A stretch of 64,000 bases of DNA, from the NCBI GenBank assembly GCA_963826525.1, contig CAWGXH010000004.1:128001-192000 (forward strand), written 5' to 3'. Below the pieces are notes generated by a model. The model saw only the letters and a list, made by a program, of their open reading frames with translations. It was not told the DNA's origin and did no database searches. Source of the DNA: an uncultured Methanomicrobiaceae archaeon (lineage in GTDB: Archaea > Halobacteriota > Methanomicrobia > Methanomicrobiales > Methanoculleaceae). Below, in pieces: positions 1 to 64,000 of this stretch. The stretch's first letter is position 1; every line of letters begins with the position of its first letter. A program made the position numbers and the translations under genes.

Positions 1-326
1 ATCAGGCAGGCGTCATACTTTTTGCCGATCTCACGGTATTTCCTGAAGTAGTAATGGGGCAGATAGAAATGCTCCAACCCTCTGCCGGCGATGTTATCAC
101 GGATTGCCGGGTGCTTACATCGGTAGATCGTGACGTCTTCTACCTCCTCCTCAAGAGGGAACTCTCTCTTTTGATCCGTCCCGTCCAGATTGAACTTTCG
201 GGGGTACGAGGTTATGACGTCAACAGCATGACCTTGCCTGGCGAAAGCTCTGGCGAGATCGAAATAGATGTGAGCAGCGCTTCCAATCTCCGGGACGAAA
301 TAAGCAACGGCCAGTAGTATTCTCAT
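1..326 (-). CDS. Glycosyltransferase family 4 (WbuB-like), N-terminal part; runs off window edge
   Basis: Manual translation from ATG at 326: MRILLAVAYFVPEIGSAAHIYFDLARAFARQGHAVDVITSYP..., open to position 1; typical GT4 N-terminus within a sugar-nucleotide cluster. Confidence 0.8.
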   Translation of the reverse strand, partial: MRILLAVAYFVPEIGSAAHIYFDLARAFARQGHAVDVITSYPRKFNLDGTDQKREFPLEEEVEDVTIYRCKHPAIRDNIAGRGLEHFYLPHYYFRKYREIGKKYDACL

Positions 327-350
327 AGATGCACCTGAAAGGGGAGCAGA

Positions 351-1350
351 CTAAAACTCCGCACTGTTTTTGATGTTCTCCCAGTTCTCCACAAACCACC
401 GGTACGTCTGCTCAAGCCCCTCCCTGAACTCTGTCTGGGGAGTATACCCAAGGATCGTGCTCGCCTTGTCGATGCAGGAAAGCAGCCGATTCTTCTTGTC
501 CCAGTCTCTCCGCCCTTTATAAAGTGTCCCCGCATCGTTACCCGTCAGTTCGTTGATCCAGTTCGCGAGGTCGAAAATACGGATCTCCTGGCCGGCGCCG
601 AGGTTGATCGCCTCGCCGACTGCATTCTCGTGGGCAGCCATTTTCACGAGACCGTTGACCAGATCCCCGACGTAGGTAAAGTCCCGGGTCTCTTCCCCGG
701 TGCCGGTGATCGGCAGGGCCTGTCCGTTCATCGCCCAGTAGAAGAAGTTTGGAATAACGTTCCGGTACTTCCCGGGAACCTCCCCGGGGCCGTACGCAGT
801 TGAAGAACCGGGCGTTGACGATGGGTAACCCGTAGAGGTTGTGGAAGTAGTTGGTGTAGAGCTCACCGATCATCTTGGTGACCTGGTAGGGTGTGTAGAG
901 TTTGATGGAGATGTCGTGCTCCTCAAATGGCATCTTTGAGTCAAGACCGTAGATGCCGCAGCCGGACGAAGCATAGATGAACCGCTCGACATCCACGAGG
1001 TGAGCATACTGCAGGACCTTGAGGATGCCCATGCCGTTGACCATCAGGTCTTTCTCCGGACTGTCGACCGAGTTCTGGTTGGCAAAGTGGGCGGCGAGGT
1101 GGTAGACGATATCGGGCTTTGGCTTGAACGCCCGTTTTAACATCTCATCATCCAGTACGTCGCCATGCACGAACTGGACGGGGTCTGACCGGGTGATATT
1201 CCATTCGTACGAAGAAGAGAGGTCATCGAGGATGATGATCGTCTCCGCACCGAGATCGGAGAGCCTCCTGACCAGGTTCCCGCCGATTGCACCGGCGCCG
1301 CCGGTGACCAGAACCGTCTTTCCTTCAATAACGGATTTTTCGTTCTCCAT
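351..1350 (-). CDS. NAD-dependent epimerase/dehydratase (frameshift near 795)
   Basis: VTGGAGAIG Rossmann motif, HLAA, YQVTK (YxxxK); C-terminus (YGPGE...RDFTYVGD) in ORF 351..866. Confidence 0.9.
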
Positions 1351-1355
1351 TCTGC

Positions 1356-2296
1356 TCACTCCTCAATCCGGTAATGCCATTTCATCCACTCAACCGTATG
1401 CCGTATCCCCTCTTCCGGCGACACTCTTGGGTCGTGCCTGAGATCATGGACGGCCTTTGTGAAGTCCATGGTCTTGACTTTCGTCGTGAAGGGCTCTGCT
1501 TCCTCGTAGGTAACGTGCGAGTCGTCTCTGCCGGCTGCCTTGAGAATCAGGTCGGAGTAGTCTTTGATCTCCCGTTCCCACTCGGGACGACCGCCGACGT
1601 TGTAGACCTCTCCGGGAATGAAGTTGTCCATGATGTTCGCCCAGGTCCTGCAGGAGTCTTCGACGAAGTCGATGATCCGCCTGTGGCCCTTGAAGACGGT
1701 ATATGGTTTGTTGAAGAGCGCGTGGTAGATGAATTTGGGGATAAACCCGCGATAGGGGTTGTAGTGCTCGTGCGGCCCGTAACAGTTCACCGGCCGGACG
1801 CGGACCGTCTCTGTCCCGAACATCGCGGCCGAGTTCAGGCACATGAGTTCGCCTGCCCACTTGGTGATGGCATAATCGTTCATCTGATAAGTGTCCCTGA
1901 TGGGGTTGTTCACCATCACGTCCTCGAACATTGTGCCACGATAGTCGCCATAGACCTCGGCGCTGGAGAAGAATATCATCCGGAACTTCAACTTCTCCTG
2001 CAGGCGGAGTATGTGCTTGGTCCCGATCACGTTGGTCTGCCAGAGGTTCTCATAATAGTCTTCGCCGTTCCAGCGGCCGTACTCCGCGGCGAGGTGGTAT
2101 ACGAAATCAAACGTCGAGCGGTCAAAGATCTGTTCCACTGCCGGTAATTCCTCGTATCTGCACGGGTGTAGTTCTCCCGGTCCGCGTTCAGGAGGTCGAG
2201 TGCAACGACCTCGTGGCCCCGGCTGCGAAGTTCGTTGACAAGATTGGTGCCGATGAACCCGGCGCCACCAGTGACAAGAATTCTTTGCGTCTCCAT
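1356..2296 (-). CDS. NAD-dependent epimerase/dehydratase (frameshift near 2140)
   Basis: [11 protein letters not shown] in ORF 2027..2296 joins [20 protein letters not shown] in ORF 1356..2345. Confidence 0.9.
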
Positions 2297-2299
2297 AAT

Positions 2300-3397
2300 T
2301 CACCGCGCACATGGACTGCTCTTTTGTGACGGTATGCCGTTGCATATCGTGACGATTATTCTGCTTGCCGTACCGTCCCCGTAGGGGTTCTCCCAGGTTC
2401 CTGACCGGGAGAGCATCTGTCGGGCAGATGCCAGGATCCCGTCGGCCAGTGTCCCGGCCAGAACGTTCGCCCCCACCTCGATCGTCTCCGGCCGCTCGGT
2501 GTTCTCCCGGAGGGTTACACAGGGCACGCCTAGGATACAGGCCTCCTCCTGGACGCCGCCGGAGTCGGTCAGGACGAGGCGGGCGTTGGACTCAGCTGCA
2601 GGAAGTTGAGGAACCCGACGGGGTTCATGGCGGAGATCCCGTCAAGCGGGATCCGTATGCTCGATCATATTTCTGGTGCGGGGGTGCATGGGGAAGACAA
2701 CGGGGAGCGAGTACTCCCGGTGGATCGCCTCAAGTCCCAGAATGATGTTTCGGAGGTTTGCGTGGCTGTCGACGTTCTCCTGCCGGTGAGAGGTGACAAG
2801 GAAGTAGCCTCCCTGCTTCAGTCCGAGGGTGCCGAGGATAGTTGCCTTCTTCTCTGAGAACTCCCGGTTCTGGAAGATCGCGTCGACGATGGTGTTCCCG
2901 GTTACGCAGATCCTGTTCTCCTCGATCCCTTCGTTCTGGAGGTCCTGCCGTGCCGCTTCAGTGGGAGCAAAGAGGTAGTTGGAGATGTGGTCCGCAACCA
3001 CCCGATTGATCTCCTCAGGCATCGTTCGATCAAAACTCCGGAGACCTGCTTCGACATGGCCGACCCGGATCTGCAGTTTCGCGGCCGCGAGTGCTCCGGC
3101 CATGACAGTGTTGGTGTCGCCCTGGACAAGGACGATGTCGGGCTCTTCCTGCACGAGGATCTCCTCGATACCGGTCAGGATCCTGGCTGTCTGCCCGGCA
3201 TGGGTACCCGATCCGACATCCAGGTTATACTGCGGTTCCGGAAGCTCCAGTTCCTCAAAAAAGAGCCTGTCCATATCATAGGAATAATGCTGCCCGGAAT
3301 GAAGGATGAAGTAACCTAGGTTTCGTGCTTCGCATTCCCGGATGATCGGGGACATCTTGATGTACTCCGGTCTGGTTCCAAGAACAATCGCGATCAT
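2300..3397 (-). CDS. wecB: UDP-N-acetylglucosamine 2-epimerase, non-hydrolysing (frameshifted near 2600-2650)
   Basis: GTRPEYIK, GQHY, QGDTNT, HVEAGLRS, PEEINR, HRQEN motifs; C-terminal TDSGGVQEE and LRENTERPE in other frames. Confidence 0.93.
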
Positions 3398-4512
3398 TCA
3401 AAACCCCCCGTGAGGGGATGCGACGGACTCTCTTCGGCCATCCCGGCCTCTTCTGCAGGCGGGAGGGTATCCGCAGGGTTGGAATCGGAGACCACCCGCC
3501 TCCCCTGCTCCTGCCCCAGCATAATCTGTGCGAGTGAATACAGGATCAGCCCCACCGCGACGAGCAGGAGGCCGAAGATGAGCATGGAGAAGCCGCCGGT
3601 GAAGAGGATGTAGTCGAATTGAGCACTGAGATAATACTCGGAGAAGGTGTGGAGTACTGCACCGATGCTGAAGAGGGTGAAGATCAGACCCGGTATACTG
3701 AAGAACACGAGGGGCCGGCGGAGACTGATCGAGCCTGACGATGTTCATCAGCACCCCGACCCCATGGGAGACCGGGTTCTCGCTCGAGAGTCCCCTCAAT
3801 ATCGTAGCGCACCTGGATCGGCACCTCGGTGACCTTCAGATCGTGGTCACCGGCCTGAATCAGGATCTCGGAGCCGGCGGACATGCCGTCGCCGCTGGGG
3901 TGGATGGCTTCGATCGCCTTCTTCCCGTAAGCCCGAAAACCGCTCTGGGAGTCGGTGGTCGCAGGGCCGCTCCCCACCATCGTGGTGGCGGCGTCGAGCA
4001 CCTTCATGCCGACCTTGCGATAGGCAGGGATCTTGCCGGTCGAACCCTCGACGAATCGGGAGCCGATGACGACGTCGTTGCCGTGCCGGAGATCGGCGAG
4101 GAGTCTGGGAATGTCCTGCGGGTCGTGCTGGCCGTCGGCGTCGATGGTGACGAGCTCCTCCACACCCATAGCCCTCGCGGTGCAGAAGATAGTCTGCAAT
4201 GCCCCCCCGTATCCTTTATTGGTCTTGTGCTGAACGACGAGTGCCCCGAGAGCGCCGGCAATCGGGGCGGTGTCGTCCTTTGAACCGTCGTCGACGACGA
4301 GGACTTTATCAGTGTGCTGCTGCGCGCCTGAGGATGGTCTTTGCGATGTAGGCCTCCTCGTTGTAGGCGGGCATAGCGACGAGAGTTCGGAAGGGTATTT
4401 TTCTTTCAGAAAAGGGTGTCCCAGTTTCGGTGAAACAATGCGGCGATATGACCGACGGTGTAGCGATCACCACTATGCTTCCCTCGAGAGAGGCTATCTT
4501 GGTGCGATCCAT
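3394..4512 (-). CDS. Glycosyltransferase family 2 (dolichol-phosphate glycosyltransferase-like) with C-terminal TM helices; several frameshifts
   Basis: MPAYNEE, VVDDGS, IDADGQH, IGSRF, DSQSGFRAY distributed over ORFs 4309..4512, 3684..4199 and 3394..3708. Confidence 0.85.
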
Positions 4513-5703
4513 ATTTGCCTCCGATTATAGACGAGATTTTGACGCCGAACGCCAGATCCCAGGAGTCTAAATTTTTATTTCTTCGATGAAATATTTTTGA
4601 CGGCGCCGTATGATCAGGGCTACAATAAAAAACTTCCGGCTGGCGTGCAATGTGAAGCCGGATAGTGTCGGTAATACTGGTTGTCGTTGCAGGGGTGTGC
4701 GGGGAGTGAACACCGGCGTATTGCCTGGAGAAACTCCCCCCTCCGCACTGTACCTCTCCGGCATCACCGCCGAACCAGAGAGACACTCTCCGATGCCTAT
4801 ACGGTTGCAGTCCGAGCCCTGGTGCTGCCCTTCCCAGATCACTGCGGGATGTGCACGATGGGCTGATCATTGGAGATACCGTGAAGAGCACGCTGATCTC
4901 TTGGGAGACCGCGGTGGACATGCCCGAGATCTAGGAACATGACGGTAGCCGCCCAATGTAACAGGTTTCGTTTCCTAACGCTCCCATGACATCGCCGGTG
5001 CTCAAAAGCCTTCGGGAGGAAAGTATCACCAGGTTCGTCCCCCCAACCTCTCTGCGTCTGCAGAGAACATGATCCCCACCTAACCAGACGAAAAAAGTTC
5101 CAGAACCGCTTCACGATCTGCGATCTCGTTGCCCAAGGCCGGATACCATACGATTTCTGAGGCGTTGCGAGTTAGAAATGTCTGGCTTGCCCTGCTGTAA
5201 CCAGATTTCTCCCCGGTGAAACCGGATCCTGGGCCTCGATGCGCGCTTCTTCCAATTCTGTCTATGTCAGTCCATGACCTGGAAATACACCCGATCATCG
5301 GCGGGCGTTGTCAGAAAAGAGACCATGGTGTGACATACGGTTTAGAGGGGCAAGATGCAACGCTGTCGACCAATATTCTGCACGGGAGGGTTGGCAACAT
5401 ACTGAGCTCTTACAAAACCAACGACGGACGGAACATTGCGGCATCAGTCCCCTGCATCATCATCCTTACGTCAGTGGGGGTAACTGTCATCATCTGCCGC
5501 ACGAGATCGTCGGCCCGACGGAAGGGATCGGCAACCACTCTTCATAGATGTATTGCGCGGGATCAGAGATTAGTGTTGAGATCGCACCGGGCAGAAACTG
5601 CCCTTCTATCGCTGCCAATGCACGGTCGAAAACGCGAGGCACGCAACCGTCGGCGGCAAGCGGAGGAATTGTATATAAGGGAATACAATATTTATTGAAT
5701 TAT

Positions 5704-6323
5704 ATGTCAGATAAGAAGGAAGTCACCATCGGCATAACGATTAATCTCGAGAACTACGAAAACCTCCGCCTCGAGGTCGAGGGGAAAGTAGAAAGTCAGC
5801 AGGATGCCGACGAACTGGTCGCCTTCCTCGACGGCATCCTCTCCCGCCTCGGCCGCGGCGACCCGGCCACTGCCGAGCGGATCGATGCCTACCGGCGCCG
5901 CGTCCTCACCACCACCGAGGTCGAGGTCCCCACGGCGGGGAAGGCCGCTCCAAAGCCCCCCGAGAAGACGGGCATAGCGGAGGCAAAGCCGGTGCCTCCC
6001 GCAGGTGTGAGCCGGCAGCCCGTCTCCGAGGAGAAGTGCCCAACGGATGCGACGATCAAACAGGCCATACCCGCTGCACCGGAGCAGCCCCACCCCCCGG
6101 TACACCTGAAACCGCCGGCACGGAAGGAAGAACCGGTACCGGAAAAGCCGGCGCCAGAGCCCGAGCCCGCGGCGAAACCTGCCGTACCGGCAGCCAAACC
6201 CGCAAGCGGAGAGGCTGAAGCCGCCTGTGAGACCTGCGGAGCGCCGGTGACGAAATCGCAGGCGAAACTCGCCCACTCTTTACCGGGAAAACGCTCTGCA
6301 AGAAGTGCATGGAACAGCCGTGA
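5704..6323 (+). CDS. Hypothetical protein: N-terminal domain, Pro/Ala/Glu/Lys-rich linker, C-terminal C4 zinc finger (frameshift near 6270)
   Basis: MSDKKEVTIGITINLENYENLRLEVEG...; CETCG, then KTLCKKCMEQP* in the shifted frame; AT-rich promoter-like sequence directly upstream. Confidence 0.7.
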
Positions 6324-6397
6324 GGCGTGTCTGACAGTCGTTGAGCGAGAATAAAAACGCTGGAGGTTATATATTCCCAGGTAGAGAGGAATTATTG

Positions 6398-7523
6398 ATG
6401 AAGAAGAACCTGCTCATGTGGGACGAGACGCTCTTTCGCGACCCCGAGGTCTTTGAGATCGACCACGTCCCCGAGCAGTTCGACCACCGCGAGGCACAGC
6501 TCCGCGAACTCGCGTTTCAGGTGCGGCCGGGGCTCCGGGGTGCACGGCCGCTCAATACCATCTGCCGCGGCCTCCCGGGAACGGGGAAGACGACCAGCAT
6601 CAAGAAGATCTTCGCCGAGATCGAGGAGACCACGAAGAAACTCGTGCCGGTCTATATCAACTGCCAGATCGACAACACCAAATTCGCTATCTTCTCTCAG
6701 ATATACAAGAAACTCTCCGGCCACCTTCCCCCTGCATCGGGCACCTCCTTCAAGCAGGTCTTCGACGCCATCGGCCGCATCCTCCAGAAGGAGGAGCAGG
6801 TGCTTGTTGTCGCGCTCGACGACGCGAACTACCTCCTCTACGAGAACGAGATCAACCGCGTCCTCTACGCGCTGCTTCGCTCTCACGAGGCCTACCCCGG
6901 GACGCGCATAGGCGTTATCACCATCATCAGCGATATGAACGTCGACCTCCGCACCGAGGTGGACTCCCGGGTGGCATCGGTCTTCCAGCCGACCGAGATC
7001 TACTTCCCGCCCTACGGTGTCGAGGAGGTGCGGACAGATCCTCGAAGAAAGGGTCACGCAGGGGCTCTATCCCGGTGTGCTCACCTCCGATGACCTTGAT
7101 CTCATCGTCGACCAGACGATGAAGAGCGGCGACCTCCGGGTCGGGATCGACCTGATCAAGCGTGCGGCTCTGAACGCCGAGAAGGAAGCCCGGCGAGCGA
7201 TCGAGCGGGACGATATCTGCAGGGCATACGAGGTCTCGAAGTACCTCCACCTCTCTTACTCCCTCCGGACGCTGAAAGGCGAAGAGAAGCAGCTCCTCGG
7301 GAAGATCGCAGAGATGTCCCGCGAGGAGAAGGAGATGACCGCGGGAGAGGTCTTCCGGTACGTCAAAGAGACGATGCCGCTCGGCTACACCAAGTTCTAC
7401 GAGATCGTCAAGAAGTTCGATGCGATGCGGCTTTTAAATCTCCATTACCGGCAGGGCAGGGGGCGGACGCGCCTGATCAGCCTCCGCTACGATCCCGACC
7501 GCGTACTGGACTATCTGCAGTGA
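6398..7523 (+). CDS. cdc6: Orc1/Cdc6 family DNA replication protein (frameshift near 7035)
   Basis: Walker A GLPGTGKT, YINC, LDDANYL, FPPY, GDLRVGIDL, C-terminal winged helix ending GRGRTRLISL. Confidence 0.93.
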
Positions 7524-7586
7524 CGGCAGACAATTGGCAAATCTTATCTGTTCAACTGCCACTTGTACTCTGATGAGGTTTTCCAC

Positions 7587-8535
7587 ATGCTCAGCGTAAA
7601 CGAACTTGCACTGGACATATTCGAGGAATTAGCAGAATATGCTGAAGAATACAACGCAGTCTACCACGAACTCGACAACGGGGCACGTATCGTCGACTGC
7701 GGGGTCAGCACTCCCGGCGGCTACCTTGCCGGAAGGCGGTTCACCGAGATCTGTATGGGCGGCCTTGGTGAGGTCAACATCACCATGGGCAAGATCAGGG
7801 AGTTCCCGATCCCGTTCGTCGAGGTCAGCACCGACTTTCCGGCGATCTCCTGCCTCGGCGCACAGAAGGCCGGCTGGACGGTCAACGTCAACAAGTACTT
7901 CGCCATGGGCAGCGGCCCGGCACGCGCACTCTCCCTCAAGCCGAAGCACACCTACGAGGTCATCGAATACGAGGACGAGTTCGACTACGCGGTCATCGCC
8001 CTTGAGTCCGACCACCTCCCGAACGCCGGCGTCATGGAGAAGATCGCCGAGGCCTGCAACGTCGATGTGGCGAACACCTGCGCCGTCGTCGCCCCCACCG
8101 CCTCGATCGTCGGCTCCGTCCAGGTCGCCGGGCGCTGCGTCGAGACCGCGATCTACAAGCTCAACGAGGCTCGGGTTCGACACGAAGAAGATCACCGCCG
8201 GTATCGGGCACGCTCCGATCGCCCCCGTCAAGAAGGACGGCACGAAGGCGATGGGCAGCACCAACGACGCCACCATCTACCACGGCAGCATCTACCTGAC
8301 GATGAACGCCCCCGAGATCACCGAGTACCTCGAGAGGATCCCCTCGAACAAGTCCAAGGGATACGGAAAACCGTTCTACGAGATCTTCAAGGAGGCCAAC
8401 TTCGACTTCTACCAGATCGATACCTCGCTCTTCTCGCCGGCCGAGGTCGTCATCAACGAGCTCTCCGAGGGCAAGATCTACCACGTCGGTGCGGTCAACC
8501 CCGACGTGACCCTGAAGTCCTTCGGCTTCATCTAA
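7587..8535 (+). CDS. mch: Methenyltetrahydromethanopterin cyclohydrolase (frameshift near 8170)
   Basis: [67 protein letters not shown]. Confidence 0.95.
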
Positions 8536-8539
8536 CACT

Positions 8540-8548
8540 CTTTTTTTT
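8540..8548 (+). terminator. Oligo-T tract, probable archaeal terminator of mch
   Basis: T8 run 5 bp after the mch stop codon. Confidence 0.5.
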
Positions 8549-9184
8549 CGGCACGGCAGAGACCTCCTCCCGAGGGGGGACGAGAGCAGTATCGTCACAC
8601 GTAGACCAGAACGGTGTTTCTGACTTCAATCCTTCAGAGCATCGCATCTGTCTACAGATGCGGGGCGTCAAAACCAGGGTAGGGATATGAAGGCGGGAGA
8701 GGTATCGATCGCTGACCCTCCGTCCCGGCACAAACGACCCCGGATATCGGGTATTTCCCGATATTTTCGCCGATTTTGGGGGGTGAAAAGTGAGCAGCCG
8801 GTAAAACCTACCTCCTCGCCCGGATCAGAAAAGCAAGGAAAATACTCCGTCGTTATCGGCCGAAATGCGAAGGGGTGATCGCCGGAGGATGGATACCCTT
8901 CCCACCAGTGAGATCGGCCACCTGGCGGCTTCTGTGAGGGTGGTAATTCCGGCAGATTCGGCAGGAAAATCGAGTATTTAAGTCTTGCTTAACCGAACAG
9001 CCCTGCAACGACATACCATGCAGAGCGGCAGCCTGAGGAGAGCGGATCGAAAACGTATCCGTAACCGTCTCATGCGCAGAAGGTTCATCGCCGGTGCTCC
9101 GAATCCAAAGAGACTGCCGGTACATCCCCGCCGGAAGACAGCAACAGATTTAATACGACAGCCGCCCACGTTTTAAGGCTACTC

Positions 9185-9258
9185 GGGCTTGTGGTCTAGC
9201 TGGTCATGACGTCGCCCTTACACGGCGAAGATCTCCGGTTCGAATCCGGACAGGCCCA
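9185..9258 (+). tRNA. tRNA-Val (anticodon TAC), no intron, CCA not encoded
   Basis: GGGCTTG/CAGGCCC acceptor stem, anticodon arm TCGCC-CTTACAC-GGCGA, T-arm TCCGG-TTCGAAT-CCGGA; TTTAATA box about 30 bp upstream. Confidence 0.96.
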
Positions 9259-9435
9259 CTCCTTTTGCGATATTAAGACTAAAGAGGGCTCTATTCCGTC
9301 AATCAAAGCCCGAATAAGCGCATCTACCAGCTTAGAGGCGTTATCGGTCATCGTTTTGAGATATTCGGCTGATTCTTCCGATAGTGTTAGGTGGACTCTT
9401 GGGCGTTTACGCCCGTAATGATTCTCATTTGTCAT
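9196..9435 (-). mobile_element. Small ribbon-helix-helix-like ORF reading antisense into the tRNA 3' half; possible int(N) remnant of an SSV-type integrative element
   Basis: RPRVHLTLSEESAEYLKTMTDNASKLVDALIRAL fits the RHH pattern; last ~20 codons are the tRNA antisense; 9260-9540 is visibly AT-richer than its flanks. Confidence 0.5.
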
Positions 9436-9461
9436 TTGCTCCTTTCTCCTTAATTTTTTCT

Positions 9462-9498
9462 ACTGTCCGGACAGTTGTGTTTGTGTCCGGACAGTTGT
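9462..9498. repeat. Direct repeat TGTCCGGACAGTTGT x2 (20-bp period); first copy extends to the perfect 14-bp palindrome ACTGTCCGGACAGT
   Basis: Read directly at 9464-9478 and 9484-9498. Confidence 0.85.
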
Positions 9499-9586
9499 AA
9501 GGGAGGGTATGGGAGCGCAACTTTATGAAACGGGTATGAGTGCATCCGGAGGCCGGTGCAGCGGTGGCGCCGCGGAGCGTCCCTGT

Positions 9587-10793
9587 TCACAAACCGGGCA
9601 GCATGACAATCACACCTTCAGGACAGACATAGGAACAGAGGCTGCACCCGTCACACTGGTCTGCATCGATCACGACATGCCGATCCGCTATCGAGATGGC
9701 GTGGTACCCCCCGTCGCGGCAGGCCGTTACACAACGGCCGCAGGACGTGCATCGTTCCGGAAATCCCATGGTTGCGAAGCGGTATTCATTCCGGGAGAGG
9801 GATGCATGCGTTCCGATGCGGGAAAGGGCACGCCCTTTGAGTGCCCCGACACCCGTAAAGTGCTTGTCTGCAAGATATCCCGACAAACCCGCATTCATCT
9901 CACGGACGATACCTGCCCCTCCCCACATGACCGCCGTACAGATCTGGACTGCCGATGCCCCGGCCGCTATGTACTCGGCAGCGTCCTGCCAGCGGGAGAT
10001 CCCGCCGATCCCCATGAGCGGGATCGGAAGTTCCCGGGCAATCTGCGAGATCACCCGGAGCCCAATGGGTTTTACCGCGGGCCCGGAGTATCCCCCGTAG
10101 GTGCTCGACCCGGCAACCGAGGGGAGAGGTTCAAGCGTCTCAAGGTCGATGCCCATGAGGCACTGGACCGTGTTGATGGCTGAAAGGATATCGGCCCCGC
10201 CAGCCACCGCAGCCTGCGCAACAGGCAGGATATCCGTCACGTTGGGAGTGAGCTTGACGATCAGAGGAACCGTGGCGACCTGCCGCACTGCACGCGTCAC
10301 CCCGCCGACGAGATCGGCGTGCTGCCCGATGGCCGCACCGACCCCCCGTTCCGGCATCCCGTGGGGACAGGAGACGTTCAGCTCGATCGCATCCGCCCCT
10401 GCATCCTGCACGCTGCAGGCAAGTTCCTGCCATTCCGTAGGGTCGGGCGAGGCCATGATGCTCGCAATCAGAACCCGATCCGGATACTCCTTTCTGATGG
10501 CGGCGATCTCCAAAGTCCAGTACCGATTCATCCTTCTTGCTCAAGAGTTCGATGTTCTCAAAACCAAGGAGTCCGGAATGCTCGTCTTTCCAGACCGCAA
10601 AACGGGGCGAGACATCCAGAATGTCCATCGTGTCCGGGACAATGGTCTTGGTGACCGCACCCGCCCAGCCAAGCCGGAACGCATGCCGGATCTGCTCGCC
10701 CGATGCAGTCGGCGGACCCGAGGAAAGCAGGAACGGGTTCTTGAACGTAAGCGGACCAACGGTAGTTTCGAGGGGAAGGTCGGGTGCGGACAT
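9587..10793 (-). CDS. preA: Dihydropyrimidine dehydrogenase subunit PreA-like (FMN barrel plus 2x[4Fe-4S]); frameshift near 10530
   Basis: NPFLLSSGPPT, GAVTKT, NIEL, ELNVSCPHGM, VKLTPN, AINT, GGYSG, C-terminal CxxCxxCxxxC twice. Confidence 0.88.
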
Positions 10794-10868
10794 GTGATGT
10801 ATCCTTATCTGAATTGCGCCGGAATACCATATGGTTGTTATTATCAGGCAAGGGCTATCCCCGGCACG

Positions 10869-11735
10869 TCAAAATTTGCCCTCTCCGTGCAGCCACCAGT
10901 CGATGAGTGCCCGGGAGATGCTCATCGTGGACGGCAGGGAAGGAAGGTGGTCGCGGGTGAACCATCCCGCAGCTTCGATCTCGTTATCGTCGACGATCAG
11001 ATCGCCGCCCGCATAGTCGGCAATAAAGCCGATCATCAGGGAGTCAGGGAATGGCCAGGGCTCGCTGCCGAAGTAGCGGATGTTTTCGACCGCTATCCCA
11101 ACCTCTTCTTTGACTTCGCGGCGGACAGCGTGCTCGAGATTCTCACCCGGCTCGACGAACCCGGCGATGATGCTGTACATGCCGGGCGGGAACCGGGGTG
11201 AACGGGCGAGCAGAATCCTCTCACCGTCTCTCACGAGGACGATGATGGCGGGTGAAAGCCGGGGATAGACGATCAGATTGCAGGCAGGACAGGCTTTCGC
11301 CCGTTCGGTGGCGACCGGCCGGGTCTTCGCTCCGCACCTCCCGCAGTACTGCGTCGTCCGGTCGAAATCGACTATCCGGACGGCAAGAGCGGCGATGGCG
11401 AGTTCATCCGCCGGAACCCTGCCGTAGAGGTCGCGCACTCCGCAGACCTCCATCCCCTCCGGGAGGGAACTCTCCGCCGCGGCCTCCACCACATAGCAGG
11501 GCACGGCGCCGCGATGGCCGAGGTACAGGGTCCGTTCCACCCGGCAGCCACCCGAGGCCGGATCTGCATGCAGAAAGACCTGTGGATATTCTTCCGCGGT
11601 AACGCAGAGATCCGATCCCCGGACGAGCACGAAGAGCGCTCCTCCCCCCGGTAGAACCTGTGGTTCCGGATACCGGGCCGTAAGTGTATCCGCAGAGAAT
11701 GCTCCGGTGTGAATGTGAGTGTCGATAGGCTGCAT
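10869..11735 (-). CDS. nudC: NADH pyrophosphatase / NAD-capped RNA hydrolase NudC
   Basis: CGRCG..CPAC zinc site, YPRLSPA, Nudix box AGFVEPGENLEHAVRREVKEEVG, SEPWPFPDS. Confidence 0.93.
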   Translation of the reverse strand: MQPIDTHIHTGAFSADTLTARYPEPQVLPGGGALFVLVRGSDLCVTAEEYPQVFLHADPASGGCRVERTLYLGHRGAVPCYVVEAAAESSLPEGMEVCGVRDLYGRVPADELAIAALAVRIVDFDRTTQYCGRCGAKTRPVATERAKACPACNLIVYPRLSPAIIVLVRDGERILLARSPRFPPGMYSIIAGFVEPGENLEHAVRREVKEEVGIAVENIRYFGSEPWPFPDSLMIGFIADYAGGDLIVDDNEIEAAGWFTRDHLPSLPSTMSISRALIDWWLHGEGKF

Positions 11736-11828
11736 AGGTATCTTCCGCCATAGAACGTGCTGCAGGGAGGGTCTATCGCCAGGGATATATGCTTTGGGCG
11801 AACGCTACCCTGCACACCGTTCCGTATA

Positions 11829-13022
11829 TCACCAGACCGGCATCAGCCCGGGATGGTCTCCCGTAATGCACCGCCCACCCCCGGGCGTCACCAGGAACGT
11901 ATTCTCGATGCCAACCATCCCGACACCGCGGATCCCTTTCTTCGGCTCGAGCGCGATGACCATCCCCTTCGAAAGAGGCTCGTCAAAACCCCTCGCAATG
12001 ACGGGCGTCTCGTCGATGAGCAGGCCTATTCCATGACCGAGGAACTTCACCTGCCGACTCCCGAATCCCATAAAATCTTTGAGAAACTCCGGGCTCTGCC
12101 CCTCCATAATCGTAGCATATATCTGCGAGGGCGTGATCCCCGGGCGGAGGAGCGACGCCATCTCATTCTGGATCGCAACGCAGATCCCGTGCTGCTCGAT
12201 GGCTTCATCCGGAATTGGTCTTCCGAACATGTAAGTCATCGTTTTGTCGGTATGGTAGCCGTCGACCCCGCACCCGATATCGGCAAAGACCAGGTCGCCG
12301 GCCTTCAGTCTTCGCTCCCGGCTCCCGAGGAGCGGCACTGCGGGGCTCATCCCGTAGTTCCCGCCCGGCCCGTCGAAACAGGTCGGGTAGATCGAACTCT
12401 CGCCGAACCCGATCTGTCCGACGGCAATCTCCGTATCGAACATACCGAAGCGTACAATGCCGTGATGCCCCTCCTCGACGAGGACGGAGTACAGTTCGGT
12501 CACGAACTCAAGTTCGGTCATCCCCTCCCGCAGGATGGCAGGTGCACGCTCTTCCAGCACCCGCCGGTGAATCCGTCCTGCCTGCTCCATGAGCGAGAGT
12601 TCGTACGCGCTCTTCACCTCCCGGACCCGCGCAACCTCCCGGTCGACGGATCTGACCTCGGTGAAGGGGAAGTGTTTCTGGAACCTCCGGAGATGCGCAA
12701 CCGGCAGAAGCTCCGTCTCCAGATATACGGCATCCGGACAGCGCCCATAGATCGCCGCTGCATCCCGGTAGCTGCTCATCGGTCGTATATCCGGGAAGAG
12801 CGATTCGTCGAGCGCCCGCTCGTAACTCCGGCGTACCCAGAAGACAGCCTCGCTATTCCTCGGTATCAGCAGCATCCCGTCCTGCATCGTACCGGTGAAG
12901 TAGTAGAGGCTGATCTTCCCGAAGAGCGCGATCAACTCCCATCCGGGATCGGTCAAATCCATCCGAAGCCTGAAACGATTCATCCGTTCTGCAAGTTCAC
13001 GGAAGGGGACTCTTCGGTGCAT
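11829..13022 (-). CDS. Xaa-Pro aminopeptidase family (M24) peptidase
   Basis: DIGCGVDGYHTDKT, GHGIGL, ALEPK, GIENT metal-binding motifs. Confidence 0.9.
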   Translation of the reverse strand: MHRRVPFRELAERMNRFRLRMDLTDPGWELIALFGKISLYYFTGTMQDGMLLIPRNSEAVFWVRRSYERALDESLFPDIRPMSSYRDAAAIYGRCPDAVYLETELLPVAHLRRFQKHFPFTEVRSVDREVARVREVKSAYELSLMEQAGRIHRRVLEERAPAILREGMTELEFVTELYSVLVEEGHHGIVRFGMFDTEIAVGQIGFGESSIYPTCFDGPGGNYGMSPAVPLLGSRERRLKAGDLVFADIGCGVDGYHTDKTMTYMFGRPIPDEAIEQHGICVAIQNEMASLLRPGITPSQIYATIMEGQSPEFLKDFMGFGSRQVKFLGHGIGLLIDETPVIARGFDEPLSKGMVIALEPKKGIRGVGMVGIENTFLVTPGGGRCITGDHPGLMPVW

Positions 13023-13246
13023 AGCAGATGTTGTATGCCGTCGGTATTTACCGGTTGCGAGAGCCCGCTCTCAACCGAATGCACCGCAAAAGGGATCGGA
13101 GCGTGAAGAACTCACTGTATCGGGAGAGGAGAAGGCGGAAGCGGTTTCCTGATCAGGTAGCATACACGCATCCTGATCAGTCCGGCAGAGAGGTTCACCG
13201 AAAAGCAGATGACAGTGGGCGGCATCCACTGCACCGGATCGAAGTG

Positions 13247-13906
13247 ATGCCGATGCAACGAAGGTTTTCCGCCTCCGCAATCGTTATCCTCATGCTCCTC
13301 GTCGTTCCCACGGGCGCCGGGTGTATGCAGGGCGCAAATATCCCCGCAGAGGACCCACCGGTACCTCCAGGAACAGGACCGTATATAGACCACCACATTC
13401 ATCGGCACGGCGAGGCGCTGGAAGAAGGGTATCCGATAATTGCCATAGACTTTCCCACATATACCTTCGACAACGAGACCCGGACGCTTTCGGGGTTGCT
13501 GACGTTCGAGGTCGACCAATCGCTGATCGCTGTCTACGGTAGCGGCCTCTCCCTCTCGGGCGATGCAGGTATCGGTGCGGCAACGGGCCTCTCGGGAGTA
13601 TATAGTATCCCCTATGAGGCCGACGACAGCCTGGTCATCCGGAACGTAACACCAAACGGGACGGCCTGGATAGAGTACCAGAACACCACCATCACCCTTG
13701 CAGCGAACGAAACCTGGGAGAACATCTCCGTGCGGGTCGAGGAGGAACCCACGTATGACGGCATCGAGACCGGGCGGCAGGGCCATCTGAAGATAACCGA
13801 GACCGACACGATCACAAACTACGGTCTCCTTGAGAGAGAAGAGATCGAGAACACCACCAGCCTCGCGGCAGCACCGGAGACTGTCACCCCGAGGAAGCAT
13901 GTCTGA
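13247..13906 (+). CDS. Hypothetical secreted/lipoprotein
   Basis: Signal peptide RRFSASAIVILMLLVVPTGAGC ending in a lipobox-like AGC; acidic Thr-rich body with several N-x-T sequons. Confidence 0.7.
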   Translation: MPMQRRFSASAIVILMLLVVPTGAGCMQGANIPAEDPPVPPGTGPYIDHHIHRHGEALEEGYPIIAIDFPTYTFDNETRTLSGLLTFEVDQSLIAVYGSGLSLSGDAGIGAATGLSGVYSIPYEADDSLVIRNVTPNGTAWIEYQNTTITLAANETWENISVRVEEEPTYDGIETGRQGHLKITETDTITNYGLLEREEIENTTSLAAAPETVTPRKHV

Positions 13907-14330
13907 TCGGCCGCCACCCCACGATGAAGCCGTCCTCATGAAGTGGATGCGGCTTGAGATCGGCAAAATTAATGAAGGGCTCGTCGCAGAGAGGAAGACC
14001 CTCCGGAGGCTGCTTGAAGAAGAGACGCCGTCATCGACGACCAAGAGCGGCCAGAAATACATCTTCGATGCCGATGTCGTAAGAAGGCTTGGGGAGCAGC
14101 TGCCGCCTGACCTCCACCGCAGGCTCAAACTCCCGATCTTCTTCTACTTCGACATGAACGTCGGGGGCAGCTGTTTTCTCACCGAGGAGGCTGCAATGGA
14201 GGCACTCCAGCATCTCGGCGAGATCAGCCATCTCCGCAGAATGCGGGACGGAAGACTCTGGTTCGCAAAACCGATCGCGTACGACCTGACGAACCGCTAC
14301 CCGACGGTCATCCAGATAGTCATGCGGTGA
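13899..14330 (+). CDS. DUF61 (UPF0216) family protein
   Basis: EIGKINEGLVAERKTLRRLLEEE, LKLPIF, YPTVIQI pattern; overlaps the upstream stop. Confidence 0.75.
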   Translation: MSDRPPPHDEAVLMKWMRLEIGKINEGLVAERKTLRRLLEEETPSSTTKSGQKYIFDADVVRRLGEQLPPDLHRRLKLPIFFYFDMNVGGSCFLTEEAAMEALQHLGEISHLRRMRDGRLWFAKPIAYDLTNRYPTVIQIVMR

Positions 14331-14378
14331 GCCTTCCGATGGCGAGGACGACTACCGCTACGGAGAAAGGAGAACGCT

Positions 14379-14888
14379 ATGGTGCAGTCGAACAGCGGTA
14401 TGGCGCTTGTGGGCATCGTCATCCTCTTTAGCCTGGTGCTTGCACTGGTCGTCATCGGCGGGGCGGTCTTCGAGACGCCGAAACCCGGCAGCTCCGATAC
14501 GACCGGGATCGAGCAGTTTTCCGGCGGAAACGGTACCGTGCCGGCTGAGATCAGCCACCAGGTCCAGGAGTCCTTCTCCCTCTTCGTATCACCGCAGACG
14601 GCAACCACGAGCCCCGGCGGAACCGTTCGCTATATGATACGCATCCAGCCGATGGGCGGGTTTGACGAGCCAGTCCACCTCACGGTATCAGCGACTGCGC
14701 TCGGCGGCGCCGTCAGCCGTGCATCCGATCTCGGAACGGTCGAACCGCCGTACCGGACGACCACCTACGACTTTCCGATTCCAGACCTCCCCCCGCTCGT
14801 CTCAGAGGCCACCGTCGATGCACGGGTAACCGCAACCGGCGGCGGTATGACCAGAACCGAGCAGGTGCAGCTCGTCATCAGGTCGTGA
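14379..14888 (+). CDS. Hypothetical membrane-anchored protein with Ig-like extracellular domain
   Basis: N-terminal TM helix; SLFVSP..ATTSPGGTVRYMI..GGFDEPVHLTV beta-sandwich pattern; GGAG RBS. Confidence 0.7.
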   Translation: MVQSNSGMALVGIVILFSLVLALVVIGGAVFETPKPGSSDTTGIEQFSGGNGTVPAEISHQVQESFSLFVSPQTATTSPGGTVRYMIRIQPMGGFDEPVHLTVSATALGGAVSRASDLGTVEPPYRTTTYDFPIPDLPPLVSEATVDARVTATGGGMTRTEQVQLVIRS

Positions 14889-15225
14889 ACGTGCAAACCC
14901 GGTGACGGCGGCACCACAGAAGAACGGTAAATGCAGTTGACCCACCTCGTCTTCACCCCGTACCAGCCCGGCGCACGTTCCGGATACTTTCACCATCTCA
15001 CCATCGGCGAGAGGATAGACGCTTCATGTAAGTTCGGCTCCGGGAGCAGATGCTTCCCACGGAGCATCTCCGGTACGTCGGTAATGCTCATAAGATTCTC
15101 TCAGAAATCGCGGATAAAACGGAGATCTCTCAGGCAGCCGACCAGCGATCACTGCATCCATACACCCCTACTGCCAGGACAGGAGGTATAGAGATGCCCG
15201 CCAACCACAGAGGCAATCAATAGAA

Positions 15226-15247
15226 CCCCTTTGTTTCCACTGGAAAC
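15226..15247 (-). promoter_or_regulatory. ORB-like element (Orc1/Cdc6 origin recognition box)
   Basis: Minus strand reads GTTTCCAGTGGAAACAAAGGGG, matching the euryarchaeal ORB inverted repeat plus G-string; only one copy seen. Confidence 0.65.
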
Positions 15248-15325
15248 CATAGAGAACCCCAGAGCAGAGTCTCGGACAGGTGCCGAAGCCGGGCACCTAT
15301 TGTCCGTGCCCGTACCCCGACGCCA

Positions 15326-15742
15326 TCACGGCATTTCACCCTCGTGCACCGTAAACCACACAGGGTCACGGCAGTCCGGACGACCGCCGTAGTTAATGGT
15401 GATCTCCTCACCCTGCCGGATAGGGCGGCAGGCAATAATCCGGATGACGCCTTCCGTGTATACGAGGATGTGGTCGGCATTCGCCGTGTAGGAGTGATTA
15501 TATAAAGAGCCGTAGCCGAGTGCAATGGCAATCGCCTCTTCGTGCTCGCCCCAGGCAAAATAGTAGTCATAGAGCCCGGTCTTATCGATCTGCTCCTGTG
15601 CGGTTGCTCCGTCCAGCACGAGCACCGGACAGACTTCGATCACGTCACCGGGCCTGATATCCCGACCGGCAAAGACGCCCCGACCCCGCGAGTTCGTTTC
15701 AGCGATGTAGACGGCATCGGATGGAGAGATACTGCTGCTCAT
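15326..15742 (-). CDS. SET-domain protein-lysine methyltransferase
   Basis: RGRGVFAGRDI, GSLYNHSYTANA (NHS motif), GEEITINY. Confidence 0.9.
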   Translation of the reverse strand: MSSSISPSDAVYIAETNSRGRGVFAGRDIRPGDVIEVCPVLVLDGATAQEQIDKTGLYDYYFAWGEHEEAIAIALGYGSLYNHSYTANADHILVYTEGVIRIIACRPIRQGEEITINYGGRPDCRDPVWFTVHEGEMP

Positions 15743-15855
15743 GGTATTGAGAACCCGCATATCCCTCTGCAAAAGGAGATGCAGCATGGGAGTTCTGCAC
15801 CGGAGGTTATCAAGGTTTTCAGGACTGGCGCCCCCGGAGCATGGAGAAAAGAGTT

Positions 15856-16371
15856 TCAGTGCGGTTCCGGGATGAAGACCGGAACCCAGTACCCGGAACC
15901 GTCGGGGCTTGGCCGCGGAGCGAGGTATGCACTCAGGGTGCCCTCGACCTGGAGACAGGGTGTGGCGGACGCGGGGTCGGTCTCCCAGATCATATGCACC
16001 ACGCCCATTGTCGTTCCATTATTCTCTTTCAGCGGAGCGGCAACCGAGCAGAAGGTTTTGCCCCCGGAGACCATCCGGCCGGCACGCACCGCATCATGCT
16101 CGAGCGCCTCCCTGCAGAGCGTGCAGGTCTCCTCGATCATCGATGCAGGATACACCTCCGAGCATTGCTGCCCGGATGCCGATTCTCTCCCAACCTGCAG
16201 CAGCTCGGCACCTGCCTGGTTCAGGTAGGTGAGTCGAAGGTCCCTATCCATGGCAGTGATCGGAACAGGGAAGCATTCAAGTGCGCGCAGAACATGCCTG
16301 CCAAGCTGCTGCTGCAGCAATTCCTCTCCAATCGACTGTGATACGACAAAACTCCCGATGACCATCATCAT
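15856..16371 (-). CDS. PAS-domain protein with no output domain
   Basis: PVPITAMDRDLRLTYLNQAGAELL...ASGQQC...APLKENNGTTMGVV. Confidence 0.65.
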   Translation of the reverse strand: MMMVIGSFVVSQSIGEELLQQQLGRHVLRALECFPVPITAMDRDLRLTYLNQAGAELLQVGRESASGQQCSEVYPASMIEETCTLCREALEHDAVRAGRMVSGGKTFCSVAAPLKENNGTTMGVVHMIWETDPASATPCLQVEGTLSAYLAPRPSPDGSGYWVPVFIPEPH

Positions 16372-17679
16372 GCAACATCACCTCCCAACGGATAACGGAA
16401 GCTGGGCATCCGTGATATAATAACACTGTGGTCGAAAGTGCATCCTGGAAATCACCATTATTGCCGCCGATTTGGCATTAAACTACATATAACGGGGATA
16501 AAAGAGCCAAGGGCAGTCTGTGAGGCAGCAGACGAAAACCGGCTCGCCCCGGCTTACCGCGGACCCCCGCAAATACCCTTCGTGGATAAAAGAGAACGCT
16601 CACGGCGATTTTGTGCAGATCTTCAGGGAGAAGAGGGTGAACTATCCCCGATATTGCATACGGAAGGATATTCCATTACCAGAGGGCATGCCAGACATCA
16701 TATATCTCTTTAGGACAATAGCGCGTCGGGGAGTATCAGACCGGCAGGAGCGGCGAAGAACCGGCGATCCGGGCGACCCGGTACACTCAGGGCCGCAAAC
16801 GACCATGTAGATCTCAGGAAAAACCAGGAAAGGGTGCGGCTTTCTGCCGCACCACGCTCCCGTGCCCTCCAGCGCTTCGGCAGAGAAAACGGCCGAGTGC
16901 TGCCCGCGACTCCCCGGACGGAAGATGTGCTTCCATGCTTGACCGTCACGGTCACGCTGCCTCGATTATCCGGCGGATACTGCGCATCCGTGACACGGGC
17001 GGTATTCATGAGGTCCTCGCCGGACGTCTCCGTAACCTCGGTGCGGCAGATGGAGTTTCATCCCCCACCCGGATCAGCTCGACCGAGGTCGCCCCGACCG
17101 GCGGTGCAAGAGCCACCGCCAACCCAATCAGCGTATGACCGTCAGTCCAGGTAGGATTTCTCCCATCAAATGCCTCATGATGTCGTCAAACAGTCGTTGC
17201 AACCCCCATCCAGCAGGAAAGGAGCACCGTGAGGTGAACATGGGATCCGTCGGTGAAAAATGGGGTGACTGAATGTCCCTGCCGGCCTTGAAACCGGCGA
17301 ATAGTGGAGAGTGTTCACGAGAACCTACTGTCGATGCTGATCACAATGCAGAACTCATGCAGATCCCGCAGTGAGCCCGGCGGAGCCATGTACCATGGCC
17401 TCGCTCGTACACTTCCCCCCGGAATGTAGTTACCCTGTAACAGGCACTGCCCACGTAACGCTTTTTTATATATAAACATATCGCACCAGTGAAGGGCAGC
17501 CGGCGTACCATGGGGCGATTCCCGCAATCAACCAGAGCCAACTATAAAAATGAGCATATATAAACCGACTGGTATGCTTCAGCAGATCCCGGTGCCGGCC
17601 GTTCCCGGAGAGGAAGAGGCGGAGCACATAGTACCGTTCACCCCTCTGGCTGATCGAAAGAATGTTCAGGGAGGAGAGC

Positions 17680-18615
17680 ATGTATCTCCCGATCACGAGG
17701 GATAACCATCAGAGAGATCATTTCGGCACGGAACCTCGAGAAGCGATTCGGCGACCTGATCGCCGTCGACGGAATCGACTTCGACGTTCGGGAAGGCGAG
17801 ATATTCGGATTTCTGGGCCTAACGGTGCGGGAAAGACCACGACGATGAAGATGATCCAGTGCATCTCTCCAAAGACCGCAGGGAGCCTCCATGTCTTCGG
17901 CATGGACGTGGAGAGACAACCACGGGAGATCAAGAGGATACTCGGCGTCGTGCCGCAGGAGAACAACCTCGACCCCGACTTTACCGCCTATCAGAATCTG
18001 CTGATTTATGCACGCTACTTCGGTATCCCAAAGAAAACGGCCGAAGAGCGGGCAGATGAACTCCTCGACTTTATGCAGCTTGGCGAGAAGCGCGACGTCC
18101 TGATCGACAGACTCTCGGGAGGGATGAAACGCCGTCTGATCATCGCCCGGGCGCTGGTCAACGATCCGAAACTGCTCATCCTTGATGAGCCGACGATCGG
18201 GCTCGACCCGCAGGCACGCCACCTCATCTGGGAAAAGCTCAAGCAGCTCCAGGCAGAGGGGAATACCCAGGTGATGACCACGCACTACCTGGATGAGGCG
18301 GCGAGACTCTGCGATCGCCTCGTCATCATGGACCATGGGAAGATCCTGGTGGAAGGGAGCCCGACGGAGCTCGTCAGGGAGCATGCAGGCACCGATATCG
18401 TCGAGGCGGAGCGGACTCCCGAGGTCCTTTCGTGTCTGGAGGCGGTCGGTGTTGCATTCGACGCGACCGGCGATGTCGTCCAGGTGCTGACGGACCGGCC
18501 GCACGAGGTCGTCAGGGCGCTCATGGAGTCGTGCAGCCATGAAAAAGTTACGGCACGCCCGGCAACCCTTGAGGACGTCTTCCTGAAACTGACCGGGCGA
18601 ACACTCAGGGAGTAG
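17680..18615 (+). CDS. ABC transporter ATP-binding protein (NodI/ABC-2 type); 5' frameshift, start uncertain
   Basis: NLEKRFGDLIAVDGIDF (shifted frame), GPNGAGKTT, LSGGMKRR, LILDEPTIGLDP. Confidence 0.9.
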   Translation: MYLPITRDNHQRDHFGTEPREAIRRPDRRRRNRLRRSGRRDIRISGPNGAGKTTTMKMIQCISPKTAGSLHVFGMDVERQPREIKRILGVVPQENNLDPDFTAYQNLLIYARYFGIPKKTAEERADELLDFMQLGEKRDVLIDRLSGGMKRRLIIARALVNDPKLLILDEPTIGLDPQARHLIWEKLKQLQAEGNTQVMTTHYLDEAARLCDRLVIMDHGKILVEGSPTELVREHAGTDIVEAERTPEVLSCLEAVGVAFDATGDVVQVLTDRPHEVVRALMESCSHEKVTARPATLEDVFLKLTGRTLRE

Positions 18616-18621
18616 AGGGGT

Positions 18622-19404
18622 ATGGCATACTTCGGCCTTTCGCAGATAACGCGGGGAGCGTTCTCCGTATGGCGGAGAAACTGGGATGCGTTCATCAAGA
18701 CCTACCGGGTCAATTTCATCCCGCCGTTCGTCGAGCCCCTCCTCTACCTCCTCGCCCTCGGCTACGGCCTTGGAGCCTTCGTCGAGGCCATAGACGGCAT
18801 CCCGTATCCGCAGTTCATCGCACCGGCGCTGGTCTCCATCTCGGTGATGTACTCGGCCTTCTTCGAGTGCACCTACTCCTCCTTCGTCCGGATGTACTAC
18901 CAGAAGACCTTCGATGCAATCATCGCAACGCCAATCTCCATCGAGGACGTTATCACCGGCGAGATTCTCTGGGGTGCGACGAGGGGCACGATCTACGCAA
19001 CCCTGATGCTCCCGGTACTCATCGCTTTCGGGGTCGTCGATCTCCCCACATCGCTCCTGCTCATCCCCTTCGCGCTGCCCGCCGGGCTGCTCTTCGCGAG
19101 CATCGGGATGTGCTTCACCGCGATCACGCCGGGAATCGATGCGCTGAACTATCCGTCCTTCCTCTTCATCACCCCGATGTTCCTCTTCTCGGGAACATTC
19201 TTCCCGCTCAACATCCTGCCCGAAGCGCTCCAGTACTTCGCGTTCGGATTCCTGCCGCTCGCCAATGTGGTGAGCGTCAACAGGGCGATCACGCTCGCGG
19301 AGTTCTCCCCGCTCATCCTCTACAACCTGGTCTGGATCGCCGCGGTGACGGTACTCTTCTTCCTTATCGCCCTCCGCCTGATGCGAAGACGGCTGGTCAT
19401 ATGA
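18622..19404 (+). CDS. ABC-2 type permease (NodJ-like)
   Basis: About six TM segments, YPQFIAP, PMFLFSGTFFP; follows the ATPase. Confidence 0.9.
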   Translation: MAYFGLSQITRGAFSVWRRNWDAFIKTYRVNFIPPFVEPLLYLLALGYGLGAFVEAIDGIPYPQFIAPALVSISVMYSAFFECTYSSFVRMYYQKTFDAIIATPISIEDVITGEILWGATRGTIYATLMLPVLIAFGVVDLPTSLLLIPFALPAGLLFASIGMCFTAITPGIDALNYPSFLFITPMFLFSGTFFPLNILPEALQYFAFGFLPLANVVSVNRAITLAEFSPLILYNLVWIAAVTVLFFLIALRLMRRRLVI

Positions 19405-19469
19405 AGAGTATGGCGGCGGCGATAGCGATCGCTGCGGAGCCGATTAAAAAAGTAAACAGTGTACCGGAC

Positions 19470-19682
19470 TCAGTCACTCCGTTCTGCCGCGACGTAGGCG
19501 TCGTACATGCTGTAGAGCCAGACGAGGATGTAGAACGGGATACCGATGAGAATGGTCGACAGACCGCCGAAGATGACCGCAAGGGCAAAGAGCAGGATGG
19601 CTTTTAAGAGTTGTCCCGTGTAGAACTGACCGAGACCCGGGATAAAGAATGAGAGTATCACGGCGATGAGTGGTGATGCCAT
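19470..19682 (-). CDS. Small TM2-like membrane protein
   Basis: SPLIAVILSFFIPGLGQFYTGQ...WLYSMYDAY. Confidence 0.8.
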   Translation of the reverse strand: MASPLIAVILSFFIPGLGQFYTGQLLKAILLFALAVIFGGLSTILIGIPFYILVWLYSMYDAYVAAERSD

Positions 19683-19948
19683 AGATAGACGTGTACTCTG
19701 CACCGGTATGAACGCTTCTCTCCGGTGCCACGAGCCGGATGCCGTGGCGACCTTCCGGAAAAGGCAGCCCGCACACCCGTTCGACGTTGCGCATCGGTAT
19801 CGGAGATCCGCAGAGTCCCAAAGGTCGGGCTTTTGTTCAGGAACTTTCGAAGAAGCGTTTACCCGTACGATGACGACACTCCGGTGCGGGGAGCGATGAA
19901 CATCACCTTCCGCATACGGAAGGAAAACAACGATAGGATAAAAAAAAT

Positions 19949-20125
19949 TTAGAATCTGGGTTTTCTGTGCTTGGGGAGGCAGTCACGGCAGTAGACGGGA
20001 CGGCCCTCGGTGGGCTTGAAGGGAACTTCGCACTCGACGCCGCAGTCGGCGCAGGTTGTCTTGTGGAACTCACGGGGACGGTCGTCGTAGGAACGGGGAC
20101 CGCGGCTGGGATATCTGTTATCCAT
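19949..20125 (-). CDS. CxxC-x17-CxxC zinc-ribbon protein, copy 1 (58 aa)
   Basis: MDNRYPSRGPRSYDDRPREFHKTTCADCGVECEVPFKPTEGRPVYCRDCLPKHRKPRF; below the ORF-track length cutoff; followed by a T8 tract. Confidence 0.9.
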   Translation of the reverse strand: MDNRYPSRGPRSYDDRPREFHKTTCADCGVECEVPFKPTEGRPVYCRDCLPKHRKPRF

Positions 20126-20166
20126 TTTAAATCACTCTCGTATAGATTGAGTATTCAGGGGAGGTA

Positions 20167-20343
20167 TTAGAACCTCGGCTTTCTGTGCTTGGGGAGACAG
20201 TCACGGCAGTAGACGGGACGGCCCTCGGTGGGCTTGAAGGGAACTTCGCACTCGACGCCGCAGTCGGCGCAGGTTGTCTTGTGGAACTCACGGGGACGGT
20301 CGTCGTAGGAACGGGGACCGCGGCTGGGATATCTGTTATCCAT
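20167..20343 (-). CDS. CxxC-x17-CxxC zinc-ribbon protein, copy 2
   Basis: Same protein as copy 1; GAGTGA RBS-like sequence upstream. Confidence 0.9.
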   Translation of the reverse strand: MDNRYPSRGPRSYDDRPREFHKTTCADCGVECEVPFKPTEGRPVYCRDCLPKHRKPRF

Positions 20344-20384
20344 TTTAAATCACTCTCGTATAGATTGAGTATTCAGGGGAGGTA

Positions 20385-20561
20385 TTAGAACCTCGGCTTT
20401 CTGTGCTTGGGGAGACAGTCACGGCAGTAGACGGGACGGCCCTCGGTGGGCTTGAAGGGAACTTCGCACTCGACGCCGCAGTCGGCGCAGGTTGTCTTGT
20501 GGAACTCACGGGGACGGTCGTCGTAGGAACGGGGACCGCGGCTGGGATATCTGTTATCCAT
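20385..20561 (-). CDS. CxxC-x17-CxxC zinc-ribbon protein, copy 3
   Basis: Appears nucleotide-identical to copy 2. Confidence 0.9.
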   Translation of the reverse strand: MDNRYPSRGPRSYDDRPREFHKTTCADCGVECEVPFKPTEGRPVYCRDCLPKHRKPRF

Positions 20562-20602
20562 TTTAAATCACTCTCGTATAGATTGAGTATTCAGGGGAGG
20601 TA

Positions 20603-20779
20603 TTAGAACCTCGGCTTTCTGTGCTTGGGGAGACAGTCACGGCAGTAGACGGGACGGCCCTCGGTGGGCTTGAAGGGAACTTCGCACTCGACTCCGCAGT
20701 CGGAACAGGTTGTTTTGTGGAACTCGCGGGGACGGTCGTCGTAGGAACGAGGACCGCGGCTAGGATATCTGTTATCCAT
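20603..20779 (-). CDS. CxxC-x17-CxxC zinc-ribbon protein, copy 4
   Basis: KTTCSDCGVECE variant; other differences are synonymous. Confidence 0.9.
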   Translation of the reverse strand: MDNRYPSRGPRSYDDRPREFHKTTCSDCGVECEVPFKPTEGRPVYCRDCLPKHRKPRF

Positions 20780-20820
20780 TTTAAATCACTCACTTAGGAT
20801 GGTTTTACTCAAAAGAGGAC

Positions 20821-20997
20821 TTAGAACCTCGGCTTTCTGTACTTGGGGAGGCAATCCCGGCAGTAAACTGGACGGCCCTCGGTGGGCTTGAAGGGAACTT
20901 CGCACTCGGCGCCGCAGTCGGAACAGACTGTTTTATGGAACTCGCGGGGACGGTCGTCGTAGGAACGGGGACCCCGGCTCTGATATCTCTCATTCAT
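20821..20997 (-). CDS. CxxC-x17-CxxC zinc-ribbon protein, copy 5 (first transcribed)
   Basis: MNERYQSRGPRSYDDRPREFHKTVCSDCGAECEVPFKPTEGRPVYCRDCLPKYRKPRF. Confidence 0.9.
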   Translation of the reverse strand: MNERYQSRGPRSYDDRPREFHKTVCSDCGAECEVPFKPTEGRPVYCRDCLPKYRKPRF

Positions 20998-21648
20998 GGA
21001 TTCTACCATGCAGATAATCTGCACACATAGAGGTACGCACAAGGTTAAATAGGTATGCTCACGAGGGACCTCTCCCGGACGTGACCGGCGTGCTCTCTGT
21101 CCGGAGCCTCCATGTTCCGTCCGACTCATCGAGCAGATCCGAAACATATCGGGGGAGAGAGGATCTCCGCGGATTGAAGCACCTCTCTACGGGGTGCCGC
21201 CGATCAGCTCCGCAATGAAAACCGGCTCGGGAGCAGAGGTGCTGCCCTGCTAATCGCGTGAGGGATGGATCTTTCCCTCCCGGCAGAGGGCTTTCCGGAG
21301 GACCCCATCACTCCGATCCCGTGATGGAGCATCACAGCTCCGGGGAGAGTATCCGAATCACGCTGGCGGGCAGGGATTTTTTACCGGGATTGTTTGTCGG
21401 CATCCGGATCACCATCACGGACGGTATGCTGCTTCGAGGGGATATGCGACAGGCGAGGCATGGGAGTGTAACAGAGCGAGATTTGCCGACTTTGCGCGAT
21501 GCAGCACTCCCGGAAGACAGAATGCTTTATATTCATACTCTCTGACTCATTGATCTGCAACGCATGGCAGCTTCAAGAGCGATCTCTTCTTGTATCCGGC
21601 ATCCAGCCGAGATCTCCCCGAATTACTGAGTGAACCGAGGGGCGACGA

Positions 21649-23635
21649 ATGATCAGAGAAATACCAACAGACGAACCGCCTGATAGCAGCCGGCGCGGGC
21701 GGCAGAAAAGCCGCTCGATAGGACCGGTTCACAATCTCGAAGAGCATGTCAAACCTGACTGGTGGCGTGGGATCTTCAATCACCTGTATCTGAAGACCGA
21801 CGGCGATGTCGTCGGAGATCACCGGATTACGGAACGGGAGATAGACCGTATCACCGGGATCCTTGCCCTTTCACCGGAGAGCGAAGTCCTCGACCTCTGC
21901 TGCGGCCAGGGCCGGCATACCCTGGAGTTAGTGCACCGGGGCTACGCTGCTGAGGGACTCGACCGTTCCCACTACCTGATCCAGAAAGCCCGGGCGACAG
22001 CAAAGCGTGGCGGGTTAAAAGTCAGGTTCAAAGAGGGTGATGCTCGGGACTCCCTTACAAGCCGGATACATTCGAGACTGTCCTGATCTTAGGGAACAGC
22101 TTCGGATACTTCGACTCGGTCGAAGAGGATATCCGGGTTCTTCGGGAAGTGCAGCGTGTGCTCAAACCGTGGGGCAGGATACTCCTCGATGTTACCGACG
22201 GAGAATACCTAAAAGAGCGCTTCCAGCCACGCTCCTGGGAGTGGATCGATGAGCAGATGTTCGTCTGCCGCGAGCGTTCGCTCTCGGTCGACGAGCAGCG
22301 GCTGGTTTCGCGTGAAGTCATCACGCACGTCGAGAAAGGGGTCATCGCGGATCAGTTCTATGCAGAACGGCTCTACACCAGAGATGCCCTCCGGGAACTT
22401 CTCGACCTTGCCGGTTTCTCCGATATCGCCTTTCACGAGATGCGGACCGAATCGGTACGGAACCAGGACCTCGGCATGATGGAGCGGCGCCACATTGTGA
22501 CCGCCGTCATCAGGAAAGACTGGACAAAAGTAAAGGCAAAGCGGACGAAGGCGGTCAGAAACGTTACAGTGGTACTCGGCGATGTCTCTCGGCCGGACAG
22601 GATAAAGCCGTCCTGCATCTTTGACGAGGACGATTTTCATACTATCGACCAGATGAAAGCCGCCCTCGCAGAGTTGAAAGACTACCGGTTCACCTTCATC
22701 CAGAAGCATGACACGCTGATCCGGGATCTCTCAAAAGTGAAGGATACGGCTGACTACGTCTTCAACCTCTGCGATGAGGGATTCAACAACGAACCGAGGA
22801 AAGAATTGCACGTGCCTGCGCTCCTCGATATCCTCGGCATTCCCTATACCGGCGCTGGGGCACAGTCGCTCGCTTTCTGCTACGACAAGTCCCTCGTCCG
22901 CGGTGTTGCGCGAGAGACCGGCATTCCCGTACCCGACGCATCTTTCATCGCGCCGGATGATCGGGTCTACGAGATCGGCGTTCCATTCCCGGTCATCGTC
23001 AAACCAAATACAGGCGATTCGAGCTTCGGGATCACCCAAAAGAGCATCGCCCACTCCGTCGAGGAACTCTCTACGGTGATTTCGACGATGCGGGCGACGC
23101 TCGGGTACGGCACGTCGTTCCTCGTCGAAGAGTTCCTGACCGGCAAGGATATCAGCGTCGGGATCATCGGGAACCCTGCCGGGAGGTATACCGTGCTTCC
23201 CATCATCGAGGAAGACTACTCGGCACTCCCCCCGGGGCTGCCCAGGATCTGCGGATACGAGGCCAAATGGCTCCCGGAATCTCCGGTACTGGAAGATCAC
23301 GTCAAAGCCTGCCGAGCTCGATCCGGATACGGAGAAGACGGTTGTGCGATGCTGCCTCGGTACTCTTCGAGCGACTTGAGTGCAGAGACTACTGCCGGTT
23401 CGACTGGCGGCTCGACGCTGGCGGCAAGCCGAAGCTCCTCGAAGTGAACCCGAACCCGGGGTGGTGCTGGGACGGGCACCTTGCCAGGATGGCCGGCCTT
23501 GCAGGGATCTCGTACGCCGGCATGCTTGAACGAATCCTGCGGGCGGCGGAGGTGCGGATAGGCCTTGATACCGATCTCCGCACGCCTCCGGCAGAGCACG
23601 AGGCGGGAACCATAACTCCCACCGAAACGGCATGA
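21649..23635 (+). CDS. Class I SAM methyltransferase fused to a D-Ala-D-Ala-ligase-like ATP-grasp domain (frameshifts near 22050 and 23290-23360)
   Basis: VLDLCCGQGRH, GDAR, GNSFGYF; then VFNLCDEG, GIPYTG, CYDK, VIVKP, LVEEFLTG, RFDWRLD, LEVNPNPG; the domain junction is in frame within ORF 22149..23447. Confidence 0.85.
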
Positions 23636-23887
23636 TGCCGACATCTGGACACTCACTTATTCTTTTTGCACCCGGGGCCGGGACGTCCGGGGTGCCTGCG
23701 GGTAAGAATTTCCGGGCAGTACGTCGAGACTACGGCACACACTCCACACCCATCAAGGACGCAGGCGACAAGGAAGCACCGCAGCAGGCCCCCACCGGGG
23801 AGTATGAGACCGGTATCGCATCCGGACGCAACCGTTCCGGGCAGGGAATTTATATATGACTCCGGTCACCAATGGTCTTTACAGGTG

Positions 23888-25106
23888 ATGCAGCTGCCGG
23901 AGATGGCAACCGAAGAGACGTATTTCAAAGAGCTTGAGGCCATTCGCAGCAATGTTTTGGAGGATATCGCCCTGGAGGAGCAGAAGCAGAACACACTTCT
24001 TGCGTACAATGAGAAACTCCATTATACCGGCCTGTTCATCCTTGCAGCGCTGCTCGTCAACATAATTTTCCTGATCTTTCTTCCCCGCTACCTGCTCTAC
24101 TGGATCATCTCAAGTTTCATCCTCTACATGGTAAACCCGTTCATCCTGATGATCCCGACCAACCGGACAAAAGCAACGCTCCCCGACCGCAAGACGATCA
24201 CGGAGTTCGCCGGTGTTCTGCGAGATATCGGGGTCGCGAAGGAGTCCCGGGCAGACCAGACAAAGACGATCGGAAAGGTGCTCTGGGACGTATTCTTCAT
24301 CAACAGCCAGCCGCTTGCGATCGGGTTTGGCCTTATTTACGGCCTCGACATCCTCTTCTCACTCCACAGCGGTTTTATTGTAGGATCTCTCGACAGAACC
24401 GCCGCCATGCTGATCACCCTCCAGTCGCTCGCCATAATCATATTTTACGCCGTAATCTGGCACATCAAGCCCTATAACCCCAGGTTCTTCAACTCCCTCG
24501 TCGGTATGGGGCAGGACGTCCGCAAAAAGATCCGGACGGGTTGGCGCCAGGGAATGCGGGTCGTTCTCTTCGTCGGTGCTCTTGCGGCAGTGTCAGGAGT
24601 ACTGGTCATTTCAGCGATGCTCCTTCCCGGGATGACGCTGAACACCTTTCTCGATTCGATAGACTACTCACTTGGGTGGAGCCTCTTACCCATCATCCTG
24701 ATCTTCCTCTCGCAGGTGATCATCGCCCGCTACCTGCAGGGAGCATACAGCAAGGAGCTTCTCCTGCAGGTAGGGGACAATAAGATCCAGATCTTCCGAG
24801 ACGAGATCCTGCATCGCCTCACGAAACTCCCCCGAACGCCGCAGGAGATCGAAAGTCCGGGCAGCCTCGACCCCCTGATGGCGGAGGCTCGAATCGCTCA
24901 GCGTCGCATACCTCCGGATGAAGGTCTACAAAGCGGAGTACCACGACCTCTTCGGACTCTTCCCGGTCTACCTCGTCGTACCCGACCTGCACCTGATCCT
25001 CGACCGCGATGCCGTCACCATCACGAAGGGCTCCCGGATGACCGAACCACAGCAGGGACTCAAGACAGAGCGAACCGACCAGACCTCGTTCCGGTCGAAC
25101 CAGTAG
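23888..25106 (+). CDS. Hypothetical polytopic membrane protein (frameshift near 24890)
   Basis: About six hydrophobic segments; AGGTGATG RBS/start; C-terminus in ORF 24918..25106. Confidence 0.75.
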
Positions 25107-25165
25107 ACCGAAAGTGCACTTTCCCCAAGATTATATAGTTTTTCAGCGTGCATACTAGATCAGAC

Positions 25166-26071
25166 ATGTCCGCCGAAGAACTCCCCACAACAACGGTCCA
25201 CGGCAGGAAAGTTCCGTACGACCCGGAACAGCTGCGGAAGATCGCCGAGCACCCCTGCTACTCCGAGAAGGCATGCCACTCCTTCGGCAGATGCCACCTT
25301 CCGGTCGCTCCGAAGTGCAACATCCAGTGCAACTACTGCGTCCGGGACTTCGACTGCGTCAATGAGAGCCGTCCGGGCGTGACGAGCAAAGTTCTCTCCC
25401 CGGAGGAGTCACTCGACCTTGTCCGGCGGGTCGTCAGGGAATATCCGTACGTCAAGGTTATCGGCATCGCAGGCCCCGGAGAGCCGCTTGCGAACCAGGA
25501 CACCTTCGAGACGCTCAGACTGGTGCACGAGGAGTTCCCGAAACTCATCATGTGCATCAGCACGAACGGTCTTCTGCTCCCCGAGTCTATCGACGAGCTC
25601 GACCGCAATGGTGTCGGAACCATCACCGTGACCTTGAACGCTATCGATCCTGCCATAGGCGAGAAGATCTACTCGCACGTCACCTATAAGGGGAAGACTT
25701 ACCACGGCCGGGAAGCGGCAGAACTCCTCCTCTCCCAGCAGATGAAGGGTATCGAGATGGCGGTTGCAAAGAAGATGTTCGTCAAGATCAACACCGTCTA
25801 CATCCCGGGAGTCAATGACGAGCATATCGTGGATATCGCGAAGAAAGTGAGCGAGATGGGGGCTTACACCTTCAACGTCATCCCGCTCATCCCGCAGTAC
25901 AAATTCGCCGATATTGTGCCGCCGACACCGAAAGAGAAGAAGGAGATGCAGGACGCCTGCGCTCCGTACATCAAGCAGATGCGCCACTGCGCACGCTGCC
26001 GGTCGGATGCCATCGGGAAACTCGGCCAGGACGTCCAGTCCTGCATCTACAAAAAGGACCAGACAGAATAA
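25166..26071 (+). CDS. nifB: Nitrogenase cofactor biosynthesis radical SAM protein NifB (stand-alone, no NifX domain)
   Basis: HPCY, HLPVAPKCNIQCNYC, NESRPG, IAGPGE, STNG, C-terminal CARCRSDA. Confidence 0.92.
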   Translation: MSAEELPTTTVHGRKVPYDPEQLRKIAEHPCYSEKACHSFGRCHLPVAPKCNIQCNYCVRDFDCVNESRPGVTSKVLSPEESLDLVRRVVREYPYVKVIGIAGPGEPLANQDTFETLRLVHEEFPKLIMCISTNGLLLPESIDELDRNGVGTITVTLNAIDPAIGEKIYSHVTYKGKTYHGREAAELLLSQQMKGIEMAVAKKMFVKINTVYIPGVNDEHIVDIAKKVSEMGAYTFNVIPLIPQYKFADIVPPTPKEKKEMQDACAPYIKQMRHCARCRSDAIGKLGQDVQSCIYKKDQTE

Positions 26072-26124
26072 TCCCGCTCCCGAACTTTTTTTATCGTGCG
26101 ATGCACTTCGATACCGATCAATCA

Positions 26125-26968
26125 ATGACGACGATTACGCTTGGGCCCGACGAGCCGCTCGATCTCGACCGGACACTCGGCTGCGGTCAGGCGTTCCGCT
26201 GGGAGGGGGAGGGCGGCTGGTGGCAGGGCGTCGTCGACGACCGCGCGATCCGGATACAGCAGGACGGAGATCTGCTGATGTTTTACGGGGCGGATGAAGC
26301 GTTCGTCCGCGACTACTTCCGGCTCGACCAAGACCTCCCCGCCATCCTCGCCTCGATCGATCGCGACCCGATTATCCACGACGCGATCCGGTGCTGCTAC
26401 GGCCTCCGGCTCGTCCGGCAGCGGCCGTGGGAGTGCCTCGTCTCCTACATCTGTGCAACGAACACGAATATCCCGGCGGTGAAACGGAGGGTTTCGCATA
26501 TGGCGGAACGCTACGGCGAGGCGATCGAGGGGCCTTTCGGGACGACCTATACGTTCCCGGAGCCCGAGGCGCTCGCCGGGGTCTGCCATGCCGACCTGTG
26601 GGACTGCAAACTCGGCTACCGGACAGACTACGTCCGCGATGCTGCAGCCTTCGCAGTGGAGAACCCGGGGTGGGCGGAGCATATCGCATCGCTGCCGTTC
26701 GAGGAGGCCAGAGCAGAGTTGATGCGGTTTTCGCGGCGTCGGGCCGAAGGCAGCGGACTGCGTGCTGCTCTTTGCATTCGGGTTCTTCGAAGCGTTTCCG
26801 GTGGATGTCTGGATCAGGCGGATCGTAGCGGAGGCGTATATGCCGGATCTTCCGGGAGAGAACTGTACGCTGGCGGAGTACGACAGAATACGCCGGTTTG
26901 CTCGGGAGCACTTCGGGGAGTATGCGGGATATGCGCAGGAGTACCTTTACTGTGTGCGGGAGGGATAA
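26125..26968 (+). CDS. 8-oxoguanine DNA glycosylase (OGG1-like, HhH-GPD); frameshift near 26735
   Basis: TLGCGQAFRW, GLRLVRQRPWECLVSYIC, LGYR, GVGPKAADC (shifted), FPVDVW, YAGYAQEYLY. Confidence 0.88.
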
Positions 26969-27366
26969 ACGACGGCAGAATCGACCGTATTTTATTGCTG
27001 TTTTCACCGGCCGGAAGGGGCACCTGTATTTGCAGGAGTATCTCTGTTATATTCCGAAACGAAGGAGAATTCTTCGAGTTATATCGACCATATGAGGAGA
27101 GGTAATATCAGGAGGATGAATACCCCTACCGCGGTTGAGATCGGCCGTCTGTGGGCTTCTGTGGGGATGGTAATTCCGGCGCATTCGGCTGGAAATACTG
27201 GTATTTACCTTTTTCCTGACTCATACTGTCCGCCCGGCCAGGGATGCATGACGCCGGGATGATCGTTCCTCGCCAAGCGCCGAGGGTTATCCGGCCCGGG
27301 CGGGATACGGCAGCATTTCTTGATAAAGAAGCCGGATAAGAGGGAGTCCATCGACCCGGACGCTGC

Positions 27367-28107
27367 TCACGACCTCTCAGCGGTGAAATGCCGGCAGCCG
27401 CAGGCGAAGCTCGCGATAAACCCGTTCTCCCGCGACTGCAGCACCTCCTCCGGCGTCCCCTCGACGACCACCTTTCCTTCTTCGAGGAGGCAGACCCGAT
27501 CACCGAGCTCGAGAGCGTCGTTGAGCGTGTGGGTGACGATGACGCACGGAATACCTGCCCGGCGGATCCGGTTCCGGAGCTCGCGCCGCATCTCGCCCTG
27601 TGCCCGGACGTCGACGGCAGCGAGGGGTTCGTCCAGGAGGAGGAGCTCGGGGTTCAGAACGAGTGAGCGGGCGAGAGCGACCCGCTGCCGCTGCCCGCCC
27701 GAGAGCCTGCCGACGTTCACGTCCGCAAGGTCGGCAATATGCATCGCCGCGAGCTGCCCGGCGACACGGTCGGCGATCTCTGCTTTCAGAGTCTTCCGGC
27801 ACCGTAGGCCGAACGCAACGTTCTCGAAGACGGAGAGATGCGGAAAGAGGGCGTAGGACTGGAAGAGATGGCCAATCTTCCGCTCTTCGGTCGGGACGTT
27901 TATCCGGAGCGTATCGGAGAAGAGGGTCAGGCCGGCGAGCGTGATCTCCCCACGGTCGGGGGTGAGGAGCCCCGACGTGAGGTTCAGGATGGTCGATTTA
28001 CCCGCCCCGTTCTCACCGATGAGGACGAGCGTCTCTCCATTCCGGGCGGTGAGGGAGACGTCGAGCTCATAATCGCGCAGGCGTTTGGCGACGTGAATCG
28101 AGAGCAT
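27367..28107 (-). CDS. modC: Molybdate ABC transporter ATP-binding subunit
   Basis: GENGAGKST, FQSYALFPHL, LSGGQRQR; in operon with modAB. Confidence 0.85.
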   Translation of the reverse strand: MLSIHVAKRLRDYELDVSLTARNGETLVLIGENGAGKSTILNLTSGLLTPDRGEITLAGLTLFSDTLRINVPTEERKIGHLFQSYALFPHLSVFENVAFGLRCRKTLKAEIADRVAGQLAAMHIADLADVNVGRLSGGQRQRVALARSLVLNPELLLLDEPLAAVDVRAQGEMRRELRNRIRRAGIPCVIVTHTLNDALELGDRVCLLEEGKVVVEGTPEEVLQSRENGFIASFACGCRHFTAERS

Positions 28108-28904
28108 CAGATCTTCCTCCGGGTGACGAACTTAACCGACAGGATGACGGCAAACGAGATGATCACAAGGATGATCGCAAGGCTGATGGCATCGTAGATA
28201 TCGCCCTGCATCGTCGTATAGATGGCAAGCGGCATCGTCTGTGTCCTGCCCTGAAAGTTGCCGGCGAACATGATCGTTGCCCCGAACTCACCGAGCGCCC
28301 GGGCGAAGTCGAGGATCGCTCCCGAGACGAGACCGGTCCAGGCGAGGGGGACGGTGACACGGAGGAGCACGGTCACCCGCCCGGCTCCGAGTGTGCGGGC
28401 GGCATCCTCATAGATCCGGTCGACCGCCTCGAAACTAGCCCGCGCCTGCCGGATGTAGAAGGGCGAGGCGACGAAGACCTGCGCCAGGATCACGGCAAGC
28501 GTGGTGAAGGCGATCTGGATCCCGAAGGCATCCAGGTACTCCCCCACGACACCCCGCCGCCCGAAAGCCATCAGGAGGGCGATACCCGCCACCGCAGGCG
28601 GAAGGACGATGGGAAGGTCGGTGAGGGTGTCGACGATCTCCTTGCCCCGGTAGTTTTCCCGTGCATTGATGTAGGAGAGCGGTGTTCCGAAGAGGATGAC
28701 AATCGCCGTGCTGACCGTCGCCGTGAAGAGGGAGAGCGCCAGAGCGTCAATGACCACCGGCTCTGCAAGCGACCGGAGGAATGCTTCGGGGGTGATCCGC
28801 AGGAAGAGCGACGCTACCGGTAGCGTGACGAAGAGGAGAAAGACGGCCAGAAGGGCAACGAGGAGGAGGGTAAACCCGGCTCCCCGTGCTTTCGTCCAGG
28901 ACAC
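28107..28904 (-). CDS. modB: Molybdate ABC transporter permease (start approximate)
   Basis: LPIVLPPAVAG, EDAARTLGA, FARALGEFGAT, TQTMPLAIY. Confidence 0.9.
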   Translation of the reverse strand: MSWTKARGAGFTLLLVALLAVFLLFVTLPVASLFLRITPEAFLRSLAEPVVIDALALSLFTATVSTAIVILFGTPLSYINARENYRGKEIVDTLTDLPIVLPPAVAGIALLMAFGRRGVVGEYLDAFGIQIAFTTLAVILAQVFVASPFYIRQARASFEAVDRIYEDAARTLGAGRVTVLLRVTVPLAWTGLVSGAILDFARALGEFGATIMFAGNFQGRTQTMPLAIYTTMQGDIYDAISLAIILVIISFAVILSVKFVTRRKI

Positions 28905-28926
28905 GTTCCTGACAGCGTTACCGGCC

Positions 28927-29748
28927 TTACGGTATCGGATCGAATCCATACTCCGTCAGGATGGCGCTGCTATCAGTGCCGCGCACGAACATGACGAACG
29001 CCTCGGCAGCATCTTTCTGCTGTGACTCGGCAAGGATGCCGAGCGGATACTCGGCGACGACATTGTACTCGGCCGGGATATCGATCCGCTCAAGTTTGTC
29101 GCGATCCTCCTGCTTGACATCGGACTTGTAGACAAAGGCGGCATCCGCTTCTCCAAGCGTCAGCTTCGGCACGACGGAGCTCACCGCCGTCTCCTCGGAG
29201 ATGACGTTGCCCATTACGGCCTCTCTGTACTCGGGGCCATAGGCGGAGCTGTTCGCCATCTTGTCGAGCACTTGGCGGGTGTATGACCCGAAAGGCACGT
29301 CCTTGGTGCCGATGACGAGCTTCACGCCGGGTTTCGCGAGATCGGCAAGGGTCGTGATATTGCCCGGGTTATCGGCGGGAACGATGACGGCGAGGGAATT
29401 TTCGAGGAAGAGCTCCACAGAATCGTTCTCCATGTAGCCGGCATCCTGCAGCGCCTTCATATGTTTCACATTCGCAGAGACGAAGACGTCGGGGGACGCT
29501 CCCTGCTCAATCTGCGTCCTGAGCGCCTGCGAACCGTCAAAGATGAGATCGATCTGCACATCAGGGTTCTGTGCTTCGTAGGCTGCACCGATATCGGTGA
29601 AAGCACCTGTGAGCGACGCGGCCGTAAAAACGGTCAGTGTCGTCTGCTCCCCGGCCGGCTGTGTGGTGCCGGTGCATCCCGCAACAGCGAGTACTGCAGC
29701 AATAAGGAGAAGCGGCACCAGCAGTATAATGGTACTGTGAGATTTCAT
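28927..29748 (-). CDS. modA: Molybdate ABC transporter substrate-binding lipoprotein
   Basis: AGC lipobox, TVFTAASL, GSQALRTQIEQGA, VPFGSY, GEADAAFVYKSD. Confidence 0.92.
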   Translation of the reverse strand: MKSHSTIILLVPLLLIAAVLAVAGCTGTTQPAGEQTTLTVFTAASLTGAFTDIGAAYEAQNPDVQIDLIFDGSQALRTQIEQGASPDVFVSANVKHMKALQDAGYMENDSVELFLENSLAVIVPADNPGNITTLADLAKPGVKLVIGTKDVPFGSYTRQVLDKMANSSAYGPEYREAVMGNVISEETAVSSVVPKLTLGEADAAFVYKSDVKQEDRDKLERIDIPAEYNVVAEYPLGILAESQQKDAAEAFVMFVRGTDSSAILTEYGFDPIP

Positions 29749-29754
29749 TGTATA

Positions 29755-29850
29755 CTCCCATATGAAGTAAGTTTACATTTCATAATTATAAATTTAAATT
29801 ATTTAAATAGATATACATTCACTTTTTGTTAATAAATTTGAATTTACTTT
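29755..29850 (-). promoter_or_regulatory. Very AT-rich modA promoter region with dyads
   Basis: TATGAA-N12-TTCATA (29761-29784), AATTTAAATT palindrome (29791-29800), TTTAAATA boxes. Confidence 0.5.
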
Positions 29851-29873
29851 TCCCTGGCACCGGAGGTGACGTC

Positions 29874-30504
29874 TCATTGAGCGGCGGGGTCCTTCGTCAG
29901 CCTCACACTGACCTCGTTCTTCCCGTGGAATTCGGTCATCATAGAAAACCCTCTCCGTTCCGCTTCCATCTCGATCCAGGGAGGCACATGATCGCAGATC
30001 ACCTCAAGATCATTGAAATCGCCCCGGCAGATAAATTCCTGAAGAACCTGCTTGCTGCTGATCTCGGGCGCCTTTCCCTGGATCTCCTTAATTGAAATGA
30101 AGAAGTTGCCGGGGGAGATCTCGATCGGCACGGGGATCTCCACAGCCTGTGCAGCTGCCGCTGCACTCTCCGCCGCCTCTTCACCGCGCATCACTCCGTC
30201 GAGAAACGCAGCGGGTCTGCCGGAAACCTCCCATACGCTACACCCCGCCTTCTCGAGCTCGAAGGACATGGCACCGCTTGCGGACCTCGCAACGAAGATC
30301 CTGCAAGGTCCGAGGAACTCCAGAAGTTCGCCCATCGTTGAGCGCAGTTCACGCAGCCCTTTGCTTCGGTCGAGTGCGAGCTCCATCTCGCGGTCGGCCA
30401 CAAAGGAGCATCCGGATCTTCGGTACACGACAACCTTCCCGGGTTCGGAGAGTGTCCCGGAAAAGCCGCCTCTGTCCAGGAGGTACTGCTATCTCCCGGG
30501 CACC
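29874..30504 (-). CDS. AnfO-family nitrogenase accessory protein (5' frameshift, start approximate)
   Basis: EIAV/LLDRGG..LSEPGKVVVY, FLGPCRIFVA, SSKQVL, LEVICDHVPPW. Confidence 0.7.
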
Positions 30505-30541
30505 AGCACCACCGTGCTCTTCGCGTCTCCTGCACATATCG

Positions 30542-30850
30542 CTAAATCACCAGGCGCTCTACGACGTTGCCACCTTCGATATGCTCATCAAGAATCTCTT
30601 CGACGTCATCGGGCGTAACCGACCCGTACCAGACGTTATCCGGATACACCACGACGATAGGCCCCTTTTCGCAGATACCGAAGCAGCCGGTGTTGTTGAT
30701 GAACACCTCGCCGCCGATCTCGCGCTCTTCGATCTCTTCCATGAACTTCATCATGACAGCCACGCCGTCCTTGGAGTAGCAGAATCCCTTCTGCTGGCCG
30801 TTCGGACGGGAGCTAGAACATACGAAAATATGCTGTCTTGGGTTTTGCAT
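30542..30850 (-). CDS. Thioredoxin-like [2Fe-2S] ferredoxin (clostridial nif-associated type)
   Basis: HIFVCSSSRPNGQQKGFC...NTGCFGICEKGPIVVVYPDNVWY. Confidence 0.9.
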   Translation of the reverse strand: MQNPRQHIFVCSSSRPNGQQKGFCYSKDGVAVMMKFMEEIEEREIGGEVFINNTGCFGICEKGPIVVVYPDNVWYGSVTPDDVEEILDEHIEGGNVVERLVI

Positions 30851-30851
30851 C

Positions 30852-32238
30852 TCAGACACCTCCTCTCGTTACCATCTCTTCTCTCTGCAATTGACGATAC
30901 GAACCGGTACTTCTTCTCGAGCAGGGCATTCGTGAACCGATCGAGGAACGCAAGGGTGCCCGCGTAGCCTGCGGAGAGGATTCTCTGCCCCCCTATCCGG
31001 TCGTGAATGGGAAAACCCACCCTGACAAGGGGGATCCCCCGGCGTTCGGTCAGGACCTTTCCCCCGGAGTGGCCTACTGCAACGGTGACGCCTGTCTGCA
31101 CAGCCGCTTCGTCGATAGCCGCGAAGTCCGCCTCTTCCATCAGGACGGGCGGTTCGTCGGCATCCATAAGCAGCTCGTCCAGTAGTCCAGCAAGACGGCC
31201 AGCTCCGGTTCCGCTGGCAATGACCCGGGGAAACGCCCCGTTCTCCGCACATACGCTGGAAAAGGCATATACGAGCTCGGGCTCGCCGTACACGACCGAT
31301 CTACCGTCTGCGTTGAACTTGTGCGAATCCGCCATACCGTCGAGAAGCCAGCCCCGCTCAAGAGCGAGCTCCTCCGGCACGGGCCTGCCGCCGAGCTCCT
31401 GCAGCGCCTCTATGAAGCGATCCGTATTCGCGAGGCCGATGGGCAGGGGCAGATTGATCAGCGGCACGCCGAATTTCTCCTCCAGGAAGAGTCCCGGCGA
31501 GAGGCTGTCGGGGCAGGTCAGCCCGAACTGTATGGTCGCCGGTGCTCCGGGCATACGGGCAATATCCTCCGTCCTGGTACCACCGGGTGGAATCTTCTGG
31601 TAGCGTCCCCCGTAGGGGCGGTCCAGCGTCATGGAATAATCAGGAATGAGCGTATACTCGATACCCATGAGTCCGAGGATGCGCTTGATCTCGCGAATGT
31701 CGGCGGGACTGATATGCGGAACGATCACGTTCACCCGCCGGTGCTGCTCGGTCGGCCGGGCATAGTATGCGATCAGCTGCCGGGTCGCCGCCCAGAATCC
31801 TTCCGTATGGCTCCCGCTGTAACTCGGGGTGGAGACCGGGATGATATCAACGTCCGTGATCGCACGGTCGTTCTTATACGTTGCGACCAGCCTCTCGAGG
31901 TCCTCGCCCATCGTCTCCGCAAGGCAGGTCGTCATGATGCCGATCACTCTAGGTCGGTATACCCGCAGGACATTGTCAAGAGCCCTCCGGAGATTCGCCT
32001 CCCCACCATAGATGGTCTGTTTCTCGTTCAGGGAGGTGGAAGCGATGTCCACGGGTTCGTTGTAGTGCTCGACATTCGTAAGGCGCATATACGTGCTGCA
32101 GCCCTGGGAGCCATGCACCAGCACCATGGCATTTTCAATGCCCTTGAAGGCGACGACGCCCCCGAGCGGCATGCACATCTGGCACTGGTTCTCGTTGACC
32201 GACCGTGCGGTAGTGGTGGTGCCCGTTGTTTCGTCCAT
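30852..32238 (-). CDS. nifN: FeMo-cofactor scaffold NifN (frameshift near 30905)
   Basis: CMPLG, HGSQGCSTY, TCLAE, TPSYSGSH, GFPIHDRIG; follows nifE. Confidence 0.9.
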
Positions 32239-32249
32239 ACTGTACCCCC

Positions 32250-33623
32250 TCACAGGTTCCTTTTCAGATGCTTCCAGACCGGCGAGCACGTGGTGACGTA
32301 CACCTCGCGGGCGAACCTGACCGCCCCTTCAAAGCCGGCCAGACCGTCTTTCCGGTCATGGTTGTGGTCGACGAAGCCGATACCCAGTTTGTAGGCAAGG
32401 ACGCGTTCCTTTACACCGCCTGCCATGACGTCGACGTTCATCTCGAGGAGGAATTTCTCGAGTTCGGCGGGGTTGGCGTCGTCGATGATCACCGTCCCCT
32501 CGTTCAGGAGATCGCTCAGGTTTTCATACTCCTCTTTCTTTCCGGTCTGCGTCCCGGTGAGGACAATCTCCATACCGAGTTCCCGCAGCTGCCGGATGAT
32601 GGCGACCGCCTTGAACGCACCGCCGACGTAGATCGCCGCCCGTTTGCCGGTGAGCTTCGTTCGGCACTTCAGGATCTCCGGTCGAATTCGGTTCGTCTCC
32701 CGCTCGATGAGTGTCTCAGTCCGGCGGACGATCTCTTCGTCCCCATAGAATGCGGCGATCTTCCGGAGACTCTCAGCCGTATTTTCTGCGCCGAAGAAGT
32801 TCACGTCGAGCGAGGGGGTCCCAAACTTCTCTTCGAGCTTGCGTGCAAGCCAGTGCATGGAGCCGGTGCACTGGACGATGTTTAAACATGCTCCGGGCGC
32901 CTGCTTCAGTGCGGCAACAGTGGAATCCCCGGTAAAGGCTACGTTGATCTCGATACCGATCTCCCGCAGGTATCGCTCGACGACCCATTTCTCGCCGCCC
33001 AGGTTGTACTCCCCGAGAAAGTTGAGCTTCCGGGTCTTCGGGGCGACCTCTCCCTCTTTCGGGGTGATTAACCGGAGCAGCGCTTCGGCGGCGGCCCGGT
33101 ACCCGACAACCTTGTTGCCGGAGATAAAGCCGCTCGATTCGACCGGGATCACATCGATACCGTGCCGGTGTGACGCATCTTTGCAGACGGCGGTGATATC
33201 GTCACCTATCATCCCGACGACGCAGGTCGAGTAGACGAAGACCGCCGGGGGGCGGTACTTCGCGACCACATCGTCGATACAGGCGGTAAGCTTCGTCTCC
33301 CCGCCGAATACCACGTCTCTCTCTTTCATGTCGGTGGAAAAACTGTTCCGGTACATCTCGGAACCGCTCGACAGACTCCCCCGGATATCCCACGTGTAGG
33401 TTGCGCAGCCGATAGGGCCGTGGACGAGGTGGATTGCATCCGTCACCGGATTCAATACCACCCGTGCCCCGCAAAACACGCAGGCACGCTGACTGACGGA
33501 TCCCGCGAGGCTATCGTCGGTGCAGTGTATACTGCTCTTGTTCTTCCCCGTGGTTATGATGGAGTTTTGACGTTCCGTGATGAACTCAGGCGATCCGCCG
33601 GTCAGCGAACAGGTATTCTCCAT
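32250..33623 (-). CDS. nifE: FeMo-cofactor scaffold NifE
   Basis: SQRACVFCGA, HGPIGC, TCVVGMIGDD, VQC. Confidence 0.92.
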   Translation of the reverse strand: MENTCSLTGGSPEFITERQNSIITTGKNKSSIHCTDDSLAGSVSQRACVFCGARVVLNPVTDAIHLVHGPIGCATYTWDIRGSLSSGSEMYRNSFSTDMKERDVVFGGETKLTACIDDVVAKYRPPAVFVYSTCVVGMIGDDITAVCKDASHRHGIDVIPVESSGFISGNKVVGYRAAAEALLRLITPKEGEVAPKTRKLNFLGEYNLGGEKWVVERYLREIGIEINVAFTGDSTVAALKQAPGACLNIVQCTGSMHWLARKLEEKFGTPSLDVNFFGAENTAESLRKIAAFYGDEEIVRRTETLIERETNRIRPEILKCRTKLTGKRAAIYVGGAFKAVAIIRQLRELGMEIVLTGTQTGKKEEYENLSDLLNEGTVIIDDANPAELEKFLLEMNVDVMAGGVKERVLAYKLGIGFVDHNHDRKDGLAGFEGAVRFAREVYVTTCSPVWKHLKRNL

Positions 33624-33652
33624 ACTCCATCACCTCTCTTCTGTGCTCCTTG

Positions 33653-35020
33653 TTACAGTACAAGTTCGTAATCTTCGTCCAGACAGTCGCGGTCCCGCCG
33701 CTCGAGCAGTGCGTTACTGATCATCTCGATCAACCGGAGGCACCCCCTATAGCCGACGATCGGCATCAGGGGGTGCACGGCCCTGTCGAATATCGGGAAC
33801 CCGACCCGTACGAGGGGAATATCCAGAGCCCGTGCCATGTACTTACCGTGCGAGGTGCCGACCAGGAGATCGACCGGGTGTTCCTTGATCCAGGCATGAA
33901 CCTCGAAGAGGTCGCCCTCGGCCTTGACCATGCCCTCCTCGACCCCTGCAGCTTCGAGCATCTGCCGGATCTGGACTTCAAACTGGCTGCCGGGAGTGCC
34001 GGTGACCACGCACGACGGGAGCATGCCCATCGTCAGGAGAAACTCCGTCAGCGCGATCACGGTGTCCGGGTCTCCGAAGACGGCGACCTTCTTCCCCTGG
34101 TAGTGGTAATGCGTGTCGATGAGGGTGTCCACGACCTGCCCCCGTTCAATGGCGATCGACCGGGGTACGGTCACACCGAATCCCTCTTTGAGTGCCATGA
34201 TGAAATCGTCGGTCGCCTTCAGGCCGATGGGGAGCTTTAACGGCACCGCCGGGACATCGCATTTCTCCTGGAGGAGTCCGGCGGCAGCGTCCGATGACCA
34301 GGCACCGAGGGAGAGCGTGAACTTCGAATTACCCGAATCGCGGATCTCGTCGATCGTTGCACCACCCTCCGGATACATGGCGTACTTGTCCGTCAGCGGC
34401 GAATCGAGTACGTTCGAGGTATCCGGGAAGAGGATCAGCGGTATGCCAAGTTCGCCGACGATGCGCCTGATCTCCCGCATGTCACCCGGATTGACGAACC
34501 CAGGCAGGACGTTGACCTGCTCCTTCTTCCGGTCGCCGTCGGACTCGGCAAGGTAGGAGACCATGCCTTTGCACATGTTCGCAAAGCCGGTGATGTGCGA
34601 TCCCTGGTAACTCGGCGTGTTGGCATGAATGACGATCTTTCCTTCCGGGATCTCCGTCTGCTTGATGATGTTCGGAATGTCGTCTCCTATCGTCTCGCTC
34701 AGGCAGGTGGTATGCACCGCCATGACCTCGGGGTCGTAGATCTCAAAGACGTTCTTGATCGACGTCTTTAAGTTCGCCGCTCCGCCGAAGACCGACGCTC
34801 CCTCCGTGAAGGAGCTCGACGACGCCATCGCCGGGTCACGGAAATGGCGGGTGAGCGCCATCCGGTGGTACGCGCAGCAGCCCTGCGATCCGTGGCTGTG
34901 GGGCAGGCAGCCGTGTATGCCGAGTGCGGCATACATGGCTCCGAGCGGCTGGCACGTTTTTACAGGATTTATCTTGCCCGCAGTATGTTTCACCGGCCCT
35001 TCCGGCATGCATTCAAGCAT
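33653..35020 (-). CDS. nifK: Nitrogenase MoFe protein beta chain
   Basis: NPVKTCQPLGA, HGSQGCCAY, TCLSETIGDD, TPSYQGSH, GFPIFDR. Confidence 0.95.
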   Translation of the reverse strand: MLECMPEGPVKHTAGKINPVKTCQPLGAMYAALGIHGCLPHSHGSQGCCAYHRMALTRHFRDPAMASSSSFTEGASVFGGAANLKTSIKNVFEIYDPEVMAVHTTCLSETIGDDIPNIIKQTEIPEGKIVIHANTPSYQGSHITGFANMCKGMVSYLAESDGDRKKEQVNVLPGFVNPGDMREIRRIVGELGIPLILFPDTSNVLDSPLTDKYAMYPEGGATIDEIRDSGNSKFTLSLGAWSSDAAAGLLQEKCDVPAVPLKLPIGLKATDDFIMALKEGFGVTVPRSIAIERGQVVDTLIDTHYHYQGKKVAVFGDPDTVIALTEFLLTMGMLPSCVVTGTPGSQFEVQIRQMLEAAGVEEGMVKAEGDLFEVHAWIKEHPVDLLVGTSHGKYMARALDIPLVRVGFPIFDRAVHPLMPIVGYRGCLRLIEMISNALLERRDRDCLDEDYELVL

Positions 35021-36639
35021 TGATATCACTCCCTGCTTCGTCTTCTTTCTCCCATGGAGCGACGATCATCTTCCACGCAGGCGTCGAAAGGGCGGCTGCC
35101 ACATCCCGCGCAAAGTTAATCGCCCCATTAAAGCCGGCATACGGCCCGCTGTAGTCGTAGGAGTGCAGCTGTTTCGACGGCACTCCGAGTTTCTGAGATA
35201 TGTACTTGTCCCTGACTCCCGAGAAGATCATATCGGGTTTCAGAATTTCAACCAATTCCTCGGTCTCGTAGTGGTTGCAGTCGTCAATGAGGATATGCCC
35301 GTCTTTCATAGTCGGATACATCCCCTCGTAGTCGCCGAGCGAGACGGATTTTCTGAGCTCGTCATACTTCTCCCGGGACATGTTCAGGTGAAGATGCGGC
35401 TCTTTGTAGAGATCCGGATCCGGTTCGAGGTGAAGTTCGGGAATATTTTTCGAGTCGGCATCGCTTTTGATAGTCGGAATAACCTGGCGTCCTTCGTAGT
35501 CGTCGCGGTGGGCAAACTCATACCCTGCAACCACAACCTCCATGCCGAGATCACGGAGGAGATACTGGTAATGGTGGCTGCGGGACCCGCCGACGAATAT
35601 GAAGGCCGTTTTGCCGTCGCAGATCTTGCAGTGACTGTTCGAGCACCGGAGTGATCCGGGCAAGTTCCCGCTCGATAACGACCTCGGTCCGCTCGATGAG
35701 CGCCGGATCGCCGAAACATTGTGCCAGCTCCCGGAGTGTTTGCATGGTTGCAGTAACACCGATGAAATTGCATTTCAGCCACGGCGTGCCGTACTTCGTC
35801 TCCATCATCTCGGCGATGTAGTTGATCGAACGGTGGCACTGCACGAGATTGAGGTGAGCCTGGTGCAGATTTTTGATCTTCAGGTAACTCGAATCTCCGG
35901 TCAGCACGGAGTTTACTGTGTAACCGATATCCGTCAGGATACGCTCGAGTTCCCACCCGTCGCCGCCGATGTTGTACTCACCGAGGAGGTTGATGACGTA
36001 GTTTTCGCCCACCTTCTCTGTGCCTTTGCCGATAATCCGCTCCATCAGATTATTATTAGCGATGTGGTGGCCTGCCGACTGGCTGACACCCTTGTAGCCC
36101 TCGCAGTTGTAGGAGATCACCTGGATGCCGTGGCGTTCCTCCGCTGCTTTCGCCACTGCACTGATATCGTCTCCGATGAGGCCTACGGGGCAGGTGGCAC
36201 AGATATTGATCGCCCTCGGATGGAACATCTCGACGACCTCGTCGATCATCTTCGCGAGTTTCTTCTCACCGCCGAAGACAATGTCGCTCTCCTGCATATC
36301 CGTGGAGAAGCAGAGCGTCGAGTAGATCTTATCCGGGGGTGTCGTATCGTCAGCCCGGGCTTTGTTCCTGCGTGTTCCCCAGCTGTAGTATGCGCAGCCG
36401 ATCGGGCCGTGAGTGATAGTGACCATATCCTTGATAGGCCCGATAACCACACCCTTGCACCCGGCATACGCACACCCTCGCTGGGATATGATACCGGGTA
36501 TCGTTCGCGTATTCGCCTCTATCTGCGGACAGGTTCCGGCCGCTTCGTCTTTGACGATGAGATGTTTCTTTCGATTTTTCCTGACTTTATCAGGGTACTG
36601 GCTGCTCATCTCGTCCAGTTGGTCATCGATAGTCGTCAT
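35013..36639 (-). CDS. nifD: Nitrogenase MoFe protein alpha chain (frameshift near 35635)
   Basis: RGCAYAG, HGPIGC, CPVGLIGDD, GVSQSAGHH, VQCHRS, GGSRSHH, EFAHRDDY, LHSYDYSGPY. Confidence 0.95.
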
Positions 36640-36654
36640 GGTGCCCCGCTTCCT

Positions 36655-37074
36655 TTACCAGATAGCCGCATCGCCTGATTCACCTGTTCTCACACGGATC
36701 GCATCCGAGACAGGCAGGACAAAGATCGCGCCGTCCCCAACCCCGCGCTCGGTCCGGTTGACCCGGGTTATCGCCTCGACGATCCTGGGTACGTCCTCGT
36801 CATATGCAAGGATCGTAAAGAGCCGCCGTGGGAAGAACCGCGAGTCGTCGAGGAAGGTCATGACCTGCTCTTCGGCATCCTTTTCCTCGTTGACATCGTC
36901 TATAGCCATAGCCAGGAGTTTTTCCTTACATGGCACGATGACCTCCGGGTCTTCGACCAGTTTGCCCCTGCCGAGAACCTTGACAACAGTAAACCCCGCC
37001 ACTCCGGCCTCGATAAGGGCTTTTTTGGTCACCCCTGTCTTTTTCATCCGCACGATGGCCATAATCTCTTTCAT
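36655..37074 (-). CDS. nifI2: PII-family nitrogenase regulator NifI2
   Basis: MKEIMAIVR, VLGRGK, GVGDGAIFVLPV, RVRTGE; lies between nifI1 and nifD. Confidence 0.9.
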   Translation of the reverse strand: MKEIMAIVRMKKTGVTKKALIEAGVAGFTVVKVLGRGKLVEDPEVIVPCKEKLLAMAIDDVNEEKDAEEQVMTFLDDSRFFPRRLFTILAYDEDVPRIVEAITRVNRTERGVGDGAIFVLPVSDAIRVRTGESGDAAIW

Positions 37075-37090
37075 CGGCGTATCCTCCCGT

Positions 37091-37418
37091 TCATAACCCG
37101 GGGCTGCCTCGCGAGATGGTGTAGGCCTCTTCGAGGGGGCTGACGAAGATCTTTCCATCGCCGAACGCCCCGTTCTCGCCGGTCCTGGCGGTCTCGAGGA
37201 TCGTCTTGACGATCGCATCTTTATCCTCGTCGTTGATGGCCATCAGAATAAGGGACTTCGGGATCTCGTCATAGACGATATTCCCGATCTTGATGCCCTT
37301 CTGCTTGCCGCGCCCTACGACATCCACCATGGTCGCGGAGTGGAATCCCGACGATGATAACGCTGCAAGGTACTTCGTCCTTCTTCTCCGGCCTGACTAT
37401 CGCTCTTACAAGTAACAT
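37091..37418 (-). CDS. nifI1: PII-family nitrogenase regulator NifI1 (frameshift near 37368)
   Basis: MLLVRAIVRPEK, GRGKQKG, YDEIPK, GAFGDGKIFVS. Confidence 0.9.
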
Positions 37419-37440
37419 TCTATTCACGCTCCGGATGGTA

Positions 37441-38271
<831 letters not shown>

Positions 38272-38320
38272 TCAATCTGTTGCCACTACAGCATTGGCGG
38301 TTACAATATTTATCATTATC

Positions 38321-38334
38321 GGAAGGAAACTTCC
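38321..38334. promoter_or_regulatory. NrpR nitrogen-repressor operator
   Basis: GGAA-GGAAAC-TTCC matches GGAA-N6-TTCC exactly; just downstream of the minus-strand TTTATATA box (38352-38345) of nifH. Confidence 0.85.
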
Positions 38335-38502
38335 TTCTTACAGTATATAAATATATCTAATTTTGGCGAGAGGGAGAGCCAAAACACAGGAATCGAATAA
38401 TGCATAAAGGGCAGAATAAGAATTAGGGGGATTTAATGAGGCAATATGACAATGAAAAGTCAAAAAAGAGGTATATCCTGAAAAGGGCTTATAAAATCCA
38501 GA

Positions 38503-39730
38503 TTATGTACCGATATCCCAGCTCGTCATGTAGATGACCTGTTTCTCGGTCAGAGTATCGATCGCAATCCCGAGCGCGTCCAATTTGAGGCGTGCAATCA
38601 GTTCGTCAATCTCATTCGGCACCTCGTAGACGCCACCGGGAAGGGTCCTGCCGGCTTTCGCGATGTACTCGGCGCTGAGCGCCTGAACGGCGAAACTCAA
38701 GTCCATCACCTCGATGGGGTGCCCCATTCCTTTCGGCACGGCGAGGTTGACGAGGCGCCCCTCCGCGAGGACGTGGACGGTCTTGTTGCCGAGCAGGTAC
38801 GAGTCGATGCCGTCGCGCCGCTCGATCGCATCTGCATGCTCCTCGAGCCAGTCGACCTCGATCTCGACGTTGAAGTGGCCGGCATTCGAGAGAATTGCAC
38901 CGTTCTTCATCATTGGGAAGTGGCGGTGCGTGATGATCCCCGCATTCCCGGTCGTGGTGACGAAGAGGTCGCCGACCGCTGCCGCCTCGTCCATCGTCAT
39001 GACGGCAAACCCGTCCATGTGCGCCTGCAGCGCCCGCCGCGGGTCGACCTCGGTGACGATGACCCGTGCTCCAAGGCCGCTTGCCTTCTCTGCAAGGCCT
39101 CGCCCGCAGTAGCCGTAGCCTGCGACGACGAGATGTTTGCCGGCGATCAGGATGTTCGTCGTCGTCATGATGGCAGTGAGCGAGCTCTCGCCGGTGCCAT
39201 GGACGTTGTCGAAGAACCGCTTCATCGGAGTGTCGTTGACGGCGATGACAGGAAACTCGAGTTTGCCCTCTTTCGCCATCGCGCGGAGACGGTGGATACC
39301 GGTCGTCGTCTCCTCGCAGCCGCCGACGATCGACTCCAGCAGCTCTCCGCCGCCCCGTATGGATACGGTGGATGAGGTCCATCCCGTCGTCGATGGTGAC
39401 AGCCGGCCGGGCATCGAGAACCCTGTCGATGGCGGCGTAGTACTCCTCAACACTGCACGCCCTCTTTGCATAGCAATGAACGCGCGGGCGCTCGTTCAGC
39501 GCAGCCGCAACGTCGTCCTGGGTCGAGAGAGGATTACAACCCGTGATGTACACCTCCGCACCTCCGGCCGCGAGCGTCTCGACGAGCACCGCCGTCTTTG
39601 CCTCGACGTGAAGCGCCATGCCGATCGTCGTGCCTGCAAAGGGTTGTTCACGCTCGAATCGCTCTCTGATGGATGAGAGCACCGGCATGTACTGCCGTGC
39701 CCACGTTATCTTCTGTTCTCCCGAGTTCAT
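38503..39730 (-). CDS. ahcY: S-adenosyl/S-inosyl-homocysteine hydrolase (frameshift near 39350)
   Basis: [50 protein letters not shown]. Confidence 0.95.
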
Positions 39731-39869
39731 GAAAAGCACCTGTAACGATGAAGTGAACGCACCCCATCCGATCGTCCATAAAGGTTCCCCGTCGCAATAC
39801 TTAAATCCCCATCCATGGGAGCCTCGCGTTTCGGAAACCATCAAGACATCCCTCATCCCACCAGTATCC

Positions 39870-40676
39870 ATGGTTCTGACAAAGCGGATCATCCCCTGCC
39901 TGGATCTCAAGGACGGCCGTGTGGTCAAGGGCACCTACTTCCAGAATCTCCGGGATGCAGGCGATCCCGTCGAGCTTGCGCAGCGGTATAACGAACAGGG
40001 AGCGGATGAGGTCGTCTTTCTCGACATCACTGCATCGAAGGAGCAGCGGGGTACGATCATCGACGTCGTCCAGCGGGCCGCCGATCAGCTCTTCCTTCCC
40101 CTCACCGTCGGCGGAGGAATCCGTGCTCTTGACGATATGCACCAGATACTCCGTGCCGGCGCCGACAAAGTGAGTATCAACACGAGCGCCGTTCAGGACC
40201 CGACCCTGATCAGCAGGGGAGCAGAGCGCTTTGGCACCCAGTGCATCGTCGTCGCCATGGACGTGCGGCGAAACTTCGAGGTATCGCCGGAGAGGAATTG
40301 CGTCGCCCTGCCGGACGGCCGGGAGTGCTGGTATGAGGTCGTCATCTACGGCGGCAGCAAACCGACCGGCATCGACGCGATCGCATGGGCAGAAGAGGCG
40401 GAAGACCGCGGTGCCGGGGAGATCCTCCTCACGAGCATGGAGACCGACGGGACGAAAAACGGGTTTGATATTCCGATCACCTCCGCCATCTCGGGCAGAG
40501 TCGGGATCCCCGTCATCGCAAGCGGTGGGGTCGGCACCCTCGACCACTTCTACGACGGGTTTACCGCAGGGAGAGCGGATGCCTGCCTCGCGGCAAGCGT
40601 CTTCCACTACGGGGAGTTCACGGTGCACCAGGTGAAGGAACACCTGGCTGCCAGGGGTATCCCGGTACGGCTCTGA
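39870..40676 (+). CDS. hisF: Imidazole glycerol phosphate synthase cyclase subunit
   Basis: [41 protein letters not shown]. Confidence 0.97.
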
Positions 40677-42273
40677 GGTCGAGCTCGAGAGCTGCGACGG
40701 AGTGCTCGAGCTCGAAGCCGCCGAGCACCGACGGGTGAATCTCGCCGAAGACCCCTACTTTTTTGTTGTTGACGAAGATGTCACCGCGACGGCCGTCGAT
40801 GAATGCGGGATCCTCCGACTCCGTAACCGAATAGGCAAGGCCGAGTTCGCGGCAGAGCACATCGGCGGCGGCGTAGGCCTCGGAGAAGTCGGCCCCCGGA
40901 TGGATGCTGACCGCTGCAGCCGTCTGGCGGACGGCCATATCTTCGACGACATCGCCAACCGCAAAGAGACGCTGCGGCAGTTCACGGTGTTTGTTGAACT
41001 GCAGCGTCTCCATCAGCAGCGGGAGAATATCGGTCCTGACGACGGTCTGCTCTTCCGATATGGGGTGCAAGACCCGGAGTGCCGCGGGGGAGCGCTCGCG
41101 CTGCATCCGGTCGAAGAGTATCCGCTCGTTCGTCAGCGTAAACGGCATCACCTCGAGATAGCCGAGGCCGACGAATATGGACCGCGTAACTCCCATCAGG
41201 GCATTGATCGGATGCTCCTGTGCGGTGGTAAAGGTCGGCGGCAGCTCAGCAGCGAAATGCTCGTATCCGTACGCGATCGCCACGTCCTCAAAGACGTCCC
41301 AGTCGTGCAGAATATCCGCCCGGTAGCAGGGAACCCGGACACGAAGCAGCCCGTCGCCCGCAGGCTCCGCACCGAACCGCATCTTCCGGAGGAGTGCTGC
41401 CATCGACTCCGCCGTCAGCGGGATGCCGAGCAGTCCAGCGCACTCATCCACACTGACCTGCCGCTCCGCCGGCGCAAGCGACGGCATCTCGAGGCCGTCG
41501 ACGGTAACGGACTCTATCGTCGCCCCCGCCTCGGCGAGAGCGGTGCAGATGATGTTCACGGCGATCATCACCGCCCGTTTATCGGTGCCGGTCGTATCGA
41601 GGAGGATGTTTCGAGTCTCGGTCGTCACCCGCGTCAGTTCGCCGTTGATGATCGGCGGGAACGAGAGCACCCGGTCGTCGGCATCGACGATCAGCGGGAA
41701 GCGGGGGAAATCCTGTACGAGGCGGGCGTAGTCACGCCCTTTCGGGTGTTCCGCGAGCATCTCGTCGAGCGTCATCTCCCGCTCAAAGTCGAGCGGCACG
41801 AAGGAGCGGTCACGCGGCGATGCGATGTAGCGGAACGGGGGCGTGACCCTATCGAGGTCGTGAACGCCTATCGCCACCTTGGCACGGCCGCGGCCGACCG
41901 CCCAGTGCAGCGCCTCCTGCAGCCCCATCAGGCTCTCGATCGCTTCTTCGTCGAGCGAGACGTTCCGGATCACCGCAGAGCCGAGGAAGGGCCGGATCTC
42001 GGCAAGCCCGGGATCGACCGAGAAGGCTATCCCTGACGGGCGGACATCATAGATGTTCAGTCCCTCCTCTATCCCGAGGAAACCCCGCATGGCGCGGGCG
42101 ACCCCTTCGGTGGAGAAGAGATCGGGGCGGTCAGGGAAAAACTCGATATCGGCGTGGTCGTCTTCTATCCGCTCGATATCGGCACCGATCATCGGCACCC
42201 GGTCGATGATCGTCTTCCGGTCGGTGCCGGTCAGCCGTTCGAGATATGCATAGGGCAGGGTAATAATCGGCAT
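40618..42273 (-). CDS. pheT: Phenylalanyl-tRNA synthetase beta subunit
   Basis: [35 protein letters not shown]; follows pheS. Confidence 0.95.
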
Positions 42274-42286
42274 GCTTCTCTCTCCC

Positions 42287-43744
42287 TCACTCGCCGCCGG
42301 ATGGCTGTCTGCCGACGATCGGTGTCTCCCGTATCCATTCTATATCGCTGCGGTAGAGCTGCCGGAGGTCCTTGAGCCCGACCTTCAGCATGGCAAGCCG
42401 GCTCACGCCGAGTCCCCAGGCGAGCACCGGATGTTTGATGCCGCACGGGGCGGTGACTTCCTGGCGGAAGATGCCTGCCCCGCCGAGCTCCACCCAGCCA
42501 AGACCGTCCACCCAGACCTCGGGCTCCACGGACGGCTCGGTGTACGGGAAGTAGGCCGGCCGGAACCGAACGTCTTCAAAGCCCATCTTCCCGTAAAACT
42601 CCTTTAAGAGACCGAGCAGGTGGCTGAAGGTTACACCTTCGTCCATCACGATACCCTCGAGCTGCTCGAACTCCGGGAGGTGGGTCGGGTCGATCGTCTC
42701 CCGCCGGTACACCCGGCCGATGCAGAAGGCCTTTACCGGCGGCTTTGGATGCTCTGCGAGGTGCTGGATGGAGAGGCTGGTCGTGTGCGTCCGGAGTACG
42801 CACTGCTGCGCCTTTTTGCTGCTCCAGACGCCTCCCCACCCGGTGGACGAGGTCTCCCCGCCGTGCTCGTGCATATCCCGGACCCGCTCGAAACCTGCCG
42901 GGAGCGGCCACTCTTCACCGAGGAAGAAGGTGTCCTGCATCTCGCGTGCCGGGTGGTCCTGCGGCTGGAAGAGGGCGTCGAAGTTCCAGAACGAGCTCTG
43001 GACGATACTGCCGTGGATCTCGGTAAAGCCCATATCCAGGAGAATTCTCCGCATATCGTCGAGCATCCGCTGGTAAGGATGCACTTTTCCGGGGTAGATC
43101 CTCTTTGGAAGTTTCTCCACGCTGTAGCGGCGGAGATTGAGATCATTCCACTCACCGGTGATGATCTGCTCCCGGGTGAGCGTGCCCACCTCTTCACGGA
43201 GATCGAGCCCGCGGCGGGCGAGGGCGCGGCCTTCCGGCGTGATCGCAACGGTGTACGTAACGGTCTCGTCCTCCTGCACGAGTCCGCGCTTCCGGAGCTC
43301 GGCGATCCCCTCACCACCCTCGTCTACGGGACCCTTCGTGAGCTTCGCAAAAACGAGCTCGTCCGCTCCGAGTTCAGGGCTCCCATCCTTCCGGACGATC
43401 CCGTCCCGGATGGTGATCCAGCCTTTTTTCCGCATCTGACCGATCCCGATCTTCGCGAGCGGGTGCTGCTGGAGATCCCGCATGGGAATCTCTTCGGCAA
43501 AACTCTCGAGCAATTGCCGTTCGGGGAGACCGGCTCCCGCGTACTTCGCTCCTTCTTCAGTCAGGGTATCGACTGTTCTGACGTGCCGCTTAAGCGTCGC
43601 GAGACCGCGATCGCTCGCAAGGAGGGCGTACTGCACCACCGCCTCTTTTCGCGCATCCATCCGGTCGGCAAGGGTTGCAGCATCGGCTGAGCCAAGGGGC
43701 TCGAGAGCGACGAGCAGTCTCTTTTCGTTTAATGTCAGTTCCAC
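42287..43744 (-). CDS. pheS: Phenylalanyl-tRNA synthetase alpha subunit
   Basis: [39 protein letters not shown]. Confidence 0.97.
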
Positions 43745-43747
43745 CGG

Positions 43748-45001
43748 TTACACCTCCACCATATGCTCCACCGCATCCATCTTCTCACGCAGGTCTTTGA
43801 CGAAAGAAACGACCCGCTCGAAGGTCTCCTTCTTGCACTGTCCACAGGTCAGCTCGCCCCCGACGCACCGGCGGCGGATCTCGGCGAGTTCGGCATCGTC
43901 TTCGACCATGTGAAAGAGGTTTAAGAGGTAGACGGAGCAGCGGTCCGGCTCGCCGCCGAGCTCTTTCTGCTCTTCGAGGGTCATCCGCCCGCCGGTCAAT
44001 GCCGACATCACCTTCTTTTTAATCGCTTTCTCGGGCTCGTAGAAGCCGAACGAGCTCTCCGGGACGCTGCTTGACATCTTGCCGCCCTGCAGGCCGGGCA
44101 TAAAGATATGGTAGGTCGACGACGGCGAGTAGAACCCGAAACCACCATGCTCGATCTCGATTCCCCGGACGACCTCACTGACCCGGCCGAAGGGCACACC
44201 CCTGATATCCACGTGTGCCTCGTACTTCTTCGAGCCCGGGAATGCACGGTGCACGGCAGCGATCGCCGGTTCAGGGGCGTTCTTCGACCTGACCGAGACG
44301 TACTCGCCCCGGTCCTCGACGGTAAACATCCGGAGTTTGTGCGCCACGTCGCGGGTAAGCCGGATATGCGGGTCCTGATCGATCCCCACCGGCACGATCG
44401 TGGGGGCAGGGCCTGCATCGAGCTGAGGGTAGAGAATATCCGCCACCTGGGTGATCACGCTCATCGCGTGAGAGAGAGACGTTTCCGGCCCGAACCCGTA
44501 GATGGCTGAGAGATCGGAGAAGTTCACCTTGGTGGACGCCTCAAACGCCAGGTCTTTTAGGCGGTTATTCCGGCTCTGGAAGTACGTCGTCCCCTCAAAG
44601 CCGAGTGCATAGAGGCACTTGAGGTACTCTCTGCCGTACTCCCGGCACTTCTCCCACGATATCCCCCGGACGGCATGTGCCTCACGGTCGGCGATAGCGA
44701 TATAGCCGGTCCCGCCCTGCCGGACGTGCCAGACGACCTCTTTCATGACCATCAAGTGTCCGAGATGGGGAAGACCGGACGGCATGAAGCCGGTGAGTAC
44801 GTGGAACGGCTTCTTATCCCGTATCGCATCGACTATCGGCTGATAGTCGCGGTGACCGACGACGATCCCTCTCCGCATGAACGACGGGATCTCAGGAAGC
44901 CTCTCTGCGACCGGCATGATCGGTTCGATGCCGAACTCGGAGAAGAGTTTCCCGATATCGCCGGTCTGGTTATTCGACCATGGATTTATTCCGGATTGCA
45001 T
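43748..45001 (-). CDS. trpS: Tryptophanyl-tRNA synthetase
   Basis: TGFMPSG, HLGH, QVADIL, GIDQDPH, KMSSS. Confidence 0.96.
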   Translation of the reverse strand: MQSGINPWSNNQTGDIGKLFSEFGIEPIMPVAERLPEIPSFMRRGIVVGHRDYQPIVDAIRDKKPFHVLTGFMPSGLPHLGHLMVMKEVVWHVRQGGTGYIAIADREAHAVRGISWEKCREYGREYLKCLYALGFEGTTYFQSRNNRLKDLAFEASTKVNFSDLSAIYGFGPETSLSHAMSVITQVADILYPQLDAGPAPTIVPVGIDQDPHIRLTRDVAHKLRMFTVEDRGEYVSVRSKNAPEPAIAAVHRAFPGSKKYEAHVDIRGVPFGRVSEVVRGIEIEHGGFGFYSPSSTYHIFMPGLQGGKMSSSVPESSFGFYEPEKAIKKKVMSALTGGRMTLEEQKELGGEPDRCSVYLLNLFHMVEDDAELAEIRRRCVGGELTCGQCKKETFERVVSFVKDLREKMDAVEHMVEV

Positions 45002-45012
45002 GGAAACGATCC

Positions 45013-46020
45013 TCACAGTTTTATTCGTGTAAATTCGATATATCTGACGTCGATACTCTGTACACAGCCAAACAGCATCTTCTTTTTGACGCTGTGGGCG
45101 AGCCTGACCGACCGGGAGATGGTGCTCATCGGGAGCGAGACGCCGGACGGCATCGCATGCACCAGCATCTCCGAGTGCGTCTTCTTCCCGGAGTAGACCC
45201 GGAAGTGATGGCCGAACTTATATCCGGTTCTCGGGATGTAGCCTTTGTCCCGGAGATCCGCATACACACGCTCCTTCTCGCGGATCTCAACGTCCTTCTC
45301 GCCCACAGTCTCTACAAATGTATCGGCGTCGATTGCCGCGCCGTCCGACCGGAGGAGAAGAGCTTCACGCCGAACGAGGTAGATCGTCTCGACGGGTCGG
45401 AGCATCAGTCGTTCCGCATCAAGCCTTTTCCCATACCAGTCCTCCTCAAGGGCGGAGCCAGGAGGGAGATGCGCAAGCGCGTACGTTCCGTAGACGGCTG
45501 CGTTCACCGGTTCGCCGTGAGACGGAGGGGCAATCTCCGGCAGATTCTGAACCTTGACCTCGTAGTAGGTGAGCTCGTCCTCGTCGTCCACGACGGCGAG
45601 GACATACTGTTTGCGCATATTGGTTGCGGCGAGGACATCCTCGCTGAGTCTCTCAAAGTCGATGAGATCTCGCTCGGAGAGCACGCGGACGAGGTACTGT
45701 GATCTCCCGCCGCCCGGTTTGTGCCCCCGGCGAAACACCCGGAAGTCGTGGGGGCCGGGCTGCACCACATACCCCCGCTCACGGATATCCCGGTAGACGA
45801 GGTAACTCCTGATGAAGTTCTGCTGACCGGCAAAGTACCCGAGCAGTGCATCGAAGCCGTACTCCTGCACCTCGATCTTGCCGCGCTCAATAAGGTACAG
45901 AGCCTCCTGCGGTGCAAGCCGCAGTCCTCCCCCTTCCTGTCTGCCGTATCCGCCCTGTTCGTAGAAGGTGCGCCCTTCCCCGCCGAGCCGCACCCATGCC
46001 CCGTCGAATATCGCCTTCAC
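45013..46020 (-). CDS. endA: tRNA splicing endonuclease (two-repeat homodimeric type)
   Basis: Two endonuclease repeats; catalytic GYKFGHHFRVY, HSE, RLAHSVKK. Confidence 0.93.
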   Translation of the reverse strand: MKAIFDGAWVRLGGEGRTFYEQGGYGRQEGGGLRLAPQEALYLIERGKIEVQEYGFDALLGYFAGQQNFIRSYLVYRDIRERGYVVQPGPHDFRVFRRGHKPGGGRSQYLVRVLSERDLIDFERLSEDVLAATNMRKQYVLAVVDDEDELTYYEVKVQNLPEIAPPSHGEPVNAAVYGTYALAHLPPGSALEEDWYGKRLDAERLMLRPVETIYLVRREALLLRSDGAAIDADTFVETVGEKDVEIREKERVYADLRDKGYIPRTGYKFGHHFRVYSGKKTHSEMLVHAMPSGVSLPMSTISRSVRLAHSVKKKMLFGCVQSIDVRYIEFTRIKL

Positions 46021-46115
46021 TCCATCAGTATTGGAAGTGAACGGTCATTAAATCAATTGCCGCACTACCGGAAGGCCACCGGGTTTGGCGAAGAGGAAAG
46101 TGAACAAAGAATTTC

Positions 46116-46622
46116 TTGGAGACAGAGCCGCAGATGAGTACGGTAGCCATAACAGGAAGCAATTCCCCGCCCGGATTTCGGATTTGCGTGCTTATTGCGC
46201 CTCTTATCGCCACCCAGTTCTTCACCGTGCAAGGTGCCGCTGCAGAGGAAGCACCCCCTGTTGAGTGGAATAAAACCTTCGGCATCGACCTCCGAAACAA
46301 ATTCGAGCAGGTTTAACAGACTCCTGACGGCGGATACCTGATCGGCGGGCAGGTCAACGACGATGCAGTCGCGATCAGGACGGACGACCAGGGGGACGTG
46401 CAGTGGAACAGAACATTCCAGCGCGGTGCCGCCTATGCCGCCGATCTGACCAAAGACGGCGGGTATATCCTCGCCTGCATCACGTTTCCGGAGGCGGGCA
46501 TGACGGATGCGTGGCTTGCGAAACTGCAGGATCTCCGGCAGTCGGATCAGGCTTTCCCCGGGTTCGGTCTCCTCACTGCAGTGGGGGCATTCGGAGTTCT
46601 GCTCTTTCTGCGCAGGCGATAA
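46116..46622 (+). pseudogene. Short PGF-CTERM surface protein interrupted by an in-frame TAA (46314-46316)
   Basis: VEWNKTFG...V*QTPDGGYLIGG...QWNRTF...KDGGYILA...AWLAKL...FPGFGLLTAVGAFGVLLFLRRR; both halves in the same frame. Confidence 0.65.
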
Positions 46623-46754
46623 GCCTTGCGAGAACATCTGCGAGGGCGCTTCAAAAACCCCATCCCCTCCGGGAACAGGAGGCCGACGCCCCGCACATTG
46701 ACTTTACTCCATTTTCTCCATCATAAAGATGGAATCGAAAAGAAAAAGGTGGGG

Positions 46755-49700
46755 TTACTGCCTGTGCCGCGCCGTGTAGATGTATGCTCCGCCGACCAGA
46801 ACGAAGAGAGCACACAGCCCGATTGCGATCTGCATGAACGGTAATCCTCCGCTGCTGTCTGTCGTCCCGGAGTCGGCCGAGACTACGAACCCCGCAGCAA
46901 GGGGATCGGCGACCGGCGGCTCGGTGAAGAGCGCATAGATGCTGAAGTGATCGATCGATGCCGAGACCGTCCGGTTTGCATCGTCTACCGTCGCCGGAAT
47001 ATCTTCCCACACCCCGGCAATCCCGTTATACCACTTCACCGAAAATATGCTGTTTCCGGCGATATGCTCGTCCCATATCTCATCAGGGAGTGTGAACGTC
47101 ACCGTGACGGCAGGGTCGAAGGATGCACCGTCGGGCCCGAACCGGTAGGCGTATCCGGAAACAAGTACAGCGGTTCCATCGGGCGAGGCGGGAAGATCTG
47201 CCGCATCAATGGGATCGACGCTGATACTTTCAAGGGAAGTCCCGTTATCGCAGAGAGCCCTGACCCCTTCGTCGAGGAAAAGGGCAGTCACGTTGTCGGA
47301 TGATACGAAGACCATCCGCTGAGTCGCTATCCCGGACGCGTTCACCCCGATGGGAGTAACCGTCTCGTTAGTGGCGACCGGCTCCGGCGCTACGGTCGGC
47401 GTAGGAGTCGACGTGGAATGGGACCTGCCACTCCCACCGCCGCCACCACCGCTGCTCGATACAACAGGGGCCGGCGATACCGAGATATTCCAGGCCGCTT
47501 CCGTCGTGTTCTCTCCGGCCGGATTGCTGACGGTCAGGGAAACAGTGAACGTCCCCGCCGGGTATGCATGGGACGGATTCTGTTCCGTCGAGGTCGAACC
47601 GTCACCGAAGTCCCAGAGCCACGAGGTCGGAACGCCGATGGATGTGTCGGTGAACCCCACGGTGAGCGGAGCCGTGCCGCTGGATGCATCCGCCGTGAAG
47701 TTTGCCGAGGGCGGGACGAAGAGCTGGATATACCCGGCTTTTTCTTCGGTCGCACTGCCGACGGCATTCGTCACCGTCAGTGAAACGGTGTATGTCCCTG
47801 CTACAGTATAGGTGTGAACCGGGTTCTGCTCAGTCGAGGTCTGATTATCGCCGAAGTCCCAGGACCACGAGGTCGGGTCGTCGGTCGATGCGTCGATGAA
47901 TGCAACGGTCAGAGGCACTCCCCCTTCCGTCACGTTCGCCTCGAAGAGCACTCCGGGCAGGACGGTTGCAGTGATAGAGTCGGTCTCGACCCGGGTGTCA
48001 TTTGAAAGGGCGTTCGTTACGGTCATTGAGACGGTGTACACGCCTCCTGCAGTATAGACATGGACCGGGTTCTGCTCAGTCGAGGTCTGATTATCGCCGA
48101 AGTCCCAGGACCACGAGGTCGGACTGCCTACTGATGTGTCGGTGAACCCGACGGCGAACGGCACCACACCTCCGGTCACATTGACCTCAAAAGATGCGGA
48201 CACCGGTTCGATCACCGTTATGACCTGCTCCTCGATGTCGCTGCCTGCCGCATTGGTTGCGTTCAGCGTGACCGTATACGTGCCCGTCGCGGTATAGGTG
48301 TGAGAAGCATTCTGCTCGGTCGAGGTCGCACCGTCACCGAACTCCCAGGACCACGAGGTCGGGTCGCCGGTCGATCTGTCGGTGAACTGCACGGTGAGCG
48401 GGGCCATGCCGGAAGAGACATTCGCATCGAAGGCTGCACCGGGAAGCACGCCAACCCTGATCAGGTCGGGCTTCTCTTCAGGTACTGCTCCCGAACTCAT
48501 TTGTTGCATTCAGAGAGACCGTATACATACCTTCTGCAGTATAGGTGTGGACCGGGCTCTGCTCATCTGAGGTCGCGCCGTCACCGAAGTCCCAGGACCA
48601 TGAGGTCGGACTGCCGGTTGATGTGTCGGTGAACCCGACAGTAAGCGGCGTTGTGCCCGAGGTCGCATTCGCCGTGAAGGACGCTGTCACCGGCTCGGCC
48701 ACCGTTATGATGCCGATCCGCTCCTCGATGTCGCTGCCCGCCGCGTTGGTTGCGTTCAGCGTGACCGTATACGTGCCCGTCGCGGTATAGGTATGAGAAG
48801 CATTCTGCTCGGTCGAGGTCGCACCGTCACCGAACTCCCAGGACCACGAGGTCGGGTCGCCGGTCGATCTGTCGGTGAACTGCACAGTGAGCGGAGCCAT
48901 GCCGGAAGAGACATTCGCGTCGAAGGCTGCATCGGGAAGCACGGCAACCCGGATCAGGTCGGGCTTCTCTTCAGTACTGCTCTCGAACTCATCTGCTACG
49001 GTCAGCGAGACCGTATACGTGCCTACTTCCGTATAGATGTGGAGCGGGTTCTGCTCATCCGAGGTCGAACCGTCACCAAAGTCCCAGAGCCACGAGGTCG
49101 GAACGCCGGTCGATTCATCGGTAAACTGCACGTCAAGCGGCATCTCGCCGCCTGTCGGCGATGCGGAGAAAGAGGCCACCGGGGCATCGCCGCCTGTGAC
49201 CGTATAGAGGTAAATGTCAGCGTTGCTGTTGCCGTTCCTGCGATCCTCCCAGACAACCCGGTTCCCGGAGACTGAGGGGAGCCACTGATTGGCGGTCGCG
49301 GTCGTGATGAGCGTCTCGGTCTTGGTGAGGCGGTCGTAGATGCAGATATCCCAGAAGTAGAACCCATTGTGGTTCCTGTAGTCCTCCCATGCGATCAGGT
49401 TGCCGTCGATCACCGGCGAGACCTGGGAAGTGGCGTTGTCCGTGATCTGCTCCTCAACACGGGTAGCAAAGTCATACAGATAGATATCCGCATTCCCATT
49501 CCGTTCATCCTCCCACAGGATGATATCACCGGATATCGCCGGGTAGGTCTGGCGAGCGGGATCGTCGGTGATCCGGATCTGTTTATCCTCCGCGATATCG
49601 TAGGCGTATATCTCGCCGTTGCCGTCCCGGTTATCTTCCCAGGCCACCAAGTTTCCTGATATCGCAGGCCACCAGGTCGTGACGGCGTTGCAGGGTATCA

Positions 49701-50172
49701 GGACCTCCATGCCGGTCGGGATATCATAGAGGCAGATGTGCATCCCGCTGTTTCGAACGTCGTACCAGACGACCTTATCACCGGAGACAACCGGGTGCCA
49801 CTGGCTGGCCGTCGCGCTGGTAAGTTGAATCTCCTGATCGGTCGTGAGATCGTACAGGTAGATATCCAGGTTTCCGTTCCGGTTATCCTCCCAGACGATC
49901 CGGTTGCCCGAGACTGAAGGGTAATTTGGAAGAGCCGAATCGGTCGTTATCCGCGTCTCCGCATCGGTTGCGAGATCGTAGAGATAGATCTCCCCGTCGC
50001 CGCTTCGGTAATCGGTCCAGACAATGAGATTGCCGTCGATGTCGGGTCTGATCTGCTGTCCCGGCGCCGTACAGATCGGCGTTTCGCTACCGGGAGCAGC
50101 GAGAGTCGGCAGTACCAGCAGCGATGCCGCCAGGACTGCGCAGAGTAGAATATGTCGTGTATCGTGTACCAT
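46755..50172 (-). CDS. Cell-surface protein: signal peptide, beta-propeller repeats, seven PKD domains, Gly/Ser linker, C-terminal TM anchor (frameshift at about 48481)
   Basis: Repeated P.ISG..IVWED.RNG..DIYLYD; repeated FTD.STG.PTSW.WDFGDG.TS.EQNP.H.Y; hydrophobic tail followed by RHR. Confidence 0.92.
48228..48992. repeat. Near-identical ~270-bp internal duplication of a PKD module (about 48228-48500 vs 48721-48992)
   Basis: Direct alignment by eye; offset 492-493 bp, i.e. two PKD domains. Confidence 0.85.
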
Positions 50173-50440
50173 TCGTTGATCACCATGGATGAGAGCATTC
50201 CCCCTATGCATCCTCACACGTTGGTTCGGCAATTGCATGATCGGCAGAGCGGCATGGGTGCGATACGTTCGTCACGTTGCAGCCCTCTGCCGACCCTAAG
50301 GGTGATGGGGAGAGCACCTTTATCACATATAAAAGTATCTCAGCACGAGAGGTGATGGGGAGGAGCTGTTCGGGAAACGAGTATTATAAAAATAGTAGAA
50401 TATTATGCGGAACCCTGTCTGGCCTGTAGGGGATCGGCTA

Positions 50441-51286
50441 TCAGGGCCTGGCAAGTTCCCTGACAACGGAGATGTTCCCTGCATCGTCACGCCGCTCATC
50501 CACCGGGGTTTCGCAGATCAGCGGCAGATCGCGCACAGCCGGATGATGGAGGAGGAGACGGAACCCCTCCTCGCCGATACACCCAAGACCGATATGCTCA
50601 TGCCGGTCGAGATGGCTGCCGAGGTCTCCCTTCGTATCGTTCAGGTGAATCACCCGCAGGTGCGCGAGATCAATCCGGTCGTCGAAGATCCCGAATGTCT
50701 CTTCGATACCGTCCTCGGTCCGGAGTTCATAGCCTGCCGCGAAGGCGTGACAGGTATCGAAGCAGATACCGATACGGCTCAGATTCTCGATGCCGTCCAT
50801 GATCCGGCGGATGTCGTCGGCAGTCGTCCCCACACTGTTCTTATCCCCCGCCGTATTCTCGAGGAGCAGCATTACATCGGTATCCGTATCGGCGAGCGCC
50901 CGGTTGACGGCATCGGCCACCCGCTGCATCCCGATCTTGACCCCAACGCCGCCGTGGTGCCCGAGATGGGTGACCAGGTATGGGATACCGAGCGCCCCGC
51001 ACCGCTCGAGCTCGGCGGTCAGCGTCCCGACGGCCTTTTCGAAGTTCTCATCGTTCGACGTCGCCAGGTTCGGAAGATAGGGCATATGATCGATGACGGG
51101 GTGGAGATTTACCGAGGATACCCGGTTCCTGAACGCCGCCACGGCGTCCGCATCCAGTTCCTTCGCTTTCCAGCCCCGCGGGTTTCTCGAAAAGATCTGA
51201 AACGTATCGCAGCCCCGCTCCTCTGCCCTCTCTATCGCCAGCTCGATCGATCCGGCGATCGAGACGTGGCATCCAACCCGCACCAT
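50441..51286 (-). CDS. nfo: Endonuclease IV
   Basis: GCHVSIAG, QIF, HMPYLPNL, ENTAG, DTCH, HLND, DRHEHIG, ETP. Confidence 0.95.
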   Translation of the reverse strand: MVRVGCHVSIAGSIELAIERAEERGCDTFQIFSRNPRGWKAKELDADAVAAFRNRVSSVNLHPVIDHMPYLPNLATSNDENFEKAVGTLTAELERCGALGIPYLVTHLGHHGGVGVKIGMQRVADAVNRALADTDTDVMLLLENTAGDKNSVGTTADDIRRIMDGIENLSRIGICFDTCHAFAAGYELRTEDGIEETFGIFDDRIDLAHLRVIHLNDTKGDLGSHLDRHEHIGLGCIGEEGFRLLLHHPAVRDLPLICETPVDERRDDAGNISVVRELARP

Positions 51287-51327
51287 TGCAGTCACCTATG
51301 GAGCAAAAGAGATGTTAGGTATTCCCA

Positions 51328-52299
51328 TCAGGGGCCGATCAGAGCCTCGAGCTCGCCGAGAACAGCCTTGCCAAACTCCCGTGTTCCGGTCGCCCCCCCG
51401 AGATCGGGTGTCCGGACGCCCTTCGCAACGGTCAGCCGAACGGCCTCTTCGACCGTTGTTGCATGTTCCGTGTCCCCGAAGTGCCGCAGCATCATTGCGC
51501 CGCTCTTGATCGCCGCTATCGGGTTTGCGACGTTCTTCCCGGCGATATCCGGGGCACTTCCGTGAACCGGTTCGAAGAACGCATGCGTATCGCCGATGTT
51601 GGCGCTCGGGAGCAGCCCGAGCCCCCCGACGAGGTACGCGGCGGCGTCGCTCAGGATATCCCCGAACATGTTGGTCGTGACGATGACATCGTAGCGGGCA
51701 GGGTGCATCAGGATGTCGAGGCAGAGTGCATCGATATAGTGGGCTTTGTACGGCACCCCCGCTTCTTCGGCCTCGCTTGAGCAGATCCCGAGGAAGAAAG
51801 CGTCCGACTTGAGAACGTTCGCTTTGTTGCCGATCGTCAGGTGCCGCCGCTGCTTTGCAAGGGTGCAGGCGCACCGGGCAATCCGCCGGCTCCCCTTCTC
51901 CGTAATCACCCGCAGGGTGCAGGCGCGGTCGGCCTCCCGCCACTCGATCCCCGAGTAGAGACCTTCGGTATTCTCCCGCACGATGACGAGATCGAACCCG
52001 TCACCGCGGATCGGGCGGATGTTGGCATAGAGGTCGAGTTCATGCCGGATCTGCAGAAGGACGCTCCGGTACTCCGGGTCGGGAGGTGTCGTCACGGCAC
52101 CGAAGAGGATCGCGTCGGCCGACCTGAGGCGCTCCATCGTCTCCGCATCGCAGGCACTCCCCGTCCGCTTCCATCGCCCGTAGCCGACCTCGACGTCGTA
52201 TAACGAAAAATCCGGCCTGACCGCCTCGATGACGGCACGGGCAACCGGGATAACCTCCTGCCCGATACCGTCCCCTTCAACAACCGCTATCTGCACCAT
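51328..52299 (-). CDS. aksF: Isocitrate/isopropylmalate dehydrogenase family; homoisocitrate dehydrogenase AksF by context
   Basis: EGDGIG, RENTEGLY, KANVL, NMFGDILSD, EPVHGSAPDIAG; context with aksA/D/E (leuB not excluded). Confidence 0.75.
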   Translation of the reverse strand: MVQIAVVEGDGIGQEVIPVARAVIEAVRPDFSLYDVEVGYGRWKRTGSACDAETMERLRSADAILFGAVTTPPDPEYRSVLLQIRHELDLYANIRPIRGDGFDLVIVRENTEGLYSGIEWREADRACTLRVITEKGSRRIARCACTLAKQRRHLTIGNKANVLKSDAFFLGICSSEAEEAGVPYKAHYIDALCLDILMHPARYDVIVTTNMFGDILSDAAAYLVGGLGLLPSANIGDTHAFFEPVHGSAPDIAGKNVANPIAAIKSGAMMLRHFGDTEHATTVEEAVRLTVAKGVRTPDLGGATGTREFGKAVLGELEALIGP

Positions 52300-53098
52300 C
52301 GCATCGCCACCTCCTCGCAACCTCCGTCACCGCACCTGCAATCGCCGCCGGCGGTGCGCCCCAGTGCACCACGGCACCGAACTTTCCGTCGTACGTTCCG
52401 ACTCCTTCCCGCTCACTCCTGCAGCAGCGGGCGATGAACGGTTCCTGCTCCACCGCAGAGAGCGGGCAGGTGTTCTCGAGTTCGAACGCCTCGCCGTAAC
52501 ACTCCCGGACAAGGTCCCTGCCGGTCATGCACCCGGCCACCCGGTCGCCGCCGTGCACGGCATCCGCATCGAGCGTCCGGGAAAAACCCGCTGCACGGCA
52601 GGGATAGAGATCGGCATCGATCTCCGCGATATCCCGGAGGTGCTCCACAAAGACCACCTCAAGGTCGCCGAAGAGACCGCATGCTTCGAGGTCTTTGATG
52701 GTGGCGGCAAGGTGGGGGCGGGGAGGCTGTATATCGTAGACGTGCAGGCGGAGAAATCCGGAGAGGTCGGGATCGAGGACAAACGACGTATGCTCGTCGT
52801 ATCCCGTGAAGACGGTGCAGCGCCGCCCGGACAGGAGCGCCTTCTCGACGAGGCCCCGTCGGTCATGGAGCTGCACCCGATCCGGATAGCAGACGACGTC
52901 GTCTCCTGCGGCAAGAACGCGCATCGCGATCACCTCCCGCATCAGCCCTACCCCGGTCCGGTCGAGCTCGACTTCGAGTACCTCGTGCCCGTTCTCCGTC
53001 TCGCGGATGATGTAGCGGGTCAGGAAGTAGACCAGTTCGCCGCACGGACGATGGCCGGCATCGTATCCGACCTCTTTGCAGTGTGCGGGGAAGATCAC
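52277..53098 (-). CDS. Cys-rich hypothetical protein
   Basis: GTG start overlaps the upstream TGA; FPAHCKEVG, PCRAAG, GCMTG..ECYG..NTCP, ARCCRSE. Confidence 0.75.
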   Translation of the reverse strand: MIFPAHCKEVGYDAGHRPCGELVYFLTRYIIRETENGHEVLEVELDRTGVGLMREVIAMRVLAAGDDVVCYPDRVQLHDRRGLVEKALLSGRRCTVFTGYDEHTSFVLDPDLSGFLRLHVYDIQPPRPHLAATIKDLEACGLFGDLEVVFVEHLRDIAEIDADLYPCRAAGFSRTLDADAVHGGDRVAGCMTGRDLVRECYGEAFELENTCPLSAVEQEPFIARCCRSEREGVGTYDGKFGAVVHWGAPPAAIAGAVTEVARRWRCDGADSGC

Positions 53099-53565
53099 CG
53101 CTGCGACCTCCAGTACCCGACAAGGCCGCCTGCCGCCAGGATCTCGACCATTCGCGGTGAGAGAGGGCGGGCAGAGTATCGTGCACCGTCCACCTCGACC
53201 CACCCCTCATCGAGGTCGAACCGGACAAGCGCCCCTTCGACACAGGGAAGATCGGCCTCGATAACGGGGAGGCCGATATTGATCGCATTTCTAAAGAAGA
53301 TACGGGCAAACGAAGGGGCGACGATCCCGACAACCCCGGCCTCCCGAAGAGCGATGACCGCCTGTTCCCGGGACGAGCCGCAACCCATGTTCTTCCCTGC
53401 GACGACCACGGCACCGGCGAGACGGCCTGCGAGGGCCGGGTCGAGGTCTTCAAGGACGTGCTCCGCCCAGACAGAGCGGTCTTTGGTGCGGAGGTAGCGA
53501 CCGGCGATGATGACGTCGGTGTCGATATCGCTGCCGAGGCAGACGGCACGGCCTTCACCGTACAT
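53095..53565 (-). CDS. aksE: Homoaconitase / isopropylmalate dehydratase small subunit
   Basis: DIDTDVIIAGRYLRT (YLRT loop typical of methanogen HacB), GCGSSREQA, FARIFFRNAINIG. Confidence 0.85.
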   Translation of the reverse strand: MYGEGRAVCLGSDIDTDVIIAGRYLRTKDRSVWAEHVLEDLDPALAGRLAGAVVVAGKNMGCGSSREQAVIALREAGVVGIVAPSFARIFFRNAINIGLPVIEADLPCVEGALVRFDLDEGWVEVDGARYSARPLSPRMVEILAAGGLVGYWRSQR

Positions 53566-54776
53566 TATGGAGCCTCCGGTTCGGTTATCGTGCCGGTAAG
53601 AGCACTTGCCGCTGCGGTGGCAACCGACGAGAGGTAGATCTCGCCGCCCACGCCCATCCGGTTCTTGAAGTTCCGGTTGGCGGTCGATAGGCAGACCTCG
53701 CCCTCGCCCAGCACCCCGGTGTGGGCGCCGAGGCAGGGCCCGCAGCCGGGAGTTCCCACACTGCAGCCCGCTTCCACGATATCCGCAAGGGCGCCGGACT
53801 GTGCGGCCGCCTGGAGCACGGCCCGTGATGCGGGCACGACGATCGTCCTGACCGCGACCTTCTCCCCGCGCACGATCCGGGCAAATCGTTGCAGGTCTTC
53901 GAATCTGCCATTGGTGCAGGTTCCGACGAAGACCTGATCGAGCGGTATCCCGGCAACCTCCGCTACTTCGCGGACGGTATCCACCCGGTGCGGCACCGCG
54001 ACCAGGGGGGTGATCGCCCCGAGATCGAACTCGAGAGATTGTACGTACTTCGCCTCCTCCGGCGCCTGACGCCCGGCGGCGACGCCGCATCCCGCAAGAT
54101 AGCGGACCGTGGTGGTATCGGCATAGAACATCCCGGTCTTCGCGCCGGTCTCGACGGCCATATTGCAGAGGGTGAGCCTTCCGGCCATGGAGATATCTGC
54201 CGCCGCTTCGCCCACGAACTCGAGCGCCCGGTACGACGCTCCGTCCATACCGAGCCTCCCGACGTAAGCGAGCGCCAGATCTTTCGGTTCTGCCGCTCCC
54301 TGCAGGTGGCCGGTGAGGGAGAGTTCGATCGTCTCCGGCACTCTAAACCAGGTGGAGCCTGACGCCCAGATCGCGGCCATATCCGTCGCACCCACCCCGG
54401 TCGCAAACGCCCCGAAGGCACCGAGGGTGCAGGTGTGCGAGTCGGCACCGACAACGATCTGCCCGGGAAGGACGACTCCTTCGCTTAAGACCTGGTGGCA
54501 GATACCCCCGCCGACGTCGGAGAACGCGAGGCCGGCGGAGCAGGCGTACTCCCGCAGTTCCTTCTGCAGGTTCGCCGTCGTCGAGGTGTTTGCAGGAACG
54601 ATATGGTCGAAGATGAGGTGCACCCGCTCGGGGCAGGGCAGCATCTCCACTCCCATCTCCCGGAGCGTCTCCCGCGTGAGAACCCCGGTCCCGTCGTGGG
54701 CGAAGGCAAGATCGACGGCACGATCCACGTACGCTCCTTCGGCCGCCCCGAGGATACGTTCGGCGAGGGTACTCAT
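53565..54776 (-). CDS. aksD: Homoaconitase / isopropylmalate dehydratase large subunit
   Basis: HDGT, DH, GICHQ, GADSHT, GTCTNGR, CGPCLG, STANRNF. Confidence 0.85.
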   Translation of the reverse strand: MSTLAERILGAAEGAYVDRAVDLAFAHDGTGVLTRETLREMGVEMLPCPERVHLIFDHIVPANTSTTANLQKELREYACSAGLAFSDVGGGICHQVLSEGVVLPGQIVVGADSHTCTLGAFGAFATGVGATDMAAIWASGSTWFRVPETIELSLTGHLQGAAEPKDLALAYVGRLGMDGASYRALEFVGEAAADISMAGRLTLCNMAVETGAKTGMFYADTTTVRYLAGCGVAAGRQAPEEAKYVQSLEFDLGAITPLVAVPHRVDTVREVAEVAGIPLDQVFVGTCTNGRFEDLQRFARIVRGEKVAVRTIVVPASRAVLQAAAQSGALADIVEAGCSVGTPGCGPCLGAHTGVLGEGEVCLSTANRNFKNRMGVGGEIYLSSVATAAASALTGTITEPEAP

Positions 54777-55912
54777 GCTCCCGTGACCCCCTTCGCCCGT
54801 TTCAGAATATCACAGAGGACATCCGGCGTGATGCTGCATTTGCCTTCACCGCAGATCTTGATCTGATCCAGCACCCACCGGAGCTGACCGTCGTTCAGGG
54901 TGAATCCGTGCGCCTTTGCCACATGCTCGACGGCACGTCTCCCCGTATGCTTGCCGAGGATGAACCGCCGCTCGCCGCCGACGAGCTCGGGCATGATATA
55001 CTCATACGTCAGCGGGTCTTCGAGAATTGCCGCGATATGAATTCCGCTCTCGTGGGCGAAGGCGTGCTCCCCGACAATCGGCTTCGTTTTTGCAGGAAGG
55101 ATCCCGGAAACCTGCGCAACGTACCGGGAGAGATCGGTGAGACCCGCAAGGTCGTAGCGGTCGATACCGCCTTTCATGCGGAGGGCGACCAGCACCTCTT
55201 CGAGGGCTGCGTTCCCGGCACGCTCGCCGATCCCGTTGACGGTCGTGTGGAGCTGGTAGGCTCCCGTAGCCGCCGCCGTTATGGTATTGGCGGAGGCGCA
55301 CCCGAGATCGTTGTGGCAGTGCACGCAGAGAGGGTGGTCCACCGCACCGGTGATCGTCGTCACGGCCTGCTGCATCTCGAGGGGTGTTAAGCACCCCACC
55401 GTATCGGCAAAACTGACGAGATCGGCGCCGTGCTCGGCGCCCCGGGTGTACATCTCGATGAGGAATGCGATATCGGTGCGGGAGGCATCCTCGGCGGCGA
55501 ATCGCACCTGGACGCCGTGATCCGAGGCGTATTCCACCATCGCGAGGGCATCTTCGAGCACCTGCTCCCGGGGCTTGCGGTATTTGTGCCTGATATGCAG
55601 GTCCGACGTTGCGATGAAGATGCTGACCATATCGACGTCGCAGTCGATAGCGGTCTCGACGTCGGCTTTCAGCGCTCTGGCGAGACAGCAGATGCGGGAG
55701 GAGAGGCCGCTTCGCGCAATGGCGGTGACGCAGTCCTTCTCCGAGGGAGAGACAACCGGAAATCCCGCTTCGATCACCTCGACGCCGACGGCGTCGAGGC
55801 GTTCTGCGATCTTCATCTTCTCTTCACAGGTAAACGATACGCCGGGAGTCTGCTCTCCGTCTCGCAGCGTCACGTCACAGATCTCAATATGCCACGGTTT
55901 CATGTCGTCCAT
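54773..55912 (-). CDS. aksA: Homocitrate / trans-homoaconitate synthase (no C-terminal regulatory domain)
   Basis: DVTLRDGEQ, ADTVG, HCHND, GIGERAGN, HESGIH, GKHTG; about 380 aa. Confidence 0.85.
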   Translation of the reverse strand: MDDMKPWHIEICDVTLRDGEQTPGVSFTCEEKMKIAERLDAVGVEVIEAGFPVVSPSEKDCVTAIARSGLSSRICCLARALKADVETAIDCDVDMVSIFIATSDLHIRHKYRKPREQVLEDALAMVEYASDHGVQVRFAAEDASRTDIAFLIEMYTRGAEHGADLVSFADTVGCLTPLEMQQAVTTITGAVDHPLCVHCHNDLGCASANTITAAATGAYQLHTTVNGIGERAGNAALEEVLVALRMKGGIDRYDLAGLTDLSRYVAQVSGILPAKTKPIVGEHAFAHESGIHIAAILEDPLTYEYIMPELVGGERRFILGKHTGRRAVEHVAKAHGFTLNDGQLRWVLDQIKICGEGKCSITPDVLCDILKRAKGVTGA

Positions 55913-57157
55913 CCTCCGGACAGGTACCCTCAACCACCACGGTACGGGGTTCCTCGGGCACGTACAGCACCTCGCGCAGGGCTTCCTCGTCACCGGCAGT
56001 AACGGTGAACGGCTCCGCCCAGGCGAGGTACTTATGGATATCGTATGCGGGGTGACCACCGGTCATCCCCATACGGTTGTTCTTCAGAACGATACAGAGA
56101 AGCGGTTTACGCTTCTCATAGACGTCAATGAGAGCGTTGATGCCGGAATGGAGCAGGGCATAGTCCCCGGTGAGTGCTACCCTCGTGCTGGCCGCAGCAA
56201 CGGCGACGGACGACCCGAGGCCGTAACTTGCCTCGCCCACCCGGTAGGGGGGATTCATCGCCAGCACCGAGCAGCCCATATCGCAGATCGCCCGAAGACC
56301 CCGCTTCCTCATAAGGGAGAAGACAGCGATGGAACGGGCACTCCCGGCAGAATGTCCGATGAGTAGCCGCGGGTCTCCATCCGTTCCGGAGTCCCGGAGA
56401 GAACGGGAGGTTTGCACCACCGGTGCTCCCGCAGAAACGGCCGGCCGTGCTCGCAGGTATCGGCAAGGAGTGCCGGTTCTGCAGGCGGGGGATAGACCGT
56501 GACGGCCTGTGATTCTCCGAAGCACGTACCGACACCGACCGTTCCGCCCGTCACGCGGTTCAGCGAAGAATCGCGCGACCAGGCAAACATGGCGGCAGTC
56601 CGCCGTTCGGCATCGGCAACACGGCCTGGAAGCGTCAGCCCCGGATCGGCAAGCCGACCGGTGCCGCTCGTTCGCACGACCTCCCCTTCAGGGATATCGG
56701 CATCGAGAAGGAATGGGGTGACCCGGAGCAGTGCGGCGCGGGAGAAGGTCTCCGAAGCTTCGAACGCAGTCTCCACCGCCTGCCGACAGGTTGCGATGCC
56801 CGGTTCCAGCACGGGGATCTCTGCCAGTTCCCCGTAGTAGCGGGAGTCCTGAGCGTTCTGCGACGCCACCACGTCGACATCGTCCCCTGCGACGACCACC
56901 ACGCCCCCGCGAAGTCCCTGGGTGGTTGCGTTGACCAGCGGGTCGGCACAGGCGTTCAGCCCGACGTGTTTGACCACGACTGCCGCCCGGCGGCCGGCGA
57001 GGGAGTCCCCGAGGGCGTACTCGAGTGCCACCTTCTCGTTGACGGCAATCTCGGCGTCGAGAAGCGCCGCAAGCCCGGAGATGGGATAGCCCGGAACGGT
57101 GTAAAACCGGTCGGCGGAACGCCGGAGTGCCGATGCAAGCGCCGCATCACCCTTCAT
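55884..57157 (-). CDS. ThDP-dependent enzyme, short IorA-like (frameshift near 56360)
   Basis: VPGYP, NEKVALE, KHVGLN..ADPL, SQNAQDSR; CRECP, DMGCS, ThDP-binding GDYALLHSG...NNRMGMTGG. Confidence 0.82.
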
Positions 57158-58126
57158 GGTGTATCCCTCCCCGGCACAAGGTCGCAGCCGGTGCAGGCCG
57201 AGCACATCGAAAGAGCGTTTTTCGGCCTGATGTCCTCACGCTGCAGGGCTCGTTCATGGATCTCCAAGATCCGGAGGAGCCGGGATGCAGACGGGCGAGG
57301 TCTGTCGGCAAGGTCGGCTGCCGGCGAGAGTGGGCGGAGTACCGGGGATGACCCCAATCCGGGCGAGGTCGGTGATGCACCGCTCAAGGTCTTCGTCCGT
57401 CTCGCCAAGGCCGACGATGACGTTCGAGAAGACACGGCCACGGCCGAAGAGTGCAACCGACTGCCGGAGCACCTCCCATACGAATCCCCAGTCAAGGCCG
57501 GGGCACATCTCTGCGAAAATGGCAGGGGTCGCCGCCTCGATATTGAACTTCACTTCGGCAACACCGAGGTCGTGGAGCAGGCGGGGGGTGTTCTTTGTCG
57601 GGTAGATGGAGACGCCGATCGGAAGATCGAACCGCCGTAGCGCCTTCACGACATCGAGCACGTATGCTTCTTCCTCCGGAACCGTCGATGCAACCCCGGA
57701 CGTGATCGAGATGGCGTCGATCCCGTCCTTCACGCTCCCGACGAGTCCGACGATCTCATCGACCGATTTCCGCCTTCCCTCGAGAGACGGAACCGGGCAG
57801 TAGCGGCACCGGAAGATACACCTCCCGGTGACGGTGATGTACGCTTGCCGGGGGCAGTGCAGGGCCGCCGGTTCAAGCCGGCCGAAGACCGGCTCGCCCC
57901 CGATGATCAACTGTGCCTCCCCACCGCCTGTGTGTTCGAGCGTAAGAAGGGCTGCCGGATCGACGGTCAGCCTGACACGGCGGTCACCGACGGCAAAGAA
58001 GACCGAACCCGACCCTCCGGCAGAAGGACCGGCAGCGGAGCGGGATACATAGGTATCCGCCGCTTCTCCGGTCAGCCTGACCGAGCCCTCCGCAAGCAGG
58101 GTTGCCTTCAGTCGTTTCCAGTCCAT
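57154..58126 (-). CDS. Radical SAM protein with an extra C-terminal CxxCxxC (frameshift near 57345)
   Basis: CIFRCRYC, ISITSG, NIE, NVIVGLGE; C-terminal MCSACTGCDL in ORF 57154..57495. Confidence 0.88.
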
Positions 58127-59001
58127 AACGCGAGCGCCTCGTCGTATCTGGTCGCAAAGGGGATCGCGGCCACCGCCCCGATGATGCCCCGGCCATCCAT
58201 GGCGATCGTCAGGCGGGGATCGTCGAGTGCCGCGAGGTCGTCGTGCGAGACCTCGCCGCTCTTGACCTTCCGCCCGAACACCTCGAGCGGCCCTGGATGA
58301 AAACCGCGGTAGACGGCCATACCGGTCTTGTCGGAGAGCGTGTACTCCTCGAGATACTCCCGGAAACGCCGGACGAGCCCCACCGGATCGTCGGACGCGA
58401 ACTCGCAAGCGATTGCAACGCAGTTCTTCGTCCGATACGGGACAGGGTAGAGTTGAACGATGGTGTGAGAGAGGTAGCGAGACCGCGCATCCTCGACCGC
58501 GCGTGCGATGTTGTGCGCCAGCGTCCAGGTCGCACCCTCCTCGGGGGTATCCGTATCGTCCACCCCTATCAGCACCCGTTCTCTCCTCGGGAGCCAGATG
58601 GTGGAGCCGGCAAGCCTCCCCCCGCCGGCGGGGTCGCTCCGGAATCGGGTGACCCCGGGCGCGGATGCACGGCATATGGAGGCGCCGACGCCTCCGCCCC
58701 CAAGACCACGGTAGGTGATGGCGATCTCGGAATCATCCACCTCGACGCCGGCGATCCCCGCCGGGAATCGCGAGCCTTCGAGGGCAAGGTCGGCTAAACC
58801 GGTCCTGAGAAGATACCGGTTCGTCGACCCGACGGTGCGGATCGATTCGACAAGCGGGCTCTGCGCGTAGTGGTGTTTCACCCACATCGCCCCTCCGACA
58901 CAGTCGAAGAACTCTACCAGCTCGACACGAGTTCCGTCGTCGTCTGCCACCGCGACGATCTGAGGATACCGGATCGTGTAGGGATCAGAGAGTTTCTCCA
59001 T
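58108..59001 (-). CDS. Methanogenesis marker protein 11 family, paralogue 2
   Basis: DPY.IRYPQI, DCVGGAMW, GLGGGGVGA, IGVDDTDTPEEGATW, HTIVQLYP, TKNCV, GIIGAVAA. Confidence 0.8.
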   Translation of the reverse strand: MEKLSDPYTIRYPQIVAVADDDGTRVELVEFFDCVGGAMWVKHHYAQSPLVESIRTVGSTNRYLLRTGLADLALEGSRFPAGIAGVEVDDSEIAITYRGLGGGGVGASICRASAPGVTRFRSDPAGGGRLAGSTIWLPRRERVLIGVDDTDTPEEGATWTLAHNIARAVEDARSRYLSHTIVQLYPVPYRTKNCVAIACEFASDDPVGLVRRFREYLEEYTLSDKTGMAVYRGFHPGPLEVFGRKVKSGEVSHDDLAALDDPRLTIAMDGRGIIGAVAAIPFATRYDEALALWTGND

Positions 59002-59942
59002 ACAGCCCTGCCGCTTCACTACCCTTGTTCGCCCAGAGCACCGCGCCAAGTGCCCCAATCCGCCCTTTCCTCCCGGTACGGTCGATGTATTGGATGCCGA
59101 GCCGCTCTGCTTCCGCGTGCGCTTCGTCAAGCGTCAGGATATCCGTCTTCACCCGCCGGAGGAACTCCGATTCTTCAGGGAACGCAATCCCCCGGAAGAC
59201 GGCGATACCCGTATCGTTGCTGACTGCCCGGGACTCGATGAAATCGCGCACGTAGGTAAGAAGTTCGTCGACCCGGCCCGGCATGAACCGCAAAGTTCAG
59301 TGCAGAACCCACGCAGTTCGTCGTCTTCTTCGGCACGGCAGGGTTCAGCTGCACGAGGCGCATATCTAGGTACTCGACTCCCGGGATGGCGCAGCTCTCG
59401 GCGCACTGCAGGGCGAGCACCCAGGTGGCTCCCTCTTCCCGGGTATCGGTGTCGTCGATGCCGATCGTCACCTTCTCATAGCGTGGCGAGACGATCCGAA
59501 CCCGGCACGTCCGGGCACCGCCGGGCCTGAGGTCGTCTTCGGACAGGTACTCCGTGCGGATCACCCCGGGTGCCTGGGGGAGGCAGGCGGCGATGCCGAC
59601 ACCGGCACCGGCGATCCCCGACCAGGAGGTTACCACTTCATCGCCCTGCACCTCGACACCCTCGAGCGCCTGCCCGCCGATCTCGCGATCCGCCGCCCCG
59701 AAGTTCACCGGGGATCTCCCGAGGTTCGCGAGCATCGTCATCGACGTTCCCTCGACGAAGGCCGATCGGAGAGCGCCTCCGGCACGGCGCCGATTCGCGG
59801 CATCCCACTCGATGGTGCCCCGTGCCCGGCACTGCTCGCGTACTTCCGCAACTCCTGCCTTCTCATCAATCATAACGAGAAACTTCCGGGCAAACAGCGG
59901 CCCGTAGCGTGCCCTGACATCCTCCGGCGTGAGCGTAACCAT
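58985..59942 (-). CDS. Methanogenesis marker protein 11 family, paralogue 1 (frameshift near 59285)
   Basis: GIAGAGVG, IGIDDTDTREEGATW, LVQLNP, KTTNCV, TGIAVFRG, GRIGALGA. Confidence 0.8.
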
Positions 59943-59984
59943 GGTATCACCGAAAATTTCGTTAACAGGTTTATCGTTGACGAG

Positions 59985-59998
59985 AATATATATAAAAA
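59985..59998 (-). promoter_or_regulatory. TATA box of the mmp11-aks operon
   Basis: TTTTTATATATATT about 45 bp upstream of ATG 59942; GGTGAT RBS; follows the T-tract after ftr. Confidence 0.6.
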
Positions 59999-60033
59999 GA
60001 TCGATCCGGGGCGAAAGCAGAGAAAAAAAGGGT

Positions 60034-60942
60034 TTAAAGTTCGTCCGCGAGGACGTCTTTGAGATCGAACCTGAACGGACCGAGGCTGCCACCGAAGTTT
60101 CCGGCACTGATGAACTTCACGCCGGGGACCTTGGTCGCGGCCTTGATGCCTTCTGACATAGCCAGTTTAACGGCATCTTCGTCGACACCGTCGATGACGA
60201 TCTCGTAGATGGCCTTGACGCCATCAGGAACGTTGCTGTTCTCGACCTTCCCTTTCAGGGTAGGACAGTAGGCTTCGTTGGTGCTTGCGGGCATGAACTT
60301 ATACTTCTTGCTGCCCACCTTGGAACCGCTGGCGACGATACCACCGGGGAACGGCGTGATGACACCGCAGACACCACTGATCGCGTCGACTGCGGCCTGT
60401 GCCCCCATGAGAGCGGACATCTGCGTCTCTCCCATGACGAAGAAGTTACCGCCGGCAACTCCCTTCACGGCACCGAACTCTTCCTCGCCGATGTACTCAC
60501 CCTCCATGATCGGGATGGCCCACACCGTTCTGCCGCCGACTTCACGCTTCTCCTCGTATCCGTCACCGAAGAAGTGGAGTTTGACCGGGATCTTCTCGGC
60601 GACTTCTGCAATAACGTCACCGAGACCGTCGAATGCGGCAGTCGTCGGTGCGGTCAGGATGCATTCGCTGATCCGCTCGACGAGCTGCTCTTTCAGCTTC
60701 TTCTTGCTTGCACAGATCAGGATGGCATAGCCCGGCCTGCCGTCGGGAGTCTCGTCGGGTGAGACGAAGCAGTCGATTCCGGCTTCTGCAGGGCAGCCGA
60801 TAGCGGAAGTGGCAAAGCCAACCGCCTCGACGGCTGATTTGTATGCCCATTCCTCAGTTACTGCCGTGATGACGACCCGTGCTACCCAGGTCGGGAAGGC
60901 CTCTGCATACGTATCGTCAATCGGTACACCATTAAGTTCCAT
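60034..60942 (-). CDS. ftr: Formylmethanofuran:tetrahydromethanopterin formyltransferase
   Basis: [64 protein letters not shown]. Confidence 0.96.
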
Positions 60943-62003
60943 ATCTTCACCTCGTTTCTACAATGTCATGATCTTGCTAGAATAAAGTTTCTTTTTAATC
61001 CGCACCGGAGCAGGAAGACCGTCCTCCGGAGTGACGACGCCACCAAAACCCCCTCCTTTTGCGCCGCCGGGGACGGATGAAAGAGCGATCGATAAACGGG
61101 ATATTACCGCAGATTCCGAAAATACCCCATTTAAACAGAGAAAAGCACCAATAGCGCCACGGATAGAGGGTTTTTGAGGGGCAGTGACGACATGAACGGA
61201 CACTGAAATTTGACAGGTTCGACCTGGATACCGAAAACAATAAATCGGCTATCAGGTCACGAATAGCCCCATACGGAATAGTATCAGGGTTTCAAAGAGA
61301 CTGCGAGGGCGTGAGATTCCACAACCATTTCGAACAGTCCTGTGGATAGACCGCCGTAGATGCCGATAACGTCCGTTATGAACCAGAGTGTATCCGGAAT
61401 GTGAAAAAGGACACCATACCACTGCTATCACCGAAGGAATGTATATACCATTGCAGGACTCCCGTCACCGGGAGTAAATGAGATAAAATTGTCACCCAAT
61501 TCAACCCAAAGACAGGGACTCTAAGGACATGGAGCATCGGCACTATCGCGCCCCCCGAAAGAAGGGCGGTCAGGAAACCCGGGGCAGCAGAGATGTTTTT
61601 TCGCACTTTACAGAATAACTGTAGAGAAACGGGAAATTACCGAAAGAATAGGAACTATCAAGCGCATCATATATTGGATAGAGCATATGCGGCAAAAATA
61701 TAAAATGACACAGATAAAACATCCTCGGATACCAACACAGGAAAACGAACAGAATCATAGGTGACCGGGCGGGCAGCAGAGTTGTTGGATATATACCTTC
61801 TGATTTGCGTCTGAAGCCGCACTGCAAACAGGAAGAATACCCGGTCGGATTTAGTTAACCCGGTTACTTATTTAATATATTAAGATTAATATAAGAAATC
61901 ATTATCAGATTTAAAGACTGCGATAATGCAGAAGGTTTATGTATATTATTTGACAACTTTTTACATATCGATTTCTAATCGATCAGATCTGGTGCGTGAT
62001 ACC

Positions 62004-62276
62004 ATGGCATTTGCATTGCACATCAATATGGAACGATGTACAGGCTGTAACAACTGCGTGGTGGCATGCCCTGTGGACGCTCTCGAACTCTACACTGAAG
62101 ATCCTGTAACCAAGGACAAGATCTACAGGGTCAAGGACGGCAAGGCTGTTGTCCTTGACTTCAACTCAGAGCTCTGCGCCGGTTGCGGCGTATGTGTCCA
62201 GGCATGCCCCTACGATGTGATACGGCTTGTTGGACCGTGGGAAGCCAGGGCAAAGACCCGGAAAGCGGTAGTATAG
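62004..62276 (+). CDS. fwdG: 2x[4Fe-4S] protein, formylmethanofuran dehydrogenase subunit G-like
   Basis: CTGCNNCVVACP and CAGCGVCVQACP; precedes fwdF. Confidence 0.75.
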   Translation: MAFALHINMERCTGCNNCVVACPVDALELYTEDPVTKDKIYRVKDGKAVVLDFNSELCAGCGVCVQACPYDVIRLVGPWEARAKTRKAVV

Positions 62277-62291
62277 GAGTGATTTCAATCT

Positions 62292-63452
62292 ATGGCACTG
62301 TTTCCAAAATACTCTAAAAAACAGGAAGGCCAGAACGTCATCATGGAGCAGAGGCTCCTGAAGAGCGTTAACAACCTGATCCTGAACTCCGAGACATGCA
62401 CGGGATGCGGTATCTGCGTCGATGCATGTCCTGAAGAGGCAATCGTGCTCGGACCAGTCGGTGCGGCACGCAGAGGGGCAGTTGACTACGCAGCACCCGT
62501 CGACGTCGACGCTGAGAAGTGTTCGTACTGTGGTGTCTGTGTGATCATGTGTCCGTTCAACGCGATGACCCTGAAGATCGACGAGGAGGAGCGACTCCCG
62601 ATCCTCGAGCAGGAAGGGTTCCCCCAGTATGACATGGTCACTGCCATCGACGAAGAGAAGTGCAGCAGATGCACTACCTGCGCCGATGTCTGTCCAAGGG
62701 ACGCAATCTCCCGCGATGTGCCCGCATTTGAGGGGACGAGCGCGGAAGGGAAGCCCCGTCAGGCAGCCCTGCAGACCAAGACGACGTTCAATGTAGATAC
62801 CGAGAAGTGCAACATCTGCGGCGTCTGCGGAGAGCTCTGTCCCGCAATCGACGTAAAACGAAAGCCCATCAGTGCCGAATCCGGCAAGATCGAGGGCGAA
62901 GTCAAGTGGGACGAGTCACAGTGTGATGCCTGCCAGGTCTGTGTCGAGGCCTGCCCCGAGGAATGTATCACCGTTGTGCGCGAAGTCATCAGCGACAAGC
63001 TCCCCGGCAAGGTCGATATCGTTCAGGACAACTGTTGCACCTGTACCTGGTGCGTCGAGTCCTGCCCCGAGGAAGCGATCACGGTGGAGAAGATCTTCGA
63101 GGGCGACATCGAGTTCCACCCCGAGAAGTGCCCCGGCGGCTGCTCCACCTGCGTCGAGGTCTGCCCCTGCAACGCAATCTACCTGCCAAGCCCCGTCCCT
63201 GCCAAGCAGATGAAGGGCGAGATTGAGGCGAACATCGCCGTCAACAAGGACTACTGCATCCTCTGCGGCGCATGTGTGAATGCCTGCCCCGGCGAGGATA
63301 TCATCGTCCTGCGGCGCACCGGTGTCCGCATGAAGGGTAAGGAGACCGACCTCTTCAAGCGTATCAAGGAAAAGCTCCTCGTACCAAGAACCTCGAAGGT
63401 CAAGGAGTCATCCCCCGGTGAGGCTGAAGTCAAAGTTCTGGGAGAAGCGTGA
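62292..63452 (+). CDS. fwdF: Polyferredoxin, formylmethanofuran dehydrogenase subunit F
   Basis: Eight CxxCxxCxxxCP-type motifs including CPGGCSTC; between the fwdG-like gene and hdrC. Confidence 0.85.
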   Translation: MALFPKYSKKQEGQNVIMEQRLLKSVNNLILNSETCTGCGICVDACPEEAIVLGPVGAARRGAVDYAAPVDVDAEKCSYCGVCVIMCPFNAMTLKIDEEERLPILEQEGFPQYDMVTAIDEEKCSRCTTCADVCPRDAISRDVPAFEGTSAEGKPRQAALQTKTTFNVDTEKCNICGVCGELCPAIDVKRKPISAESGKIEGEVKWDESQCDACQVCVEACPEECITVVREVISDKLPGKVDIVQDNCCTCTWCVESCPEEAITVEKIFEGDIEFHPEKCPGGCSTCVEVCPCNAIYLPSPVPAKQMKGEIEANIAVNKDYCILCGACVNACPGEDIIVLRRTGVRMKGKETDLFKRIKEKLLVPRTSKVKESSPGEAEVKVLGEA

Positions 63453-63461
63453 GGGATAGTC

Positions 63462-64000
63462 ATGGCAAGAGCGAAGAATTACAAAGACCCAAAACTTGCA
63501 GAGAAACTCCGGGACCGGAAGTTCTACACAACCGACAGTAACCCCGAGTTCCTCAAGGAAGTCGAGAAGATCGGGCAGACGCCCGCCCACATGTGCTATC
63601 AGTGCGGTACCTGCACCGGTTCGTGCCCGTCGGCACCCAGAAGCTCCTACCGGATCCGGCTGTTCATGCGTAAGGCCGTCCTCGGACTCGAAGAGGAAAT
63701 ACTCACCGATCCCGACCTCTGGCTCTGCACCACCTGCTACAGCTGCACCGACCGCTGCCCGCGCGACCTCGCGCCGACCGACGTCATCATGGCGATGAGG
63801 AACCTCGCCTTCAAGCGCGACATCATTCCACGCAACTTCCTGCAGACCGTTCAGCTGATCTACAAGTCCGGTCACGGCGTTCCGAACAACGACGTCAACC
63901 GGGCAGCTCGCGTGAAACTCGGGCTCGAAGCCGAACCTGAGACCACTCACAAGTACCCCGAGTATCTGCCGGGTATCCGGAAGATGCTGGACCACTACAA
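63462..64000 (+). CDS. hdrC: Heterodisulfide reductase subunit C, truncated by window end
   Basis: Manual translation: MARAKNYKDPK...MCYQCGTCTGSCPS...LWLCTTCYSCTDRCPR...MAMRN. Confidence 0.93.
   Translation, partial: MARAKNYKDPKLAEKLRDRKFYTTDSNPEFLKEVEKIGQTPAHMCYQCGTCTGSCPSAPRSSYRIRLFMRKAVLGLEEEILTDPDLWLCTTCYSCTDRCPRDLAPTDVIMAMRNLAFKRDIIPRNFLQTVQLIYKSGHGVPNNDVNRAARVKLGLEAEPETTHKYPEYLPGIRKMLDHY

Follow-up and report, generated by a model that had tools for sequence, protein, structure and literature searches.

A conserved nine-gene operon joins aks genes to candidates for the late steps of coenzyme B biosynthesis in a Methanomicrobiales methanogen

Coenzyme B (CoB) is 7-mercaptoheptanoylthreonine phosphate, and AksA, AksD/E, and AksF elongate 2-oxoglutarate to 2-oxosuberate. 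Which genes carry out the steps that follow? A preliminary description of the DNA analyzed here (a stretch of 64,000 nt, referred to as the window) stated that the late steps have no firmly assigned genes, and our search of the literature likewise turned up no published assignments. It also proposed that nine coupled genes in the window encode the whole pathway, a reading that we do not uphold as stated. A narrower reading, to which we give a probability of about 45%, is that the cluster is a CoB biosynthesis operon of a methanogen of the Methanomicrobiales related to Methanoculleus, with genes 4, 8, and 2 as candidates for late steps. The case, built on sequence comparison, is best for the thiamine diphosphate (ThDP) enzyme and the DUF7714 protein; that for methanogenesis marker protein 11 (mmp11) is moderate, and those for the radical SAM protein and gene 1 are weak. 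This makes for a strong and testable, if unproven, lead: four known early CoB genes and five uncharacterized ones, linked across several methanogen orders, provide testable candidates for the late steps.

The nine genes all lie on the minus strand and run in one direction from 59942 to 51328, as had been described. Each start overlaps the preceding stop, by 17, 19, 4, 29, 4, 1, 4, and 23 nt at the eight junctions, and the order originally given (two mmp11 genes, radical SAM, ThDP enzyme, aksA, aksD, aksE, Cys-rich protein, aksF) agrees with the family profile matches. A single TATA-like element, ATCTTTTTATATATATTCT, is present at 59983-60001 (minus strand), 41 nt ahead of the ATG that opens gene 1. 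It follows a T-run at 60023-60029 that ends the upstream ftr gene, and it is the sole 10-mer with at least nine A/T positions across 50407-60001. We infer a promoter role for this element.

What the preliminary description missed is that genes 1, 3, and 4 are not intact in the window. The spans given for them (958, 973, and 1274 nt) are not divisible by three, and each gene is scattered over two or three frames. Compared with a congener whose DNA is 90% identical and whose nine genes are intact (G001, locus L010), the window carries four uncompensated 1-nt insertions: at 59284 in gene 1, 57339 in gene 3, and 56362 and 56328 in gene 4. None lies within a long homopolymer, which would be compatible with genuine frameshifts and decaying pseudogenes in this strain. 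However, contigs from a soil-metagenome run in Logan (X1; at least 95% identity at all four sites, depth 2-4, one contig per site) are each one base shorter, at 59286, 57342, 56361, and 56329. These contigs may derive from the same sample as the assembly of the window. Similar breaks are found throughout the window, with 15 net-frameshift indel groups breaking an ORF of at least 200 aa in the 64 kb, versus 3 in G001, so that four in the 8.6 kb of the cluster equals the background; both leuA/cimA paralogs elsewhere in the genome (completeness 87.6%, 16 contigs) are likewise split. Because the congener and the metagenome contigs lack these insertions and breaks abound window-wide, the four frameshifts are assembly errors that are not specific to the cluster genes, and pseudogene decay is exceedingly improbable.

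The assignment of four genes to the aks pathway holds. Gene 5 (54773-55912, minus strand; 379 aa), within the conserved block, belongs to the aksA-type homocitrate/isopropylmalate synthase family, with 444 bits on TIGR02090 and 463 on NF002085, both below the cut-offs, and is one of three paralogs in the genome. Gene 6 (53565-54776, minus strand; 403 aa) is an aksD-type homoaconitase/isopropylmalate isomerase (IPMI) large subunit that exceeds the cut-off of the hacA family (TIGR01343, 486 bits); it scores 427 bits on HacA_Meth versus 381 on LEU2, both below cut-off. The small subunit, gene 7 (53095-53565, minus strand; 156 aa), is aksE-type. Its best PDB relative is 2PKP, the homoaconitase small subunit of Methanocaldococcus jannaschii (122 bits, versus 98 for IPMI small subunits), and the two share a YLRT loop, whereas the aligned loop in the leuD paralog of this genome reads FLTI. 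Gene 9 (51328-52299, minus strand; 323 aa), of the aksF-type homoisocitrate dehydrogenase family, scores 391 bits on TIGR02088, 315 on AksF2_Meth, 310 on AksF_Meth, and 241 on the LeuB profile NF002898; a paralog at G000:C4:1280465-1281367 shows the opposite preference (LeuB 362.5 versus AksF2 239). A separate leuC lies at G000:C4:1278622-1279788, in a leuC-leuD-leuB block beside a second set of paralogs. The cluster genes do not reach the equivalog cut-offs for AksF, HacA, and HacB.

The linkage of the uncharacterized genes to the aks genes is strongly conserved. We examined 80 loci from Methanomicrobiales, 68 complete and 12 cut by contig ends. The order is fixed in all 68 complete loci, 54 with nine genes and 14 without gene 1; none of the 12 incomplete loci is rearranged, and the colinear order spans six families. 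In a phylum sample of 151 genomes, DUF7714 directly adjoins an aksF ortholog (less than 1 kb) in all 66 genomes that carry it, and in these same genomes (66/66) the ThDP gene adjoins mmp11 or sits in the aks block. These linkages extend over at least four further families (families are labeled f1, f2, and so on). The ThDP gene is part of the single operon in f1-f6 (23/23), adjoins mmp11 in f7 (16/16), f23 (6/6), and f14 (7/10), and lies within the aks-DUF7714 block in f10 (11/11) and the rest of f14 (3/10). The gene content of 20 regions of 20 kb each was confirmed by tblastn.

Gene 4 (55884-57157, minus strand; 423 aa when intact) encodes an IorA-like ThDP enzyme that scores 162 bits on TIGR03336 (IOR_alpha), where the cut-off is 651. 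Its orthologs match TPP_enzyme_C (9/9) and POR_N (5/9) but not Fer4 (0/9), meaning that both ThDP domains are retained and the ferredoxin domain is absent. Four cysteines (C270, C273, C295, and C412) are invariant in a CxxC...C...C pattern, which we take to resemble the [4Fe-4S] site of 2-oxoacid:ferredoxin oxidoreductases; such a site would fit redox chemistry better than plain decarboxylation. The Cys-rich protein, gene 8 (52277-53098, minus strand; 273 aa, GTG start), is a DUF7714 protein (PF24830, 291 bits) and a distant homolog of XcbA. All nine orthologs match the NCBIfam XcbA profile with scores under its cut-off of 150 (best E 8.6e-26), nearly full length at 37-290 of 293 profile positions, and five cysteines in the C-terminal half are invariant, including a CC pair (C167, C190, C211, C225, and C226). 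XcbA is a bacterial [2Fe-2S] enzyme that reduces sulfoethanethioaldehyde to the thiol of coenzyme M (CoM) (PMC9457059). Fe-S sulfur chemistry, earlier proposed in general terms for the uncharacterized genes, gains a more specific basis from this homology.

Gene 2 (58108-59001, minus strand; 297 aa) is mmp11, with 335 bits on TIGR03280 against a cut-off of 255.8. For its N-terminal half no matching fold is known. Its C-terminal half combines a TiaS-like kinase with a ferredoxin-like domain and contains DDTD/GATW as an invariant motif: the mmp11 profile finds TiaS in the PDB (3AMT/3AU7/4RVZ, E about 1e-9 to 1e-10), and an AlphaFold2 model (pLDDT 88.5) matches 3AMT in Foldseek (probability 1.0, rmsd 2.5 over 150 columns). 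The kinase fold and the DDTD motif are retained in mmp11. The RNA-binding domains at the C terminus of TiaS are missing from it, and it scores 21.5 bits on NF040849, where the cut-off is 600. Gene 1 (58985-59942, minus strand) is an mmp11 paralog with a TiaS-like TCKD domain (Pfam TiaS_TCKD, E 2.3e-12); its two pieces score 143 and 45 bits on TIGR03280, and the intact 318-aa ortholog of the congener (L010:1551-2507) scores 198, below the same cut-off of 255.8. Fourteen of the 68 complete loci lack it, as do families f7, f10, and f23. Gene 1 is lineage-restricted, and the earlier proposal that two TiaS-like proteins provide coupling and phosphorylation fails on these absences. Gene 3 (57154-58126, minus strand; 323 aa when intact) is a radical SAM protein (PF04055, E 5e-15) that carries a Cx3Cx2C motif and, toward the C terminus, CxxCxxC, all six cysteines being invariant in eight of eight aligned homologs. 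Its scores on LipS2 (63-65 bits), MSMEG_0568 rSAM (68.5), and variant_rSAM (58.5) all lie below the cut-offs, and beyond weak scores of the LipS2/BioB type we found no specific tie to sulfur chemistry. Strong homologs occur in 7 of 19 f15 genomes without the other cluster genes, and several genomes have a second copy elsewhere.

On the CoB reading, gene 4 would decarboxylate 2-oxosuberate to 7-oxoheptanoate. Following the addition of sulfide, DUF7714, a putative Fe-S protein, would form the C7 thiol by reducing the thioaldehyde, the counterpart of the XcbA reaction for CoM. Gene 2, mmp11, would work by TiaS-type chemistry, with ATP phosphorylating an oxygen and an amine subsequently displacing that oxygen; in this manner it would join 7-mercaptoheptanoate and threonine, with a possible phosphorylation as well. 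The radical SAM enzyme would partner mmp11 in a step that we leave unspecified, with gene 1 as a putative lineage-specific duplicate of mmp11.

A comparison with mcrA gave a divided result. Every sampled genome of f1-f7, f10, f14, and f23 (66 genomes) carries DUF7714, the gene-4 type, and mmp11, and 64 of these 66 show mcrA. However, 27 of 91 mcrA-positive genomes yielded neither DUF7714 nor the gene-4 type (f8, 2; f12, 3; f15, 17; f16, 3; f20, 2), and mmp11 is also counted as missing from these 27 genomes of five families: it was found in 0/3 genomes of f12 and 0/2 of f20, and the sole match in f15 (19 genomes) is a gene-1-type paralog. The M. jannaschii control lacks DUF7714 as well. These families and M. 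jannaschii use, or should use, CoB, and the scheme is therefore not universal. Conversely, mmp11 above the cut-off, with an adjoining radical SAM gene, is present in five mcrA-negative genomes (f8 G066, G073, G081, and G088; f17 G075). Among mcrA-positive families without the candidate genes, a close AksF homolog (E 1e-70 or better) was found in 0/28 genomes and a YLRT-type small subunit in 0/10 matches from five representatives; the uncharacterized genes and a dedicated aks set therefore come and go together.

The occurrence of mmp11 in mcrA-negative genomes bears on a fairly unlikely alternative, in which the aks product is handled only by the ThDP enzyme and DUF7714, and the mmp11/radical SAM pair (with gene 1) does another job. 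The pair could modify some protein, RNA, or other cofactor, and be merely co-transcribed in Methanomicrobiales. It is adjacent in genomes without MCR, DUF7714, or gene 4 (f8 G066, G108, and G081; f17 G075), where the six-Cys architecture of the radical SAM protein is unchanged; in f7, f10, and f23, mmp11 has no linkage to the aks-DUF7714 block; and TiaS, the sole characterized relative of mmp11, works on tRNA. Nevertheless, mmp11 adjoins the ThDP gene in f7, f23, and f14, and f10 and f14 have the ThDP gene within the aks block, adjacencies that chain mmp11 to aks. The missing RNA-binding domains also speak against this alternative.

Another view, distinctly unlikely, is that the COG1900 enzymes MMP16 and L-ASST make the C7 thiol, leaving DUF7714 for, e.g., back-up synthesis of CoM (XcbA-like) or a redox or maturation role for the Fe-S enzymes of the aks pathway. 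A 2025 genetic study in Methanosarcina reports that a mutant without MMP16 did not tolerate the loss of L-ASST, even when CoM was provided, and that this mutant retains some CoM production at high sulfide; the authors infer for both enzymes a shared essential role “likely in CoB biosynthesis” (PMC12068725). The known product of XcbA is CoM (PMC9457059), this genome has MMP16 (531 bits) and a COG1900 paralog, and M. jannaschii has MMP16 without DUF7714. Yet its position next to aksF in 66/66 genomes ties DUF7714 to the aks product more than to sulfoacetaldehyde, and MMP16 and the COG1900 paralog are unlinked and far from the cluster here. The two views can be compatible if the steps are redundant. 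It is very improbable that the cluster is unrelated to CoB and instead elongates a 2-oxoacid on the way to leucine, lysine, or pimelate (for biotin), with the neighbors processing the product of that elongation. The unreached equivalog cut-offs would allow it, a large-subunit paralog outscores gene 6 on HacA_Meth (490 versus 427 bits), and pimelate has likewise been proposed to derive from 2-oxosuberate. However, a complete leuC-leuD-leuB block is present elsewhere, the small subunit matches a solved methanogen homoaconitase in its loop and best score, bioF, bioA, and bioD were not found in the cluster, and the block is limited to families in which 64/66 genomes show mcrA.

The operon may extend beyond gene 9. 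The deoxyribonuclease IV gene nfo (50444-51295, minus strand; TIGR00587, 265 bits, above cut-off) begins 32 nt downstream, and the 10-mer scan showed no AT-rich element in the gap; therefore, a ten-gene transcription unit may exist. An AT-rich stretch and T-run follow beyond nfo, at 50380-50406. We consider nfo probably co-transcribed with the cluster and do not count it as a pathway member; it also trails the cluster in the congener locus.

The nine genes lie on the minus strand between 59942 and 51328, and the order and all eight overlaps given in the preliminary description were reproduced from stop codons, likely starts and family scans. They encode an mmp11 paralogue (gene 1, start 59942, stop 58985), mmp11 itself (gene 2, 59001 to 58108), a radical SAM (rSAM) protein (gene 3, 58126 to 57154), an IorA-like ThDP enzyme (gene 4, 57157 to 55884), aksA-, aksD- and aksE-type proteins (gene 5, 55912 to 54773; gene 6, 54776 to 53565; gene 7, 53565 to 53095), a Cys-rich protein of the Pfam family DUF7714 (gene 8, GTG start at 53098, stop 52277) and an aksF-type protein (gene 9, 52299 to 51328), the starts being the likely ones. 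Upstream of gene 1 is the formylmethanofuran:tetrahydromethanopterin formyltransferase gene ftr (60037-60942), then a T-run, after which ATCTTTTTATATATATTCT at 59983-60001 is the sole AT-rich element from 50407 to 60001. The deoxyribonuclease IV gene nfo (50444-51295, minus strand) lies 32 nt downstream of gene 9, with no AT-rich element in the gap in either the window or the congener genome; judging from this layout, nfo is probably a tenth, functionally unrelated gene on the cluster transcript. The mcrA gene, marker of methyl-CoM reductase, is found at G000:C4:203259-204938 of the source genome, about 11 kb past the window end and about 15 kb from the operon promoter. With ftr directly upstream and mcrA at this distance, the cluster is located in a region rich in methanogenesis genes.

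In the window, genes 1, 3 and 4 are each broken across two or three reading frames, which the preliminary description had missed. Alignment with the congener locus (L010 of genome G001, 90% identical DNA with all nine genes intact) placed four uncompensated 1-nt insertions, at 59284, 57339, 56362 and 56328, and these are assembly errors. This conclusion draws on several observations. At all four sites, Logan contigs of 95% identity or more, taken from a single soil-metagenome run, have one base fewer; they are of low depth with one contig per site. As this run is possibly the source sample, the contigs are independent of the assembly and not of the organism. Across the whole window, 15 groups of net-frameshift indels break open reading frames of at least 200 aa (including frames of 1150, 666, 592 and 585 aa), against three in the congener. 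Both unrelated leuA/cimA paralogues are likewise split (G000:C4:1584496-1585577 and G000:C5:284820-285864), and the source genome is 87.6% complete, yet has just 16 contigs. The alternative, that the three genes are decaying pseudogenes, was rejected in view of the 15 versus three indel groups and the Logan contigs. Since the assembly carries many gene-splitting 1-nt indels, a frameshift-aware reading is needed for any gene call in this genome, and the intact L010 orthologues were used for all protein analyses of genes 1, 3 and 4.

The proposal that these genes belong together was to be judged by synteny, and here it held. At the DNA level, 25 relatives were searched, and the block was colinear in six families of the order. 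Scanning species genomes for the protein pattern confirmed 538 loci; the 80 of these that were listed all belong to Methanomicrobiales (Methanoculleus, Methanoregula and others), and among them 54 carry genes 1-9 in order, 14 carry genes 2-9 without gene 1 (as judged on the available upstream sequence), 12 are cut by contig ends, and none is rearranged. On a wider scale, a phylum sample of 151 genomes, their families labelled f1, f2 and so on, was searched with DUF7714, mcrA, mmp11, gene 4, gene 3 and gene 9, and 20 regions of 20 kb were read for gene content. In each of the 66 genomes with DUF7714, the gene-9 orthologue is less than 1 kb away (23 in f1-f6, 16 in f7, 11 in f10, 10 in f14 and six in f23). 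The ThDP gene is tied either to mmp11 or to aks genes: it stands within the single operon in f1-f6 (23/23), adjoins mmp11 in f7 (16/16), f23 (6/6) and f14 (7/10), and falls within the aks-DUF7714 block in f10 (11/11) and the other three f14 genomes. Two f14 genomes hold mmp11, rSAM, ThDP, aksA, aksD, aksE, aksF and DUF7714 genes in one block, while a third has no rSAM match in its block and another has mmp11 and rSAM as a separate pair. The resulting chain, which ties aks both to DUF7714 and to ThDP, ThDP in turn to mmp11, and mmp11 to rSAM, survives differing break-ups of the block, and this persistence is the strongest evidence for one common pathway.

The assignment of the aks-type genes was also upheld, as distinct from leucine biosynthesis. 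A leuC-leuD-leuB block is found elsewhere (G000:C4:1278622-1281367) together with two more leuA/cimA paralogues, so the aks-like genes of the cluster are an extra set. The best solved relative of gene 7 is 2PKP, the homoaconitase small subunit of M. jannaschii, at 122 bits versus 98 for IPMI small subunits. The loop at one aligned position, which in the small subunit sets substrate specificity, reads YLRT in both gene 7 and 2PKP and FLTI in the genome's leuD paralogue; gene 7 therefore combines the YLRT loop with a best match to a solved HacB, the two features by which we recognised methanogen AksE/HacB. Gene 9 scores higher against AksF2_Meth (315 bits) and AksF_Meth (310) than against LeuB (241), and the ranking is reversed for its paralogue (LeuB 362.5, AksF2 239). 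The equivalog cut-offs (NF040615, NF040625, NF040604, NF040619 and NF040626, at 550, 230, 230, 500 and 540 bits) all lie above the scores obtained, which were 427 for HacA_Meth, 161 for HacB2_Meth, 129 for HacB_Meth and the two AksF values; the HacA, HacB and AksF models seem tuned to other methanogen orders. The order of the models speaks for Aks in genes 7 and 9 but says nothing about gene 6, where HacA and LeuC are inseparable by NCBIfam scores. The aks assignment is thus built on model rankings, the YLRT loop and gene context. Compared with AksA, AksD/E (HacA/B) and AksF of M. jannaschii, the enzyme families are the same, the YLRT loop is identical and the genes again form a second set besides the leu genes. 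The arrangement differs: here the genes form one operon with five further genes, whereas those of M. jannaschii are dispersed in its genome.

Among the five further genes, gene 8 provides the most direct lead to a late step. It matches DUF7714 (PF24830) at 291 bits over positions 1-280 of 280, where the Pfam gathering score is 25. The XcbA family model NF052538 is matched by nine of nine orthologues over 37-290 of its 293 positions (best E 8.6e-26); the window and congener proteins score 48.6-49.9 bits, under the cut-off of 150, and gene 8 is consequently placed in a separate family, as a homologue of XcbA and not a member. Bacterial CoM synthesis ends with XcbA, which carries a [2Fe-2S] cluster and converts sulfoethanethioaldehyde to the thiol by reduction; the accessible text of the source describes it as having no known homologues (PMC9457059). 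Gene 8 resembles XcbA of Xanthobacter autotrophicus Py2 in its near-full-length alignment, its richness in Cys and its length of about 270-290 aa, and the reaction demonstrated for XcbA in that text, from thioaldehyde to cofactor thiol (PMC9457059), is by analogy the role proposed for gene 8. It differs in its archaeal host, in neighbours that are aks genes and not xcbB-E, and in a putative substrate that would be a C7 acid and not a sulfonate. Five Cys residues, including a CC pair, are invariant in DUF7714, a pattern compatible with an Fe-S cluster. Structural comparison added little: no solved sequence relative of DUF7714 was found, Foldseek returned no match at E 0.001 or better for its AlphaFold model (pLDDT 73), the ESM Atlas gave no usable match, and VIA-align reached a best Z of 7.6 with generic alpha/beta folds over residues 113-273, a comparison that barely tests the N-terminal part.

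Genetics hints at a different route to the thiol. MMP16 is described as the main CoM synthase of M. acetivorans in the accessible text of a 2025 study, in which its synthetic lethality with L-ASST led to an inferred common role of the two, "likely in CoB biosynthesis" (PMC12068725). MMP16 (ComF) and L-ASST, of COG1900, are thereby proposed to carry out a step of the same type as that envisaged for DUF7714, from aldehyde and sulfide to thiol, and genes of the MMP16 and L-ASST types are present in this genome. The families are unrelated, and linkage separates them: the COG1900 genes lie far from the cluster and are unlinked to aks here, whereas all 66 genomes with DUF7714 show its linkage to aksF.

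Gene 2 is mmp11 proper, with 335 bits against TIGR03280 over positions 2-290 of 292 and a cut-off of 255.8. Gene 1 falls below the same cut-off (198 bits for the intact orthologue, L010:1551-2504; 143 and 45 bits for the window pieces) and is accordingly a paralogue. Gene-1 types stand beside mmp11 in f1, f3, f4 and a single f5 genome; in f14 there is no linkage, and f7, f10 and f23 have no gene of this type. A paralogue of this type, 52% identical to gene 1, was also seen at locus L040 of an ANME-1-like f15 genome (G124), with no other cluster genes within 10 kb.

Residues 141-289 or so of mmp11 correspond to the kinase and ferredoxin-like domains of TiaS, the tRNA(Ile2) agmatidine synthetase (3AMT, 3AU7, 4RVZ). 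Profile E-values are about 1e-9 to 1e-10, both Pfam domains (TiaS_TCKD and TiaS_FLD) are detected in gene 2, and Foldseek aligns the predicted fold with 3AMT at probability 1.0 and an rmsd of 2.5 over 150 columns. The DDTD motif, shared with TiaS, and a GATW motif are invariant in mmp11. Unlike TiaS, mmp11 lacks the C-terminal tRNA-binding domains and carries an N-terminal domain of 140 residues, for which no fold match was found. Against the full-length TiaS model NF040849 (cut-off 600), gene 2 scores 21.5 bits over positions 2-151 of 422, and its sequence stops after 297 aa; the genome also has a distinct TiaS-like gene, about 400 aa long. In the TiaS reaction, ATP serves to phosphorylate a carbonyl oxygen, which an amine then displaces; the enzyme also phosphorylates a threonine. 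By analogy, chemistry of this kind would suit both amide formation and phosphorylation in CoB synthesis, were mmp11, as we infer, to act on a small molecule.

The ThDP enzyme would be the source of the decarboxylation step. TPP_enzyme_C is detected in nine of nine gene 4 orthologues, with an N-terminal POR_N in five and TPP_enzyme_N in three. Like IorA and the alpha/beta parts of 2-oxoacid:ferredoxin oxidoreductases, gene 4 combines a Pyr domain (POR_N-like) and a PP domain (TPP_enzyme_C) in a single chain; unlike IorA, it has no ferredoxin domain (Fer4 in none of nine orthologues). The cluster offers no iorB partner, and the score of gene 4 against TIGR03336 (IOR_alpha) is 162 bits, where the cut-off is 650.9. 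No solved structure was matched by phmmer, and a profile gave weak OFOR-alpha matches. Comparison of the window gene (55884-57157) with L025, L027, L028, L030, L031, L033, L041 and L042, loci from other lineages, showed that the 423-aa Methanomicrobiales protein lacks about 80-100 residues between the ThDP domains that are present in orthologues of 490-560 aa, and this stretch makes up most of the region resembling domain II of 2-oxoacid oxidoreductases. Four Cys residues are invariant in a CxxC...C...C pattern, which resembles the [4Fe-4S] site adjoining ThDP in 2-oxoacid:ferredoxin oxidoreductases; given this resemblance, the chemistry may not be plain decarboxylation.

The suggestion that gene 3 takes part in sulfur chemistry gained little support: its matches to families are weak, and nothing shows sulfur insertion. 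The protein is a radical SAM enzyme by its match to PF04055 (56.5 bits, cut-off 29.5) and by a CIFRCRYC (Cx3Cx2C) motif invariant in eight of eight homologues, and it carries a second Cys triad, CxxCxxC. The core and second triad are like those of LipS2/BioB-type and MSMEG_0568-type proteins, but gene 3 (63-69 bits) is far under all cut-offs, as with LipS2 (NF053743, 62.6-65 bits against 270). An rSAM gene adjoins mmp11 in four of the five regions read, L036 (G066), L037 (G081), L038 (G108), L039 (G075) and L034 (G035), and in the four paired regions it has the same six-Cys layout as gene 3; the MSMEG_0568 model gives 231 bits for the f8 protein (L036) and 275 bits for the f16 protein. Neighbours of the pair in f8 and f16 offered no functional lead (a PepQ-family peptidase, thioredoxin reductase, acyl-CoA dehydrogenase, thiolase, thermosome, ThiL, AspRS and HisD). 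Strong full-length homologues of gene 3, at 42-44% identity, occur in seven of 19 f15 genomes (G115, G111, G146, G078, G086, G137 and G071); these seven are without mmp11, the ThDP gene and DUF7714, and a homologue is also found in one of three f12 genomes. Several methanogens have a second gene-3 copy away from the operon. The gene-3 family may have two functions.

The preliminary description had proposed comparing the five families with mcrA, and the profiles agree in part. In the 151 genomes, mcrA was found in 91 and DUF7714 in 66; mcrA accompanies DUF7714 in 64 of these 66, the two exceptions being fragmented assemblies (G097 and G099). On the other side, DUF7714 and the gene-4 type are absent from 27 mcrA-positive genomes (two in f8, three in f12, 17 in f15, three in f16 and two in f20), and, judged by the score and copy number of mcrA, f15, f12 and f20 resemble lineages of the ANME-1, Methanoliparia and Syntrophoarchaeum types. 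The mmp11 gene exceeds its cut-off in 75 genomes, including three in f16 and two mcrA-positive ones in f8. It also does so in five genomes that are 94-99% complete and mcrA-negative, that is, without a match at E 1e-20 or better (G066, G073, G081 and G088 in f8, G075 in f17). The search found no mmp11 in f12 or f20 and just one gene-1-type paralogue, in one genome, in f15. A methanogen-only pattern for TIGR03280 fails on both counts, with five mcrA-negative carriers and none above cut-off in mcrA-positive f12, f15 and f20. Of the named control genomes, M. jannaschii, the source of the class I evidence, carries mmp11 but not DUF7714. In M. acetivorans both genes are present, DUF7714 lying between aksE and aksF and mmp11 adjoining the gene-4 orthologue. 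In the families without the unknown genes, none of 28 genomes has a close gene-9 homologue (E 1e-70 or better), and none of 10 matches in five representatives is a YLRT-type small subunit. These gaps mean that the scheme is not universal, and also that the unknown genes travel with a dedicated aks set; for ANME-1-like and some alkane-oxidising lineages, they suggest another way of making or obtaining CoB.

CoB is needed by every methyl- and alkyl-coenzyme M reductase, and its pathway was traced chemically decades ago. Our literature search, with subscription journals mostly outside its coverage, found no gene assigned to any step beyond 2-oxosuberate, nor a paper in which mmp11/TIGR03280 or DUF7714 is named. 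A 2011 survey, in its accessible text, lists only Aks-type genes for CoB (PMC3087415), and the 2025 evidence on late genes is, in the accessible text, an indirect genetic hint (PMC12068725). In curated libraries of 2025-2026 the names are still "methanogenesis marker protein 11" and "DUF7714". Linkage, co-occurrence and XcbA homology make it a well-supported inference that the genes co-transcribed with aksA, aksD, aksE and aksF supply late CoB steps. The ThDP enzyme and DUF7714 are good candidates for decarboxylation and thiol formation, respectively; for the ATP-dependent formation of the amide and the phosphate, mmp11 is a fair one. The same evidence sustains part of the original claim that the operon encodes the whole late pathway; roles for the rSAM protein and gene 1 do not follow from it. 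Nor can the scheme be the sole CoB route, since parts of it are missing from several MCR-bearing lineages and from M. jannaschii, and genetics points to COG1900 for the thiol.

We put at roughly one in five the probability that the operon is a complete late CoB pathway with mmp11 as a small-molecule TiaS-fold kinase and DUF7714 as an XcbA-type thioaldehyde reductase. In that scheme mmp11 would act on a small molecule, as no other TiaS-fold kinase is known to do, activating the carboxylate of 7-mercaptoheptanoate for an amide with threonine. It would also phosphorylate the threonine hydroxyl, mirroring TiaS, which phosphorylates both a carbonyl oxygen and a threonine. Bacterial CoM and archaeal CoB synthesis would have in common an Fe-S thioaldehyde reductase of the XcbA type, here DUF7714. 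If true, the thiol-forming step of both methanogenesis thiol cofactors would have a common ancestor across domains, and DUF7714 could explain residual CoM synthesis in Methanosarcina mutants without MMP16. The cluster and its linkage network already narrow the search for late CoB genes to four conserved families. Should their roles be proven, the last methanogenic coenzyme with open pathway steps would be completed, providing new targets for methane mitigation and parts needed for MCR expression in other hosts.

Elsewhere in the window, 19949-20988 holds a 218-bp unit repeated 4.8 times in tandem with 95% matching, and multiple BLAST matches revealed a related array in the congener. The 218-bp unit may code, on the minus strand, for a small protein that contains Cys.
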